A DNA stretch of 64,000 nt from Nitrosopumilus sp. (GTDB taxonomy: Archaea > Thermoproteota > Nitrososphaeria > Nitrososphaerales > Nitrosopumilaceae). The position numbers and the translations under genes were made by a program. The stretch lies in the NCBI GenBank assembly GCA_965197525.1, contig OZ240211.1:96001-160000 (forward strand), in the 5' to 3' direction. This document shows positions 1-64,000 of the stretch, piece after piece; the first letter of the stretch is position 1; each line of letters starts with the position of its first letter. Below the pieces are notes generated by a model, which ran no database searches, was not told where the DNA came from, and worked only from the letters and a program-made list of their open reading frames with translations.

Positions 1-34
1 TCATAGAAAAAAATATCAAATTCAATTAAGCATC

Positions 35-370
35 TTGCCTCAATTACGAATTGAAATTTTTATTCCATTGTACTATAATGAAGATGAAAACGGAAACCGT
101 AAAAAAATTGAGGCCGAAAAATATGTTAAAACTTTAGACGAATTAATACTTTAATTTGGAGGATATACAGCTAATGGTGACATCTTTGATGGTCAATGGA
201 TTAATCCTGAGACATCTGAACGCATTGATGATCAAACTAGAGCGATTTGGATTTTATGCGAGAATATGAAAAAGAATATTGATTTTTTAACACGCCTAAA
301 AATAACATTGATGGAAAGATTTCAGCAAGACGACATCCTCATGTTGAATACACGTGTTAATAAATTCTAG
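35..370 (+). pseudogene. Small alpha/beta hypothetical protein (~110 aa) interrupted by an in-frame TAA
   Basis: Manual translation from TTG35: LPQLRIEIFIPLYYNEDENGNRKKIEAEKYVKTLDELIL*(TAA 152-154)FGGYTANGDIFDGQWINPETSERIDD...RFQQDDILMLNTRVNKF*. The frame stays protein-like on both sides of the stop. Confidence 0.6.
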
Positions 371-560
371 TACTTGATTACATTCCGAATTGGTGTAATC
401 CATTTGTCATCTACATTAACTTCAGTTTCACAAGTGTAGAATTTATGCATATTATATATATACATACAAAAAGATTTTACTTTGGCATTTAATTAAAAAA
501 TCTCGAAGATTTAACAGTGTAATAATCATCTTTGAGCAATTATCAAACTTTAAACATAAT

Positions 561-1013
561 CTAGCCTTCTTTGTCACCATCATCATCTTCATGTTGCAGT
601 GATATGGAGTTGATACAGTATCTTTGGTTCGTTGGTTTAGGCCCGTCATCAAATACATGACCTAAATGTGCTCCGCATCTGTTACAATTAACTTCGGTAC
701 GCTTCATTCCGTATGTAAAATCTGACACATATTCTATCTTATCTTCTGAGATCGGCTTCCAGAAACTAGGCCATCCTGAACCTGAATCAAATTTTGTCTC
801 TGATGAGAATAATTTTTCGCCGCAACACACACATCTAAAATCTCCATCAAGTTTGGCATAATTGTATTTACCAGAAAATGGTGGTTCTGTTCCGTGGTTT
901 ATGCAAATCTCATACTGATCCGCTGTTAACTGCTCTCTCCATTCTTCTGGTGTTTTGGCTACTTTTTTTTCTGTCATGTTAATATTATTATTATTATTAT
1001 TACTACCTGACAA
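561..1013 (-). CDS. msrB: Peptide-methionine (R)-S-oxide reductase MsrB
   Basis: GTEPPFSGKY, CVCCG, KFDSGSGWPSF, CNRCGAHLGHVFDDGP and RYCINS motifs; N-terminal poly-Asn, alternative start at MTEKK. Confidence 0.97.
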   Translation of the reverse strand: MSGSNNNNNNINMTEKKVAKTPEEWREQLTADQYEICINHGTEPPFSGKYNYAKLDGDFRCVCCGEKLFSSETKFDSGSGWPSFWKPISEDKIEYVSDFTYGMKRTEVNCNRCGAHLGHVFDDGPKPTNQRYCINSISLQHEDDDGDKEG

Positions 1014-1030
1014 CGTTTACCTTGCAATCA

Positions 1031-2695
1031 TTATAATTTTTTCTTTTTTTGATTCTTATTCCTATTCTTTTTCTCTGCAGTCCTCTTTTCTGATTCGAAT
1101 CTTTCTAAATCATAGTTTTTCATATCTGCATATCTTATAATTTTTGATAGGTTTGGGTGAACCTTGATCATCTCTTGAAATATTTGTTGTGCTACCTTTC
1201 TGTAATCTGCATGTCCCTGTGGTACGGTTCTTAATTCTATGAGGTGACACGCTTCTCTGAGATTAAACTTCATAAAATATGGATAGTTGTAACCAAAGTT
1301 TACTACGTATTGTGCCTGTTCTGTATATTTGGTTCTAATCTGCTCAAATACGTCTCTCGTATTTTCCATGCAGTCCTTGTAGTCTTTTTGCATTCCTAAC
1401 GTATTGACTTCGTCAGGTATTGTGTAACCATGGTCAGTCGTTAATAGCTGTCTTTGCAGTGTCAATGCACGATGACGGTGTAAATCTCTGAACATGCCAA
1501 AGTTGTTACACAGATCAAATGTATAATACACGTTTTCAAACGCCCTTGATGGCCGGTGACGTCTGTTTGATCTCAGCGATGCAAATTCTGTAATTATTTG
1601 CGCCTTTTGCTCGTCTGGAATTTTTTGTACTTGTCTTTGTATGTCACTATACGACATACCAGTAGCATGCTCGTACAAAACACTGGTGATTATTTTGACT
1701 GTTGCAGTTTTTTCTGGTTCGTAATCCACAAGTTTTGTGTATGCATTTACTTTATTTTTTCTGTTGCTTTTCTGCATCTTTATTTTTTTTGATGCTATTA
1801 CATCTCTTGTCTTTGATCTGAGTTCTCTTTGGTATTTTTGAAATGCCCTGCCGTATTTGTCGTCTGCTCTTTTAACAAACGATTTTATGGATACCTCGAG
1901 TTCTTTTTTGATACTTGCAGCTAAATCCGTCTCTTCTTTTAGATCAGACGATCCTAAAATTGTTAATAGATACTCAAAAGCCCTGCCGTTCCCTGTAATG
2001 CCTACATTAGTTAGTGTTGATGCTGGCAATAATCCTCTGAGAATATCTAGTGCCTTGGCTTTTGTTGAACCTCTGTATATCATATTAGATGTTTTTATGT
2101 CTGATTCTATCTTTAGTTTTCCAAATAATTTGTTTTTACCATCTGTAGAGTCTTTGAAACTGTATCTCTCTATTGGATATTTCTCTCTGATGTATTTTAT
2201 CATAGGTTCTATATTTTTTGAATATACATCAAATGATAAATTACAACTTTGTTCGTACGCATCTGCAAATTTAGAGTTAGACAATATTGGGTCATCTCTA
2301 TAAAACTGATATCTTCCCTTGCTGTCTTTTTTATTCCATGTAACATACCTTGATGATTTTTCTAGATACGATAGTCCTATTCGTCTATCCTCTATCTTTT
2401 TGACTGCAATGTTTGATAATCCTTCTATTGCAATTTGTGCCTCACCTAATTCTGCAACAGAGTCATCACCATACTCTTGCAGCACTCTGTCATAAAATTC
2501 TTCACCTCGGTTCTTGTTTGTTAAAAACTCATCAAGAAACACGCGTCTCATACTTTTGTTTGTTCTGCTATATCTTGACATTAGTGCACCGCGGTCAACC
2601 TGTTTTGGTGTGATAATACCAAATACGTTGTTGTCAGTATTTGAAAAATGCCTGTTTAGCGCTCGTTTCTCTCTGACTGTGAATGATTCTGACAA
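1031..2695 (-). CDS. thyX: FAD-dependent thymidylate synthase (duplicated ThyX-domain type)
   Basis: Two ThyX-like modules: SYLEKSSRY and [14 protein letters not shown], plus [13 protein letters not shown]. Confidence 0.92.
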
Positions 2696-2728
2696 TAATG
2701 TTGTTACATCTGTCTTAATTATTAAAAT

Positions 2729-3028
2729 CTATTTCTCATTCTTCTTGCCAATCTGGATGAGATCGGGACCTTTGTCTCTGTTTTTATCTTGACCTTTGGA
2801 TTGCCACCGTAACAGGACTTCTTTGAAGGATGCAGCATCTGCTTCATCCTCTGTATACATTAGCGTTGTGACCCAAAATCCCTTTTTAGCAGTTCTTCCA
2901 CCTATGGAGTTCATCCAAAAGTCATTTGGCAAAGTAGACATTGCTTTGTTGTTTGGGTCTTTTGTAGTCTCAATCCACCTCTGTGCTACAAAATTAAGAA
3001 TTTGATCTAATTCCTCTTTCTGAATCAT
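2729..3028 (-). CDS. Conserved hypothetical protein
   Basis: 99-aa ORF, co-oriented with thyX, normal composition. Confidence 0.7.
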   Translation of the reverse strand: MIQKEELDQILNFVAQRWIETTKDPNNKAMSTLPNDFWMNSIGGRTAKKGFWVTTLMYTEDEADAASFKEVLLRWQSKGQDKNRDKGPDLIQIGKKNEK

Positions 3029-4580
3029 AATTATACTATTTTGTTACTAGATTTTAAAATTACTATATAAAACCCGTATCGATGTCTTATGATCTCGTAG
3101 TTGCATTTAATATTTCAACAATTTTTAGTAGACTGATTAGCTGATTCGTTATTCTTCACTTGATTTTACTCTTATGTTACTTTTGAATGGTAAAATGAAG
3201 ATTTTGAGGAGAAAAATGAAGATTTTGAATAGAAAATGGGGATTTTGGGGAGGAACTGGTTCCTTTCTTCCTAACTGCTTGAAAATGATCAATTCCATCA
3301 AATTTTCAGTTAATTTGAGCTTTCGATTTTGAGATTCAATACAGACTAACATACTGCACTAAACGATCCATCAGTCTGCATTACTGCATGTCTATCAGAG
3401 ACATCTGTATTTTTTGTCTCATGATATTTTGTTTCTACCTGTTTTCTTTCTCTAGCATTTCAAATATTTTTTATCTATTTACATTATGGTGCTATATCTG
3501 ATCTATGATTTGTTATCTGATGTGATCAAAATTCACTGTCATTTTTTTATCCTATAACACTTTTTTGATTTTCAATCATTATTTTTACATTTTTTTATTT
3601 TAGAATATATTCTAAATTCTATTTAATCTTTGAACTTGGTTTGTATTTGTGTATTTATTTTTTTATCTTGGTTAATTGATGTTTTTAGTTATGCTGAAAC
3701 CCTTGAACTGATACTTTTTACAAATCTATTTTCTTATAACGAATAACTGAATTTTAAATTTGATTATTGTATGTGTTTTTTATCATTCTTTTGGGATTTC
3801 AAGTTTTTTAAATCTATTCCAATTATTTTGCTTTATTCTTGCGCATATGTTTTATCATGATTATTTAATGTTTATTGATTTTCATATTTTTAATTTGCCT
3901 GTTTTGCAAATCATCTTGTGATATATTTTTGTTCATGTTCTATTTCAATTTGTTTGATATGAAAAAATCATTGTTGTTACTGTTTTCAAATCAATATACT
4001 ATTTTTAAATTATCCTAAAATTTTATTCCAATTTCAAAATTTATGTAGTTCTTTAAATGATTTTTTAGTTACATACTACGTTAACCATATTTCAAGTAAG
4101 TGTAATGTTGTCGCTGATATTAATCATAATAATGATGATAATGTTGTCGTTGATGACAATGCTCTAAATACGACAACATCAAAATCTGTGATAACAATTT
4201 TATTATTAGTAACTGTGTTACATTAATGTTAATTGCATCAATTACATTTCTGAAATGATAATACTATCTATACTGACACAGCAACTATATTTCTATTTGT
4301 TTGTAATACTCAATCGATTATAACTCACTTTCATTTCTCCAAATTGTCATTTTATTGAAATTCAAACTACGGTCTGCTTTTATGTCTTGGTATGTGATCA
4401 TACCGTCTGTATACCATTACAGTCTTTTCTGACAGTATGAATTCCATGAAAAATTAACTTCATATTGCATCTTATGCCTGAAAATCAAATTCACAATCAC
4501 AAGTTAGTAAAAATAATCTTACCAAAGTCAGGAATAATACTTACACTTTGTAGGTTATACAAATCTTTTGAGCGTTATAC

Positions 4581-5531
4581 ATGACCCACGATGATAACGA
4601 ATTAATCGGAAAAAATGTTAAAGACATGTACGGAACATTCATGGGCAAGGTTGTAGGTACAATAACTGACATCGACGGTAGCGTTCAATCCGTTGGAATT
4701 GACTGCGGCTCTCAAGGATTACAACAAATCCAATATGAGCAACTAGTAGTCCAAGGCAGTATTGTTATTTTTATACCAAAATGGAGACTAGATTCTCAGA
4801 GACTCATTCGTGAAAAGCAATTGACTCTACGTCGACTAAAGGCATTGATTGATATTGTTTCAGACAATGATGATATGAAGGCAGATGCCGAAATAATTCA
4901 TGAGAAATACAAGTCAAAGCTTGTATCGTTGGATGAAACAGAAAGGGAGATCAAAACAATCCTGGATGTTAGATTAGAAGAGTTGAACGCGCAAATGAAG
5001 ACTGCCAAAATGCTGTCATTTGATGCAAAGGTGCAATACAAGAGCAACGAGATTACTGACGGTGTATTTGATACTGTCAAATCATGCACAAATGAGGTAG
5101 TCGAACATATCACTCATGAGATTGCAGAGATTGCAAATGTCCAGAGTAGAATTTCAGATCTTCAATTGGAGGTCAAGGAGATCACTACCGTGCCACCTAC
5201 ACCTAACATTCAAGAATCCGCAATTTCGTATCTGGAAACTACTGAACAACAAACACAAGAAGTTCAGTCTATACTTCCAGAAGCACCCACAGAACCAATT
5301 TCTGTGTCATCGTCACCACCAACACCAACACCAACACCGCCACATGCAACTACGGTACCTTCCCAGCAATCATCAGATTCTGTAGATGATGGGATCTTAC
5401 CAGTGCCTGAACCTTCCCCTGCTGAACCAGAGATTGCATTTACCTTCCCAGAACCGCCTCAACAGGCAAAACCAGAAACATCTAAAGAAAACAATGACGA
5501 TGATTGGCTTGCTAGAATGGAAGCACAATAA
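4581..5531 (+). CDS. cdvA: Cell division protein CdvA
   Basis: N-terminal PRC-barrel (IGKNVKDMYGTFMGKVVG), long coiled coil, Pro-rich linker and C-terminal DDDWLARMEAQ peptide typical of thaumarchaeal CdvA. Confidence 0.88.
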   Translation: MTHDDNELIGKNVKDMYGTFMGKVVGTITDIDGSVQSVGIDCGSQGLQQIQYEQLVVQGSIVIFIPKWRLDSQRLIREKQLTLRRLKALIDIVSDNDDMKADAEIIHEKYKSKLVSLDETEREIKTILDVRLEELNAQMKTAKMLSFDAKVQYKSNEITDGVFDTVKSCTNEVVEHITHEIAEIANVQSRISDLQLEVKEITTVPPTPNIQESAISYLETTEQQTQEVQSILPEAPTEPISVSSSPPTPTPTPPHATTVPSQQSSDSVDDGILPVPEPSPAEPEIAFTFPEPPQQAKPETSKENNDDDWLARMEAQ

Positions 5532-5553
5532 TTTTTTTTACTTATTTTTTTTT
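5532..5553 (+). terminator. Oligo-T archaeal terminator candidate after cdvA
   Basis: T8 (5532-5539) and T9 (5545-5553) directly after the stop codon. Confidence 0.5.
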
Positions 5554-5589
5554 ACAACATTTAAAAATCTGTAATTTCTGTGTGTTATC

Positions 5590-7506
5590 ATGTCAGTGCC
5601 CTCTGAAGTTTTTAATGTCGGATTGGGAAATCATGATGATAATAATTTACGCCAAAAAGCCGACTCTGATTTTATATCATTTTGGGATTCCCAAGCAGAG
5701 AATCTATTTTGGTTCTCTTCATGGAGTAAAACTCTTGATTGGAGCAATCCTCCGTTTGCCAAATGGTTTGTTGGCGGGACCACAAACGTATCCTATAACG
5801 CACTTGATATTCACCAGAAATTACTAACTGAGAAGCCTGCCATACTATGGGAGGGTGAGGACGGTCAATCGCGAACCCTTACATACGCTGACATGTTTGT
5901 TCAGGTTCAAAAATTTGCCAACGTTCTCAAATCCTTGGGGGTTCGATCAGGTGACAGAGTTACCATATACCTTCCTATGGTTCCAGAACTGCCTATTGCC
6001 ATGCTTGCCTGTGCTAGAATTGGTGCAATTCACACAGTCATCTTCTCTGGATTTAGTGCATCGTCAATCAAAGATAGAGTAACTGACTCCAAATCTAAAA
6101 TTATTGTAACTGCAGATGGTGGGTATCGTCGTGGCAAGATTATTCCACTCAAAGATGTAGTTGATACTGCAGTTACTGATGATCTTGGTTTTGTAGAACA
6201 CGTTGTAGTACTTCAAAGGACGCATCATGATATCAATATGACACCCAGAGACAAATTCTGGGGCGATTTGATGCATGATGCGTCTGATACCTGTGATGCA
6301 ACTCCACTTGATAGCCTACACCCGCTCTTTATCTTGTATACATCTGGCACTACTGGTAAACCCAAAGGAATTTTGCATGGGACAGGAGGTTATTTGACTC
6401 ATCTGCACTCTACTTTCAAGTGGGCATTTGACATTAAACCCGCTGATGTATTTTTTTGTACTGCCGATATTGGTTGGGTAACAGGCCATAGCTATGTAGT
6501 GTATGCGCCGTTACTGCATGGAGCAACACAGGTAATGTACGAGGGCGCGCCTGACTATCCTGACCCTTCACGGATGTGGAGCATAATTCAAAAATACAAA
6601 GCTACTATATTTTATACCACCCCAACTGCACTTCGAATGCTAATCAAGTTCGGTGATGATTCTCCCAACTCTTTTGACTTGTCCTCATTGCGATTACTTG
6701 GGACAGTCGGTGAGCCGATAAACCCTCAAGTTTGGATATGGTATTACACTGTCATTGGAAAGCAGAGGTGTCCAATTATAGATACTTGGTGGCAGACTGA
6801 AACCGGCGGTATGATGCTATCTCCACTTCCTGGACTGGAGACCATGCCGTTAAAGCCGGGATCTGCAACTCGTGCTATTCCCGGGGTAAGCATATCTGTA
6901 GTTGATGAGGATGGTAATGATGCTCCTGTAGATACAAAGGGATATCTTGTAATTGATAATCCTTGGCCTGGCATGCTCTTAACGCTGTGGAATGATGATA
7001 AGAAATACCAAGATGTATACTGGTCAAAGTATAGTAATCGTTATTATTCTGGCGATTATGCCCTCAAGGACAAGGATGGGTATATCTGGTTACTTGGACG
7101 CGCAGACGACGTCCTAAAGATTGCTGGTCATAGAATTGGAACAGCCGAATTAGAAGGATGCTTGGTATCTCATGCTGATGTTGCAGAGTCTGCAGTGTGT
7201 GGAATCCCTGACCCGGTTAAGGGTGAGGCAATCATTGCGTTTGTTGTCTTAAAACATGGTGTGCAACATGATTCTGATTCCTTGGAGAAGGAACTAGCAG
7301 GCAAGATTCGCCTAGATGTGGGTGCCATTGCAGCACCCAAGAAAATCTATTTTGTTTCTAAACTTCCCAAGACACGCAGTGGCAAGATAATGCGACGTGT
7401 CCTAAAAACGATTGGAACTCGACAACAGATCGGGGATCTTAGCACGCTTGAAGATGACGCTGGAGATATAGTGACTGAGATTCAAAATATGTTCAATAAA
7501 TCTTAA
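5590..7506 (+). CDS. acs: Acetyl-CoA synthetase (AMP-forming)
   Basis: YTSGTTGKPKG, DTWWQTETGG, GRADDV and LPKTRSGKIMRR motifs. Confidence 0.93.
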   Translation: MSVPSEVFNVGLGNHDDNNLRQKADSDFISFWDSQAENLFWFSSWSKTLDWSNPPFAKWFVGGTTNVSYNALDIHQKLLTEKPAILWEGEDGQSRTLTYADMFVQVQKFANVLKSLGVRSGDRVTIYLPMVPELPIAMLACARIGAIHTVIFSGFSASSIKDRVTDSKSKIIVTADGGYRRGKIIPLKDVVDTAVTDDLGFVEHVVVLQRTHHDINMTPRDKFWGDLMHDASDTCDATPLDSLHPLFILYTSGTTGKPKGILHGTGGYLTHLHSTFKWAFDIKPADVFFCTADIGWVTGHSYVVYAPLLHGATQVMYEGAPDYPDPSRMWSIIQKYKATIFYTTPTALRMLIKFGDDSPNSFDLSSLRLLGTVGEPINPQVWIWYYTVIGKQRCPIIDTWWQTETGGMMLSPLPGLETMPLKPGSATRAIPGVSISVVDEDGNDAPVDTKGYLVIDNPWPGMLLTLWNDDKKYQDVYWSKYSNRYYSGDYALKDKDGYIWLLGRADDVLKIAGHRIGTAELEGCLVSHADVAESAVCGIPDPVKGEAIIAFVVLKHGVQHDSDSLEKELAGKIRLDVGAIAAPKKIYFVSKLPKTRSGKIMRRVLKTIGTRQQIGDLSTLEDDAGDIVTEIQNMFNKS

Positions 7507-7518
7507 CTGTGGTTTGAC

Positions 7519-7527
7519 TTTTTTTTT
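7519..7527 (+). terminator. Oligo-T terminator candidate after acs
   Basis: T9 tract 12 bp after the stop codon. Confidence 0.45.
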
Positions 7528-7685
7528 AATATTTTGTTATTTTATTTTATTAATTTAGTGCATTACACACTTGTTGGTTTGCCGTTGCTATTTTTACATA
7601 AACATACATCTTACTAGAGTACTAAAACTCTTTTATTGATATTTGTCAATCATTTACTATACGTTGTCGTTCTTTGCTGTGTATG

Positions 7686-8216
7686 TTACTGTTTTAGTTC
7701 TTTGAAATTTATTGCATGTAGCATATCGAACATATCTTTTAATCCATCATATTCTGATTTGGACTCTTCATCTAGCCCATTGTACTCTTGTTCTTTGATT
7801 TCATCTAGTTTTTTATTTGCCTCTGAAAAGTACCTCTTGTATTCGGTTATTTTTTTCTCTGTCATCTCATCAAGATTAAAGATTACGGTGTTGCTACCTA
7901 GAAGATTCTTGCTCTCATCATAAAGGCTAGTTGCTTGCAGCAATCCTGAAAATGTACTGTTGTCTTGCCTGACAAATGTTATCTTTCTGTCAACTACTTT
8001 TCCTGTCTCAAACCAAATCTTCAACGAACTATTCATATCTTGCCATGATTCTTTTGGGACATGCTCAAAGATTGACTTGCCTATTATCTCTGATTTAGAA
8101 TATCCTAAATTTGTAGCATACGTGCTGTTACAGTCCAAAATTACGCCTATGCAGTTGATTCTTCGCCACATTATCGGCGCATCCTTTAATGTCATTCTTG
8201 CTTTGGTTTGAAGCAT
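7686..8216 (-). CDS. PAS-domain protein with helical C-terminus
   Basis: ILDCNSTYATNLGYSKSEIIGKSIFEHVP is a PAS signature; no kinase or output domain follows. Confidence 0.8.
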   Translation of the reverse strand: MLQTKARMTLKDAPIMWRRINCIGVILDCNSTYATNLGYSKSEIIGKSIFEHVPKESWQDMNSSLKIWFETGKVVDRKITFVRQDNSTFSGLLQATSLYDESKNLLGSNTVIFNLDEMTEKKITEYKRYFSEANKKLDEIKEQEYNGLDEESKSEYDGLKDMFDMLHAINFKELKQ

Positions 8217-8247
8217 TTTTTAAATTGTATCATCTAACTAAAATACT

Positions 8248-9270
8248 TTAAAACCATTGATCTAGATTCTGACTCTTTTTTTCTAATGCTTTTCTTAGTC
8301 TGTTAAGTGTTGATTGCACTCTGTCTGCTGAGAAACTTTTGTCCTTTACTAGATAATCTGTGATCGTTCCGTAATCAACTTTGTTGAAGGTTATTTCATC
8401 AACATCTGCTACCTTTGGATTCAAAAAGATCTCACGAATCTGCTGAAAATCTATATTCTGTAACTGCTCTTGAATCTGGGGAATATCTTCCAATCTTGAA
8501 TGTTTTTTAATCATCTTTAGTGCAGTCTTTGGTCCTATTCTCTCAAAACCATTAGGGTTAAAGTCAGTTCCAATCAGTATTCCCACATCGATTATCTCCT
8601 CTCTTGTTAGCTCTAAAGCATCAAGTGTTTTTTGTGTATGGATAATTTCGGGCACAACATCGATGTAGGTATTACTATTTGGTATCTTCCGTCTGCCACT
8701 ATTTGTAAAGTTTCTTACCAACCGTTTTGCCCCGCATAATATCGAATCATAGTCTTGACTTGCAGAAGCATATGCCTGTCCGGTGTTTGTCAAATGTGCA
8801 GCAGTTGCTTCCCCTTCTGATGGTGCATCTATGTACGGAATCCCAAAACAATCCAGCAGTTTTTTTGACTCATTGACCATCCCGTCTTTCATACTTGTTG
8901 TCTGTTGCGCAAATTTTCTTGCATCTTCTAAATTGCCTTCTGCTACTGCTTTTTCGTATTTTATGGTAGCGTCTTTTTTTATCTGAGTTCTGCGTTGAAT
9001 CTCTGCTGCTTTTAGTGATGGTGGCTTGCCGTCAAAGACGTATACTGGTTTAATCCCTAATGATAAAAAATTCACATTTCTGTAAAACAGCCCACTCAGA
9101 TGACTGGTTATTCTTCCTTGTTCATCTGTAAGCTGCAATCCGTCAGATCCTCTGATACTTGCTAGAAACTGGTATATTGCATTGTATGCATCAATGGCAA
9201 TTACTCTAGTTGAGAATGCCTCCAATGTGGTTTTTTCCTTGTGTACTAGATCCTTTAGCTTTAATCCCAT
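8248..9270 (-). CDS. fen: Flap endonuclease 1
   Basis: [39 protein letters not shown] and C-terminal PIP box QNLDQWF. Confidence 0.97.
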
Positions 9271-9398
9271 GCATTTTGATGTATTGTCGAGTTATTTTTT
9301 GTTTTGTTCCTGTTGAAATCTTTTATCGTGATATGAGGCTGGTCTAATCTATGTGCAGGCATTATACATGCTTATTTTTGTTCCTGATTAAAAAATCT

Positions 9399-10445
9399 TC
9401 ACACGACACGTTTGCATATCTCTGAATAACTTTTTTTGGCGTCTTCCTCATTTTTGGATCCTACCATTATTGCCGAACCGCCTTCCATAAGTTGGATCAT
9501 TGTACCATTCCAAGAGATCGTAGCTCCCATGTCGCTCTTGGATTTGATATTACTAGTTTCAATATGACTTAGTATCTCTGAGAGCTGTATTTTTTCTGGA
9601 GGTGTCACTGCAAATGTGCGTTTGCCCATATCGCGTCCACATAATTCTTCTACCATTAGATTTGCGTTAGCATCTGTCTGTCGTTTTCGATTCGTTCCGC
9701 AGACATGGCATTCAGGTACGCGTGTCATTTGCGTATGGGTAAATGTCATGGTCTGTATGTCTACGTGTAACATCTTATCTGCCAATGATGGCTTTTTGCC
9801 TACAAGTATGGCAATAGCTTCTGCAACTTCGATATTGCCTATGATTCCTAGTATGGCAGGGTGTACGCCTTCTATGCCGCATGACGGAATCATATCGTCA
9901 TCCAATCCTGGAAACGCGCAATTATAACATGCTGTTTTATCTGGCAGTATGGTAAATACCTGTCCTTGCACACCAACTGCACCGCCTGTAACAAATGGCA
10001 CGTCTTGATCTATACATGCTTCGTTGAGTGCATAGCGCGCAGTCACAGAATCTAGTGCATCTATTACGACATCTGAGTTCCTGACAATTTCTGGAGCTGA
10101 AAATGAGTTGACCGATGCAGGCATTGCACGTACGTCACAATTCTGATTCATTGCACGTAACCGTTCTACTGCTATCTCTACTTTTGGTTTCCCTACATCA
10201 GTATCTCGAAACAGTATTTGACGATGCAAATTAGTCACATCTATTGCGTCTCTGTCAACTACTCGTACTGTTTTGATGCCCATTGTGACTAGTCTTTGTA
10301 GTATTGGAGATCCAAGTCCGCCTGCGCCTACCACTGTAACCGTCGAATTAGCTAGTTTGGTTTGTCCCTCATATCCTATATCCTCAAGCATAATCTGACG
10401 CGAATATCGTTGCATGTCAATTTGACTCATGTTATCAAACACCAA
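9399..10445 (-). CDS. ThiF/MoeB (E1-like) adenylyltransferase
   Basis: RYSRQ, VVGAGGLGS, DVTNLHRQ, CYNC and CHVC zinc motifs. Confidence 0.92.
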   Translation of the reverse strand: MVFDNMSQIDMQRYSRQIMLEDIGYEGQTKLANSTVTVVGAGGLGSPILQRLVTMGIKTVRVVDRDAIDVTNLHRQILFRDTDVGKPKVEIAVERLRAMNQNCDVRAMPASVNSFSAPEIVRNSDVVIDALDSVTARYALNEACIDQDVPFVTGGAVGVQGQVFTILPDKTACYNCAFPGLDDDMIPSCGIEGVHPAILGIIGNIEVAEAIAILVGKKPSLADKMLHVDIQTMTFTHTQMTRVPECHVCGTNRKRQTDANANLMVEELCGRDMGKRTFAVTPPEKIQLSEILSHIETSNIKSKSDMGATISWNGTMIQLMEGGSAIMVGSKNEEDAKKSYSEICKRVV

Positions 10446-10679
10446 ATGCTTTTTTATAAATATAGCTTATTAAACCATCTGATTTTTTGTGATCTGTTTT
10501 TAGGATTTAACTATCTGGTTTATATCTACATAATGTAATATGATACGTCTCAAAGACAAAGTCCTTACACTGGTTCATTAGTAAGATATTCAAAATGTGG
10601 GTTTGCACAAAATTAAGTAGTTAATCGGTTAATTCAAAAGTATTTTGTTGCCAATCAAATACGCAATAACTATCTGGAT

Positions 10680-11012
10680 TTAATCTAAACCGGTATGAGT
10701 TTGTTTTGTAAATTCATCAAAAACTGAATTCTTATTTTTTATTAGTTGGCATTTTCCAATTAAAGAACCTATGTTATGGAATTTCCTTCCTGCACCAAAT
10801 ACGTCTTTTGGCTCTTGATTCAAATCTGAATCTAGAATTTCGGCAAATTCTCTTGGAAGAAAATTTGAAGTTACTCCTGAATCAATCAGTGCGGCAGTTT
10901 TTAACTCTTGATTTTTATGAACTAGTTTTACGTTAACCATAGGAAGTTTGTAAACTGAATTTGTTTCAGGATCATTATAACTAATGTAGCGTAAAGTGGT
11001 ATATTTGAACGA
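10680..11012 (-). pseudogene. Retropepsin-like (clan AA) aspartic protease, probably truncated
   Basis: ALIDSGVTSNFLP motif. The frame extends upstream of the ATG at 10940 to an in-frame TAG without a start codon; the C-terminus ends early and lacks the usual LGR motif. Confidence 0.6.
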
Positions 11013-11040
11013 GTTCTAAAACGAGATGACAAAATTTTGA

Positions 11041-11241
11041 TTAAAGTAGCATTACAGTTTCTTTAGGAATTTTCATAATGAATGGTGTCTTATCTGCATA
11101 TTTTTCTTTGGCCTCTTGATAAACTTTCTTTGCATCGTCTCCAGTTGATACTATTTCTTCATCAACTACTGCAATCCATTCTCCCAAATGTTTGCCTAGT
11201 TGATCACAAGCCGACAGTATGTATTCGTATTCTGATTTCAT
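11041..11241 (-). CDS. DUF5678-like small protein
   Basis: LGKHLGEWIAVVDEEIVSTGDDAKKVYQEAKEKY pattern; upstream of an aspartic-protease gene, its usual partner. Confidence 0.8.
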   Translation of the reverse strand: MKSEYEYILSACDQLGKHLGEWIAVVDEEIVSTGDDAKKVYQEAKEKYADKTPFIMKIPKETVMLL

Positions 11242-11469
11242 ATTACCACATGAATCCTCCTACGGTATATAACCCTAAACTTGTTATTAAAGTGAGGAGC
11301 TAATTTTTTCAAATCTCTTTTTATAGAAAATAAGGTTGATACCCTGTGCGTATATTCTAGTTTACTTCAAAAAACTGCATAGTTTCAAAAAAAAGTTTAA
11401 CGCTGAACTCTGACATGGATTATTCTAAACCCTGATTTACTTTATTATGGAGAAATCTTTAGCGAATAT

Positions 11470-11551
11470 GCCGGGATAGCCAAGCGGTAAGGCGGCCGTC
11501 TCGAAAACGGCTACGCGAAAGCGTGCAGGGGTTCGAATCCCTTTCCCGGCG
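11470..11551 (+). tRNA. tRNA-Ser(CGA)
   Basis: Acceptor GCCGGGA/TCCCGGC, anticodon stem GCCGT/ACGGC with loop CTCGAAA, long variable arm ACGCGAAAGCGT, TTCGAAT T-loop, discriminator G; CCA not encoded. Confidence 0.97.
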
Positions 11552-11977
11552 TTATTTATCTGAAATGTTTTATCTTTATTGTCTCTGTATTTTAGATCAT
11601 AAGATCATATTATCTTTATACTATTGCCATCCAATAATTAAAAAAAAAAACAAAAACTCTCAAAAATCTTTGTTAGATGATCTTATCTTCTGTCTGTATG
11701 CTTTTTTTAATATGTATACTATTCAATTATATCTCTTCTCTGTTGATATGCTAACAAAACAAACAAACAAGCTTGTTATCCAGTTTTGAAACATTAATCC
11801 AAAATAATAAAACTCTATCTGTATTTTTTCTATCATGTAAATGATTGACATTTCTGTATAAAACATTATACATTTAGTGGTAACCATATCAAAATAAAAA
11901 CCAGATTTATTACCTAATTGTATGACGTCCACTCTACCCATTTCTTGATTATAACTTTAAGTATCTGCCACTCTTGA

Positions 11978-12154
11978 TTATTTATTGAGAAATTCTCTTA
12001 TTTTTTTGAGATTTGCTACATGTGATTCATGGAACATTACCATCGATTCAGAAACAGAGTTTGGTAAAACAGTTTTGAGATTATCTACAAAATCAGTACC
12101 ATTTTCTATCATACTATCAATAAGCTTGTCAATCTCTGTCTTTTCGTCTGACAT
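11978..12154 (-). CDS. Small conserved hypothetical protein (58 aa, below the ORF-track cutoff)
   Basis: Manual translation MSDEKTEIDKLIDSMIENGTDFVDNLKTVLPNSVSESMVMFHESHVANLKKIREFLNK*; co-oriented with neighbours. Confidence 0.7.
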   Translation of the reverse strand: MSDEKTEIDKLIDSMIENGTDFVDNLKTVLPNSVSESMVMFHESHVANLKKIREFLNK

Positions 12155-12177
12155 CTACATAGAATAGCATTTCAATC

Positions 12178-12414
12178 TTAATTATCTTTTCTTATCAGCG
12201 TTGCCGTAGAACGGACATTTTTTAATCTTTGAACATTTCTTGAGACAGTATCGCGTATTGTTTCAAAATTCTCTGCTTGTAATTTTACTAACATATCATG
12301 TGTTCCTATGGTTTCAAAGACATCAACTACTTGTTCAAGTTCCTTTAACTGTTCTATGATCGATTCTTCAGCACCTAACTCGCAATTTAGCATTACATAC
12401 GCTTCAGTCATCAA
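12178..12414 (-). CDS. Lrp/AsnC ligand-binding-domain protein
   Basis: EAYVMLNCELG...VFETIGTHDMLVKL...VRSTATLI fits the RAM/AsnC domain. Confidence 0.88.
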   Translation of the reverse strand: MMTEAYVMLNCELGAEESIIEQLKELEQVVDVFETIGTHDMLVKLQAENFETIRDTVSRNVQRLKNVRSTATLIRKDN

Positions 12415-12468
12415 TGAAAGAATAATCTATCATTATTTAAAGATCAAGTCTTGGTAAACAACCTTGTT

Positions 12469-13116
12469 TTACCATCTCACATGAACTATATCTTTTAGAT
12501 GCCTCCTGGGTTTTGGGAATTTAGTTTGTTTTGGATATCCTATGCATAGTATAGATGATGGAACAAGGTTTGTCCCCACAGCATTCATCACCTTTTGTTC
12601 ATCAAGCATGCCTATCCATATTGATGCTAGTCCCAAAGCATGGGCTGCTAATTGAGAATAGGCAGCAGCTAATGTAGCGTCCTGTATTGCAAATTTTTTT
12701 AGGACATACTCTGGAAAATCAAACTTTACTCTGGAGGGATTCTTACAAAATACTAGAACAACTGGTGCATCAACATATGGTTGTCTGTTACATGCATCTA
12801 TCAGTAATTTTTTTCTGTCAGGACCTTTTATGTAGAATATCTCAAATCCTTGATAGTTTCCTGCAGTTGGCGCCGTATCAGCTGCTGCAATAATCTTGTC
12901 TATCTTTGCAGTTTCAACTGGCTTGTCTGCAAATCTTCTTGTAGACCGTCGGTTTGCCATTACGGTAAACAGGTCAGTATCAACGATCTGTGTCGGTCCT
13001 GATTTTAGTATAAAATTAAGTAGGTGATTACGTATGTCATGATCAGTTGTTTCAGTAATGTTTGGAGGTTCATATCCTAAAGGATACACTCTGTTATCTG
13101 ATTTTTTGGAATTCAT
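12469..13116 (-). CDS. Nitroreductase family protein
   Basis: RRSTRRF, APTAGNYQ, LGLASIWIG, ILCIGYP. Confidence 0.92.
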   Translation of the reverse strand: MNSKKSDNRVYPLGYEPPNITETTDHDIRNHLLNFILKSGPTQIVDTDLFTVMANRRSTRRFADKPVETAKIDKIIAAADTAPTAGNYQGFEIFYIKGPDRKKLLIDACNRQPYVDAPVVLVFCKNPSRVKFDFPEYVLKKFAIQDATLAAAYSQLAAHALGLASIWIGMLDEQKVMNAVGTNLVPSSILCIGYPKQTKFPKPRRHLKDIVHVRW

Positions 13117-13154
13117 GATTGTCTAACCAAAATATCTTATTAAAGATTGATGTT

Positions 13155-13340
13155 TTACTCTTTCTTAAATGCGTCACATCCTGACATACAAGGTTTATTC
13201 ATTACCCCTTCGCATATTCCCTGATGATCGTGCATTATTCTATGATGCCCACAAATTCTACATTTTTCTCTAAAATGTGCAATTAATTCAATAGTTGAGA
13301 TTCCTGACTCTTGAATCTCTAATTGAGTCTTTTCAGCCAT
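13155..13340 (-). CDS. Small Cys/His-rich hypothetical protein
   Basis: CRICGH...H...C...C...C pattern, 61 aa. Confidence 0.65.
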   Translation of the reverse strand: MAEKTQLEIQESGISTIELIAHFREKCRICGHHRIMHDHQGICEGVMNKPCMSGCDAFKKE

Positions 13341-13549
13341 AGCACCATCTGTTACTTTAAAGTCTACATTGTTACAATTTTAAAACTTTTGTTTAGTAAA
13401 AATAATGTTTGTCATGCATGATAAAATGGACAGAATACAGCATATTTGATATAATTTCATAAAACGTGTTATTTTAACCTGAATCTACGTTAATTTTAAG
13501 ATTTTTTTGAACTATTGCATACATTAACCTTAAAAATATATGCTATATA

Positions 13550-13570
13550 TAGACTAGTATTACTAGTCTA
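13550..13570. promoter_or_regulatory. Perfect 21-bp palindrome (putative operator) upstream of wHTH copy 1
   Basis: TAGACTAGTA-T-TACTAGTCTA, abutting a TATATATA box. Confidence 0.7.
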
Positions 13571-13623
13571 ACACTAGTATCTATATGCTACTATTTTTTT
13601 TGTTGAATGCAGTAAATACATGT

Positions 13624-13923
13624 ATGACTAAACATGACAATTTGGTAGAATTTATGCATAACATGTCTAAAAAAGGTTTTTATGATATTTTTGAATATTT
13701 GATAGATAATCAGGGATTGCACTATAATGAAATACAGCGGTATGCTTGGGAACGTAAGATTGTATGTAGTCGGGCATCAATCACCACTATGTTGAACTGG
13801 ATGGTATCATTTGGATTACTAGACAAACATATTGTAACTAGCATCAAACCCATTAGAACTATATACAATGTGAGTGATAAAGGCCAAAACGCATTAAATA
13901 AAATTAAGGATCTTGATCTTTGA
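13624..13923 (+). CDS. Winged-helix (HxlR/MarR-like) DNA-binding protein, copy 1
   Basis: SRASITTMLNWMVSFGLL recognition helix and PIRTIYNVSDKG wing motif; start at 13624 chosen by alignment with the paralogs. Confidence 0.82.
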   Translation: MTKHDNLVEFMHNMSKKGFYDIFEYLIDNQGLHYNEIQRYAWERKIVCSRASITTMLNWMVSFGLLDKHIVTSIKPIRTIYNVSDKGQNALNKIKDLDL

Positions 13924-14843
13924 TGTTGCATATACAATTCTAAGGTTCTTTTACATATACGCATTAGCAGAATGTACAACAGATGTCCTGAAACATCGAA
14001 TAGAAATGTTGATGTAACGTTGTATCTTGTTCTGCAAAAATACATGTGGGAATAATTGTTTGAGAACATGGATTATTCTTTGATACTATCCTCTGGTACA
14101 AACATTGTAAGTTAGAATTGAAAAAATCTTCGTTGAATCTTATCGTACACTAGTTCGAGTTTTTCGTTTGTCCTGGATCTTGTACATGATAATATATGAT
14201 AATGTCTATTTCAACTGATTTTTTAGTATTCAGAAATGTTTCTCTTCTTTACTTTTGACACCTTGTAGGATAGTGCGCTGCAGTCGGTTACTATGGTCTT
14301 ACTTGCCATTGTTATGCCTTGTTCTAAGATTATCATAGAATTTTGACGATTTCTTGCCCAAATATTTCATATCTGATTATAAATCGTGCAGCCTAGCACT
14401 GATAACATGAAGATTATCTTATGCAGCTAAGCAGTACTTGAGTATTTGGACAAATTATCATGAAAACTTGAGTAATGGTCTTGGATATGTCGCATAAATA
14501 ATATGAAATACCATCTTTGTCAATGACTGATCATTGTAAATATTCAATCTGTACTGGCAATTAGTGACAAAAAAAATAAATTGCTATTTGAACAAACTGG
14601 TGAATTTTGGGTTTTGTCATCCTTTACAGATGAACTATTTGTAGATGACAGTAATTTTAAAAGATCATGTGAAACAACTCATTCATATCTGCACGTTTAA
14701 AGAATAATTAATTAACAAATTTATTACAAGATTATATGATCTTAGACAAGTCGACTGTTCAAAACAACTCATAACAATTATCATTTTTAGATTTTTACAT
14801 TAACGTTGTTTCCACAGCGTACATATATTGTTTAGTTGTAAGC

Positions 14844-16085
14844 TGGAGTGGACCCCATAAAATGAGAACGTTTTTTGCATGATCATCCATACAGTCTCCC
14901 TCATTTATTCTTCATCTCCCACTGCGATGCAAACTCTACAGGCGTCATGTATCCTATGGCAGAGTGAATTCTTTCTTGGTTGCAGTCTGCAAAAGCGTCT
15001 ACCAGGATCTTTTCGGCCTCCTGATAACTAGCAAATTCATGCGGCCACAAGTATTCTTTTTTGAGAGTCTTGTGGAACGATTCCACATGACCGTTCTGCT
15101 CGGGTGTGTGCTTCCAGATGAACTCGTGTTTTATGCCAAATACCGATACTGCTTTTCTAAAATCATTACTGGTGTACTGCGTGCCGTTGTCGGTTCTAAG
15201 TCTAAGTCTGGAGCAGTCAGGATTCTCTACAGACACGGCATTTGTTATGGAGTCAATTGCCACTTGTTTTGTGGCATCTACGTCAAACGCATACGATATC
15301 CATCTACGCGTAAAGCAGTCCACCACGTTAAAGCAATAGCACCATCCGTCCATCCCACACCAGACGTACGTCATGTCCGTCTCCCATAGCCGGTTCGGTG
15401 CATCCGGTTCGAAGAGCTTGCGATTGGTGTGAATGATGTCGTTTTTTGTCTTTTGAGGCTCAATCCCGCCCAGTTTTCGGAATATTCTTTGTATCTTCTT
15501 GCGATTTGTGGCAGTGTGTGTCTCGCGGCACACTTGGGCTGCCATGCGGCGTGTGCCATAGGTGGGTCTTCTGCTGCCTATCCTCTGCACTGCCTGTACG
15601 GCTGCCGGATCCAGTCTCATCTCCCTTGCCTTGGGTTTGTGATACCACATACGTCTTGACACTCCGGCATAGCGTAGTGATTTACGCAGGCTCATCTTTT
15701 CATACAGTTCTCTGACGGCACTCAATCTCTGGCTTCCTCCCAAGTTTTTTTTTAAAACGTCGTTGGCAATGGTCAGCTCGCCTATCAGTCTCTTGTAATC
15801 ATCCTCTCTCTTTTTCATTGTCTTGATTGGATCTTTCTTTCCTGACTGGCTCAGACCTGCCTTGCCGGACTCCATGAATCTCTGTTTCCAGTTATGAAAC
15901 GTCTGTGGGCTAACATTGTGCTTGCGGCATAGTTCTGCCGTACTTGTACTGGTTTTGATTGATTCCAGTACAATCTGGATCTTTTGCTCTGGTGTAAATT
16001 TGCTTTTTACCATGATATTTGTCCTCCGATGCTGTACCTAATGTATATGGATGCAAGTGTTCTCCTTCTAGAGGGATCCCCACCA
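14844..16085 (-). mobile_element. IS3-family insertion sequence (1242 bp)
   Basis: TG...CA ends; imperfect TIRs TGGAGTGGACCCCAT-AAAATGAGAAC vs TGGTGGGGATCCCTCTAGAAGGAGAAC; 4-bp TSD AAGC at 14840-14843 and 16086-16089. Confidence 0.92.
14901..16013 (-). CDS. IS3-family transposase, OrfA-OrfB fused in frame
   Basis: HTH_Tnp_1-like N-terminus; rve DDE core WETDMTY / RTDNGTQY / GHVESFH. Confidence 0.93.
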   Translation of the reverse strand: MVKSKFTPEQKIQIVLESIKTSTSTAELCRKHNVSPQTFHNWKQRFMESGKAGLSQSGKKDPIKTMKKREDDYKRLIGELTIANDVLKKNLGGSQRLSAVRELYEKMSLRKSLRYAGVSRRMWYHKPKAREMRLDPAAVQAVQRIGSRRPTYGTRRMAAQVCRETHTATNRKKIQRIFRKLGGIEPQKTKNDIIHTNRKLFEPDAPNRLWETDMTYVWCGMDGWCYCFNVVDCFTRRWISYAFDVDATKQVAIDSITNAVSVENPDCSRLRLRTDNGTQYTSNDFRKAVSVFGIKHEFIWKHTPEQNGHVESFHKTLKKEYLWPHEFASYQEAEKILVDAFADCNQERIHSAIGYMTPVEFASQWEMKNK

Positions 16086-16485
16086 AAGCATACATAGAAA
16101 TTTGTACAAGTAAGTGTCTATCTACAATATGTAACAGTTACTAATTAACATTTAAGAGAGGATTTTTATTAAATACAGTAGATATTTTAGAACTCTATCA
16201 TATTCTTATCTTCTATCATATTTGATAATCGTGATTTTTTTATAATTCTTTTTACAAACACTAAGTTTCATAATCTAATTTGATTACATACTTGAAGTAT
16301 TTTTAATGATCTATGTAATTTTGTTAAATGTTTTGTTTTAACTTGAATGTATGATCATTTCAGAAGTATTTTTAACATAGTAAACACATTACATATAAAA
16401 ATATACGCTATATAATATTAATACGTCTAATTTGAAACTAGTAACTATATTCAGGTGTTTTTTGTATTATTTGTAGTACTTACTT

Positions 16486-16788
16486 GTGTTGACTGAGAAA
16501 GCAAAATTAGTAGAGTTTATGCACAATATGTCAAAAAAAGGATTTTGTGATGTTTTGGAATACATGTTGACACATAAGGGGTTGTACTATAGTGAAATCC
16601 AGCGATATGCACAGGCCAATAGGATTGTATCCAATTCTGCGTCAATAACTACTATGCTGAACTGGATGGTATCGTTTCAGTTACTCAAACGGCATGTTGT
16701 ATCTGATGTCAGACCAATCCGAATTAGATATACTATGACTAAAAAAGGTCGAAATGCATTTAATATAATTACGCGTATCAATTTTTGA
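16486..16788 (+). CDS. Winged-helix (HxlR/MarR-like) protein, copy 2
   Basis: LVEFMHNMSKKGF...SITTMLNWMVSF...RPIRIRYTMTKKG; paralog of 13624 and 35274. Confidence 0.82.
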   Translation: MLTEKAKLVEFMHNMSKKGFCDVLEYMLTHKGLYYSEIQRYAQANRIVSNSASITTMLNWMVSFQLLKRHVVSDVRPIRIRYTMTKKGRNAFNIITRINF

Positions 16789-17305
16789 GCTGTTTGTATT
16801 CATGTTGTGCTTTTGTTTTGTCATGGTTTTAGATGACTATGGCTATTTTTATGTCTAGAAAAACATGAGATCTACTTGGATCTTTTTGTCATTTGCTCAA
16901 CACGCGTTTTAGTTAAAATATCGCTCATACGTACTGATTTCTATATTTTTAGTCTTTTAAACTCACAATACTGTGTAAATATTATAAATTATCTTCCAAT
17001 ATGATAATTGTAAATTTTTTATCTTATTTGAATTATTTACAAATGTCATTTTATCCCTTCTTTACAAATTGTTATCATCATTATGGTAATCGCTGTTTTC
17101 ATGTTCTATAGTTATCGATGCTGTGCTGTTATAACATTGCATACTTTTTACATACTGTGTCTTTAAAATATGTGATAAAATATCTTATTAATTCATACAC
17201 ACATAATACATCTAACCTTGTTAATATTTGATTGTTAGTTATGGCAGTTTAATAGTATATAGCTCATAAAGACAAATCCCTCTTCAAAATAGTTTTCATA
17301 TATTA

Positions 17306-18061
17306 TTAAATTTTGTGTTCGCAATAATCTTTTAAATTACATGCATTGCATTTTGGTCTACTGTTGTGATGTTTTGGATTGTCAATCTCAAGTGCAATCG
17401 CTGCAAATCTCTCAAGTGTACGATGAAGATAATACAGCATTTCTTTGGTTTGTATCTCTGAATATATTTTGTATGGTTCTCTTGTCTTATTATTGCATAT
17501 TCTGATTACCCACCTTTTTTGTATATTTGGCAGATCAAATACATCTTTTGAACTATCACTACCTCTATTACCTGTATTTGCCGAATAATTTGAATTAAGA
17601 TATGTCAACACTTGCAATAATTGATTAGGATACGGCATTACCTTCTTATCATACGCTCTTGGGTTGCCTACAAATTTATCATCTTGTATTGTGAGAGTCT
17701 GATCTACTCTTGCAATCTTGTCTATTCTTCCTGATAGTGAAACTAGGACATTAGTTGTTGGAAACTCAAACGGCATTGTTAATACAGAGTGCACATTCTC
17801 TCGGGCAAATTCTATATCCGTATGACTATCTCTAATCTGTTTCTCTGTAACTGGTTCTAATCTTACATGTTCTTTTTCGTATTTTTCTTCTGTTGCGTGC
17901 GCTTTTGTTCCTAAAATTAATGACTGGGTCGGTTTTGGTAGTATGCCTGCGCTAGATAATGGGATTTTATACTCACAATACCCCATAGCATCTGTAAAAT
18001 CGGTGACTGCCGCAGTTATTATTGTGATATTCTTATCTTTTTGCTCTTTGATTTTTATCAA
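17306..18061 (-). CDS. Solo Cas4-like PD-(D/E)xK exonuclease with predicted 4Fe-4S cluster
   Basis: N-terminal YCE Cys, GTKAH, GRIDK, QDDKF, QVLTY and C-terminal CNACNLKDYC. Confidence 0.8.
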   Translation of the reverse strand: MIKIKEQKDKNITIITAAVTDFTDAMGYCEYKIPLSSAGILPKPTQSLILGTKAHATEEKYEKEHVRLEPVTEKQIRDSHTDIEFARENVHSVLTMPFEFPTTNVLVSLSGRIDKIARVDQTLTIQDDKFVGNPRAYDKKVMPYPNQLLQVLTYLNSNYSANTGNRGSDSSKDVFDLPNIQKRWVIRICNNKTREPYKIYSEIQTKEMLYYLHRTLERFAAIALEIDNPKHHNSRPKCNACNLKDYCEHKI

Positions 18062-18076
18062 TGATGTTCTTATTCT

Positions 18077-18511
18077 ATGTGGAATTTACATATATTACGA
18101 TATAGTATGTCGTACATGGAGAATAAACCATGCGTTTTTTGCTCATCACTCCTCAAAATTGTTCATCAGAATCAATTGGCTATTGCAACCCTTGATAACT
18201 ATCCAGTTACCGATTATCACACTTTGATTATTCCTAAACGACATATCTCATCTTTTTTTGAGTTAACCAAAAAAGAACAGCAGAGCTGTTTGGATTTACT
18301 TTTAGTTGCTAAAACACAACTATTGCTTGACGATCCGTTGATTACTGGGTTTAATATAGGTGTAAATGATGGCGTTGATGCCGGTCAAACCATCATGCAT
18401 TGTCACATACATTTGATTCCTAGGCGTAAAAATGACGTAAAAACACCACGCGGTGGCATACGTCATATAGTTCCGGAAAAAGGTGACTATACCAAATCCT
18501 TGTGGCTGTAA
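18077..18511 (+). CDS. HIT-family hydrolase
   Basis: PCVFC, HTLIIPKRH, AGQTIMHCHIHLIPR triad; true start probably 18107 or 18116. Confidence 0.93.
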   Translation: MWNLHILRYSMSYMENKPCVFCSSLLKIVHQNQLAIATLDNYPVTDYHTLIIPKRHISSFFELTKKEQQSCLDLLLVAKTQLLLDDPLITGFNIGVNDGVDAGQTIMHCHIHLIPRRKNDVKTPRGGIRHIVPEKGDYTKSLWL

Positions 18512-18712
18512 ATATTTCATACAATCTTTATTATAACGCAGTTCAGTCAACATACAACATTTTTTGTGTTTATCTTTATGTTTTTTTTGTTATTTGCTTG
18601 TTTTATCTCATTTTTTATAAAGTCTTTCAGATGCTGTTTTTTTATAAACTAAAATGTCTGACTATTACATCATTATCTAAACCTTTTATTACATGCATGC
18701 ACATAATATGCC

Positions 18713-19186
18713 ATGAGTACCAATAATTCCGAATTAGATTCTAAAATATTTATTGCAAGGTGGACTGACAGGTTTCTTGCATGGTTAGTTGACTTTATCA
18801 TCGTTTCATCTGTTCTTGGATTGTTGTTTTCTTTTGTGTTTGACACGGCATTTGACTCTGATCCTTTGTTTTTAGCTGTTATCTGTATTTTAGAATGTGC
18901 CATATTTTTTGGATACTGGGTAATTCTTGAATACAAGACTGGTCAGAGCATTGGCAAAAAAATCTTCAACTTGAAACTAGTAGAAATAACTGGAAAACAA
19001 CCTACTCTGAAAATGGTTCTGCTTGGTAGTTTTGGAAAAGCATTTTTACTACCTGTGGATTTTATCTTGGGTTTGCTACTCACTAATGAAAAACGCCAAC
19101 GAATCTTCAACAAGTTAGGTGACACCATAGTGATAAAACTCAAGAAATCCCAAGACAGTTCTGATGTCAAATATGTAAAAGAGTAA
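18713..19186 (+). CDS. RDD-family membrane protein
   Basis: RWTDRFLAWLVD, GQSIGKKIFNLK, QRIFNKLGDTIV. Confidence 0.9.
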   Translation: MSTNNSELDSKIFIARWTDRFLAWLVDFIIVSSVLGLLFSFVFDTAFDSDPLFLAVICILECAIFFGYWVILEYKTGQSIGKKIFNLKLVEITGKQPTLKMVLLGSFGKAFLLPVDFILGLLLTNEKRQRIFNKLGDTIVIKLKKSQDSSDVKYVKE

Positions 19187-20117
19187 TTCATCAGTACCTT
19201 GTTGTTTTAATGACGCAATATCGTTAATATCTTAGACTTGAAATCCTAAAACTTGTGATAAATTTTCGTATAAATTGTTGTTGGTACTCACATAAACTTG
19301 ATATTGTATTTTCGTTTGTTGTATTTTCAGATGGTTTAGTTCTTGACTCATTCTTTTAGCATAACACGTACAAATCAAATATCTTACCAAATTCCCAGTA
19401 TTGCTTACTGTTTGATCTTCTTTACGTATATTATATCATTGATTGAAAATATCTTATTATGATTGATTTTCTATTAATTATTTTATCGTATTAAATTTTA
19501 TGACTTTTGTTCTACTGCTCAGAGAATATGTGACATATGATCCAATATGTGGTAATATTCAGATATCCATACATCTAGCTTTGCTTGATATCATTATGTA
19601 GAATTTCGTTTTATTAGTCATTTATAAATAGAAATATTATCCTGTAATGTATCATTGCATAAATCATCCTCTACACCGTCTTTGATACTTCTTTGGGGTA
19701 ATAATGATGTTATCCATACTGATGATGCCACTCTCAAATATTATTCATTATTAAATCTGGATAATGGCAAATCGTGTGATAGTAAGCAAAAACTCCCGTG
19801 CATTAGACTATGTCCAATAGGATCTATATGTATTGGAATGGTATGTTGACAGCAAACTGTTTTAATTTAAATACAACCAATTATTCTTTTTCTTTTAATT
19901 TGTTGTCCATATCTTTCTTTTTATTCATAGTTCAATGATGATTCTTTTACATTATTTTATGAGATAATTGTATAATGATTGGTCTAAGAAAGTTTTACGT
20001 CTCAATAATTCATGTCAGAAGATTTGTGTATTTATGATGTCAATATGTTCCATAGGGGTTTTTTATATCTAAGCGAAGCTCTTTGCACGGTTGTTGTTAT
20101 TATTACCATGGTCGCTA

Positions 20118-20540
20118 TTACAGCTTTCTTAATTTTGAAACACCAGTTGTAATATGATCAATTATTGTTGGCAGTGGTGTACCTGGTCCAAATACATGAT
20201 TGACTCCTGCCTTTATCAAGTACTTGTGATCAATCTCTGGAATCACTCCTCCTCCTACTATTAAAACATCATTGATTCCTTTCTTTTCTAACGTCTTTAC
20301 TACTCTTGGAAACAATGTACCATGAGCTCCATTTAGCAAACTCATTGCAACTGCATCTACGTCCTCATCTTCTGTGATTTGTGCAATTCTATCAGGTGTG
20401 GCAAACAGCCCCGAGTAAATTACCTCCATTCCTGCATCTCTAAATGCCCTACAAAGCACCAACGCTCCTCTATCATGCCCATCAAGACCTAATTTGGCAA
20501 CTAGTATTTTGATACTTCGTGTTTCAGCCTTCTGCTTCAT
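20118..20540 (-). CDS. Methylmalonyl-CoA mutase, cobalamin-binding small subunit
   Basis: KLGLDGHDRGA (DxHxxG) and VGGGVIP motifs. Confidence 0.95.
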   Translation of the reverse strand: MKQKAETRSIKILVAKLGLDGHDRGALVLCRAFRDAGMEVIYSGLFATPDRIAQITEDEDVDAVAMSLLNGAHGTLFPRVVKTLEKKGINDVLIVGGGVIPEIDHKYLIKAGVNHVFGPGTPLPTIIDHITTGVSKLRKL

Positions 20541-20958
20541 GATATAATCTGTTCTAAGATATTTTAAAATGTTTCATATCATGGCTAGCATGTATTCTGT
20601 TTGAATCTGTGTTATTCCCCTTTGGGCAATCCATTTGAAAGACGGAATCTAGGTAAACTATTTTTTATATAATACATAAGAATATTGACACTATCTTTGA
20701 TATGGCTAAACTGATCTGACTTCATATGGTTAACTCGATTCCATCAAAGTATCTAGTCTCAAGTTTGTTCTTGAGAACTTATGAGTAATCTCAAAATATA
20801 CGAAAAAAAACTACAGTCACAAAGTCAAAAATAATAAAAATATTCCATACAACGCATCATCAAGACGACATTCTCATATGTTTGATATTTTCATTATACC
20901 ATGCCTGAAATTCATGCGCAGACGTGTAGCACTGCAATGTTCACTGAACTAACTATGT

Positions 20959-22309
20959 CAGAAGTTGAAAATGTACCCTCTACACACGTTTTTTACGCAT
21001 AATTTTACAAGCTAACGCACATAATTTTTTGATACATGGGGGGCTAAAAGATCAAAATTTGACCAGTTAACATGTCAAATCAGAAAAATGAACTGGATTT
21101 CCAAGACAGCGTCACAAAAAAAGAATTCAAGGTTTTGCATGACGCACTAAAGTGTGCAAAGATACCACTGTCAACAAGGCATAACGCCGTGTACGGTCTT
21201 GAGGATGTCGTCTTGGTTCTGCTATACATGTGCAAGAATGGTGCTACTGCCAACAGGGCAGTAGCAGAGCTTGCCATCACATCAAGAGATGACAAGACCG
21301 TCAGTATCCCAACATCTCAGTGGTTATTGAGTATGATAGGTGCAATAGATTCTGACAAGATGAATGCCTTGTGCATGCGCATGTTAAAGAGTACGATCAA
21401 GAATGGATTTGGTCTTGAGAAGAAGACAGGTCACATGTCTGCCATAGACAAGCACCTGATCCCATTCACAGGCGCAGACAGGCATAATGACAACTTTGTA
21501 ATCGGTGGCAAGCCCAAGGGCGGAACATCTCAGTTTGAGACATACGCTACCATGCAGCTAGTCACCGAAGAGCGGTTGCCTACGATAGCAGTAGTGCGCC
21601 TCACAAAGGACATGACCAAGATTGAATTCGTGCGTAAATTGCTCTCAGAATCAAAGAAACTAGGGTTAAAAAAGTCGACGATTCTCATGGATCGTGAGTT
21701 TAGCAATGTAGATGTGATGCGTTTTCTGGACAAACACGACGAGAGATTCCTGATGGCAGTCAGCAAGACGCCGGGAATCAAAAAGGCCATCTCAGAGTTT
21801 CGTTGCGGCAAAAGAGACGCAATATCAAGATACGAGATGAGATCCAGTGACGGAACAACATTCAGGTTTTGGCTAGTGATAAAAAAGCGCCTCAAGGAAA
21901 AGAAGGGCAAAAAAAGATGGGAGTATCTGACGTATGCCACAAATGTAGAACGCCGGCGCATAAAACGCACCATGAAAGACGTTCCTGAAGAATATAAAAA
22001 ACGCTGGCGCATAGAGAACAACTTCAAATCAGTTGAGCAGATGCGTGCACACGCATGTAGCCGAAATCATGCGATCAGAGTCTTTATGTTCTTTCTCTCT
22101 ATGACTGTATGCAACCTGTGGTATACGGCAGTGCGAAAAATAAACAGGATGTTTAAGATCAAGTTTGGGCGACATGTCAAAACAAATATGACAGCTAGTG
22201 TATTCCTAGTGTTGCTCATTGTATTGGTCAAGAGGATCATAAAATCAACAGACAAAGAATTAGAATATTATTTGCAGTGTGTGCGATAGGGGTACATTTT
22301 CAACTTCTG
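20959..22309 (+). mobile_element. ISH3-like insertion sequence (1351 bp)
   Basis: Perfect 20-bp TIR CAGAAGTTGAAAATGTACCC at both ends; 4-bp TSD ATGT (20955-20958, 22310-22313). Confidence 0.92.
21072..22289 (+). CDS. ISH3-like DDE transposase
   Basis: AIDKHLIPF / LMDREF / RWRIENNFK DDE motifs. Confidence 0.9.
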   Translation: MSNQKNELDFQDSVTKKEFKVLHDALKCAKIPLSTRHNAVYGLEDVVLVLLYMCKNGATANRAVAELAITSRDDKTVSIPTSQWLLSMIGAIDSDKMNALCMRMLKSTIKNGFGLEKKTGHMSAIDKHLIPFTGADRHNDNFVIGGKPKGGTSQFETYATMQLVTEERLPTIAVVRLTKDMTKIEFVRKLLSESKKLGLKKSTILMDREFSNVDVMRFLDKHDERFLMAVSKTPGIKKAISEFRCGKRDAISRYEMRSSDGTTFRFWLVIKKRLKEKKGKKRWEYLTYATNVERRRIKRTMKDVPEEYKKRWRIENNFKSVEQMRAHACSRNHAIRVFMFFLSMTVCNLWYTAVRKINRMFKIKFGRHVKTNMTASVFLVLLIVLVKRIIKSTDKELEYYLQCVR

Positions 22310-23420
22310 ATGTAGCGGTATCTTGACTGGTGGCAACATTCGTCTTATCCCAGTCTATTACCGGTCTTGGATTATCATTCACAGGCGGCCCCTTCTCCAT
22401 CTTATCCCACAAGAGCTCCAGGTTTACAAGTCCGGTTATGATGTTAAATTCATTATTAAATTCACTGACTGTTCCATTGTATGGGGCAACAAGTCTACCG
22501 TATCGTTTTAGCCTGCCAATACTGTGCTCTACCTTTACCCTGATGGAATTGACGTTGTGGTTTTCTTTTTTCTCTTTTGGTGTAAAATGTCTATGATTCT
22601 TGCTTCTCTTGTGTGGTTGTTGGGTAATTGTGCCTGGCAGTTCCTTTTCAATTCCCTTGTACCCCAGGTCCGTAAAGAGATGAACACGATCATCATCAGG
22701 GATATCCTCACTGCACATCTTCTCCCACCATATTCCAAATGGCAGTGGGCTCTCTCTGAGTAACGTAATGTCGTGGATGGATCCCAAAGTGCTCTTTGAT
22801 GCAGCCACAATGACTCCGTTCTCGTTTATGCATACAGTGGTGTTAAACGTAAACTTTTTCTTTTTTCCAGAATATGTTATGCTTCTCATCTGGTTGTTAC
22901 TAGGTCTATTCACGGGACAATGAGTACCGTCAACCATGGCGATACCTCCATCAGGTCCGGGCATTATTTTTTTAAACTCTTCTTTTGTTTTTGCATTTGC
23001 TATATCTTTTGAAATGTTGCTGGCTGTAGGTAGCACTATACTCAACATAGAATCCATGATTTTGATGTATCGTGATACCGCAGCTTGATCCACTCCAAAT
23101 AATGCAGCAAGGGATCCCTGTGTGGGATTGCCTTTTTTGTATATCAACGCCATGAGTAGTGCGTGTCTGAGATACAGCTTGCAGCGATTCCCTGCATCAG
23201 ATGACCTGTCATCATTATCTCTGAACAAGAGGGATTTGTTGTCTTGTTTCATGCATAGTGTAACCCTGGCAAGCAAGTACTGGAACTTGGCCACATCCGT
23301 TAATGTGGCATCATGAATCTTTGCATCATTATTGATAATCTCATCGAACACCTCTACTCGGTGCATCCTCACATGATATATTAAATAATGTTCGGTGGTT
23401 TGGTGCAGATGCCAATACAA
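22260..23420 (-). mobile_element. IS5-family (ISL2-group, DDE_Tnp_4-type) transposase; 3' end interrupted by the ISH3-like element
   Basis: HTH LAALFGVDQAAVSRYI; VDGTHCPV, YSGKKK, TDLGYKG, RVKVEHSIGRLK. The last 17 aa are read from the ISH3 right end. TIRs not resolved. Confidence 0.85.
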
Positions 23421-23459
23421 TCATACATGATAACCAAAATGGCTTTGCATTTGCAGAAC

Positions 23460-24477
23460 AGGTAAACTTTACATCGGTTCAACCCACAACACCAGAAAGT
23501 GATCTTAAAACTAAATAACCATGCAAATATCTGAGAAACTTGCAAGGGAGCCAAGTGTTTATGCTTTCATTGAATACGATCTCATTCAACTATTGGGCCA
23601 TGCAATTCTTGAGACCCAGTGCATGTCAACTACTAACATTATCAAGAGCTTTCCGATGATTTCGCAAGAGTATGTTGGTCTCAGTGGTCCTATCATGTTT
23701 GATGATGCAGGCGACAGATCTGATATAGAGTACGCTTTATGGAATATCCGTAATGGTGTTTGGGTTGATAATTTGCCACCCCTGTCACTGACTGCTCAAG
23801 AGCGTGACTGGCTTGCCTCTAATCCTGAGATCAAAGTAGCATACATACCTGATTGGGCACCATTTGAATATGTCCAAGATGACGGCACGTTAGGAGGTCT
23901 TACCGCTCAATTTATCTCAGAGTTTGAGCAACTCACAAATGTTGACTTTGTTCCGGTTTCTGGTATTACTAGCTGGTCTGGAGTTCTTGACAGATTGGAG
24001 GCAAGAACTGCGGACGTTGGATTTCTCATCGTAGATACACCTGAAAGACGTGACTATCTAGGCTTTACAACTCCTTATAGACATGTCACTATTGACATTG
24101 TTACTGTGGGTGATATAGGCGTCACTTTGGACACTCTTGGTGGTTTTAGAGTAGCTACGATAAAAGAGTTTGAGATCGACGGATGGTTTGCAAACAACTA
24201 TCCTGATGCATATCATGTCTCAGTTGACAGCATACAATCAGGTCTTGAGATGCTTCAGTCAGGCAAGGTAGACGTATTTTTAGAATCGTGAGATGTTGTA
24301 CATCATACTGCTGACCAGTTAGGTATTATCGGTCTTCACAACGTAGGTTCTACAGGATACGGGTTTGATTTGAATGTAACCTACAGAAATGATCAACCAG
24401 TATTGGGTTCAATTCTGCAAAAAGCACTTGATGCTGTACCTGATGCAACGTTTGTCCTACAACAACCAATAAATTAA
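23460..24477 (+). pseudogene. Chimeric substrate-binding protein remnant (type I SBP tail fused to a BvgS-like type II SBP)
   Basis: 5' part missing next to the IS5 element. LTAQERDWLASNPEIKVAYIPDWAPFEY is BvgS-like. TGA at 24289-24291 is followed by ~60 more in-frame SBP-like codons to TAA 24475-24477. Confidence 0.78.
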
Positions 24478-24809
24478 CTGGTACACAGCTAGCTTTACTA
24501 ACACATATTGGAGCTTTAGATGTCTTGCTATTATCCCTCGTAAATAATTTTAACATAATTCTGTATATTTAATCACGCATACACTTTAACATTTCTTTTC
24601 TTAATCCTTTCTAATCTATCGTATTTTAAATTCAAGTGTGTATATGTTTACATGCGCAAATTCTCTGTTTACATACTTGAAAATTTATTTTTGCCTGACT
24701 AGTTTTGTTGTTTTTTCAATAACCGGCATTTGATCGTATATGTACAATCTATAATATTTGTTGAACATCAAAATATTTCTCGACCTGTTGCAAAAAACTC
24801 CCGTTAGGC

Positions 24810-25331
24810 TTGCTATTCAATGTTAAAATAATCTATTTTGTATCTAGATGCATGGGCAAAATGGTTGTTACTGGTATAGTCGCTACTTTGGTTATATTAG
24901 CTGTTTTGGCTGTAGCCATTGTTGTATTTACGGGCAATTCTTTGGTTGATTCTTTCTACAACGAGCAAAGCTTTCGTATAGAAAGCATGGTAAGAGAGAC
25001 AGTCATTCTGTATCGTGAGGATGGACATAACGCGTTTTCAGCCATTAATGATATGTATCTTGGTGATTCTGTTTATCCATTTGTAGTCGACACTGATATT
25101 TTGGAGTTTGTAGCGCATGGGGCAAATCCAGATCTAATTGGTCTTGTACCTCAGTTCATTATCGAATCAGACAGACCTGTTGAGCAAATTCTTGATGATT
25201 TACACGACGGTTCTGGCGCTTGGATTGAATCTAACCTTACAAATCCTCAAACCGGTGTTGAAGAATCTAGGACTATTTTTCTGTACCTGCATGACCAGTA
25301 CATCTTTGGCGCAGAATCCGTTTTACCGTAA
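24810..25331 (+). CDS. Membrane-anchored stand-alone Cache-like sensor domain protein
   Basis: N-terminal TM helix; YPFVVD, VAHGANPDLIG, GAW, NPQTGVEE, YIFG pattern of single Cache domains; start likely ~24852. Confidence 0.72.
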   Translation: MLFNVKIIYFVSRCMGKMVVTGIVATLVILAVLAVAIVVFTGNSLVDSFYNEQSFRIESMVRETVILYREDGHNAFSAINDMYLGDSVYPFVVDTDILEFVAHGANPDLIGLVPQFIIESDRPVEQILDDLHDGSGAWIESNLTNPQTGVEESRTIFLYLHDQYIFGAESVLP

Positions 25332-25566
25332 ACTCTGAAATCTTGGTATGCTGGCATCTTTAGCATTACGGATGCCTTCTGTTTACATATGTTCAGTCTA
25401 TTCTAGCTACCGTTTTTGTTGCGTACGAGATTCAAATAACTCTTGCATGCTCTATTTTTTAGATTTATTGGCCTGCTAGTAGTACGATTTCTTTTTTATA
25501 TGATGGTGATCACTTTTACTGTGTCTCTTCAAATATATTTATCACAGCACATACTCAATCATAGAT

Positions 25567-25827
25567 ATGACCGACGACGTATGTGATTTTTGTAAAGGGG
25601 CGTCTCTTGGCTCAAATGTCTGTGTCTATTGTAATGGGACAGGTGAATGGAATCTTGCAGCCCAGGCCTACCTGAAAAATCACATCTGTCAATGCATAGT
25701 TCTTGATAGAAAGTTCTGTCCCGTATGCAACAAACCGTGTCATCATGACACCACTTTGAGCCCTAAACAAAAGATTGATCCGGGTTATGACGGGGCGCCT
25801 TCCCATGAAATTCCAGTGATCTCCTAA
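25567..25827 (+). CDS. Small zinc-finger protein (multiple CxxC)
   Basis: CDFCKG, CVYCNGTG, CQC, CPVC, CHH. Confidence 0.75.
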   Translation: MTDDVCDFCKGASLGSNVCVYCNGTGEWNLAAQAYLKNHICQCIVLDRKFCPVCNKPCHHDTTLSPKQKIDPGYDGAPSHEIPVIS

Positions 25828-26000
25828 TAGTTCTTAGATGGTCTGAAGAATCTAATAACGATGATGACGTTGACGTTGATCAACCATACTCACACTTCTT
25901 ATAGATGATGAATGTTTCTATATTATGTACAAAGACAATAAAAATACTCGTATATTTATAATGAAAAGTCCTATTAACGGGGTAAAAAATAGGTGTTAGT

Positions 26001-26921
26001 ATGGCAAACTTTAATCCAGGTTCAAATCCTGCGTGTGCGCGTTGTGGTAAAAACTCCCTTTTAACTGACGAGGTTACAGGAGAACAATTTTGCGGTAAAT
26101 GTGGTTATGTAGTTACTGAAAAATCACAAGAATCTGGACCTGAATGGAGATCATTTCAAAAGGATGGCGGTGCAGACCCTGCACGAACCGGCGCTCCATC
26201 GTCATTAATGATTCATGATATGGGATTATCTACAGTAATTAATCCTTTAAACAAGGATGCATCCGGAAAACCACTCTCTACATCTATGAAGAGCACTATT
26301 GAGCGATTACGGACTTGGGATAGTAGAAGTCAAGTTCATGCCCCAGTTGATAGAAATCTCCGACAAGCGTTAAGTGATCTGAACAAATTAAAAGACAAAG
26401 TCTCAATTCCTGCAAATGTTCTTGAAAAAGCAGCATATATCTACAGAAAAGCGTTAGAGAAGAAACTTGTTCGTGGCAGATCGATATCTGCAATGATCGC
26501 AGCATCATTGTATGCTGCATGCCGAGATACCGAAACACCAAGAACATTAAAGGATGTTGCAGACGCTGCAAACGTTAAACGTAAAGATATTGCTAGGTGT
26601 TACAGATTACTGCATCATGAATTGGAACTAAAGATGCCTGTAGTTGATTCTATTCAGTGCATTGCCAGAATCTCTAGTAAATTAAAGATAAGTGAAAAGA
26701 CAAAACGATATGCAGTCAAAGTGCTCAAAGAGGCGCAAGAACGAAAAGAATCCGCCGGAAAGGATCCAATGGGACTTGCAGCAACTGCTCTTTACTTGTC
26801 ATGTGTTAAAAACGGCGTCTCAATCACACAGCGGGATCTTGCAGAAGCAGCCGGTGTCACTGAAGTCACGATAAGAAATCGTTACAAGGGTTTAAAGACT
26901 GACAAATCTGTAAAATTCTAA
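26001..26921 (+). CDS. tfb: Transcription initiation factor IIB
   Basis: Zn ribbon CARC...CGKC, GPEWRSF, two cyclin repeats, EVTIRNRYK. Confidence 0.97.
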   Translation: MANFNPGSNPACARCGKNSLLTDEVTGEQFCGKCGYVVTEKSQESGPEWRSFQKDGGADPARTGAPSSLMIHDMGLSTVINPLNKDASGKPLSTSMKSTIERLRTWDSRSQVHAPVDRNLRQALSDLNKLKDKVSIPANVLEKAAYIYRKALEKKLVRGRSISAMIAASLYAACRDTETPRTLKDVADAANVKRKDIARCYRLLHHELELKMPVVDSIQCIARISSKLKISEKTKRYAVKVLKEAQERKESAGKDPMGLAATALYLSCVKNGVSITQRDLAEAAGVTEVTIRNRYKGLKTDKSVKF

Positions 26922-27253
26922 TCTCTAGTGCCTATTCTTCATTCGTAATGTAATCTTGTTGTTTCTGTTATTTGTTCTTTGATTATTTTTATCAATATGA
27001 TGTCTCAACCTTGTAATTTCTGTTGTAGCTATGCCAAGTCTGATATTTGGAATATTGCCGTTAGCGTCTTATGCTAACCTGCTTACAATATTCATACATA
27101 TGGTCTTCTTTGTAAAAATCATTTTTTATCGTATTTATTGATCTGATACATATTGGTATGGCTTTACAATCAACTGCAATTTTGATAAATTTTAAAAATT
27201 CTTTTACGCAATACTTCGAAGAATATAAAAATACAGATTATTATATAAAATAG

Positions 27254-28213
27254 TTGAGTAAGTTAGATGATGTTTTGAGGCTTTTGGACTATAGCGTAGG
27301 CAATACTGAAAGATTGGCACGTATAAGGGATACCTTGGAAGATAATAATATTTTAGATGTTTATGATGCTCGTTATCTGCAAAATCTTGTTGATCAATAT
27401 CTTGTAGGTGATCATTTGATTGAATCTTCTTATTCACTTCCTTCTTCTACTCCGCCTCCAAAACCATCTACCTCAAATGAGAATGATGCTGTAGACCAAC
27501 TCGATAACAAAACTCAATCATCCCCACCATCATCTAAATTAGTAGATGATCAAGCTTTGATAGATGATGTATTGCCATCATCATTACCATCACCACCACC
27601 TCCATCATTATCTCCTATCTCTATCAAGCGCCATAAATTATTGTATGCTGTACCTTTATTCTTTTGTATTTTTGGCAGTCTTCTAACTGTTATTACGCAT
27701 TCATCAACTACTGGGTTACTGTCTGTAGGAGGCACTTATTTGAACTCTACAGTGATTGCCATGTTAACTATTGGCCTAACATTAATTTCGCTATTTTTAA
27801 TTCAACAAAAACACATTCATGATATAAAGCGACAATTACAATGCTTGTCATCTGCAAATGCTCCTGTTGCTGAATTAGACTCTGAGATACAAACACCACA
27901 TGACACCCGGATCGAACTTCAAAAAGACTTTCCCAATACGGCAGATATAATATCTCTTCAAAATAAAAACAAAGAGCTCTATGATAAATTTAAGATACGT
28001 GACGCTGAGTTACTTGAAACTATAAATCAGTTTATACAAAACGCTGCTCAAGACATGGAAAGGTTACACAAGGATACACTACAACATACAACAGATAAGA
28101 TTGCAGATTATGTTGAAACCTATCTAGACGAACATTCTGTATCAAAAGAAGATTTTAAAAATTTAAAAGATCTAGTCCAAGAGATGTCACATAAAACTAA
28201 ATCTAATTTATGA
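27254..28213 (+). CDS. Hypothetical membrane protein (Pro/Ser linker, two TM helices, coiled-coil tail)
   Basis: 319-aa ORF with TTG start; hydrophobic segments LLYAVPLFFCIFGSLLTVI and VIAMLTIGLTLISLFLI. Confidence 0.7.
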   Translation: MSKLDDVLRLLDYSVGNTERLARIRDTLEDNNILDVYDARYLQNLVDQYLVGDHLIESSYSLPSSTPPPKPSTSNENDAVDQLDNKTQSSPPSSKLVDDQALIDDVLPSSLPSPPPPSLSPISIKRHKLLYAVPLFFCIFGSLLTVITHSSTTGLLSVGGTYLNSTVIAMLTIGLTLISLFLIQQKHIHDIKRQLQCLSSANAPVAELDSEIQTPHDTRIELQKDFPNTADIISLQNKNKELYDKFKIRDAELLETINQFIQNAAQDMERLHKDTLQHTTDKIADYVETYLDEHSVSKEDFKNLKDLVQEMSHKTKSNL

Positions 28214-28272
28214 ATTCTTTTTTTTGTTTTTCTGCCAGATTATTTTTTGAACGGGACAAGAATGCTACAAAA

Positions 28273-28373
28273 AGACGTCTTTTTTTTTGAGATTGCCTCT
28301 TTATACTCGTCTTTAAAAAAAATTCAATGATTCTGATATACAAGAGACATCTTTTTTTTTGAGATTACCTCTT
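28273..28373. repeat. Two 29-bp direct repeats, 72-bp period
   Basis: AGACGTCT9GAGATTGCCTCTT (28273-28301) vs AGACATCT9GAGATTACCTCTT (28345-28373), 2 mismatches. Confidence 0.85.
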
Positions 28374-28440
28374 GACTTGTCATCATGCTATATACTATAA
28401 ATAGAAAATCTACTTAAAGTGTAACAAAATTACCTCAAAC

Positions 28441-30972
28441 ATGAGCGTCGTATCGCCTATGAATTATCAGTTGGTATTGGAGCCTGACCTCAAAAAATTT
28501 GTATTTTCTGGCAAAGAATCAATTTCTATACTATGCACAAAACCTACAGACTGTATCGTTTTGCATTGTGCTGAATTAGAGATTATTACATGTCACATAG
28601 AATCAAATCAAAATACTGTATCCTGTAACGCAGAATTGCATGAAAAAGATGAAGAGTTACATATCAAACTTGGGACAAAAATCAAAGGAGAGGCCAAAAT
28701 CCATATTACATTCAAAGGGATACTAAATGACAGATTACTTGGGTTCTATCGTAGCAAGTACGTCACTGTTGATGGTAAGACAAAATATCTTGCAACCACT
28801 CAATTTGAGGCAGCTGATGCAAGACGTGCATTTCCTTGCTGGGATGAGCCTTCAGCTAAAGCAACATTTGACATTACAATAATTGCACACAAACAGTTTA
28901 CTGCAATATCTAATATGCCAATACAATCAAAGAAAAAAACTGGCTCTAAAATTATATACACTTTTGTACAAACTCCTGTTGTCTCTACTTATCTAATATA
29001 CTTTGGAGTTGGAGAGTTTGAATACCTTGTATCAAAGATTGGCAAGACCCAGATACGAGTTGTTACCACCGAAGGAAACAAATCAAAAGGTCGTTTTGCA
29101 TTAAATCTTGCAAAAAAACTGTTGGTATCTTACGAATCTTATTTTGGAATAGCATATCCATTACCCAAGCTAGACTTGATTGCAGTACCTGACTTTGCAG
29201 CGGGGGCTATGGAGAATTGGGGAGCAATCACGTTTAGGGAGACCATATTGCTGTATGACTCCAAAACATCATCTACTAACACTAAACAGTTTATTGCAGA
29301 GGTTATCTCACACGAAATAGCTCACCAGTGGTTTGGTAATCTTGTTACTATGAGTTGGTGGAATGACTTGTGGCTCAATGAGAGCTTTGCTACATTTATG
29401 GCAACAAAGTTTGTTGACAAATTTTACCCTCAGTGGGAGCTCTGGGATCAGTTTATCCAGAACGCAATGAATCAGGCAATGGGTCTTGACTCTCTGAAGA
29501 CTACCCATCCTATCGATGTCAAGGTGGACTCGCCTTCCCAAATCCGGGAGATATTTGACGCCATATCCTATGATAAGGGCGGCTGCATTCTGCGTATGCT
29601 GGAATATTATGTAGGAGAACCGAACTTTCAGCAGGGATTGAAGAATTATCTATCTGATTTTCAGTATCGTAATGCCACCGGCGATGATCTATGGAACGCT
29701 ATTGGCAAAACATCCAAGATGCCTGTCTTATCTATGGTCAATACTTGGCTTAAACAGTCAGGATTTCCGCTCGTCGAGATTAACCAGGATGGCAGCAAGA
29801 TACAGCTAAAACAGAAGAGATATCTCTTAGAGCCTGACAAAAAATTCAGTAAAGGGCTGTGGTCCATCCCGTTGATATTAGGATTGGATGATGACACCAT
29901 TATAGTCACTAACAAATTATTTGATAAAAAAACAATGTCAATTACCATTCCAAAAAATACATTGGGATTTGTTGCCAACTATAACAGAAATGGATTTTAC
30001 CGTGTAAAGTATGATCAAGGCATTCTGTTGGATCTTAAAATGCTGGTGGACCAAAAACGTATATCCTCTGTCAATCGGTGGGCAATACAAAACGATCTAT
30101 TCTCTTTATGCATGTCTGGCAATTCACAAGTGACGAACTATCTTGATTTTACTGATGCGTATTTTGATGAAACCAGCTATCTTGTAACAGTTGACGTTGC
30201 CCGTAACTTGATGTCCCTGTACTTTTACGCTTTTGATGAGCCATTTGTAGACAGGATTAAGGATTATGCAATTAACTATCTTCGGAAGGTACTGTCTAAT
30301 CTGGGATGGATGCCTAAAAAAACTGATAAACATACTGATGCATTGTTACGTGGATTTGTAATCGGCGCTTTGGGAAAATTAAATGATGATGTCACAACCG
30401 ATATGGCATTAAAACAGTATAAAAAATTCTTGGCCTCCCCTGACAAACATCCCATTCCTGCTGATCTTATCGAGCCAATATGTAGTATTGCTGCGTGGAA
30501 TGGTAATGACAAAACACACAGAGAACTCGTAAAATTATACAAGAAAGCTCCTAGTACAGAAGAGAAACTACGATTCTTGAGTGCGTTGTGTGGATTTCAA
30601 GATAAAGACTTGCTTGCAAAGACGCTTGACTATTCCCAAACTAGTGCAGTACGTTCTCAGAACATGCAGCTACCAATAATGAAAATCGCTGCAAATCCTT
30701 ACGGTGATACAGTGCTGTGGCCCTGGTTGAAGAAGAACTGGAAGATTCTGACTACCAAGGTAGGGTATGGCAATCCCTTGTTTAATAGAATTGTATCAAG
30801 CATTTCAGGAATAGCTGACGATTCTATGGAATCTGAGATTATACAGTTCTTTGCAGATAACCCCACTCCTGGTACTGAGCGTACACAGTCTCAAACTCTT
30901 GAGAGAGTACGAATAAAATCCGAATTCAAACGAAAGATGCAAAAACAATTCAGAGGCGAAAATGGCTATTAA
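28441..30972 (+). CDS. M1-family aminopeptidase
   Basis: TQFEAADARRAFPCWDEP, GAMEN, HEIAHQW...NE zinc motif, ERAP1-like C-terminal domain. Confidence 0.96.
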   Translation: MSVVSPMNYQLVLEPDLKKFVFSGKESISILCTKPTDCIVLHCAELEIITCHIESNQNTVSCNAELHEKDEELHIKLGTKIKGEAKIHITFKGILNDRLLGFYRSKYVTVDGKTKYLATTQFEAADARRAFPCWDEPSAKATFDITIIAHKQFTAISNMPIQSKKKTGSKIIYTFVQTPVVSTYLIYFGVGEFEYLVSKIGKTQIRVVTTEGNKSKGRFALNLAKKLLVSYESYFGIAYPLPKLDLIAVPDFAAGAMENWGAITFRETILLYDSKTSSTNTKQFIAEVISHEIAHQWFGNLVTMSWWNDLWLNESFATFMATKFVDKFYPQWELWDQFIQNAMNQAMGLDSLKTTHPIDVKVDSPSQIREIFDAISYDKGGCILRMLEYYVGEPNFQQGLKNYLSDFQYRNATGDDLWNAIGKTSKMPVLSMVNTWLKQSGFPLVEINQDGSKIQLKQKRYLLEPDKKFSKGLWSIPLILGLDDDTIIVTNKLFDKKTMSITIPKNTLGFVANYNRNGFYRVKYDQGILLDLKMLVDQKRISSVNRWAIQNDLFSLCMSGNSQVTNYLDFTDAYFDETSYLVTVDVARNLMSLYFYAFDEPFVDRIKDYAINYLRKVLSNLGWMPKKTDKHTDALLRGFVIGALGKLNDDVTTDMALKQYKKFLASPDKHPIPADLIEPICSIAAWNGNDKTHRELVKLYKKAPSTEEKLRFLSALCGFQDKDLLAKTLDYSQTSAVRSQNMQLPIMKIAANPYGDTVLWPWLKKNWKILTTKVGYGNPLFNRIVSSISGIADDSMESEIIQFFADNPTPGTERTQSQTLERVRIKSEFKRKMQKQFRGENGY

Positions 30973-31378
30973 ACGATTTACAGCTCCACTCACTCTTGGC
31001 CTCTTTACTATACTGGCACTCGCCTTGCTAACTAGCAACAATGACGATCTTGACAGGAATGTCCTAGCTGAGACTCTTATAGTAGATGCAGTATACTATG
31101 CTGATAAAGGTCATGTAGCTATATCATATGTTGATACGTCTGCCAAGACAGAGCTTGTGGTATTGGAGGTTTTAGGACTAGAGGAATCCTTTCAGGTACA
31201 GTTTACTGACTCTGAGTTTGTACAACTAGTTCCATTTCTTGACGTTCCATTATATGGATGGGCAGTAAATCCCATAGTGCTAGAAGTCGATCACATTGAT
31301 TATGACCATGTTCAGATAAAGACTGAGATTTATAGCCCTGAATCTGAAAAACCCAAAGTTATTTACTCTCGAGGATAA
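30962..31378 (+). CDS. Hypothetical exported protein
   Basis: N-terminal hydrophobic helix; 11-bp overlap with the aminopeptidase gene. Confidence 0.72.
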   Translation: MAIKRFTAPLTLGLFTILALALLTSNNDDLDRNVLAETLIVDAVYYADKGHVAISYVDTSAKTELVVLEVLGLEESFQVQFTDSEFVQLVPFLDVPLYGWAVNPIVLEVDHIDYDHVQIKTEIYSPESEKPKVIYSRG

Positions 31379-31398
31379 ACACAAGATTTTATTGTGTT

Positions 31399-32370
31399 AT
31401 GTGTGAAGGTTTTACAATGGAGTTACTAACCGGTCTAAAAAAAGGAGAGCGCGGGGCAATTGCCAAGGCCATAACCATTATAGAAAATGATCCCAGGCAA
31501 GCCAAGAAGCTGATAAAAGAGATCTTTCCATACAGTGGCAAGTCCACAGTTATTGGCATTACAGGTCCTGCAGGTGCAGGCAAAAGCTCTCTGATAAACA
31601 AGACTACTATTGCACTAACCAAACTGGGTACAAAACCTGCCGTTCTAGCAGTTGACCCTACTAGCCATGTCACAGGCGGTGCTATACTAGGTGATCGAGT
31701 ACGCATGAGTGAATCAACTGATTCTGGAATTTATATTCGCAGTATCGCATCAAGAGGGGCAACGGGTGCCATTTCTAGTTCACTGCGGAATAGTATTCGA
31801 GTTTTAGAGTATTCCGGATTTAATCCTATTATAATTGAGAGTGTAGGTGCAGGACAGACTGAAGTTGAGATATCTCACATTGCAGATATCACAGTTGTAG
31901 TATTTAATCCTAATACCGGTGATAGCATCCAGACAATCAAGGCAGGTCTGACTGAGATTGGAGATATTTACGTTGTAAATAAAAGTGATCTTCCGGGCAC
32001 AAACCAACTCTTTGATGCAGTGCGCGATTTTATAGGCGATAGAGAACATGACCCAAAAGGTAGTGATTCTTCTACCAAAAATTCTCCAATAATCTTAAAG
32101 ACATCTGTAAAAAAGAGTACAGGTATTGCAGCGTTTGCAAGGACTTTACATGATGCCATGATCGATATGGCATCTGATGCTTCTCGCAGGCATACCCAAA
32201 AACTCGAAGCAGAGCTAAAAGATATCGTTTTAAATAACGTCAAGCAGAAAGTTGATGAGATGCTCATTTCTGATAAAACATTCTCAAGATATCTGACAAA
32301 ATTACAATCAGGACGTATTGATCCGTTTGTAGCGGGAGATAAAATTACAAAGAAGCTTTTGGAGAGTTGA
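31399..32370 (+). CDS. meaB: MeaB/ArgK GTPase chaperone of methylmalonyl-CoA mutase
   Basis: GPAGAGKSS, AVDPTS, GGAILGDRVRM, IESVGAGQ, VVNKSD. Confidence 0.94.
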   Translation: MCEGFTMELLTGLKKGERGAIAKAITIIENDPRQAKKLIKEIFPYSGKSTVIGITGPAGAGKSSLINKTTIALTKLGTKPAVLAVDPTSHVTGGAILGDRVRMSESTDSGIYIRSIASRGATGAISSSLRNSIRVLEYSGFNPIIIESVGAGQTEVEISHIADITVVVFNPNTGDSIQTIKAGLTEIGDIYVVNKSDLPGTNQLFDAVRDFIGDREHDPKGSDSSTKNSPIILKTSVKKSTGIAAFARTLHDAMIDMASDASRRHTQKLEAELKDIVLNNVKQKVDEMLISDKTFSRYLTKLQSGRIDPFVAGDKITKKLLES

Positions 32371-32374
32371 TGAT

Positions 32375-33970
32375 ATGGCAAGTAGCAAAAAACCTGAAAA
32401 TGACAAGGCCATCTACACTGACTCTAACTTTGCAGTAAAACGCATATATCAAAAGTCTAAAAAAACCGCACCAGCAAAAGAAGATGCAGGGCGATATCCG
32501 TATACTCGGGGTATTCATCCCGGAATGTTCCGTGAACGGTTCTGGACTATGAGGCAGTACTCTGGATTCGGAGATGCAAAGCTAACCAATCAGCGATTCA
32601 AGTTCATGCTAGAGAAGGGTCAGACGGGTCTTAGCATGGCATTTGACTTGCCTACTCAAATTGGATATGATTCTGACTCCCCTCAAGCAGAAGGCGAGGT
32701 GGGAAAAGTTGGTGTCTCTATTACATCCATCAAAGATATGATGACTGCCTTTGATGGCATACCATTAGGCAAGGTGAGTTCATCGATGACTATCAACTCC
32801 ACTGCGTCCACGCTGCTTGCATATTATATTGCAGTAGGTGAGTCACAAGGATTCAAAAGTGGAGAACTGCGCGGAACTACCCAGAACGATATTCTCAAAG
32901 AGTATATTGCCAGAAATACATACATCTATCCTCCTCAACCATCCATGAGGTTAATTGGAGATATGATAGAATACTGTGCCCAAAACGTTCCATCATGGTA
33001 CCCTGTATCCATATCCGGCTATCATATGAGAGAAGCTGGTTGTACTGCTGTACAAGAGATTGCCTTTACACTTGCCAATGCTATTGCGTATATTCAGACA
33101 TGTCTTGATAAGGGTTTACATATAGATGATTTTGCCCCTCGTCTGTCATTCTTTTTTTGCTGTACGATAGAGTTTTTCGAAGAAGTTGCAAAGTTTAGAG
33201 TTGCAAGAAAAGTCTATGCTAAAATATTAAAAGAGATGTTTCATGCAAAGAATCCACGTTCCATGCAGCTCAAATTTCATACTCAGACCAGCGGTGAATC
33301 CCTAACTGCACAACAACCAAATAACAATATCGTTCGAGTTGCCATACAAACTATGGCAGCCGTAGCAGGCGGCACACAATCTCTGCATACTAATTCTAGA
33401 GATGAGGCTTTGGCACTACCAACCCAGGAATCTGCAAAGATTGCCCTTAGAACCCAGCAGATAGTGGCACACGAGAGCGGAATTACAAAGACTGCAGATC
33501 CATTGGCAGGCTCGTATTACCTCGAAGAATTGTGCGACAAGATTGAGGATGGCGTATGGAAGTATCTTAAAAAAATCCAAAAGATGGGAGGTTCAGTCAA
33601 GGCAATAGAGAAGGGGTTCTTTCAGTCTGAGATTCGAGCAAACGCGTATCGTCTTAAAAAGGAGACAGACGATGAACAGCGAATTATTGTAGGAGTCAAC
33701 AAGTACGCCGAACAAGAGGAGCAGCCTGATCTGCTACGAATTGATGACAGGATTGAGATCCAGCAAAATAAGGCGCTAAAAAAATTACGCAAGACGCGTG
33801 ATAATAAAAAATGCAGTGACGCATTGTCTGCATTATGCAGTGCAGCTGATACTGATGAGAATTTAATGCCTTTTATCGTCACTGCAGCTAAAGCGTACGC
33901 CACTACTGGTGAGATTAGCAATACTTTTAGAACGGTGTTCGGAGAGTATCGTCCAAAGGAGGTATTTTAG
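32375..33970 (+). CDS. Methylmalonyl-CoA mutase large subunit
   Basis: YPYTRGIH, WTMRQYSGF, SISGYHMREAG, GGTQSLHTN. Confidence 0.96.
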   Translation: MASSKKPENDKAIYTDSNFAVKRIYQKSKKTAPAKEDAGRYPYTRGIHPGMFRERFWTMRQYSGFGDAKLTNQRFKFMLEKGQTGLSMAFDLPTQIGYDSDSPQAEGEVGKVGVSITSIKDMMTAFDGIPLGKVSSSMTINSTASTLLAYYIAVGESQGFKSGELRGTTQNDILKEYIARNTYIYPPQPSMRLIGDMIEYCAQNVPSWYPVSISGYHMREAGCTAVQEIAFTLANAIAYIQTCLDKGLHIDDFAPRLSFFFCCTIEFFEEVAKFRVARKVYAKILKEMFHAKNPRSMQLKFHTQTSGESLTAQQPNNNIVRVAIQTMAAVAGGTQSLHTNSRDEALALPTQESAKIALRTQQIVAHESGITKTADPLAGSYYLEELCDKIEDGVWKYLKKIQKMGGSVKAIEKGFFQSEIRANAYRLKKETDDEQRIIVGVNKYAEQEEQPDLLRIDDRIEIQQNKALKKLRKTRDNKKCSDALSALCSAADTDENLMPFIVTAAKAYATTGEISNTFRTVFGEYRPKEVF

Positions 33971-34369
33971 ATGAAGATTGATCACGTTGCCATTGCAGTA
34001 CATGACCTTGATAGCTCAACTGCTACCTACAAAAAGGCTCTTAACGTTGATGACATCGAGTTTGAGACTGTTGAATCTGAAGGTGTACGAGTTGCCATAA
34101 TCCATTTGGAGAACTCTCGAGTGGAGTTAATGCAACCGACAAACGATTCTAGCCCGATTAAAAAATTTCTAGATAAAAGGGGTCAAGGATTACATCACAT
34201 AGCTTTTGAGACTGACGATATACACAGTGAAGTACAACGTATGAATGGTTGCGGAATACAATTTTTAGGTAAGGTTAGACCCGGTTCTGCCGGAACCATG
34301 GTTACCTTTATTCATCCTCGCTCTCTTGAGGGTGTTTTAGCAGAACTTTGTAGCCATCCTAAAACGTAA
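33971..34369 (+). CDS. mce: Methylmalonyl-CoA epimerase
   Basis: IDHVAIAV, ELMQP, GLHHIAF, TFIHP; in an operon with the mutase. Confidence 0.93.
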   Translation: MKIDHVAIAVHDLDSSTATYKKALNVDDIEFETVESEGVRVAIIHLENSRVELMQPTNDSSPIKKFLDKRGQGLHHIAFETDDIHSEVQRMNGCGIQFLGKVRPGSAGTMVTFIHPRSLEGVLAELCSHPKT

Positions 34370-34936
34370 TTATGTCATCATCATCATCTTTAGCGTGTCA
34401 GATGCTGTAATGATTCCGATAACTTCTGATTTTTTTGAGACTAGAATGCACTTTGAATATCTAATTAACGGAACAAGGACGTTAGCTGGCGTATCTACAT
34501 CAACTATTGGTGGAGTAGGCTCCATGGTGTCTGCAAGTTTTGCTCGCTTTAGTTCTGCTTCTCCATAATCTGCCAAGTGTCTGACTATTCCGTCTTCTGA
34601 TATTATTCCTACAGCATCAGCACCATCAAAGATTGGAATTTGGCTGATTGACGACTGGTGCATCTTTTTGATTGCATCATCAAGCGTGTTTGTAGGTTCT
34701 AACTTTATGATCTTTTTACTACAAAAATCTCCTGCAGAGTGAGACGACGACGACTCGTTTTCTATCTTTGCAAGACTCTCAAATATTTTCTTGGCAGTCT
34801 CATAACTTGGTTTGCTTCTGCCCGATTCTATCTGGTTTATCATGGATGTACTTACCCCTGTTATTGAAGCTAGTCTTTTTTGGGTAATGCCAACCCTTTG
34901 TCTAATTTGTTTTATGGAATCTATCCGAGGTAACAT
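34370..34936 (-). CDS. XRE-HTH + CBS-domain transcriptional regulator
   Basis: GITQKRLASITGVSTSMINQIESG, followed by a CBS pair. Confidence 0.92.
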   Translation of the reverse strand: MLPRIDSIKQIRQRVGITQKRLASITGVSTSMINQIESGRSKPSYETAKKIFESLAKIENESSSSHSAGDFCSKKIIKLEPTNTLDDAIKKMHQSSISQIPIFDGADAVGIISEDGIVRHLADYGEAELKRAKLADTMEPTPPIVDVDTPANVLVPLIRYSKCILVSKKSEVIGIITASDTLKMMMMT

Positions 34937-35273
34937 TGTATCCCTTGAATTCTTTGATATATCTTCATTTTCATTAATAAATTGGGTACCTAGTATTTTT
35001 ATTCATGTTTTATACAGGCAAGTATCGAACTTTAGATCTTTTTGACAAATATTGTGTAAAACGTTTTGTACAACTTTACCCCGTTGACGATGTTATGCCA
35101 CAAATCGGTATGGATATAACAGAAGTTCAAAAAAATTCAAGAGATGCGATGATGTCACAGCACCTTGTATACATTTAAAAAATTTCATATATGTCGTTCT
35201 CTGGGCCAAAGAGCGTTAGGTGATCTATCATACAATCACGTAAATTCTTTATGTGTCATTGAGTACTTGCGTG

Positions 35274-35573
35274 TCAAATGTTGATGTTGTTAATTTTATT
35301 CATTATATCTTGACCTTTCTTACTCGCATTGTATACGGTTCTTATAGGTCTGACGTCGACCATCACATGTCTTTCTAGCAATCCAAATGATACCATCCAG
35401 TTCAGCATAATGGTTACTGATGCCCGACTGTGTACAATTTTGTTTTTCCAAGCGTAGTTCTGTATTTCATTATAATATACTCCATCACTATTCATCACAT
35501 ATTCGAAAATATCATAAAATCCCTTTTTTGCCATACTATGCATAAATTCTATTAGTTTTTTTCTATTATTCAT
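35274..35573 (-). CDS. Winged-helix (HxlR/MarR-like) protein, copy 3
   Basis: 59/99 residues identical to copy 1 in a manual ungapped alignment. Confidence 0.83.
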   Translation of the reverse strand: MNNRKKLIEFMHSMAKKGFYDIFEYVMNSDGVYYNEIQNYAWKNKIVHSRASVTIMLNWMVSFGLLERHVMVDVRPIRTVYNASKKGQDIMNKINNINI

Positions 35574-35627
35574 TACACATATACATTATAATCACTACAA
35601 AAATCGTAAGCACGTAAATATTACTCT

Positions 35628-35648
35628 AAGACTATTCATACTAGTCTT
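35628..35648. promoter_or_regulatory. Imperfect palindrome (putative operator) upstream of wHTH copy 3
   Basis: Minus strand AAGACTAGTATGAATAGTCTT; same AGACTA-N7-TAGTCT core as 13551-13569. Confidence 0.68.
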
Positions 35649-35856
35649 TATACAACATACGGATTTTTTACACTATACGTGCATTATTTTTAAAATTTTG
35701 TTCAAATCCTATAAATCTAAGATAAAATTAAATATTTATTAGAATTATTCAATATGCTTATCTATACTATTTCAGAGAGTTATTTCACAACGATTTGGAA
35801 AAATAAAACAACATACAGATATTTTTCTAAAACTGTAAATTTTTTGTCAATTACAG

Positions 35857-38526
35857 TTATTTTCTTGGTTGTTTTATTGCCGCTTGAGCAGCTGCTACTA
35901 GTGCAATGGGAATTCTGTGTGGCGATGCACTCACATAATTTAATCCTGTCTCGTGGCAAAATCTTATCGAGTTTGGATCTCCTCCGTGTTCTCCGCAGAT
36001 TCCAACCTCTATGTCCGGTCTGACTCTGCGCCCGTTTGCAATGCCGATCTTTATTAGATTTCCGACGCCTTTTACATCAATTGTCTGGAATGGATTTCTC
36101 TCCAGCAGCTCTTTTTCAAGATATTCTGGGAGGAATTTTCCTTCTACATCTTCTCTGCTGAAACTAAATGTTCCTTGTGTCAAATCATTGGTGCCAAAAC
36201 TAAAGAATTCTGCTATGCTTGCTAGTTCATCAGCAGTCAAAGCTGCCCTTACTACCTCTATCATCGTTCCAAATTTTACTGGCAGCTCCATTTTGTATTT
36301 TGCCTCTTTCTCTTCTTTTATCCTGTCAAATATCTTTTTGATGTGGTTTAACTCTGCAATGCTGCTAATTTGTGGGATCATGATCTGCGGATATGCGTTG
36401 ATTCTTCTCTTATTTAGCATCGCTAGTGCCTCAAAGACTGCCTGAATCTGCATCTCGTATATCTCAGGATACGTTATACCTACTCTGACTCCTCTATGCC
36501 CCATCATGGGGTTTACCTCTGCTAACTCCCTTGCTCTCTTTAGAACTATATTTGCTTGGACTATCTCTTTTTTCGTCTTTAGTTTGTGAATCTTTTCTGC
36601 CATCTCTTCTGGATTTGGCAGAAATTCGTGCAGTGGAGGATCAAGCAGTCTTATGGTGACATCATACCCATTCATTGCCTTGAGAATCTCTACAAAGTCG
36701 CTTTTTTGTAATTTGCCTAATTTCTGTAAAATCTTATTACGATCATCAATGTTTTCTGCCATTATCATGTCTACAAACAGGTTTATTCTATCTGCTCCAT
36801 TGAACATTCTCTCTGTTCTGCATAGACCAATTCCTTGACCTCCAAACTTTCTGCCTAGTCTTGCTCCTTCTGGAGTATCTGCATTTGCTCTAATCCCAAT
36901 ATTTTTTGCTTCTTGAGCCCATTGCAAGATCTGCTTGAAATCTGCTGTGACTTTGGGTTCTATAGTTGGAATCTCTCCTAAATACACATTACCTGAACTA
37001 CCATCAATAGTTATTGCATCCCCCTCTTTGATTGTCTTGCTACCAACACTGCACTGTTTATTATTATTATTATCTATCTTTAGGTCAGAGCACCCTACAA
37101 TACATGGCTTTCCCATTCCTCTTGCGACCACTGCAGCATGTGATGTCTTTCCCCCTCTACTAGTCAGTATTCCTACCGATTCAAAGAACGCTGGAACGTC
37201 TTCAGGTTTTGTCTCTTCTCTAATTAAAATAACTTTCTTGCCTTTCTCTCCCATGACTACTGCTCTTTTAACATCAAATACTGCAATTCCGCTTGCAGCC
37301 CCCGGTGATGCTGCAATACCTTTTACTATCTGTGTATAGTTTGCGATCTCTTTTGGATCAATGGTTTTGTGTAATAACTGTTCTAACTGTTCAGGATTCA
37401 GTCTGGTTAACGATGCATCTTTGTCTATTAATCCTTCTTTGACCATATTTACTGATGTTTTTACCATTGCAGCAGCATTCATCTTTGCATTTCTTGTTTG
37501 CAATAAATAGAATCGTCCTTGTTCTATCGTAAACTCAATATCCTGTGCTTCTTTGTAATGCATTTCTAGTTTTTTACATGTGTTTACAAGCTGTTTGTAT
37601 GATCTAGGTAGATCCTTTTTCATTTGTTCCACTTGGTTTCCAGTTCTGACTCCTGCAACTACATCTTCTCCTTGTGCATTTATTAGATATTCACCATACA
37701 TTTTTCGTAGTCCGTTACCTGGATTTCTTGTAAATACAACACCGGTTGCAGAGTCATCTCCCATATTTCCAAATACCATTGCTACAATGTTCACTGCCGT
37801 ACCGTCTGCAATATCTCGCGTAATGTTGTTTCTCTCTCTGTATATTGTTGCTCTCTTGCCCATCCAACTACTAAAGACTGCTTTGATTGCAAGCTCTACT
37901 TGCTGTGTTGGGTCATCTGGAAATGTTGTGCCCGTATGCTTTTGACAGATTTGTTTGTACTGTTTTACGACTGATCTTAGTGACTCTTCATTTAGCTTAC
38001 TATCTAACTCTACATTCTGCGCTTTTTTTACTGCCTCTAAGACCGTATCAAACTCTTTATCATCTACACCAAACGCAACCTTTCCAAACAGCTGGATGAA
38101 TCTTCTGTACGAATCCCATGCAAATCTGGAATTTCCGCTCTTGTTTGCTAGTCCGACTACTGTTTTATCATTTAATCCTAAATTTAGGACAGTGTCCATC
38201 ATACCCGGCATGGATATTGCAGCTCCTGATCTGACTGATACCAGCAAAGGGTTCGAATCAGAGTTCCATATCTTGCCTGTCTTTTTTTCTATCTTTGCAA
38301 TATTTTTTTTCACATCTGCCATGAGAGTTTTTGGCAGCGTCCTGTTATTCTCATAGTATTTTTTACAAACCTGTGTGGTGATGGTAAATCCTGGAGGCAC
38401 TGGCAATTCTAATCTGGTCATCTCACACAGTCCTGCGCCCTTTCCTCCTAGTAGTTTTTTGTTTTTACCGTCCCCTTCATCATAAAAATAGATCTGTTTC
38501 ATTTTTTTTATGATAATCAAATTCAA
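35857..38526 (-). CDS. ppdK: Pyruvate phosphate dikinase
   Basis: LGGKGAGL, PVPPGF, SVRSGA, GGKTSHAAVVARG, GLCRTERMF, FGTNDLTQ, GICGEHGGDP. Confidence 0.97.
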   Translation of the reverse strand: MNLIIIKKMKQIYFYDEGDGKNKKLLGGKGAGLCEMTRLELPVPPGFTITTQVCKKYYENNRTLPKTLMADVKKNIAKIEKKTGKIWNSDSNPLLVSVRSGAAISMPGMMDTVLNLGLNDKTVVGLANKSGNSRFAWDSYRRFIQLFGKVAFGVDDKEFDTVLEAVKKAQNVELDSKLNEESLRSVVKQYKQICQKHTGTTFPDDPTQQVELAIKAVFSSWMGKRATIYRERNNITRDIADGTAVNIVAMVFGNMGDDSATGVVFTRNPGNGLRKMYGEYLINAQGEDVVAGVRTGNQVEQMKKDLPRSYKQLVNTCKKLEMHYKEAQDIEFTIEQGRFYLLQTRNAKMNAAAMVKTSVNMVKEGLIDKDASLTRLNPEQLEQLLHKTIDPKEIANYTQIVKGIAASPGAASGIAVFDVKRAVVMGEKGKKVILIREETKPEDVPAFFESVGILTSRGGKTSHAAVVARGMGKPCIVGCSDLKIDNNNNKQCSVGSKTIKEGDAITIDGSSGNVYLGEIPTIEPKVTADFKQILQWAQEAKNIGIRANADTPEGARLGRKFGGQGIGLCRTERMFNGADRINLFVDMIMAENIDDRNKILQKLGKLQKSDFVEILKAMNGYDVTIRLLDPPLHEFLPNPEEMAEKIHKLKTKKEIVQANIVLKRARELAEVNPMMGHRGVRVGITYPEIYEMQIQAVFEALAMLNKRRINAYPQIMIPQISSIAELNHIKKIFDRIKEEKEAKYKMELPVKFGTMIEVVRAALTADELASIAEFFSFGTNDLTQGTFSFSREDVEGKFLPEYLEKELLERNPFQTIDVKGVGNLIKIGIANGRRVRPDIEVGICGEHGGDPNSIRFCHETGLNYVSASPHRIPIALVAAAQAAIKQPRK

Positions 38527-38762
38527 AAAGGGGGTATTAAACCATTAACTCTAATATTGTATTCCTCTTGACTGGCATCGTCCAAATCTTAGTTTTTCAA
38601 GCCTATTGAACGTCATTTTATCTACACTTTATTGTTTTTGACTTCCTGCATGCTGCAGAATTTTCTTGTGGTAGGGTATGATGAGGTGTGTCTTGCACCA
38701 AGACGTTGCATGATTGTACAGCATGCGGTAGGCACACAACACGTGTTTTTTGTGTCTCTCCA

Positions 38763-39230
38763 CTATGACAGCAGGTTGTATCCGATGCACCTGAGGAACA
38801 CTGCAGTCTTTGCGTTGTCTTCTTCTTCTTCTTCTTCTTTGCACGAACAATCGCAGTAAACCTGTACTTGAATGATGAGAACACTGATTCTACTATGCTG
38901 CACCGGCGGTACGTATCTTCAAACTCTTCGGGATTCTTTTCCAGTTACCTGAGTGTCTCCGCCATTGGATCGAATCCCTTTGCTATGCAGTCTTTGCGGG
39001 TGCAGATCACAGATCTTCTGCTCGTATCACGGATCATCTTGCAGTTCTTATGCGCGTCATATCCTGAATCAAACATCACACATCCTGCACCATCGGGAAC
39101 CTTTTTGATCATCTTCTGGAACGCCTGCGAATCGTGCGCCCGTCTCTAGGTAACTGCACAGGATACGATCTTTCTCCCCTTACGTCGGAATTCCAGACGC
39201 AATTGCAGACAAGTCAATACCGTAAAATCT
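38763..39230 (-). pseudogene. IS5-family transposase C-terminal remnant
   Basis: KIVSCAVT*RRAHDS, FDSGYDA, YRRCSIVESVFSSFK; internal stops and a frameshift after a (AAG)7 expansion. Confidence 0.78.
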
Positions 39231-39244
39231 GTCGCCGCACCGCG

Positions 39245-40156
39245 TCATATCTGAGACGCGGACACATCTAAAAAATCATAAAATGATCTTACAGTCATTA
39301 TCATGTCATCAAAATCGAACCTTTCTGCAAACGCTGTCTCCTCCAAACTTGCTCGCTTTTTGACATTCCCGTGCATCGTGTCAAGATGTCGCCTGCACTC
39401 GGCGGCATAGGAGGATGGCATTGATTTACGCTTGGCACACAACGTCTTGAATATGCCACGTGTCTTCCTCATGTCCGGCTTGCTGTATTTGAGTATCCTG
39501 AACGAGTCATACGCGTCAAAGTGATTCCTCTGCCTTCCGCTAGAACCTATCACGAAGAGTTTCGTGGCTAGCTGCTCCTCCAAGGAAAGATGGACAATTT
39601 TAGGAGGCTCCAGCCCTAGCATATCCAGATCAATAATCGTCTTAACATGCCCTAGCACGGGTCCTTCCAAAACGCGGCAGGTCTTACACACTTCAATCTT
39701 GGGACGTTCTACTATTGCGTGATATTTCCCCAACGAATCCCTGTATCCAATATCAATAAAGCACAGCCTAGAGCTGTCTTTGGTGATGCGGACGGGCGTC
39801 TTGCATCTCTTCGTCGCACCGTACTGCACCATATCACTTTTCAGGTTGCTCACGTCCCTGTATGTGAATCCCTCCTGCGTGTTGGGATCAAAATCGGCGT
39901 CAAACGAGAACCGGTGGTCTGCTAGGGGCACGGTACTCCTTACAGACAGTCCTCCCTTTAGGCTTAGCCTTTCCACGTAATATCCGTCCCTCATGTCGGC
40001 AACCGCGTACAGCATATCTAGGGCACATATTTCAGAAAGTATGAACGGTGCGAACTCTTTCCTTGCAAAGCGTTCGTGGTACTCGTCTTTTAGCATTGCA
40101 GTTGGATCATCAAGATTGATCAGCCTGTCATCTATGAAGAAGAAGACGCCATCCAT
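39245..40156 (-). CDS. AbiEii-like nucleotidyltransferase toxin (type IV TA)
   Basis: LKGG, RFSFDADF, EEQLATKL and RNHFDAYD motifs. ATG 40156 lies 1 nt after the partner's stop (TAAGATG); the ORF-track start is 40225. Confidence 0.85.
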   Translation of the reverse strand: MDGVFFFIDDRLINLDDPTAMLKDEYHERFARKEFAPFILSEICALDMLYAVADMRDGYYVERLSLKGGLSVRSTVPLADHRFSFDADFDPNTQEGFTYRDVSNLKSDMVQYGATKRCKTPVRITKDSSRLCFIDIGYRDSLGKYHAIVERPKIEVCKTCRVLEGPVLGHVKTIIDLDMLGLEPPKIVHLSLEEQLATKLFVIGSSGRQRNHFDAYDSFRILKYSKPDMRKTRGIFKTLCAKRKSMPSSYAAECRRHLDTMHGNVKKRASLEETAFAERFDFDDMIMTVRSFYDFLDVSASQI

Positions 40157-40157
40157 C

Positions 40158-40928
40158 TTAACTACCGATCCATTGGGCTTCATTCCCATACACACCATCT
40201 GCTTTTTGCATTTGCTCTCCGTCATCAGATCTGACGGATACGCACTTTGGATATCTCTTAAAATATCGACTCTTTTTCACCATGGTCTCCATCAAATCAA
40301 GCAACGGCTCATACGTGAAGATGTGCATCTTTGCAGGACCCACTGGAGCTCCTGACTCGTAATGCAACAGGCGGCGCACGTGGGGACCTCCCACGTGCGA
40401 GGGAATCATGTTAAACAGCACAAAAGTGTCATCACTGGCGTCGATCCACACACTGACTGCCTCCAGATACTCTGCTAGCCACGTTCGGGCTGAGCTGTCT
40501 TCTGCTGTCGTTCCAGAACCGTCCTTCCTCACTAGGCCCACTCTCTCCATCATACTCAGCGCATCATATACTGCTTTCCTGCTGAAATGGCACCCCTTTG
40601 CCAAGTATGACACATTTCTGGATGGACCCATGGCTAACACCAAGAACAGGACGTACGGAACCTTGTATCCAAGCACGCTGATCTGTGCTGCATCCACGCG
40701 CAACGGCATTGATGCCACATGTAGGTTGGGTGGGTTTTCCACAAACATCCCGCGGTTGCCGATTATTCCTTCTTTCTTAATCTTTGATTTGATCCTGTAG
40801 AACTGCTTGCTGTATTTTGGATATCCGAGCCTCGTGCCCATGTCCGGTGGTTTTTTCTGGGCCAATAGATGCCTCATCTTGTATATCCTTCGAATGGTGT
40901 TGGCATATCTTATCTGTTCGTATAACAT
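40158..40928 (-). CDS. Putative AbiEi-like antitoxin/regulator with two wHTH domains
   Basis: HTH-like segments PDMGTRLGY...FYRIKSKIKKEGII and VSYLAKGCHFSRKAVYDALSMMERVGLV; C-terminal HVGGP...HIFT segment; TATA box 22 bp before ATG 40928. Confidence 0.68.
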   Translation of the reverse strand: MLYEQIRYANTIRRIYKMRHLLAQKKPPDMGTRLGYPKYSKQFYRIKSKIKKEGIIGNRGMFVENPPNLHVASMPLRVDAAQISVLGYKVPYVLFLVLAMGPSRNVSYLAKGCHFSRKAVYDALSMMERVGLVRKDGSGTTAEDSSARTWLAEYLEAVSVWIDASDDTFVLFNMIPSHVGGPHVRRLLHYESGAPVGPAKMHIFTYEPLLDLMETMVKKSRYFKRYPKCVSVRSDDGEQMQKADGVYGNEAQWIGS

Positions 40929-40939
40929 TTGTATAGTAA

Positions 40940-40971
40940 TTGTACTGAAGTTATATAAATATTCAGTACAA
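40940..40971. promoter_or_regulatory. TATA box enclosed by a perfect 10-bp inverted repeat (abiE-like operator)
   Basis: TTGTACTGAA (40940-40949) N12 TTCAGTACAA (40962-40971); the spacer holds minus-strand TTTATATAA (40959-40951). Confidence 0.75.
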
Positions 40972-41159
40972 AAATGATTCATTCGTACACTGCCCAGACA
41001 TGTAGCCAATCGACAACGAGTCTGAACGTATACCTTTTACTGTGGCATATCGTCCAAACTCGTTCCAGGTTTTCAAATCCAGAGTTAATGAACTTGGCTT
41101 ATTCTCTGTGTTATATGGAGTTGGGGTGGTACTGGACCGCCGCCGGATCATGCTAAAAT

Positions 41160-41571
41160 TAAGATCAAGGCATATGTAGGATACGACAGCAGGGAGAATT
41201 TTCAGATATGCAAAGAGTACGGCATTACACCTATCATCAAGATAAGACGTAATGCAGAATACAAGGCAAAGGGGGTCAGTCGGGAACGTGGCATTGCAGT
41301 GCTTTACAAGCTAGGCGGCGGCACTACAAGCATTGTCAAATTACACGAGATGGACATCAAGGAACGTACGGAAAATCAGAACGAGTGGAAAAAACGTGCG
41401 GAGTACGGTTTCCGATGGCAGGTGGAGATATTCTTCTATGCGTTCAAGAGGATATTTGGAAGTTCGGTAAGGGCAAAAACAATGGATAACATTATTCAAA
41501 CGATAGCGTTGAAGATCTGGCGCTACAACCAGTTCGTAGAAATAACTCAGAGGATGATCTCAATGGTATGA
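41160..41571 (+). pseudogene. IS5-family transposase C-terminal remnant
   Basis: GYDSRENF...GITPIIKIRRNA...YGFRWQVEIFFYAFKRIFG...RAK; N-terminal half absent. Confidence 0.8.
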
Positions 41572-41619
41572 TGAAAGTGTGGGCTAGATGCTATACAATC
41601 GAGTCAGAACTATGGCAGG

Positions 41620-42303
41620 TTACGAAACAAACTCCATCGCTTCTGCAAACTCTGAGATTATCTTGTTCCAGTTATCAGCTTTTATGATTCCGCTTGCAAC
41701 AAGAATCCCCACAGAGCCTAACTCTCTGGCTTTTGCCACGTCTGCTCCTGAAATGATTCCTGCCCCGCAAAGTAGTTTTGACTTGCTTTTTGTATCCTTT
41801 AATATGGATGCTGCCCTGGCAATCAGTTCTGGCTTCTCCTTTGAGATTGCCCTTCCTGAACCAATCAGTTCTGGCGGCTCTATTGCAATATAGTCTGCAT
41901 CCAACTTGGCATATCTCTTGACCTCGGCAACGTTTTTGGCACACAGTACTGATATCATCTTTAACTCTCGTAATTTTGTGACTAGTCTTGGTATTGCGTC
42001 TTTTGGTACTCTGTGCTCACTGTGGTTAATTATGGAACCGTCCACCTTTGATCTCTTCAGCAGTTCTGGAATCACAAACCCCGTCGTACTGCCAGATGTC
42101 TTGTCATCAACGTGTTGAGCTAGAATGGGTATGGTTCTATTCATGTCTGCAACTAGTCCGACTAGATGCTGTGGCGGTACCACTGCAATCTTTACATTGT
42201 GATACCTTTGAGATACCTTTTCTGCGACTTTGACTAGTTTCTTTATCTTGCTGCCTGAAATCTCCTCATAGTTTTTACAGTTAATAATAAACACATCTTG
42301 CAC
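41620..42303 (-). CDS. tpiA: Triosephosphate isomerase (archaeal type)
   Basis: INCKNY, AQHVD, NHSEHR, AIEPPELIG, LCGAGI, LVASG. Confidence 0.96.
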   Translation of the reverse strand: MQDVFIINCKNYEEISGSKIKKLVKVAEKVSQRYHNVKIAVVPPQHLVGLVADMNRTIPILAQHVDDKTSGSTTGFVIPELLKRSKVDGSIINHSEHRVPKDAIPRLVTKLRELKMISVLCAKNVAEVKRYAKLDADYIAIEPPELIGSGRAISKEKPELIARAASILKDTKSKSKLLCGAGIISGADVAKARELGSVGILVASGIIKADNWNKIISEFAEAMEFVS

Positions 42304-42327
42304 CAGCCATACATTATATTTAATTCT

Positions 42328-42615
42328 TCATGCAGTCTTTGACTGTCTGTCGTATTTCATCTTCATTCCAAATACTGTTATCATTAGAATGACTGCTGCA
42401 ATGTTCGTGACTATTACAAATACATCTAGTATCAAAACCCCGTATATTGCCCACAGTACTGCTCCTATGCCTATAAACACCATCAAATATTTGGATATAT
42501 CTTTTAGTTTCTTTGTCCTGTATCCTTTGTACACTTGTTCTACCCATCCTGACAGAATTAAAATTCCTGCAGCTATTCCAATTGCTGAGAGTATCGTTTG
42601 ATCAACTTCTACTAT
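42328..42615 (-). CDS. SemiSWEET/PQ-loop family transporter
   Basis: Three hydrophobic helices, Q..K.YRTK...DIS...LWAIYG...TN pattern. The frame is open to ATA 42615, with an in-frame TGA just upstream; the ORF track shows only 42328-42534. Confidence 0.78.
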   Translation of the reverse strand: MVEVDQTILSAIGIAAGILILSGWVEQVYKGYRTKKLKDISKYLMVFIGIGAVLWAIYGVLILDVFVIVTNIAAVILMITVFGMKMKYDRQSKTA

Positions 42616-42621
42616 GCCTCA

Positions 42622-45201
42622 TCAACTCCAAAAATCATACAGGCCGGTCTGTTTTGGTTTACCTAGTATGGTATCAAAGTTCAAATCAAGTGATAGCGTT
42701 ATCTGTTCTAGCGTAGATTCCAAAAATTCCATGTATTTTTTAGCATCAATCTCATCTTTTCTTGCTAGCTCCAATGGCTTTACACCTGGTTTGTTTATGA
42801 CTTTGATGTATGATATTCTGTCTCCTTTCTTTAAATCGTTAAATGATTTGAGCTGTTTTGCAGCAGTTATGTGCTGAGGTATTGATTTTACATATTCTGA
42901 AGGCGACTTGCTGAGCATTACGTTGAATGTCAACTCTTCTAATGGTATCTCTCTTGCCTCTACTTTTTTACCAGTATCTGCAATCTTCTCTGATATACTC
43001 TGTTTTGCCTTGTCAAAATCTTCTACCGTCTTAACTTTTGAGAGTTCGTCTACTAGCTCGTAGAATAATTTTTTGATAAATGGAGGCGTATGTGATTTTT
43101 TCCCAGTTAATCCTTTGATGTCTACTTTGCCTGACTTTGTGACCCCGAAATAATTTTTTTTCCTATCACTTAACACACAGTATCTGTAGGTCTTGTCTAT
43201 CTCCAGCTCTACACCGTGGTCCTGTTTTGCCTGCTGTATTACTGTCTGAATCTGTCGCTGTGTCGGATTTTTAATAAACAACGAGTCAGTATCTCCGTAC
43301 AATACTGTAATACCTGCCTCTTCGCATTTCTTTATGGTCTCCATGATGGTATATCTTCCTATGGCAGTTGTCGCCTCTGCAACTGGCAAAAAGAATAGCG
43401 GAAATATCTCAGCACCCATGACACCATAGCTTGCATTTAGTATGACTTTGAGGGCTTGGCTGACTACTGTATACTGTTGTCTTTGATCTTCAGTCAATGT
43501 CTCTTTTTTTGAGAGACTCTTGTAATAGTTGACGCGCAAATCCCTCAGTGATCCTATGATCATTGCAGTAAGCCCGTTCTTTTGCGTGCATACCCAATGA
43601 TTTGTCCCGGGAATTGTGTTTGTCCTGCATGTATCATGGACGCATCTGACTGTCTCATATGACAAGTTCCTAACTTTGATGATACTAGGATACAGGCTAG
43701 CAAAGTCCATTACTACAACATCAAAGTGTATTCCTCTCTTTGGATCGATTACTAGACCGCCACGATATTTTTTATCTTTGATTACTGCATTAGACATTAC
43801 GCCCTCTGATCTTTTTTGGAGATCATCTCGTTTTGGAATTAGGTAGTTTCTTTTTCTGTGTTCATAGTACAGCAAACTGCGAATCCATTGAGAGACTCCC
43901 AATCGTGCAATATCATCGATGGGCATTCTTCCAATTCTTGCAATAATCACTAGTAGATTCATCAGTAAATTCTTGTTAAAACTAGTAAGCTCGTATGTTA
44001 ACAGTGCATCGTTATAACAGTACTTTGCAGTCTGATAAAGTGTCAGTTCGTTCAAATCTAATCCGTAGTCTATCTTCTCTTTTCCCAGTAGCGCCTTTGA
44101 GACTGAGTTTAGGGAAAAATCTGTATATTTTTGACTGAATGCATAAATCTGAAATGATCTGTTTGATAGCGTTCTATACAAATCAATATGTATTCCCTTT
44201 TTAAATAACGCATTATCTCTTGCCATGTAAAGTGGATTTTCTGTTTTTTTTAATTTTAACACTTCTGCTCTGTGGTACAAGTATGGCAAGTCAAAGTCAT
44301 CCCCATTATACGTCAAAATAACTGGGAATTCATTCATTATGTCAAATGCATCCTGTATCATGTCTCCCTCTTTATCTGAATCATAAAATGTAACCTTGAT
44401 GTTTGGTTCTAACTCATTTGTGCCCGTCTCGGTATCCTCTGTTTTAAGTACGAATATTCTGTCAAATCCGTCTGATCCCTTGAATCCTATGGCTGTGACT
44501 TTTTTTTCTGCGAGTCTTGGATCCGGAATTCGACCTATCTCTGCTTCGACTTCGATATCGACACTTAATCTCTTTATCTCTGGAATGGGCTGGTTTAGCA
44601 AATCTGCCCATTCTGAGATGTACGATTTGAACTCTTTTGCATCTGCCATACTCTCACTATCGACCTTGTCCCACAGCAGACTCTTTAGCGCAAGTTTGAC
44701 CTCGTCTGGAATATCTTGGTCTTGTTGTTGTATCTTTCCATTTGTAATGCTGTAATACTTTCCAACGATTAAATTTCTGTCATAAAGATAGTTCTCATAA
44801 TATTTAATGTCAGATTCCCATGTCTCAATCCTATTTCTAACACTTTTTTCACTTGCTGTACCTCCTATTGTCAGCGGATCTGCTGCTATGATCTTTGAGA
44901 TGTTAATTTGCTTGTCGCTTATCAATTCGTATTTTTGAGTGGTTTTTATATCCAACACGCCCTCATTTTCTCTTAAAAATTCTAGTTCTTCAGGTGTTAG
45001 TTTTGAGTAACAGTATGGCTTGTGGCCTATTTCATCATTCCACCGGATTAGTTTTTGCGATATCGGATCATAAAATTTTAAAACTGCTGATTTTAAAGTG
45101 CCATCGTATGTTGCTGACAGCAGTATTGCAGATTGCATGGATTCAATATTATTCTTATTGTCATTGCCATTTTTGTTAATATTGTATTGACTTTCTTGCA
45201 T
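42622..45201 (-). CDS. polB: Family B DNA polymerase
   Basis: DIEVE exonuclease I, YNGDDFD, DFASLYPS, KVILNASYG, YGDTDS, KKNY. Confidence 0.98.
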   Translation of the reverse strand: MQESQYNINKNGNDNKNNIESMQSAILLSATYDGTLKSAVLKFYDPISQKLIRWNDEIGHKPYCYSKLTPEELEFLRENEGVLDIKTTQKYELISDKQINISKIIAADPLTIGGTASEKSVRNRIETWESDIKYYENYLYDRNLIVGKYYSITNGKIQQQDQDIPDEVKLALKSLLWDKVDSESMADAKEFKSYISEWADLLNQPIPEIKRLSVDIEVEAEIGRIPDPRLAEKKVTAIGFKGSDGFDRIFVLKTEDTETGTNELEPNIKVTFYDSDKEGDMIQDAFDIMNEFPVILTYNGDDFDLPYLYHRAEVLKLKKTENPLYMARDNALFKKGIHIDLYRTLSNRSFQIYAFSQKYTDFSLNSVSKALLGKEKIDYGLDLNELTLYQTAKYCYNDALLTYELTSFNKNLLMNLLVIIARIGRMPIDDIARLGVSQWIRSLLYYEHRKRNYLIPKRDDLQKRSEGVMSNAVIKDKKYRGGLVIDPKRGIHFDVVVMDFASLYPSIIKVRNLSYETVRCVHDTCRTNTIPGTNHWVCTQKNGLTAMIIGSLRDLRVNYYKSLSKKETLTEDQRQQYTVVSQALKVILNASYGVMGAEIFPLFFLPVAEATTAIGRYTIMETIKKCEEAGITVLYGDTDSLFIKNPTQRQIQTVIQQAKQDHGVELEIDKTYRYCVLSDRKKNYFGVTKSGKVDIKGLTGKKSHTPPFIKKLFYELVDELSKVKTVEDFDKAKQSISEKIADTGKKVEAREIPLEELTFNVMLSKSPSEYVKSIPQHITAAKQLKSFNDLKKGDRISYIKVINKPGVKPLELARKDEIDAKKYMEFLESTLEQITLSLDLNFDTILGKPKQTGLYDFWS

Positions 45202-45204
45202 ATC

Positions 45205-45732
45205 TTACTCTGCACTCTCATCATATTGATCGATTAGTTTTTTTGCCCAATTTGTGATTTTTTCTTTATCTAGTGTAATTATCTCAACATTGGATTGTTG
45301 AATTAATTCATGATTTGTTTCAGGATACGCGTCAAGACACACAAATTTTTTAATTCCTACTGTGATTGCCATCTTTGTACATTCGATACACGGCACAAAC
45401 GTTGTGTACAGTATACTATTCTTTAATCCTACTTTGATCCCTAACACTGCACAGTGCATTATGGCATTGGCTTCTGCGTGATTACAAAGACATCTATCTA
45501 ATGCACTACCTGATTTTATCTTTCCTTCCATTCGTAATTTGCATCTAGTGCATCCTCCCTCAAAGCAGTTTTTGATTCCTGGAGGTGTACCATTATATCC
45601 TGTTGCCAACTGTCTATGTTCGCTGACTATGACTGCCCCCACTTGTCTTGTAATACAGTTTGACCGGAGTTTAGCTAGCTCTGCTTGAAGCATGAAATAT
45701 TCGTCCCAACTAGGCCTCTTAAAATCTGTCAT
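45205..45732 (-). CDS. dCMP deaminase family protein
   Basis: VGAVIV, ATGYNG, HAEANA and PCIEC zinc motifs. Confidence 0.93.
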   Translation of the reverse strand: MTDFKRPSWDEYFMLQAELAKLRSNCITRQVGAVIVSEHRQLATGYNGTPPGIKNCFEGGCTRCKLRMEGKIKSGSALDRCLCNHAEANAIMHCAVLGIKVGLKNSILYTTFVPCIECTKMAITVGIKKFVCLDAYPETNHELIQQSNVEIITLDKEKITNWAKKLIDQYDESAE

Positions 45733-45985
45733 ACGATTCTTGTACGCTTGTTCAATATATGGATCGCGTTAGCATGTGTTTGATCTGTGGCTATTCATAC
45801 TATTTTTGTGCTCATCTCTCTGTTTTTCACTGATTATGTTCTCGTTTGGCTTTATGTTTAGCCTGTCGGGTACTCTGTTTTTTATCTGTCTCTAGAATCT
45901 GCATTATCTTTTTTTTTGTAAAACATTTTAGCTTGGACGTAGCTTTGAATAAAATCAATGATTAAAACTACGAGATTTTACTGAT

Positions 45986-47503
45986 TTGTGGTACATGACT
46001 GAATTTGTAGTAAAAAAATATGTTACAAAAAATTCCATAGAGAGACGAGAGTACCAAGTGAATCTTGCAACTCAGGCAGTCAAAGAGAACTGTATTGTTG
46101 TACTGCCTACAGGTCTTGGCAAGACTGCAGTAGCATTACATGCAATTGCAGAATATCTATCAAAAGGAACAGGCGGGATCTTGTTTCTGGCACCTACTAG
46201 GGTTCTTGTAAACCAGCATTTTGAATTTTTAAAAAACAATCTGACACTAGATGACATATCCTTAATTACCGGTACAGATTCTGTTCAAAAGAGAGAAAAA
46301 CTCTGGAATAACAGCGTAATTTGTGCAACTCCTGAAATTGCTAGAAATGATCTGAATCGTGGCATCGTCTTCTCTGAGAATTTTAGTCTTGTGATATTCG
46401 ATGAGGTCCACCGAACTATAGGAGATTATGCATATTCTGAAATTGCTCAAAGATTTGAAAACACCTCTACTAGACTTGTTGGTATGACTGCTACTCTCCC
46501 AAGTGAAAAAGAAAAGGCAACTGAGATCTTGACAAGATTACGAATATCAAGTGTTGCACAGAGAACTGAGGACAGTCCTGATGTAAAGCCTTACACTCAT
46601 GAGACTGACACTGAGTGGATTACAGTCAATTTGCCACCAGATTTGAAAGCAATTCAGAAACTACTCAAATTGGCTCTTGATGCACGATATGATACATTAA
46701 AGAGTAATGGAATTGCCCTTGCACAACAGCAGTCGCTTTCTGCATTACTACGAATCAGACAATACGTATTAGGGAAGGATAGGAGATCTGCAAAACCGTT
46801 GTTTACTGCAATCAGAATTCACTATGCATTAAACATGTTAGAGGTTCACGGTATCACTCCGTTTCTGAAATACTGCAAACGTGCGCAGGCAAAAAAAGGT
46901 GTAGGAATCAAGGATCTCTTTGAGTTTGATCCAAACTTTACAAGGGCTATGAACCTGGCACGGGTTGCTCAATCCAAGGGGGTGGAACATCCAAAGATTC
47001 AAAAACTACAAGATATACTGCAGTCTGCTTCAGGCAAGACATTGATCTTTACTAGTTACAGGGATTCAGTAGAATTAATTCATAATCAACTCACCAATCT
47101 TGGAATTTCTGCTGGAATACTTATTGGTAAATCAGGTGAAACAGGACTAAAACAAGACAAGCAGATAGAAACTGTTCGGAACTTTAAAGACGGATTATTC
47201 AACGTGCTAGTTGCTACCCGTGTAGGTGAGGAAGGCTTGGATATTGCCGAGGTCAACCAAGTAGTCTTTTATGATAACGTGCCAAGCTCCATAAGATTTG
47301 TTCAAAGACGTGGCAGAACAGGTAGAAAGGATACGGGTAAATTAATTGTATTAATTGCAAAGGATACTATTGACGAGGCGTATTATTGGATTGGAAGACG
47401 AAAGATAACCAAGGCCAAATCCATGGGGGACAAGATGATCAAAGTATTGGAGGATAACCAAGAGCTTGAATCTCAAAGAGTGAGGTTGGATCTATATGTA
47501 TAG
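45986..47503 (+). CDS. Hef/FANCM-like SF2 helicase (no nuclease domain)
   Basis: LPTGLGKT, LAPTRVLV, DEVH, GMTAT, GEEGLDI, QRRGRTGR. Confidence 0.93.
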   Translation: MWYMTEFVVKKYVTKNSIERREYQVNLATQAVKENCIVVLPTGLGKTAVALHAIAEYLSKGTGGILFLAPTRVLVNQHFEFLKNNLTLDDISLITGTDSVQKREKLWNNSVICATPEIARNDLNRGIVFSENFSLVIFDEVHRTIGDYAYSEIAQRFENTSTRLVGMTATLPSEKEKATEILTRLRISSVAQRTEDSPDVKPYTHETDTEWITVNLPPDLKAIQKLLKLALDARYDTLKSNGIALAQQQSLSALLRIRQYVLGKDRRSAKPLFTAIRIHYALNMLEVHGITPFLKYCKRAQAKKGVGIKDLFEFDPNFTRAMNLARVAQSKGVEHPKIQKLQDILQSASGKTLIFTSYRDSVELIHNQLTNLGISAGILIGKSGETGLKQDKQIETVRNFKDGLFNVLVATRVGEEGLDIAEVNQVVFYDNVPSSIRFVQRRGRTGRKDTGKLIVLIAKDTIDEAYYWIGRRKITKAKSMGDKMIKVLEDNQELESQRVRLDLYV

Positions 47504-47516
47504 GAACGCCATAATA

Positions 47517-47780
47517 TCACTTGCATACCTTATCTATAATTGACCGCTTTCTTTGAATCACCCTGTTCTTCATTGCAGATTCTAAATGATGGATACTAGT
47601 ATTTTTTGCTTCAAGCAAGTTTTCTAGCCTTATATCATATTGACTCTCAAGAAAGTTCTTTATTTGGTGTACATCTTGCATCTCTAGGCTTTCAAATGCA
47701 CCTTTTGCTAGATTTGTAATGGATGAATCTAGATACTGTAGAATTTCGTCCAGTATTTTTTCGCTAGTTAGTGGCATCAT
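47517..47780 (-). CDS. Conserved hypothetical protein
   Basis: 87-aa helical ORF convergent with the helicase. Confidence 0.65.
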   Translation of the reverse strand: MMPLTSEKILDEILQYLDSSITNLAKGAFESLEMQDVHQIKNFLESQYDIRLENLLEAKNTSIHHLESAMKNRVIQRKRSIIDKVCK

Positions 47781-47851
47781 TTTATTTTATATTGTATTTT
47801 AAAAAATGTTTTGAGATCATAACATGGCTGCTGTTCAAAATTATAATATAG

Positions 47852-48348
47852 GGTTCTGTCAAGTTATCGTGCGTTGGGATAGATACCTGACATATAAAAA
47901 AATAAATAATATTATACTATAATATGGTCATTGAAGGCATACAAGTCAATAACACAATTCTACGAACTACAACCCCGAATAGAATACAAAATCCAATTGG
48001 CAGGCCATCCAAAAAACACGAGCACGCAATGTCCCCAATGCGGAAAGAAATTCCAAGAGGCCATGCAACACAGACGTAAAATGTCGTGTAATAATTGCGG
48101 ATTATTTATGGATAGAGATGTAATCACTGCCATGAATATATCACGCAAGCTGTCCCCTAGGTTTAGGGATAGTAGAGGTGACATATATGAAGCAAAGTCT
48201 GACATTTTTGAGTCAGCGATGTCGGAACCCTGCAGACCGGTAATCTGGATAGTCGATATGTCAAAGTCAAGTGATAGGGAGAAGAAATTTTGTTAATACG
48301 TAATAAATTTCAGGTCTATAACCCGACACACGATAACTTGACAGAACC
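47852..48348. mobile_element. Non-autonomous IS6-type mini-element (497 bp) carrying a tnpB 3' fragment
   Basis: ~39-bp TIRs whose first 20 bp are identical (GGTTCTGTCAAGTTATCGTG); 8-bp TSD TAATATAG (47844-47851, 48349-48356); no IS6 transposase inside. Confidence 0.88.
47931..48296 (+). pseudogene. tnpB: TnpB (IS200/IS605 OrfB) C-terminal fragment
   Basis: FYELQ.RIEYK, PKNTSTQCPQCG, CNNCG, MDRDV..AMNI; RuvC-I and most of the protein are missing. Confidence 0.87.
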
Positions 48349-48353
48349 TAATA

Positions 48354-49752
48354 TAGCAATGCGCATAAGTTTCTGTACAGCCAGTTTCTGGACATCGTCG
48401 TCACTGTTACTAACTGTATAGGAAAAGTCAAAAATTTGTTTCATTAAATGTGCACATGTATGAACGTAAAATGCTAAAACAAGTGCAAAAAGTAGAACAC
48501 GTAGGCTGTATATCACGTAGGCTGTCCATGTTGTTGGCATTTATGATGATCCAAACATTTGTCAATACTGCCAAAATATCTTATTGTGATCGTCGTACTG
48601 TTGCCATGTGGTACTGCAGGTTTGCATGTGCTACAAAATCATTTCAGGGGGTACGACAGGCCCTCTCAGACAAACCACGGTCAGGACGTCCACCCAAGAT
48701 AGATAGAAAAATTCTAAACAAAGCAATGCAATGGTGCGAGAAACGCGCATTTACACCAGTAGAACTGCACTACAAGCTAGAAGAGATGTCTGGAAAAAGC
48801 CTTAGCATGTCGCAGATAAGGCGATATGCCAAACATTGGGGATACTCTAGAAAAAAGACACAACCAGTCATGGTTAATAGAACATCAATGGAAGAGGTGG
48901 ACAAATGGAGAGCCGGCCTGTATCAAAAGATTGCAAGATACACAAAGATTGGATATACAATTGTAACACAGGATGAATCACACTTCAAGGACGCTGCAAT
49001 GTCTGCAAAATATTGGGCAAAAACATGCCTACGCATATTCATGTTATGGAGCGGAGGATTTCATAGATTCTCAATGATATGTAGCATGACACAAGACGGC
49101 AGACAGTTTTTTAATCACTGTCAGACTGTCAACACCGTCTCCTTTCTAGAACATATCGACAAGGTGTACAGGGAGGTAGGCAAGATGGTTCTGATACTAG
49201 ACAAGGCACCGTGGCATACATCCCATGATGCAGAAGATTTCTTTGCAGAACGCGACATTATTGTCCTGTGGTATCCTGTAGGACATCCATATCTGAATCC
49301 CGTAGAGGAGGTATGGAGCGTACTCAAACGTGCAATGAATCATTCCATACGTTATGCAGATAAGAATTCACATCTGGCAGCAGTATACGAGTTTATACGG
49401 ATACACAAATTTGATTATAATTTTAAAAAGTTCTGGAAGAGAAGACCGTCCAAGGGAATCATGCGGCCATTCATAAAGATGGATGACGGCCTGCCAAATC
49501 CCGACATTGTATCGCACCAAGTATCGTCTAAACCTGCACAAAAGCAATGATTGTACGAATAGTTTGATTTTCTGTATGTGTCATGTTGGTGCTTGTATTT
49601 TTTTCTAATGTGATATGTATAGCCATACATGAATCTAAATTTTAATTTTCCATACATTTTGCTTTGTGTTTTTGGTATATTCCCCAGACAAGAAGCATTA
49701 TGCATATTGATGGTCCTAAAATACCATGTACAGAAACTTATGCACGCTGCTA
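48354..49752 (+). mobile_element. IS630-family insertion sequence (1399 bp)
   Basis: 26-bp TIRs TAGCAATGCGCATAAGTTTCTGTACA / TAGCAGCGTGCATAAGTTTCTGTACA (23/26 match); TA duplication at 48352-48353 and 49753-49754. Confidence 0.9.
48450..49550 (+). CDS. IS630-family transposase
   Basis: DKPRSGRPPK, GYSRKK, QDESHF, LDKAPWH, LNPVEEVWSVLK. Confidence 0.94.
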   Translation: MHMYERKMLKQVQKVEHVGCISRRLSMLLAFMMIQTFVNTAKISYCDRRTVAMWYCRFACATKSFQGVRQALSDKPRSGRPPKIDRKILNKAMQWCEKRAFTPVELHYKLEEMSGKSLSMSQIRRYAKHWGYSRKKTQPVMVNRTSMEEVDKWRAGLYQKIARYTKIGYTIVTQDESHFKDAAMSAKYWAKTCLRIFMLWSGGFHRFSMICSMTQDGRQFFNHCQTVNTVSFLEHIDKVYREVGKMVLILDKAPWHTSHDAEDFFAERDIIVLWYPVGHPYLNPVEEVWSVLKRAMNHSIRYADKNSHLAAVYEFIRIHKFDYNFKKFWKRRPSKGIMRPFIKMDDGLPNPDIVSHQVSSKPAQKQ

Positions 49753-49870
49753 TATAGTATCTAGGTATATGCATGGGGTATCTATGCATGGTTAAACGTA
49801 TACAAGTATTTGCGTGTCCATACATCATTTCCTTGGAGTCTTGGCGCACTCTTGTGACCTAGCTCTCTTT

Positions 49871-50149
49871 TTACCCTGTTCTTTTGATTACGTGATATCC
49901 AAATTCACTTTTGACTGGTTCAGATATCTGCCCTACTCCCAACTTGAATGCTGTATTTTCAAATGGCTTTACCATCATGCCCTTTGTAAAATAGCCCAAG
50001 TTTCCATCTTTCTTTGCACTTCCGGTATCCGTCGAGCATTCTTTTGCCAGTTTACCAAACTTTTCACCTTTCTTGATTCTCTCTAAAATAGATAGAGCTT
50101 CACTGTGTTTTGCCACCAGAATATGCGAGCATTTTATCTTCGTTGACAT
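49871..50149 (-). CDS. Parvulin-type peptidyl-prolyl isomerase
   Basis: CSHILV, GNLGYF, MVKPFE, SEPVKSEFGYHVI. Confidence 0.95.
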   Translation of the reverse strand: MSTKIKCSHILVAKHSEALSILERIKKGEKFGKLAKECSTDTGSAKKDGNLGYFTKGMMVKPFENTAFKLGVGQISEPVKSEFGYHVIKRTG

Positions 50150-50359
50150 ACCATTATGTGCTTGTTGCCCATCTTAATGTGTTGGGCTTCTACTATTGTA
50201 AGAGGTTAGATCCCCTGCCTACAAACTCAATAACTCGTGCTCAACCTAATCTTTTACATATCTTGGTGTATATGTAATCACAAGTATCATCTTTGTCACG
50301 TTATACGACCACTTGAATATATTGTGATTAGTATCGACATAAAATTTGCAGTAAGATGT

Positions 50360-50765
50360 CTAGTTTAGCCCCCAACTGACTTTGTTGCTTGGCACTATCT
50401 TTACAAACGGCGCTTCTCTCTATCTTTCCATGGATCTTCTCTTACCCATGCAAATCTCTTATAAAAAATATCATACCATCTATTAAATTCAGTACCATTC
50501 TCCACGATCTCGATTTTACCTTGGATGCATATTGCTTTGTGTTCTTTTGTCTTGTAAATATCAATTACAATACTTGCTTGAGGATTTGCTCTAATATTGT
50601 TAAATGAACGGGTGTCATAATCAGTGGCTATACCGATTACGCCGTTATCTTCAAATACAAACGACACTGGTTTTACGCGCGGTATATCATCATGAAAAGT
50701 GGCCAGTCGTGTCTCCTCCCTCATCTCTAAAAACTCTATATCTCTTTTTGGGTAAATTTTATCAA
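50360..50765 (-). pseudogene. Pyridoxamine 5'-phosphate oxidase-like FMN-binding protein with two +2 frameshifts
   Basis: Core RLAT..DDIPRVKPVSF...NIRANPQASIVID. An extra TA near 50740 and an extra GA near 50418 separate the N-terminal LIKFTQKEI and the C-terminal EAPFVKIVPSNKVSWGLN*. Confidence 0.78.
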
Positions 50766-51049
50766 CTAAATACTCGCTCTCTTATGTTGGGCATCTGTTT
50801 GTATATGATGTCCCTTATCTTCATCTGCTCTTCTACATTTGGCAATTCTTCTTGCTTACTTAGAATAGCGCCACTCATTCCTAGCGCCATTCCCATAATG
50901 ATGCCGTATACAAACTCTTGTGGATCCTTTACTTTGAGTATCTCGTTGTTCTGATTGACCTCTTCAAGATATGATGGAATTGTTGATACTGCACCATTGA
51001 TAACTTGGTTAATCAGCTCTTCTAGCTGTGCTTCTGTATCTTCATTCAC
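50762..51049 (-). CDS. Conserved hypothetical protein
   Basis: 95-aa ORF; its stop overlaps the next gene's TTG. Confidence 0.75.
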   Translation of the reverse strand: MNEDTEAQLEELINQVINGAVSTIPSYLEEVNQNNEILKVKDPQEFVYGIIMGMALGMSGAILSKQEELPNVEEQMKIRDIIYKQMPNIRERVFS

Positions 51050-51107
51050 AAGTTACCTCTAAATATTTTCCTAATAAACATGTGCCTACCTAAGACTTTT
51101 TACCTAT

Positions 51108-51527
51108 ATGTTTCACAGTTGTTACATGTTCACATATTTTACTATTAATCAAGCAAATGCAGCTCTTCCTGACGTGATAAAAAAATACGAATACTCTCTT
51201 GCAAAGAACAACAAAGTCAAAAGCATAGAAAAAGAGTTGCAGATAAGTCTCTCTACTACAAATACTTTGGAGTCTTTTGTCAATCTCAAGCAAAGATTGA
51301 ATACTGCAGTTACCGAATTTTATGAATCAGTTGAGATACTGGAGCGAACCGGTGTAGTTGTAAAAAGCATTGATGATGGTTTGCTTGACTTTCCCTCACA
51401 AAAGTTCGATGAAGAGGTGTGGCTTTGTTGGAAGTACGGCGAAACTGAGATACGCTTTTGGCACGAAAAAGATTCTGGTTTTATGGGCAGAAAACCTGTT
51501 GAGACAAACGACGACTTGTTGGTCTGA
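51108..51527 (+). CDS. DUF2203-family protein
   Basis: FTINQANAALP...GLLDFP...WLCWKYGE...FWH...GFMGRKP. Confidence 0.85.
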   Translation: MFHSCYMFTYFTINQANAALPDVIKKYEYSLAKNNKVKSIEKELQISLSTTNTLESFVNLKQRLNTAVTEFYESVEILERTGVVVKSIDDGLLDFPSQKFDEEVWLCWKYGETEIRFWHEKDSGFMGRKPVETNDDLLV

Positions 51528-51607
51528 TTATTTTGCTTAATCCTACTTTCTTCTGGTGATATTTAGACTGATTATGGTTATAATCTGATCTCTTGCGCCA
51601 ACTATCA

Positions 51608-51835
51608 TCATTTGATCCTCTCTCTGACTCTCTCTTTGTCTCTGCATATCCCGCACAGGTATCTCTCCTCAAAAATCTTTAACTCGGTTTTGAATTGTTC
51701 TGTTTGATAATATTTTTTTGAGGTCTTCATTCCTCCAGGCACTCTTCTTTTGCAGTTTGTACATCTTAAATCCATGTCAAATTTCACAATCTCGTCGTCT
51801 TTATCTATCTGCCCTATTATCATACCATAATTCAT
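51608..51835 (-). CDS. Small zinc-binding hypothetical protein
   Basis: CTNC...CGIC. Confidence 0.7.
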   Translation of the reverse strand: MNYGMIIGQIDKDDEIVKFDMDLRCTNCKRRVPGGMKTSKKYYQTEQFKTELKIFEERYLCGICRDKERVRERIK

Positions 51836-51908
51836 TCTATTTTGTTATAAATCTGCTTAAAAAACTACAGCTCGTCAATATTATATTGTCCTGCTAGAAC
51901 TATTTATC

Positions 51909-52805
51909 ATGCTCTCTGTATGGTTTAGAGTTATTAGAGTACGTTTTCTTCTAGTATCAATAATTGCAGTATCCGTGGGTCTGTCGCTGAATTGGTGGCA
52001 ACATGGTTCATTTGATACCTTTGCTGCAATCTTTACTTTTGTTGGAGTTATGGCACTGCATGCCAGTGTAGATCTGTTAAATGATTTTTGGGATTTTAAA
52101 CGAGGTATTGATACCAAGACCCCTAAAACTAGAATGAGTGGTGGAACAGGCGTCTTGCCTGAAGGGTTGCTAAAGCCATCTTCTGTTTACCGTGCAGGCG
52201 TTATATCACTTGTTGCCGGTTCTGCCATTGGTGGATACTTTATCATCACTCACGGGTTGGTTGTTGCAGTCATCTTGGGGTTTGCAATAGTATCAATCTA
52301 CTTTTACTCTACAAAAATTGTAGATTCTGGTTTAGGTGAATTCTTTGTAGCAGTAAAAGGTTCCATGATAGTTATTGGTGCATACTTTATTCAGTCAGGT
52401 GTCATTACATCCGAGTCAATACTTGCAGGAATAGTAGTAGGTTCTCTGTCTTCGCTAGTACTGTTCATTACATCGTTTCCTGATCATGATGCAGATAAAT
52501 CCAAAGGCAGGAAGACACTGGTTATTCTAGTTGGTAAACCAAACGCCGTAAACCTATTCTGGCTCTTTCCGTCAATATCATATTTGGCAATAATAGCGGG
52601 CGTTGTGACGAATCTATTTCCCATACCATCGCTTATCAGTCTGTCTGCGCTGCCCCTAATGATAAAATCCGGTCTGGGTTTGAGGAAGAACTACGATTCT
52701 GTGGATGAATTGGTACCGTTTATGTCGTCTACTATGTTGTTTGGCCGAATTACTGGTGCGTTGTTTGTAGTAGGGTTCTTGATTGGGTTCTTGCTTGAAT
52801 TATAG
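51909..52805 (+). CDS. UbiA/MenA-family prenyltransferase
   Basis: NDFWDFKRGID and DHDADKSKGRKTL Asp-rich motifs; multiple TM helices. Confidence 0.9.
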   Translation: MLSVWFRVIRVRFLLVSIIAVSVGLSLNWWQHGSFDTFAAIFTFVGVMALHASVDLLNDFWDFKRGIDTKTPKTRMSGGTGVLPEGLLKPSSVYRAGVISLVAGSAIGGYFIITHGLVVAVILGFAIVSIYFYSTKIVDSGLGEFFVAVKGSMIVIGAYFIQSGVITSESILAGIVVGSLSSLVLFITSFPDHDADKSKGRKTLVILVGKPNAVNLFWLFPSISYLAIIAGVVTNLFPIPSLISLSALPLMIKSGLGLRKNYDSVDELVPFMSSTMLFGRITGALFVVGFLIGFLLEL

Positions 52806-52867
52806 TACGGTTACTCTGAACAATCTCACCATGTAGACATAAATTTAGCAACTGTAATAACATCATT

Positions 52868-53974
52868 ATGATTTCAGGACACGCAACCCATCATGGAACT
52901 CGTAGATTTGCTGATAATTCAGGCATAAACCCTTACAACTTTAACGAATTTTGTGATCTTGTCCTCTCAAATGTCGGCATTGGCACATATCTTGGCAATC
53001 CTGATGCGCAGACTGACAATGCCGTAAAGGATGCTGTAAAACAATCTATTCTGTCAGGAGTAAACGTTGTTGATACTGCAATAAATTATCGTTCTCAAAA
53101 GGCAGAGCGTTCCATTGGGAGGGCACTGTCTGAACTTGTTCAAGCAGGAAAAATTTCACGTGATCAAATATTTCTTAGCTCAAAGAATGGATACCTTACT
53201 AACGATGCTGACGTGAATCTTGGGTTATGGGAGTATGTCAAAGAAGAGTACACACAAAAAGGAGTTCTCAAAGAAGGTGATGTGACATCTGGGTATCATT
53301 GTATGACTCGAAATTTTCTCTCTGATCAACTAGAGCGCACGTTGAAAAATTTGGATATAGAATGCCTTGATTTATTATATCTTCATAATGCAGTTGAAGG
53401 ACAGATCAAAGACAGAACACAAGAAGAGTTTTTAGCAAATCTAGAATCTGTCTTTGCATTATACGAGGAGAAACGAGCTCAGGACAAGATTAGATTTTAC
53501 GGTATGGCAACTTGGGAATGTTTCAGAGTGCCTGATACAGATGTACAGTATCTGTCACTGGAGGACACAGTAAATATGGCCAAAAGGGTCGGAGGTCAGG
53601 ATCACGGGTTCAGATTCATTCAACTACCATTCAATTTACACTATGACCAAGCGTTACTTGCAAAGAATCAGTTGCTTGATTCTCAAAAAGTTTCTATTTT
53701 GGAGGCTGCTACAAAGCTGGGTATTGGTGTGTTTACCAGTGTTCCTTTCATGCAGGGCCGATTACTGCAACCGGATGCGATGCCTGACTTTCATAACGAG
53801 CTGTTGCCTTCTTTGCGTGCATTACAGTTTATACGTTCCACACCTGGCGTCTTAGCTCCACTAGTAGGCCAAAAGACAGCAGAACACGTTGGTGAAAATC
53901 TCAAAATTATGAATGTTCCACCTATTCCTCATGATGAGTTTGTAGCATTGGTTAAAAAACTGACGTCAGGATAA
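52868..53974 (+). CDS. Aldo/keto reductase
   Basis: GIGTY, DTAINYR, SSKNG, DLLYLHN, IQLPFN. Confidence 0.9.
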   Translation: MISGHATHHGTRRFADNSGINPYNFNEFCDLVLSNVGIGTYLGNPDAQTDNAVKDAVKQSILSGVNVVDTAINYRSQKAERSIGRALSELVQAGKISRDQIFLSSKNGYLTNDADVNLGLWEYVKEEYTQKGVLKEGDVTSGYHCMTRNFLSDQLERTLKNLDIECLDLLYLHNAVEGQIKDRTQEEFLANLESVFALYEEKRAQDKIRFYGMATWECFRVPDTDVQYLSLEDTVNMAKRVGGQDHGFRFIQLPFNLHYDQALLAKNQLLDSQKVSILEAATKLGIGVFTSVPFMQGRLLQPDAMPDFHNELLPSLRALQFIRSTPGVLAPLVGQKTAEHVGENLKIMNVPPIPHDEFVALVKKLTSG

Positions 53975-54067
53975 TAACCGTACAAAAAAAGATGACAACG
54001 TTATTATCATTTTCTGACACAAATAATATAACTATAATAATTAGTTCTTTTTATCTGATGTGGAAAC

Positions 54068-54430
54068 TTGATTAAAACATCTGATTATACGAAAATTTGT
54101 AATGCTATACTAGAAGTTGATCCTAAAATTCGGTTTGCAGGAATAATTAATGAACGAGGGCATCTTGATGCAGGTGGAATGCGGCCAAATGTGAAACCTC
54201 TGGAAAACGAAAAAGATGACGAGATGATGTTCTTGGAGCTAGCATTGCGTGTAAAGATGAGAAAAGAATTTGATGCACAGTTAGGTCCTGTAAAATTTGC
54301 TATGGCTTCTCGTCAACGTGCACTGGCAATTAGTATACTGATTAATGATGACATACTGTACGTTGTAGCTGAGCCTGATGCTGACTTTGGCACCCTTCCA
54401 ACAAAAATTTTTTCAATCCTTAATGCATAA
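54068..54430 (+). CDS. Thaumarchaeal roadblock-like protein (DUF6659-like)
   Basis: ILEVDPKIRFAGIINERG...MRKEFDAQLGPVKF pattern. Confidence 0.72.
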   Translation: MIKTSDYTKICNAILEVDPKIRFAGIINERGHLDAGGMRPNVKPLENEKDDEMMFLELALRVKMRKEFDAQLGPVKFAMASRQRALAISILINDDILYVVAEPDADFGTLPTKIFSILNA

Positions 54431-54623
54431 CTGTATGTATATTTCTCATGTTTCTACTGTTATAGTATCTTGCCGTATATAGCGAATGTTTTTTGTTCTA
54501 GTCTATAATCTTGTATCACGTTTACTTGGATTTTTAATCGACTTGCTTATTTTTATGTATATATGGTTCTGTGTTTTAAAACCAAGGATGCTGTTCTTAC
54601 TATTCTGATATCCCTATGATGGA

Positions 54624-55124
54624 TTATTCTTCAGTACCACCTAATGCAATTATTGCACGCAGAACCAAGCTTGATATTCCCAAATTCGATACTATGAACT
54701 GCTTTGTTCTCTCCAGCGGTTTATCTCCGCGAAACCCTTCATCGTAAATCATCTCAACTGAACCCTTGTCAGTCTCTACAAACGACGTAATCAACGAATA
54801 ATTCCCTAGCTTTCTGTCATGCCTTTCTATGTATAGCCGTAGTTCCACTCTTAGTATCTTAAACTTATCTTGCGTAAAATTTCCAGTATCTTGTAGTAAC
54901 ACCTCTAGGCCGTCAGGTGTCCTGTCCACTCTTTTCGGATCATGCAGATCAACTATTCTCTTCTTCATCAACTGTCGTTTTACTGCATTGCTAATAAAGC
55001 AATAATTTTGAAGACGAAGAATCTGATACCTAAAACTAAACGGTGTTGCGATAGTGTTATTTAGTAAAAAAATATCGTTTACATTATGAATCCACACCAC
55101 TTTCACGGCAAAGACATTTCTCAC
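54624..55124 (-). CDS. Conserved hypothetical protein (real start probably MKKRIVDLH)
   Basis: Protein-like C-terminal ~113 aa; the ORF-track start overlaps the divergent gene. Confidence 0.65.
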   Translation of the reverse strand: MRNVFAVKVVWIHNVNDIFLLNNTIATPFSFRYQILRLQNYCFISNAVKRQLMKKRIVDLHDPKRVDRTPDGLEVLLQDTGNFTQDKFKILRVELRLYIERHDRKLGNYSLITSFVETDKGSVEMIYDEGFRGDKPLERTKQFIVSNLGISSLVLRAIIALGGTEE

Positions 55125-56201
55125 ATCAAACTTGACCCTCAGATGACCATTGAAGATCTAGTTGATGTCTTTGCAGGCTCAGGATACAACGGTCGTCAAC
55201 TAGGGGAGGCTGCCAAACTTTATGCCAAGATGATAAAAGAGGACACAACTATCTGCTTGACTGTATCTGGTGCCATGACTCCTGTGGGATTTGGAGGAAT
55301 AATTAAGACACTAATTGAGAGAGGGTTTATTGACTGGATAATCGCAACCGGTGCTAACGTGTATCATGAGGATCACTTTGCATGGGGTCTGCCAGTCAAA
55401 CAGGGAAGTTTTGATGTTGATGATATGAAGTTATATGAAAACGAGATAGTTCGAATTAGGGATGTATACATTAAATTTCAGGAAACTCTGCAAGTTCAAG
55501 ATGATCTGATTCAAGATATGTTCGAGAATGATTTTACTGATAAACCATTTACCACAGCAGAGTTCACTAATCTGATGGGAAAGCTGAGCAAAGAAAGATC
55601 CAAATATCCTGAAAAAAGTTTTGTCACTACTGCATACGATTATGATGTTCCTGTGTATATATCCACAATAAAAGACTCATCTTTGGCATTGAACTTGGCA
55701 GTTCACAGATTACAAAACAAGATATACAATCTTGACTTTGTCAGAGAAATTCTGGAACAAGCGGCAATAGTGTATTCATCAAAAAAGTCAGGAATTTTGG
55801 AATTGGGAGGTGGCGTTCCTAAAAATACTGCACAACAGACAGGACCACTGCTGGATCAAATTTTAGAAAGAAAAGATGGAGGACAAGATTATATCATTCA
55901 GATAACTGACGCACGTCCTGATACCGGCGGTTTGTCAGGAGCTACATTACAAGAAGGAAAGAGCTGGGGGAAAATTCAAGATGCACATCATGGAATGGTT
56001 ACAGTCTATGCCGATTCTACGATAGCATTTCCAATTCTTGCATTATATGTTCTCTCTAATCAAAAGAGTCGTACGCCAAAAAGACTCTACAAGAAACTAA
56101 CCACATTTTACAACAAGCTATGTACGGATTATTACAATAATCCAAACACTACCCAGACATCTGTTGTTGATAGTAAGGTAAAAAAGAGTAATAGTGGCTA
56201 A
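55086..56201 (+). CDS. Deoxyhypusine synthase-like protein
   Basis: SGAMTP, TGANVYHE, LGGGVPKN, ITDARPDTGGLSGA, EGKSWGK. Confidence 0.92.
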   Translation: MNPHHFHGKDISHIKLDPQMTIEDLVDVFAGSGYNGRQLGEAAKLYAKMIKEDTTICLTVSGAMTPVGFGGIIKTLIERGFIDWIIATGANVYHEDHFAWGLPVKQGSFDVDDMKLYENEIVRIRDVYIKFQETLQVQDDLIQDMFENDFTDKPFTTAEFTNLMGKLSKERSKYPEKSFVTTAYDYDVPVYISTIKDSSLALNLAVHRLQNKIYNLDFVREILEQAAIVYSSKKSGILELGGGVPKNTAQQTGPLLDQILERKDGGQDYIIQITDARPDTGGLSGATLQEGKSWGKIQDAHHGMVTVYADSTIAFPILALYVLSNQKSRTPKRLYKKLTTFYNKLCTDYYNNPNTTQTSVVDSKVKKSNSG

Positions 56202-56416
56202 AACCTGTCAAATCTGGCACGTTCTAGATCTCTGTCTTCTTTGGATTCTTTTTTATATTCCTTGTAGTGCTCTTTGCACAGGATTGATTTCTTGTTGTTT
56301 GTATTTACGCGTAGTCCTGCATTCTCAACTTTGTTGGTGTTAAGTGAGCGTGCACCGTCTTTGTCACAACCATCCACATTGCATTTTGCACCTTTTGCCA
56401 CTAAGCCCATATACAA
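56198..56416 (-). CDS. Small Cys-containing conserved hypothetical protein
   Basis: CNVDGC...LCKEHY. Confidence 0.7.
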   Translation of the reverse strand: MYMGLVAKGAKCNVDGCDKDGARSLNTNKVENAGLRVNTNNKKSILCKEHYKEYKKESKEDRDLERARFDRF

Positions 56417-56647
56417 TAGTAATTATGATGCTATTTATATTTGCAAATAGCACAGAAGCAGTCAAACTAAACATATCTTTTATTGGTGCATATCTTGTAG
56501 TCTGATTATACTGTATTATCTCTCTCTCTGACACACCTGGATCTTCCAGCCATTCTTGTAAATCTACTCACAAGGGCATCGGTCATACTTGATTTAATTC
56601 ACTTGTGTTTGTTTATCGTTTATAAGAGGAATATTCTTTCAAGTGGC

Positions 56648-57085
56648 ATGGGTGGAGCTAAAAAGCCAACGGCTGCAAGTAAGGATAAAGCATCTAGCTC
56701 AAGGGATGCAAAAAAGAAGAAGGACAAAGGTGAAGGTGGCAGTGGCCCAAAAAAGGCAGAGATCACTGTACTGGTAAATTCAAAACAGGCGATGAAAATT
56801 ATTGAACACTCCAAAGTTATCACGGTCCAAGACCTTGCAAGACAGATTGGTGTGAAAATTTCTGCAGCAAACGCATTTTTAAGAGAATCTGCTAATAATG
56901 GCATCATAAAGCGTGTAGGAGGTTACTCTGGTCATTATTTGTACCAGATGGCAACTAGTGAAGAAAGTGATCCTTCATTAGAGTCCAAATCTAACTCTCA
57001 GTCAGAGTTAACAGAAGAGGAAGGCGGAGAAAAAGAGGAAGAATCTGTAGTAGTGGCACCTGCAACAGCTGCAGAACCTTCTTGA
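56648..57085 (+). CDS. rps25e: 30S ribosomal protein eS25 (S25e) with an acidic C-terminal extension
   Basis: Lys-rich N-terminus MGGAKKPT and winged helix KVITVQDLARQIGVKISAANAFL. Confidence 0.82.
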   Translation: MGGAKKPTAASKDKASSSRDAKKKKDKGEGGSGPKKAEITVLVNSKQAMKIIEHSKVITVQDLARQIGVKISAANAFLRESANNGIIKRVGGYSGHYLYQMATSEESDPSLESKSNSQSELTEEEGGEKEEESVVVAPATAAEPS

Positions 57086-57447
57086 TACATACAAAGTACG
57101 TCACCTGATTTGGTATCTTTTAATATATCAAAATTCCCTGTCAATCTTCCTATCGGAGTCATTGTTTTCTTAAATATGACATCATTTAGAAAAAAGCAGA
57201 CACTTCTAGACGACGGTAAAAATGCAACATCGCCCCTTTTAAATTCAGTTCTAGCTCTTTCCGTACCTGAATCAAGATCTGTTTCAAAGTACAGTATACT
57301 ACTCCCTAACATATGCGCATGACCTTCTAATGGAAGCCTTCTCATAATGACCCCTACTGTTCTTGGTGATAAATGACGTTTGAGATCACATGATATCTTT
57401 GCTCTTCCTTTTACCTCTAAAATTAGCTGTCTCTTTGATACCGACAA
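56998..57447 (-). CDS. Cyclophilin-like fold protein
   Basis: SPRTV...LPLEG, GDVAFLP...CFF, MTPIG pattern; Ser/Thr tail overlaps eS25. Confidence 0.75.
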   Translation of the reverse strand: MSVSKRQLILEVKGRAKISCDLKRHLSPRTVGVIMRRLPLEGHAHMLGSSILYFETDLDSGTERARTEFKRGDVAFLPSSRSVCFFLNDVIFKKTMTPIGRLTGNFDILKDTKSGDVLCMYQEGSAAVAGATTTDSSSFSPPSSSVNSD

Positions 57448-57456
57448 AATCCCTAA

Positions 57457-58056
57457 TTGTTGGTTAAAATGATTAGAATATATAACGTTTTAACAAAGTT
57501 TTATTACTTGTCTGATGTTAATGACCCTGAGTCTTTAGAATCTGCTTCTGCCTCTACTACCGCGACCACTGTTGCTACAACAGCAGCAACAACTACTACA
57601 CAAACTGACGATACCTTGGATCTAGAAGCTGAAGAAAATGCAGGATTAAACAAAGCACTAGATACCTATCGAAAATTAATCGAAAAGAAGGGTGGGTTGG
57701 ATACATTAACTGAGAAAGAACAAGACGATCTTGAAAAACGCATCAAAGAGATAGAGGACAGACAAGTTGTTGAAAAAATTGTAGAACATGATCCTGTTGA
57801 AATTCCTTGTGAAAAAAACAAAGTAACGATAGGGCCCACTACATTGACACGATTTGAAAAAGCAAGAATCATGGGTGCAAGAGCATTGCAATTATCGCTA
57901 GGAGCCCCGCCATTTATCGCCATTCCGCAGACTGCAAGAATATCCCTAGATATCTCAATGGAGGAGTTAGATCAACGAGCCATTCCCATCACAATTAGAC
58001 GTGTTCTTCCAAACGGCGATTATCAAAACATACCCATTGATTTCTTTGAAAAATAA
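57457..58056 (+). CDS. rpoK: DNA-directed RNA polymerase subunit K (Rpo6) with N-terminal extension
   Basis: LTRFEKARIMGARALQLSLGAP...IPITIRRVLPNG; start probably TTG ~57508. Confidence 0.93.
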   Translation: MLVKMIRIYNVLTKFYYLSDVNDPESLESASASTTATTVATTAATTTTQTDDTLDLEAEENAGLNKALDTYRKLIEKKGGLDTLTEKEQDDLEKRIKEIEDRQVVEKIVEHDPVEIPCEKNKVTIGPTTLTRFEKARIMGARALQLSLGAPPFIAIPQTARISLDISMEELDQRAIPITIRRVLPNGDYQNIPIDFFEK

Positions 58057-58112
58057 AATGAATCAATCATCGATAAAACTTAAAAGATCACAAAATTGTT
58101 GTTAGTTGTCTG

Positions 58113-58451
58113 ATGCTCATGGAAGATATAAAGGAACAGTATGGGCAAGAACATATTGTAAAATCAAATGACAGTGACGGTCGTAATGATCATGAGACTA
58201 TAATTCATATTGATGATGCGCCTGTCATGGAGTCTGTTTCTAATGTGCTCAATGTACTACGGAATCAAGATCAAGTTATTTTAAAATCAAGCGGCAACTC
58301 TATTCCCAATGCAGTTGCTGTAGCAAATATAATTACCGAAGATGTGCTAAGAGATAGGTCTAAGGTTCAAAAAGTACTTTTAGATACATTAGCTGCTGCC
58401 GGTATTGGCAAGATGACCTCAACAGTTGAGATTATTTTAGATAAAACCTAG
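58113..58451 (+). CDS. Alba-like nucleic-acid-binding protein
   Basis: VILKSSGNSIPNAVAVANII...STVEIIL. Confidence 0.78.
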   Translation: MLMEDIKEQYGQEHIVKSNDSDGRNDHETIIHIDDAPVMESVSNVLNVLRNQDQVILKSSGNSIPNAVAVANIITEDVLRDRSKVQKVLLDTLAAAGIGKMTSTVEIILDKT

Positions 58452-58864
58452 TATACGCTTCCTGGACCTTTCAAAAGCATGTTTTCACATTCTTTGCATA
58501 CCTGTTCGTCAATGTCTGACTCTAAATTATGATGTATTTCACATATCAATAAACTGGATTTGATGTAATTGCATAGCCCTATGAATTTGGCCAGACTAGA
58601 TGGAGTGTATGCCATATCAGAGGATAGATTATCGCATAATTCATCAATTAATGTTGCAACTTGTTCTTCTGATAACAGTTTAGCAATTAGAGACGGGTCA
58701 CCACGTGTTCCGCGAATGTAATTACTAATCGCTGCCTGTGTGACCCCTAGCATCTTTGATATCTCTTCTTCTCTGATGCTGTGATCTTTTGCAAGTTTTT
58801 TTGCAATTATTGCTCGTAGTGCAGGAATCAAGGTCTTGGATTCTATCTCAGCTGGAAGGAGCAT
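58448..58864 (-). CDS. HTH transcriptional regulator
   Basis: IPALRAIIAKKL...ISKMLGVTQAAISNYIRG; C-terminal Cys/His cluster. Confidence 0.85.
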   Translation of the reverse strand: MLLPAEIESKTLIPALRAIIAKKLAKDHSIREEEISKMLGVTQAAISNYIRGTRGDPSLIAKLLSEEQVATLIDELCDNLSSDMAYTPSSLAKFIGLCNYIKSSLLICEIHHNLESDIDEQVCKECENMLLKGPGSVY

Positions 58865-59063
58865 TACTCCTCAAATGTTTGTTTGTAAATTTAAAGTTTA
58901 CAATATGCTCTGATTTGGAATGTTGATGGTTTTTTTGTTATCGGCGTTGCTAGTGATAATCTTTTGTTTGGTATTGTTAGTGTTTACGGCATGTACTACT
59001 CTTTGTTACTGCTGTACTCGTCGTTAGGCACATTTTAAAATCATCAAAATTATACCTTATACC

Positions 59064-60011
59064 GTGGATGATTTTTCTAAAAGACTCTATGATGCCTTGG
59101 AGGAATCCTGTAATTCATGCACTTCGAATCTATTATCGCTTTCTGGAGGGCTTGATAGTTCGATTCTGGCTTTTCTTTTAAAGCATAAGAGACCTCAGGC
59201 AGTCGCAATTATTGCAGAAGATTTCATTTCAAACGACCTGACGTACTGTCAGATGGCTGCAAAAGCGATGCATATGCCATTGACAATCTACTATACTACT
59301 ACTACTGCAATTCTCCAGGGTATAGAAGAGACTATAAAAATTCTGAAAAATTTTAACGACATTGAAATTCGCAATAATGTTGTAATGTATCTGGCAATAA
59401 AATGGGGGAAGGAAAACGGAATGAATTCTATGATAACTGGAGACGGAGCAGACGAATTGTTTGCAGGGTATAATTTTCTTATAAACACACCTCCTGACAA
59501 ATTAGATGCTGAGATAAAACGTGTTTGTAATGTAATGCATTTTCCAACGCAAGACATTGGCAAAGCATTAGGAGTTCGTGTAGAGTCTCCTTTTCTAAAC
59601 GATAATGTCATAGAGCTAGCTAAAGAAATTCCATCTGATTTAAAAGTCAAGATAGAAGATACCAAAGTACATGGAAAATGGATATTGCGTAAAACATTTG
59701 AACCTCATCTCCCACAACATATAGCGTGGAGGACAAAATCCCCGATGCAAGATGGCGCAGGCACAGTAGGCCTAACTGAACTGTTCAATTCAATAATTGA
59801 TGAAAGGCAGTTTGTTGAAAAAAAGTTAACAGTTCAAAACAATGATGGTATTAGAATTCGTAGCAGGGAATCTATGTACTATTATGAGATATTTCAGAAA
59901 CATTTTGGCTCACCTGCAGTTGATACCGGCGCTAAACATCTTTGTCCGTACTGTAAGCACAGTATTGGAGAATCTAAATTTTGCAGGATGTGTGGTGCGT
60001 TTCCAATCTAG
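59064..60011 (+). CDS. Asparagine synthase-related protein (ATP-PPase domain only)
   Basis: LSGGLDSS, TGDGADELFAGY, KWILRK, RTKSP; C-terminal Zn ribbon. Confidence 0.87.
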   Translation: MDDFSKRLYDALEESCNSCTSNLLSLSGGLDSSILAFLLKHKRPQAVAIIAEDFISNDLTYCQMAAKAMHMPLTIYYTTTTAILQGIEETIKILKNFNDIEIRNNVVMYLAIKWGKENGMNSMITGDGADELFAGYNFLINTPPDKLDAEIKRVCNVMHFPTQDIGKALGVRVESPFLNDNVIELAKEIPSDLKVKIEDTKVHGKWILRKTFEPHLPQHIAWRTKSPMQDGAGTVGLTELFNSIIDERQFVEKKLTVQNNDGIRIRSRESMYYYEIFQKHFGSPAVDTGAKHLCPYCKHSIGESKFCRMCGAFPI

Positions 60012-60223
60012 ACATTGTTTTTGTATTTGCGTGGTTTTTTAATAAATATGCGTCTACACCCATTGCAACAGAAATAGAATTTCTTACCACCGTGATCATG
60101 AATTAATGCCAATTCTTGATCTAGTTCAATTCCGCATACAGGGTCAACTGGCACAACTTACTTGCTCTATAATTTCTATTTATATATTCAGTAGGGAGTA
60201 TCTTTTTTGGCATCACGAAGATG

Positions 60224-60379
60224 CTATCTCTTATATAATTCCAATTCTTGCAGTATCTTGCCCATGGTGTGTTTCCAGCGTCTCATCTCTTCAATATCAC
60301 TTGGTCTGTTATCATCTAACTCTCTTCTCTTTTTAAGTAGCTCTTGATATCTGTCCTCGTTGATATCGTTAGAAGTCAT
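60224..60379 (-). CDS. Small hypothetical protein (51 aa, below the ORF-track cutoff)
   Basis: Manual translation MTSNDINEDRYQELLKKRRELDDNRPSDIEEMRRWKHTMGKILQELELYKR*. Confidence 0.65.
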   Translation of the reverse strand: MTSNDINEDRYQELLKKRRELDDNRPSDIEEMRRWKHTMGKILQELELYKR

Positions 60380-60624
60380 ATCTCATCTAAGACAAGTTTA
60401 CATAAAATTCTTTGAGATTGATTATATAATTATCAATACGTAGTTTTGAGAGTGCCGTTTTGTAGAATACTGGAAATGTATGCTATTAGTGGTTTTTTGT
60501 GTGACTAGTATATGCGAGTACAATACAAGAATAACGTATCAATGCGTGTAAAATCCCGCTTGCTACTGATCTTTAAATATTTCTTTGAGAATCGTATATT
60601 TATACCACTTTTACAGATTTAGGT

Positions 60625-62538
60625 ATGCGCATACTGCAACTACATTGTGACAGTCTAGAGTATACCCCTACTAAAAAAGAGATCAAGGCAGCCGAGCTCA
60701 TAACGGATCTTAGCACTAGACAGTTTCAAGAACTAGTAGTTGTGTTTGTTGCAATAGAGGACGGCGACAACACAAGCGTAGCCAAGAATGCCGTATCTCA
60801 GATAAAAGATTCTATGGGAAAGATTGGCTGCAAAAAGTTGTTGTTATACCCTTATGCTCATCTGAGCTCTAACCTTGCTTTACCATCCATTGCATTAAAA
60901 TTACTTGAAGAGATGAAGAGTCATGCAGTGGAGTTAGACCTTGATGTATCTCATTCTCCATTTGGTTGGACTAAATCCTACAAGCTCAAAGTAAAAGGAC
61001 ACCCACTTGCTGAAAGTTCCAAAGTTATCACAAAAGATTCTATACATCCAAGCAGTAACAAAAGCGATGGTGGTGATAACGATGACGACGACGATGACAC
61101 TGAGATAACCTCCGATGCTCTAAAAGGCGAATCAAAAATACGATCCTTTTGGAAGATTCTGTCCCCTGATGGTATCGTGTCCAACATCGGTGATTTTGAC
61201 TTTACTAATCATAAAAAATTAGAGGTACTTGCAAAATACGAATCTGCCAAACAACGAAGCTCAGACCAGCCGCCACCTCACGTTGGACTGATGAAAAAGT
61301 TAGGCATATCTGATTATGAGCCAGCATCTGATTCAGGCAATATGCGTTTTTATCCTAATGGCCGTCTTATCAAATCCCTAATTGAGAGATATGTTACTGA
61401 TAGAGTAAAAGAGTATGGTGGGTATGAGGTTGAGACTCCCATAATGTATGATTCAGAACATCCAAGCATGGTGAGTTATTTCAACCGATTTCCTGCAAGA
61501 CAGTACAACATTGATTCAGAGGGCAAGAGATTGTTTCTAAGATTTGCTGCATGTTTTGGGCAGTTCCTTATGGCAAATCAATACCAGCTATCCTACAAGA
61601 GTCTGCCGTTCAAACTTTACGAGCTTACACGATACAGCTTTCGACGTGAACAGTCAGGCGAACTAGTTGGTTTAAGACGGTTAAGAGCATTTACTATGCC
61701 TGATTGCCATGCCTTCTGTAAGGATATTGATCAGGCAGTAGATGAGATTAAAACTCGATTTGATCTATCCCAAAGCGTTCTCAAAGAACTTGGAGTCGAA
61801 CAGTCAGACTACGAGATGGCAATCAGGTTTACTGAGGATTTTTACCACGAGAACAAATCTGCAATTCATGACTTGGTTAACAGACACGGCAGGCCTGTTC
61901 TAGTTGAGATGTGGAAAGAAAAATTCTTTTACTTTGTGCTAAAGTGGGAGTTTAACTTTATTGACAGTCTTGGAAAGGCATCTGCACTGTCCACCGATCA
62001 GATTGACGTTGAGAATGGTAAGCGATACGATATAGATTTCGTAGATGAGCATAACATAAAACAGCATCCTATAATCTTACACAACTCGCCTAGTGGTGCA
62101 ATTGAGAGAATCATCTATGTATTGCTTGAAAAAGCAGCACAGGATTCAAGGCAAGGACGCAAACCCCAACTTCCTTTGTGGCTTACACCTGTCCAGGTGC
62201 GCATTATACCGATCACTGAAGAGTTTGACGGGTTCTCGGAGAGACTGTGCGAGAAGATATCTGCAGAAAACGTACGTGTTGATATTGATGATAGAAACGA
62301 CAGCATTGCAAAGAGAATACGTTATGCGGAAAAGGAGTGGATACGATACATACTAGTAATTGGGAAAAAAGAGACCGAGTCGCAGAACCTTAACATTCGT
62401 GATAGGCAGACAGGCAACTTGCATGAGATGTCCTTTGATGATTTTATTGCTAGCATTCATGACCAGACTGCCCAAAAACCGTTTACCGGCCTGAACCTTC
62501 CAAAACATCTATCAAAGAGACCAAACCTGATGGTGTGA
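60625..62538 (+). CDS. thrS: Threonyl-tRNA synthetase (archaeal editing domain)
   Basis: MRILQLH, LYPYAHLS, PFGWTK, FRREQSGE, RAFTMPDCH, SPSGAIER. Confidence 0.97.
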   Translation: MRILQLHCDSLEYTPTKKEIKAAELITDLSTRQFQELVVVFVAIEDGDNTSVAKNAVSQIKDSMGKIGCKKLLLYPYAHLSSNLALPSIALKLLEEMKSHAVELDLDVSHSPFGWTKSYKLKVKGHPLAESSKVITKDSIHPSSNKSDGGDNDDDDDDTEITSDALKGESKIRSFWKILSPDGIVSNIGDFDFTNHKKLEVLAKYESAKQRSSDQPPPHVGLMKKLGISDYEPASDSGNMRFYPNGRLIKSLIERYVTDRVKEYGGYEVETPIMYDSEHPSMVSYFNRFPARQYNIDSEGKRLFLRFAACFGQFLMANQYQLSYKSLPFKLYELTRYSFRREQSGELVGLRRLRAFTMPDCHAFCKDIDQAVDEIKTRFDLSQSVLKELGVEQSDYEMAIRFTEDFYHENKSAIHDLVNRHGRPVLVEMWKEKFFYFVLKWEFNFIDSLGKASALSTDQIDVENGKRYDIDFVDEHNIKQHPIILHNSPSGAIERIIYVLLEKAAQDSRQGRKPQLPLWLTPVQVRIIPITEEFDGFSERLCEKISAENVRVDIDDRNDSIAKRIRYAEKEWIRYILVIGKKETESQNLNIRDRQTGNLHEMSFDDFIASIHDQTAQKPFTGLNLPKHLSKRPNLMV

Positions 62539-63446
62539 GTGTATTGAGTTTCGTTGATTTGTACATGAGTAACAATCCGCTAATTACTACATCAGGTAGT
62601 AACAATGATGATGGTGCCTCCCAATCATCATCATCACCTGCCGCTACAGTATTTGGTGTTCCTTTTGATTCCACCCATTCCTTTAGGCCTGGATGCAGAT
62701 TTGGACCTGACTCGATTCGTGAATCATTTAACAATATAGAGATCTTTCACCCTGATCTTCATGTGGATTTGGATGATGGCAATGTGTACATTGAAGATCT
62801 AGGAAATACTAGACATACTGTTGTTGCATCTGAGATGGTAAAGATGGTAAAGAACATAACAACAGAGCTTGTGGCAAAACAAAGGCAGTTGTTTATCTTA
62901 GGCGGCGAACACTCTATTACGTATCCTGCATATACCAGCTTTCCAAAAGAGACTGGATACATAGTCTTTGACGCACACTATGACCTAAGAGACGAGTTTG
63001 CAGACAGCAGGCTGAGTCATGCATCCTACTTGAGAAGAGTCATTGAAGAGCGAGGTTCTGATAATATTCTACATGTTGGCGCACGGGCGTTTGATAGTAG
63101 TGAATATCAGTTTCTTGCAGAGCATCATATCAAAACAATCACTGACAAGGAGATACGCGACGGCTTGGGACCGAATCTTTTGGAGGACTATGTGTCTGTT
63201 TTTGATAGTGTCTATTCAAGTTTTGATCTTGATGTTTTGGATCCTGCATATGCCCCAGGTGTTGGCAATCCAGAGGCAGTGGGCATAACCTCTAGAGAGT
63301 TATTTGATATGATATACTCATTCTCTGATACCAAGGTGATGGGTGTTGATGTTGTAGAGTTGAATCCATACTGCGATAACGGTTCTACTGCATCAATTGC
63401 TGCAAAAATCATCTCAACTTTGATTGCATTAAATCTCTCCAAGTAA
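62535..63446 (+). CDS. speB: Agmatinase
   Basis: GGEHS, FDAHYD and SFDLDVLDPAYAPG ureohydrolase motifs. Confidence 0.93.
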   Translation: MSVLSFVDLYMSNNPLITTSGSNNDDGASQSSSSPAATVFGVPFDSTHSFRPGCRFGPDSIRESFNNIEIFHPDLHVDLDDGNVYIEDLGNTRHTVVASEMVKMVKNITTELVAKQRQLFILGGEHSITYPAYTSFPKETGYIVFDAHYDLRDEFADSRLSHASYLRRVIEERGSDNILHVGARAFDSSEYQFLAEHHIKTITDKEIRDGLGPNLLEDYVSVFDSVYSSFDLDVLDPAYAPGVGNPEAVGITSRELFDMIYSFSDTKVMGVDVVELNPYCDNGSTASIAAKIISTLIALNLSK

Positions 63447-63482
63447 CGTAGTTATTTATTCAGGTATATCTGCTAGTAGTTA

Positions 63483-63725
63483 ATGGGATTGTTATACACC
63501 AAATTTTATATTGATTTTGAGACCGATCAATGGAAACAGATATCTAATGATCCAATTGTCTTTGAGACTATCAAAGACGATGTAAATCTTGAGATAACTG
63601 ATACATCTCACAAGTCATATACGTTACACTTTAAGAAAGGTGGAAGACTTGGAATGTTCAGGGTCACAGGAAAGTTTCGTCTTACTTGGAACAATGATGA
63701 CATTTTATCTAATCGGTTAGGTTAA
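63483..63725 (+). CDS. Conserved hypothetical protein
   Basis: 80-aa ORF following agmatinase. Confidence 0.7.
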   Translation: MGLLYTKFYIDFETDQWKQISNDPIVFETIKDDVNLEITDTSHKSYTLHFKKGGRLGMFRVTGKFRLTWNNDDILSNRLG

Positions 63726-64000
63726 ACCCAAAGCCAACTTTCCTCTACCACATCAAGCTACATTCTACCACATCAAGTCATTTCATTTTTTACCGTTTTT
63801 CCATTTTCTCATATTAGACCACCTCGCTTTCTTTAAAAAAATATTTTAAAATCAAACCTAATTTCATACTCACACGTCTCTATGCGGTTTTGACACGTAA
63901 TACACCATGTTATGCCCAGTAGCCATAAAATTCCGTCATACAAATGAAATCAAAAGCCATAAAATACGCGTAAAGGTATGTCAAACAGGCTTAGAAAATT

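Follow-up and report, generated by a model that had tools for sequence, protein, structure and literature searches.

A 497-bp Mini-Element With IS6-Type Ends and an omegaRNA-Like Scaffold in Nitrosopumilus sp. Is an Internal-Deletion Derivative of a tnpB-Only Family

Results

The window analyzed here is a stretch of 64,000 nucleotides from Nitrosopumilus sp. (assembly GCA_965197525.1, contig OZ240211.1, positions 96,001 to 160,000), and is part of a single 2.21-Mb contig that has a G+C content of 39.6% and is 99% complete. A 497-bp unit lies in this window directly beside an IS630-like element (Table 1). The unit terminates in perfect 20-bp inverted repeats starting GGTTCTGT, for which dinucleotide shuffles expect 0 matches, and the repeat runs on imperfectly to approximately 45 nt (82% complementary). 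A perfect 8-bp duplication, TAATATAG, brackets the unit. The unit thus has the two features used here to recognize IS6-type elements, which are short inverted termini starting GG(T/C)TCTG and a target-site duplication of 8 bp; a terminus start of the GGTTCTGT type is one that we take to be typical of IS6. The inner part of the left repeat is similar to the terminus of a sibling element described below, and the right end holds an additional inverted copy of the terminus, making the two ends asymmetric.

Table 1. Features in and around the mini-element, in window positions.
Feature	Positions	Strand	Remarks
TTA, candidate TAM directly 5' of the left duplication	47841-47843	+	W-T-R in 26/26 family members with a perfect duplication
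Left copy of the 8-bp target-site duplication, TAATATAG	47844-47851		Identical to 48349-48356
Mini-element unit	47852-48348		497 bp
Left terminal inverted repeat	47852-47896	+	Outer 20 bp perfect (47852-47871), inner part imperfect
Retained tnpB 5' region with TATA-like box ATAAAT (47902-47907)	47899-47930	+	Box position conserved
121-aa residual frame	47931-48296	+	PF07282 match
omegaRNA-like scaffold, four helices	48149-48271	+	RNAalifold consensus, pair counts, covariance model R1
Terminal hairpin (predicted)	48266-48342	+	5' arm starts in scaffold tail, 3' arm is the inner right terminus
Right terminal inverted repeat, outer 20 bp	48329-48348	-	Last 6 nt, AGAACC (48343-48348), predicted unpaired
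Predicted guide segment: right duplication (48349-48356) and flank	48349-48368	+	From TAM geometry
IS630-like element	48351-49754	+	DDE_3 transposase 48450-49550; older than the mini-element

The only Pfam match inside the unit was to the TnpB/Cas12f TNB zinc-ribbon domain (PF07282, E 4e-13), on the 121-aa residual frame. The Pfam search of the interior found no transposase, and no DDE_Tnp_IS240 gene is present in the 497 bp; the unit is therefore non-autonomous. The residual frame consists of tnpB codons 1-9 joined in frame to the last 112 or so codons, with the junction at 47957|47958 and CAA microhomology. It holds the zinc ribbon and the RuvC-III motif but neither RuvC-I nor RuvC-II, whereas full-length copies have all three. 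The corresponding frame is broken in the 487-bp sibling. Upstream, the AT-rich stretch contains a TATA-like ATAAAT box approximately 29 nt before the TTG start, and full-length subfamilies have such a box at the conserved place, approximately 27-31 nt before the TTG start. This conserved distance makes transcription of the unit plausible, and we infer that the retained tnpB 5' region acts as a promoter.

The family to which the unit belongs has approximately 40 copies in the genome, and a pattern search found its type of terminus more than 50 times. Pairing of termini delimited approximately 25-30 elements of 1280-1454 bp with GGTTCTGT termini and mostly perfect 8-bp duplications, each filled by one uninterrupted frame of 397-407 aa. 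The commonest full-length type is 1288 bp, and its tnpB stop codon abuts the right terminus. The encoded protein is TnpB, with a TNB domain (E 5e-21) and the RuvC motifs GIDRN, MENL, and DRD; at full length it aligns with TnpB and Cas12f chains of solved structure in the RuvC-II, zinc-ribbon, and RuvC-III regions. At least 29 uninterrupted tnpB copies are present in the genome, an intact one being that at genome 164153-165343.

Transposases of the IS6 type are encoded elsewhere in the genome, as eight DDE_Tnp_IS240 frames of 243-480 aa. One of these, a 403-aa protein, is encoded in a 1970-bp element (genome 746475-748444) that has a perfect duplication and ends matching perfectly over 24 bp; in its first 18 terminal bases this element is identical to one tnpB-only subfamily. 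A second frame belongs to a 3.1-kb element, alongside a methyltransferase and an HNH gene. No autonomous element with exactly the 20-bp terminus of the window unit was found in this genome, nor did the 99%-complete genome have any match to Y1 TnpA (PF01797) or serine TnpA (PF00239). The full-length copies, the DDE_Tnp_IS240 frames elsewhere, and the lack of matches to either TnpA therefore identify the parents of the unit as compact, IS6-ended, tnpB-only elements that are themselves non-autonomous, and not as IS200/605 elements. An IS200/IS605 or IS607 identity was likewise rejected for the unit itself, given the absence of PF01797 and PF00239 matches, the inverted ends, and the 8-bp duplication. 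The arrangement of tnpB within IS6-type ends also occurs in other genomes of the genus and order, in which the TnpBs are only 30-65% identical.

Alignment of the unit to full-length copies showed that its positions 1-106 and 104-428 match their two ends (the first 106 or so nt and the last 390 or so nt, respectively). The unit is an internal-deletion derivative, or MITE, of the IS6-ended tnpB-only family; like other MITEs, it is short and has inverted ends, a duplication, and no transposase coding capacity. The window's mini subtype has only two copies in the genome, the window unit and a sibling of 487 bp at a different locus (genome 736087-736573). The sibling is 84% identical and has the same deletion junction, so that copies sharing one internal deletion at different loci are represented by this one sibling. 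The identical junction at a second locus indicates that the deletion came first and that the mini form then transposed. Two other mini types (378 bp and 388 bp) each occur as a pair, with one copy per pair having a perfect duplication, and scaffold-bearing mini-elements of all subtypes number approximately 10 in the genome. Across at least six independent deletion types, the 3' remnant is never shorter than 115 nt, whereas the shortest 5' remnant is 25 nt. The scaffold was present in 10 of 14 short terminus pairs; four short IS6-type elements are without it, so movement does not require it.

The IS630-like element starts at approximately 48351, inside the right duplication, and has many copies elsewhere; its five or six terminal bases also appear on the left of the unit, at the end of the left duplication copy. 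Because the IS630 tip bases are duplicated on both sides, the IS630-like element must have arrived first and the mini-element second, landing on a pre-existing junction of flank and IS630. In more than 40 congeners (approximately 70% identity), the outer flanks are 18-225 bp apart with nothing between them, and the IS630-like element is also absent there. This empty site excludes that the unit is what remains in situ of a larger nested allele. The left junction of the insertion is carried by contigs of three DNA runs (two metagenome samples from one study); among these contigs no empty allele was seen and none joins across the unit, although contigs cannot show absence.

An earlier sequence-only reading of the locus had described a 497-bp unit with inverted ends and a perfect 8-bp duplication, and this description was accurate. 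Its assignment of the ends to the IS6 type is supported by the perfect 20-bp GGTTCTGT termini together with TAATATAG. The absence of a transposase was borne out as well, PF07282 being the only match in the unit, as was the view that the cargo is the omegaRNA-bearing 3' end of tnpB. That reading had also proposed that the unit could be mobile as such and had suggested looking for same-sized copies, for an IS6 transposase, and for an intact tnpB. The 487-bp sibling means that the unit is not a single copy, its identical junction at another locus and the pairing of two further mini types agree with mobility as a unit, and both the transposase (8 DDE_Tnp_IS240 frames) and intact tnpB (at least 29 copies) are present elsewhere in the genome.

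For the RNA, we aligned 29 3' regions, 25 of them from this genome, where seven belong to mini-elements, and the other four from two congeners. The RNAalifold consensus has four helices and 31 pairs. Across these pairs, 97.1% of cells were paired, compared to 24-39% when partners were slid by 1-3 columns; changes on both sides were found in 16 pairs, compared to 0-4 in the slid controls, and none of 500 shuffles reached the observed values. Some of the compensatory changes alter amino acids, so the constraint acts on the RNA. These data describe a structured, covarying RNA that overlaps the tnpB 3' end, as is the case for TnpB omegaRNAs. A suggested pseudoknot between the helix-3 loop and the scaffold tail would share positions with helix 2, and the columns concerned are invariant.

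None of the 31 pairs is broken in the window copy, which departs only once from the nearly invariant columns, by a C-to-T change that gives a G-U pair. Covariance model R1 recovered 51 genome loci; the window copy scored 152 bits (rank 15), within the range of copies on intact tnpB, although this score is not fully independent because the window copy was among the 28 aligned sequences from which the model was built. The sibling scored 138.5 bits and has 3 broken pairs, and a helix is lost in two other mini-elements (helix 3 in m358 and helix 1 in a 208-bp element). A search of Rfam 15 gave no relevant match up to E 10, only a chance match to a Plasmodium RNA. The single-sequence fold of 48150-48368 was not exceptional (z -1.47) and is not informative alone. 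Between the mini siblings, the scaffold had 0.151 substitutions per site compared to 0.149 for the tnpB remnant outside the scaffold (pooled Fisher p 0.73), a comparison possibly confounded by exchange between copies. The scaffold is thus not changing more slowly than the remnant, and nothing points to purifying selection since the deletion.

Family members with a perfect 8-bp duplication, oriented by tnpB, were surveyed for motifs beside the insertion. The three bases 5' of the left duplication were W-T-R in 26 of 26 members (TTA 10, TTG 10, ATA 3, ATG 3; binomial p approximately 4e-28 against a background of 0.088), and no motif was found at the mirror position of the same elements. All 4 mini-elements with a duplication, including the window unit, have TTA. 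Among 3 IS6-type elements that have a duplication but no scaffold, 2 show no motif on either side, and the autonomous 1970-bp element is one of these 2. Elements with near-identical termini and a TnpB that is 32-34% identical have TAT at the same position (twice), and a third TnpB lineage has AACC-TTY there (three times), both being small samples. Mini-elements obey the orientation rule although they have no tnpB, so that the rule goes with the right end and its scaffold, which they retain, rather than with a nuclease gene in cis. In an empty site, W-T-R would sit directly 5' of the duplication and right flank, which is the place required of a TAM if the guide starts just outside the right end. 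The one-sided W-T-R beside the duplication therefore points to a candidate TAM and an adjacent guide derived from the flank.

The family-wide conserved block ends with GTCAAAGTCAAG at 48271, and the stretch beyond it is subfamily-specific, with a length of 0 to approximately 100 nt. RNAfold predictions for tails from 12 subfamilies gave one architecture with GTC...GAC closing, despite differing spacer lengths and termini. The predicted terminal hairpin closes onto the right end and leaves AGAACC unpaired before the flank. Subfamilies with different termini show matching changes in the internal arm (for example, AAG/CTT compared to GGG/CCC), and congeners have no spacer, their terminus directly adjoining the scaffold. 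The internal stretch has no genomic target at 2 or fewer mismatches outside homologous copies; matches at 3 mismatches were chance matches inside tnpB. The 20-mer 48349-48368 is unique in the genome, and no off-targets of a flank guide were found there, the other IS630-like tips differing from it at 2-4 positions and having no motif. The predicted hairpin, the lack of an internal target, and the one-sided motif therefore favor a guide derived from the flank, from 48349 onward, and on balance we think it somewhat probable that the guide lies there.

Discussion

Elements of the IS6/IS26 family have GGTTCTG-type termini and 8-bp duplications, and their classical transposases are approximately 230 aa long. 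The window unit resembles these elements and their MITEs in its termini and duplication, and DDE_Tnp_IS240 proteins with such ends are encoded in the genome. The local transposases, unlike the classical ones, are 383-403 aa with an N-terminal SWIM zinc finger, and the window unit differs from IS6/IS26 MITEs in that its cargo is a guide-RNA scaffold. As in ISDra2-type TnpB/omegaRNA systems, an RNA with a multi-helix scaffold overlaps the tnpB 3' end, with a left-flank TAM and a right-flank guide (the last two being predicted here), and the family's protein matches solved TnpB/Cas12f chains over RuvC-II, the zinc ribbon, and RuvC-III. Unlike in ISDra2-type systems, the scaffold and the presumed guide are separated by a predicted hairpin of variable length that includes the inverted-repeat end, there is no Rfam match, and the presumed target includes the 8-bp duplication.

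Mini elements that carry a guide RNA and no protein are known from IS200/IS605, where the PATE-like elements keep their ends and often an omegaRNA for use in trans (Meers et al. 2023, bioRxiv 10.1101/2023.03.14.532601). The window unit is similar to PATEs in that it is protein-less, keeps its ends and an omegaRNA-like scaffold, and would need TnpB from elsewhere. PATEs have asymmetric LE/RE hairpin ends, no duplication, and a Y1 TnpA that acts on single strands; in contrast, the window unit has IS6-type inverted ends and an 8-bp duplication in a genome without Y1 TnpA. TnpB branches associated with DDE transposases have also been described; according to the parts of that paper considered here, inverted ends surround all six branches, solo TnpBs have the same ends, the tnpB 3' end is within 250 bp of the transposon end, and mobilization in trans was proposed (Altae-Tran et al. 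2023, PNAS, PMC10691335). Like those solo TnpBs, the TnpB of the present family lies inside inverted ends resembling those of transposase-bearing elements. The main text of PMC10691335, in those parts, names IS630 alone, for one branch, whereas the ends here are IS6-like; the window unit also differs from the systems covered there in being a protein-less deletion derivative, and the same parts describe no one-sided motif next to an 8-bp duplication. The window unit is not a new kind of element and combines two described kinds, namely guide-RNA-only mini elements and TnpB on DDE-type transposons.

The explanation that we consider probable as a whole is that of a MITE, a deletion derivative with ends mobilized in trans and a flank-guided omegaRNA. 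One internal in-frame deletion of approximately 0.8 kb in a compact IS6-ended tnpB-only transposon would have given rise to the mini unit. The two IS6-type ends, the tnpB 5' region including the TATA-like box, and the scaffold in full were evidently spared. The unit then evidently transposed onto the boundary of the IS630-like element and made the 8-bp duplication. An IS6-like DDE transposase from elsewhere would have moved it, the candidate being the 403-aa protein of the 1970-bp element. Transcription starting at the retained putative promoter may pass the scaffold and the terminal hairpin and continue beyond the right end into the flank, and the product would be an omegaRNA whose guide is the duplication and flank from 48349. 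One of approximately 30 intact TnpBs could load this RNA in trans and cut the uninserted allele (TTA, TAATATAG, and flank), which would favor retention or spread of the insertion. Retention or spread by cutting of the uninserted allele has been described for IS200/605. Functional use of the unit's RNA in trans is possible, but judging from the sequence we would put it at somewhat short of an even chance. Counting against the explanation as a whole are the 3 broken pairs of the sibling, the helix loss in two mini-elements, and scaffold change that is no slower than that of the remnant. That no autonomous element here has exactly the window's 20-bp terminus also counts against it, as do the unexceptional single-sequence fold, the variable insert of 22-100 nt that separates the conserved scaffold from the presumed guide, and a TAM rule of 100%, which is stronger than a simple homing advantage predicts.

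The first of these observations are equally what would be seen if the same deletion derivative were an inert relic, with an unused scaffold that was kept because the deletion is recent or because deletions tend to remove the 5' part. The equal rates of the siblings, the broken pairs, the missing helices of m358 and the 208-bp element, and the four short IS6-type elements without a scaffold all fit such a relic. However, at least six independent deletion types all left 115 nt or more of the 3' end although the 5' end could shrink to 25 nt, the scaffold is present in 10 of 14 short terminus pairs, the orientation-specific W-T-R rule holds in 4 of 4 mini-elements with a duplication, and all pairs are intact in the window copy, whose score is on a par with that of copies on intact tnpB. 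We therefore regard an inert relic as unlikely, while still giving it some weight. It is a less probable alternative that W-T-R is a target preference of the transposition machinery and not a TnpB TAM, in which case the guide need not be derived from the flank. A motif shared by 100% of datable insertions is more easily explained by a requirement of the mechanism than by selection acting afterwards, and one version, an asymmetric transpososome, draws on the extra internal terminus copy that makes the right end different from the left. This preference would not account for 2 of 3 scaffold-less IS6-type elements with duplications, the 1970-bp one included, lacking the motif on both sides, or for near-identical termini going with TAT when the TnpB is only 32-34% identical and with AACC-TTY in a third lineage (small samples).

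The sequence-only reading was partly supported overall, in that the IS6 ends, the cargo, and the mobility of the unit stood, whereas capture, the nested alternative, and the fixed guide did not. It had proposed that a DDE element captured an IS200/605 scaffold, but the parents were already IS6-ended and tnpB-only, in a genome without Y1 or serine TnpA. The captured omegaRNA was said to contain a fixed internal guide (48265-48310; approximately 48272-48310 given the end of the scaffold) that would program TnpB to a constant target. In typical omegaRNAs the guide directly follows the conserved scaffold, and a variable insert between the two, as in the present family, is unusual for omegaRNAs such as the ISDra2-type RNAs; family-wide conservation does stop at GTCAAAGTCAAG and give way to subfamily-specific sequence, as a guide would. 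We nevertheless find a captured scaffold with a fixed guide very improbable. The stretch is predicted to pair with the right terminus in 12 subfamilies, with matching changes, congeners have no spacer at all, no target exists in the genome at 2 or fewer mismatches outside homologous copies, and the one-sided motif, which points to the flank, would be left unexplained. Of the omegaRNA fold that the same reading had said should be sought, a four-helix covarying RNA was found, and a match to an Rfam family was not. Its own alternative was that an IS200/605 element inserted here into an IS6 element and that the nested pair then lost its interior in place. Nothing beyond the co-occurrence of IS6-type ends and a tnpB fragment speaks for this history, and it has almost no probability left: a longer nested IS6 and IS605 allele was not seen in relatives, more than 40 congeners having instead an empty site with flanks 18-225 bp apart, the identical junction recurs at a second locus, the full-length parents are single compact units with the tnpB stop abutting the right end, and the genome has no TnpA of either type.

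The mini-element described here is thus best explained as a trans-mobilized deletion derivative, and it shows that the reduction to a guide-RNA-only element, known for IS200/605, also occurs in a TnpB family on IS6-like DDE-type ends. That TnpB or its RNA-protein complex directly helps to choose the landing site of an IS6-like DDE transposon is quite doubtful. On this view every scaffold-bearing element, the protein-less ones included, lies exactly beside the TAM of the nuclease. If TnpB does pick the landing site, a TnpB-type TAM reader would in nature have become coupled, in a primitive way, to DDE transposition, and the mini-elements would parasitize both the transposase and TnpB. At approximately 500 bp, the unit is a compact test object for how OMEGA nucleases cooperate with duplication-making transposons.

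Residual frame and ends of the 497-bp unit

The tnpB deletion in the 497-bp unit was exactly in frame, so that the native start now leads into a residual frame of 121 aa made up of the zinc ribbon and RuvC-III. Because the corresponding frame was broken in the sibling, a 487-bp element with an identical deletion junction, the reading frame was probably kept by chance.

Both ends of the unit appeared compound: inside the outer 20-bp terminus, each had what remains of the sibling-type terminus, without its last 5 nt, with a mirror-image gain of about 12-13 nt at both ends. Nested insertion does not account for this gain, and simple recombination likewise does not account for the pattern.

Features of the unit and other elements of the host genome
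Feature	Position	Description
Residual tnpB frame after the in-frame deletion	window 47931-48296	121 aa
Compound ends	window 47852-47896 and 48304-48348	
IS630-like element	window 48351-49754	366-aa DDE_3 transposase
L049	genome 699962-703092 or 703151	IS6-like transposon; alternative right ends 59 bp apart
L052	genome 883991-884841	851 bp; perfect 24-bp IS6-type ends, perfect duplication

Other elements and flanking motifs

L049 possesses a 383-aa transposase (SWIM-finger/DDE_Tnp_IS240), and its cargo comprises an HNH endonuclease together with an N6/N4 DNA methyltransferase. L052 contained neither the omegaRNA-like scaffold nor a transposase; its sole content was short frames with a high proportion of E, K, L, N and Q. 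The IS630-like neighbor is present in several copies in the host genome, and its 4 copies at about 92% identity in G007, another genome of the genus, suggest a recent exchange.

Genome-wide, 42 elements had good ends, and in 16 of them matching duplications were absent. Many of these retained the left W-T-R motif, the candidate TAM, as expected if inter-copy recombination or replicative events had swapped right flanks. Other TnpB lineages were found within IS6-like ends with perfect 8-bp duplications (L071 and L073 in G021; L064, L108 and L115 in other genera). Immediately 5' of the duplication, where W-T-R would stand, these carry other motifs (TAT; AACC-TTY), in keeping with TAMs that are lineage-specific.
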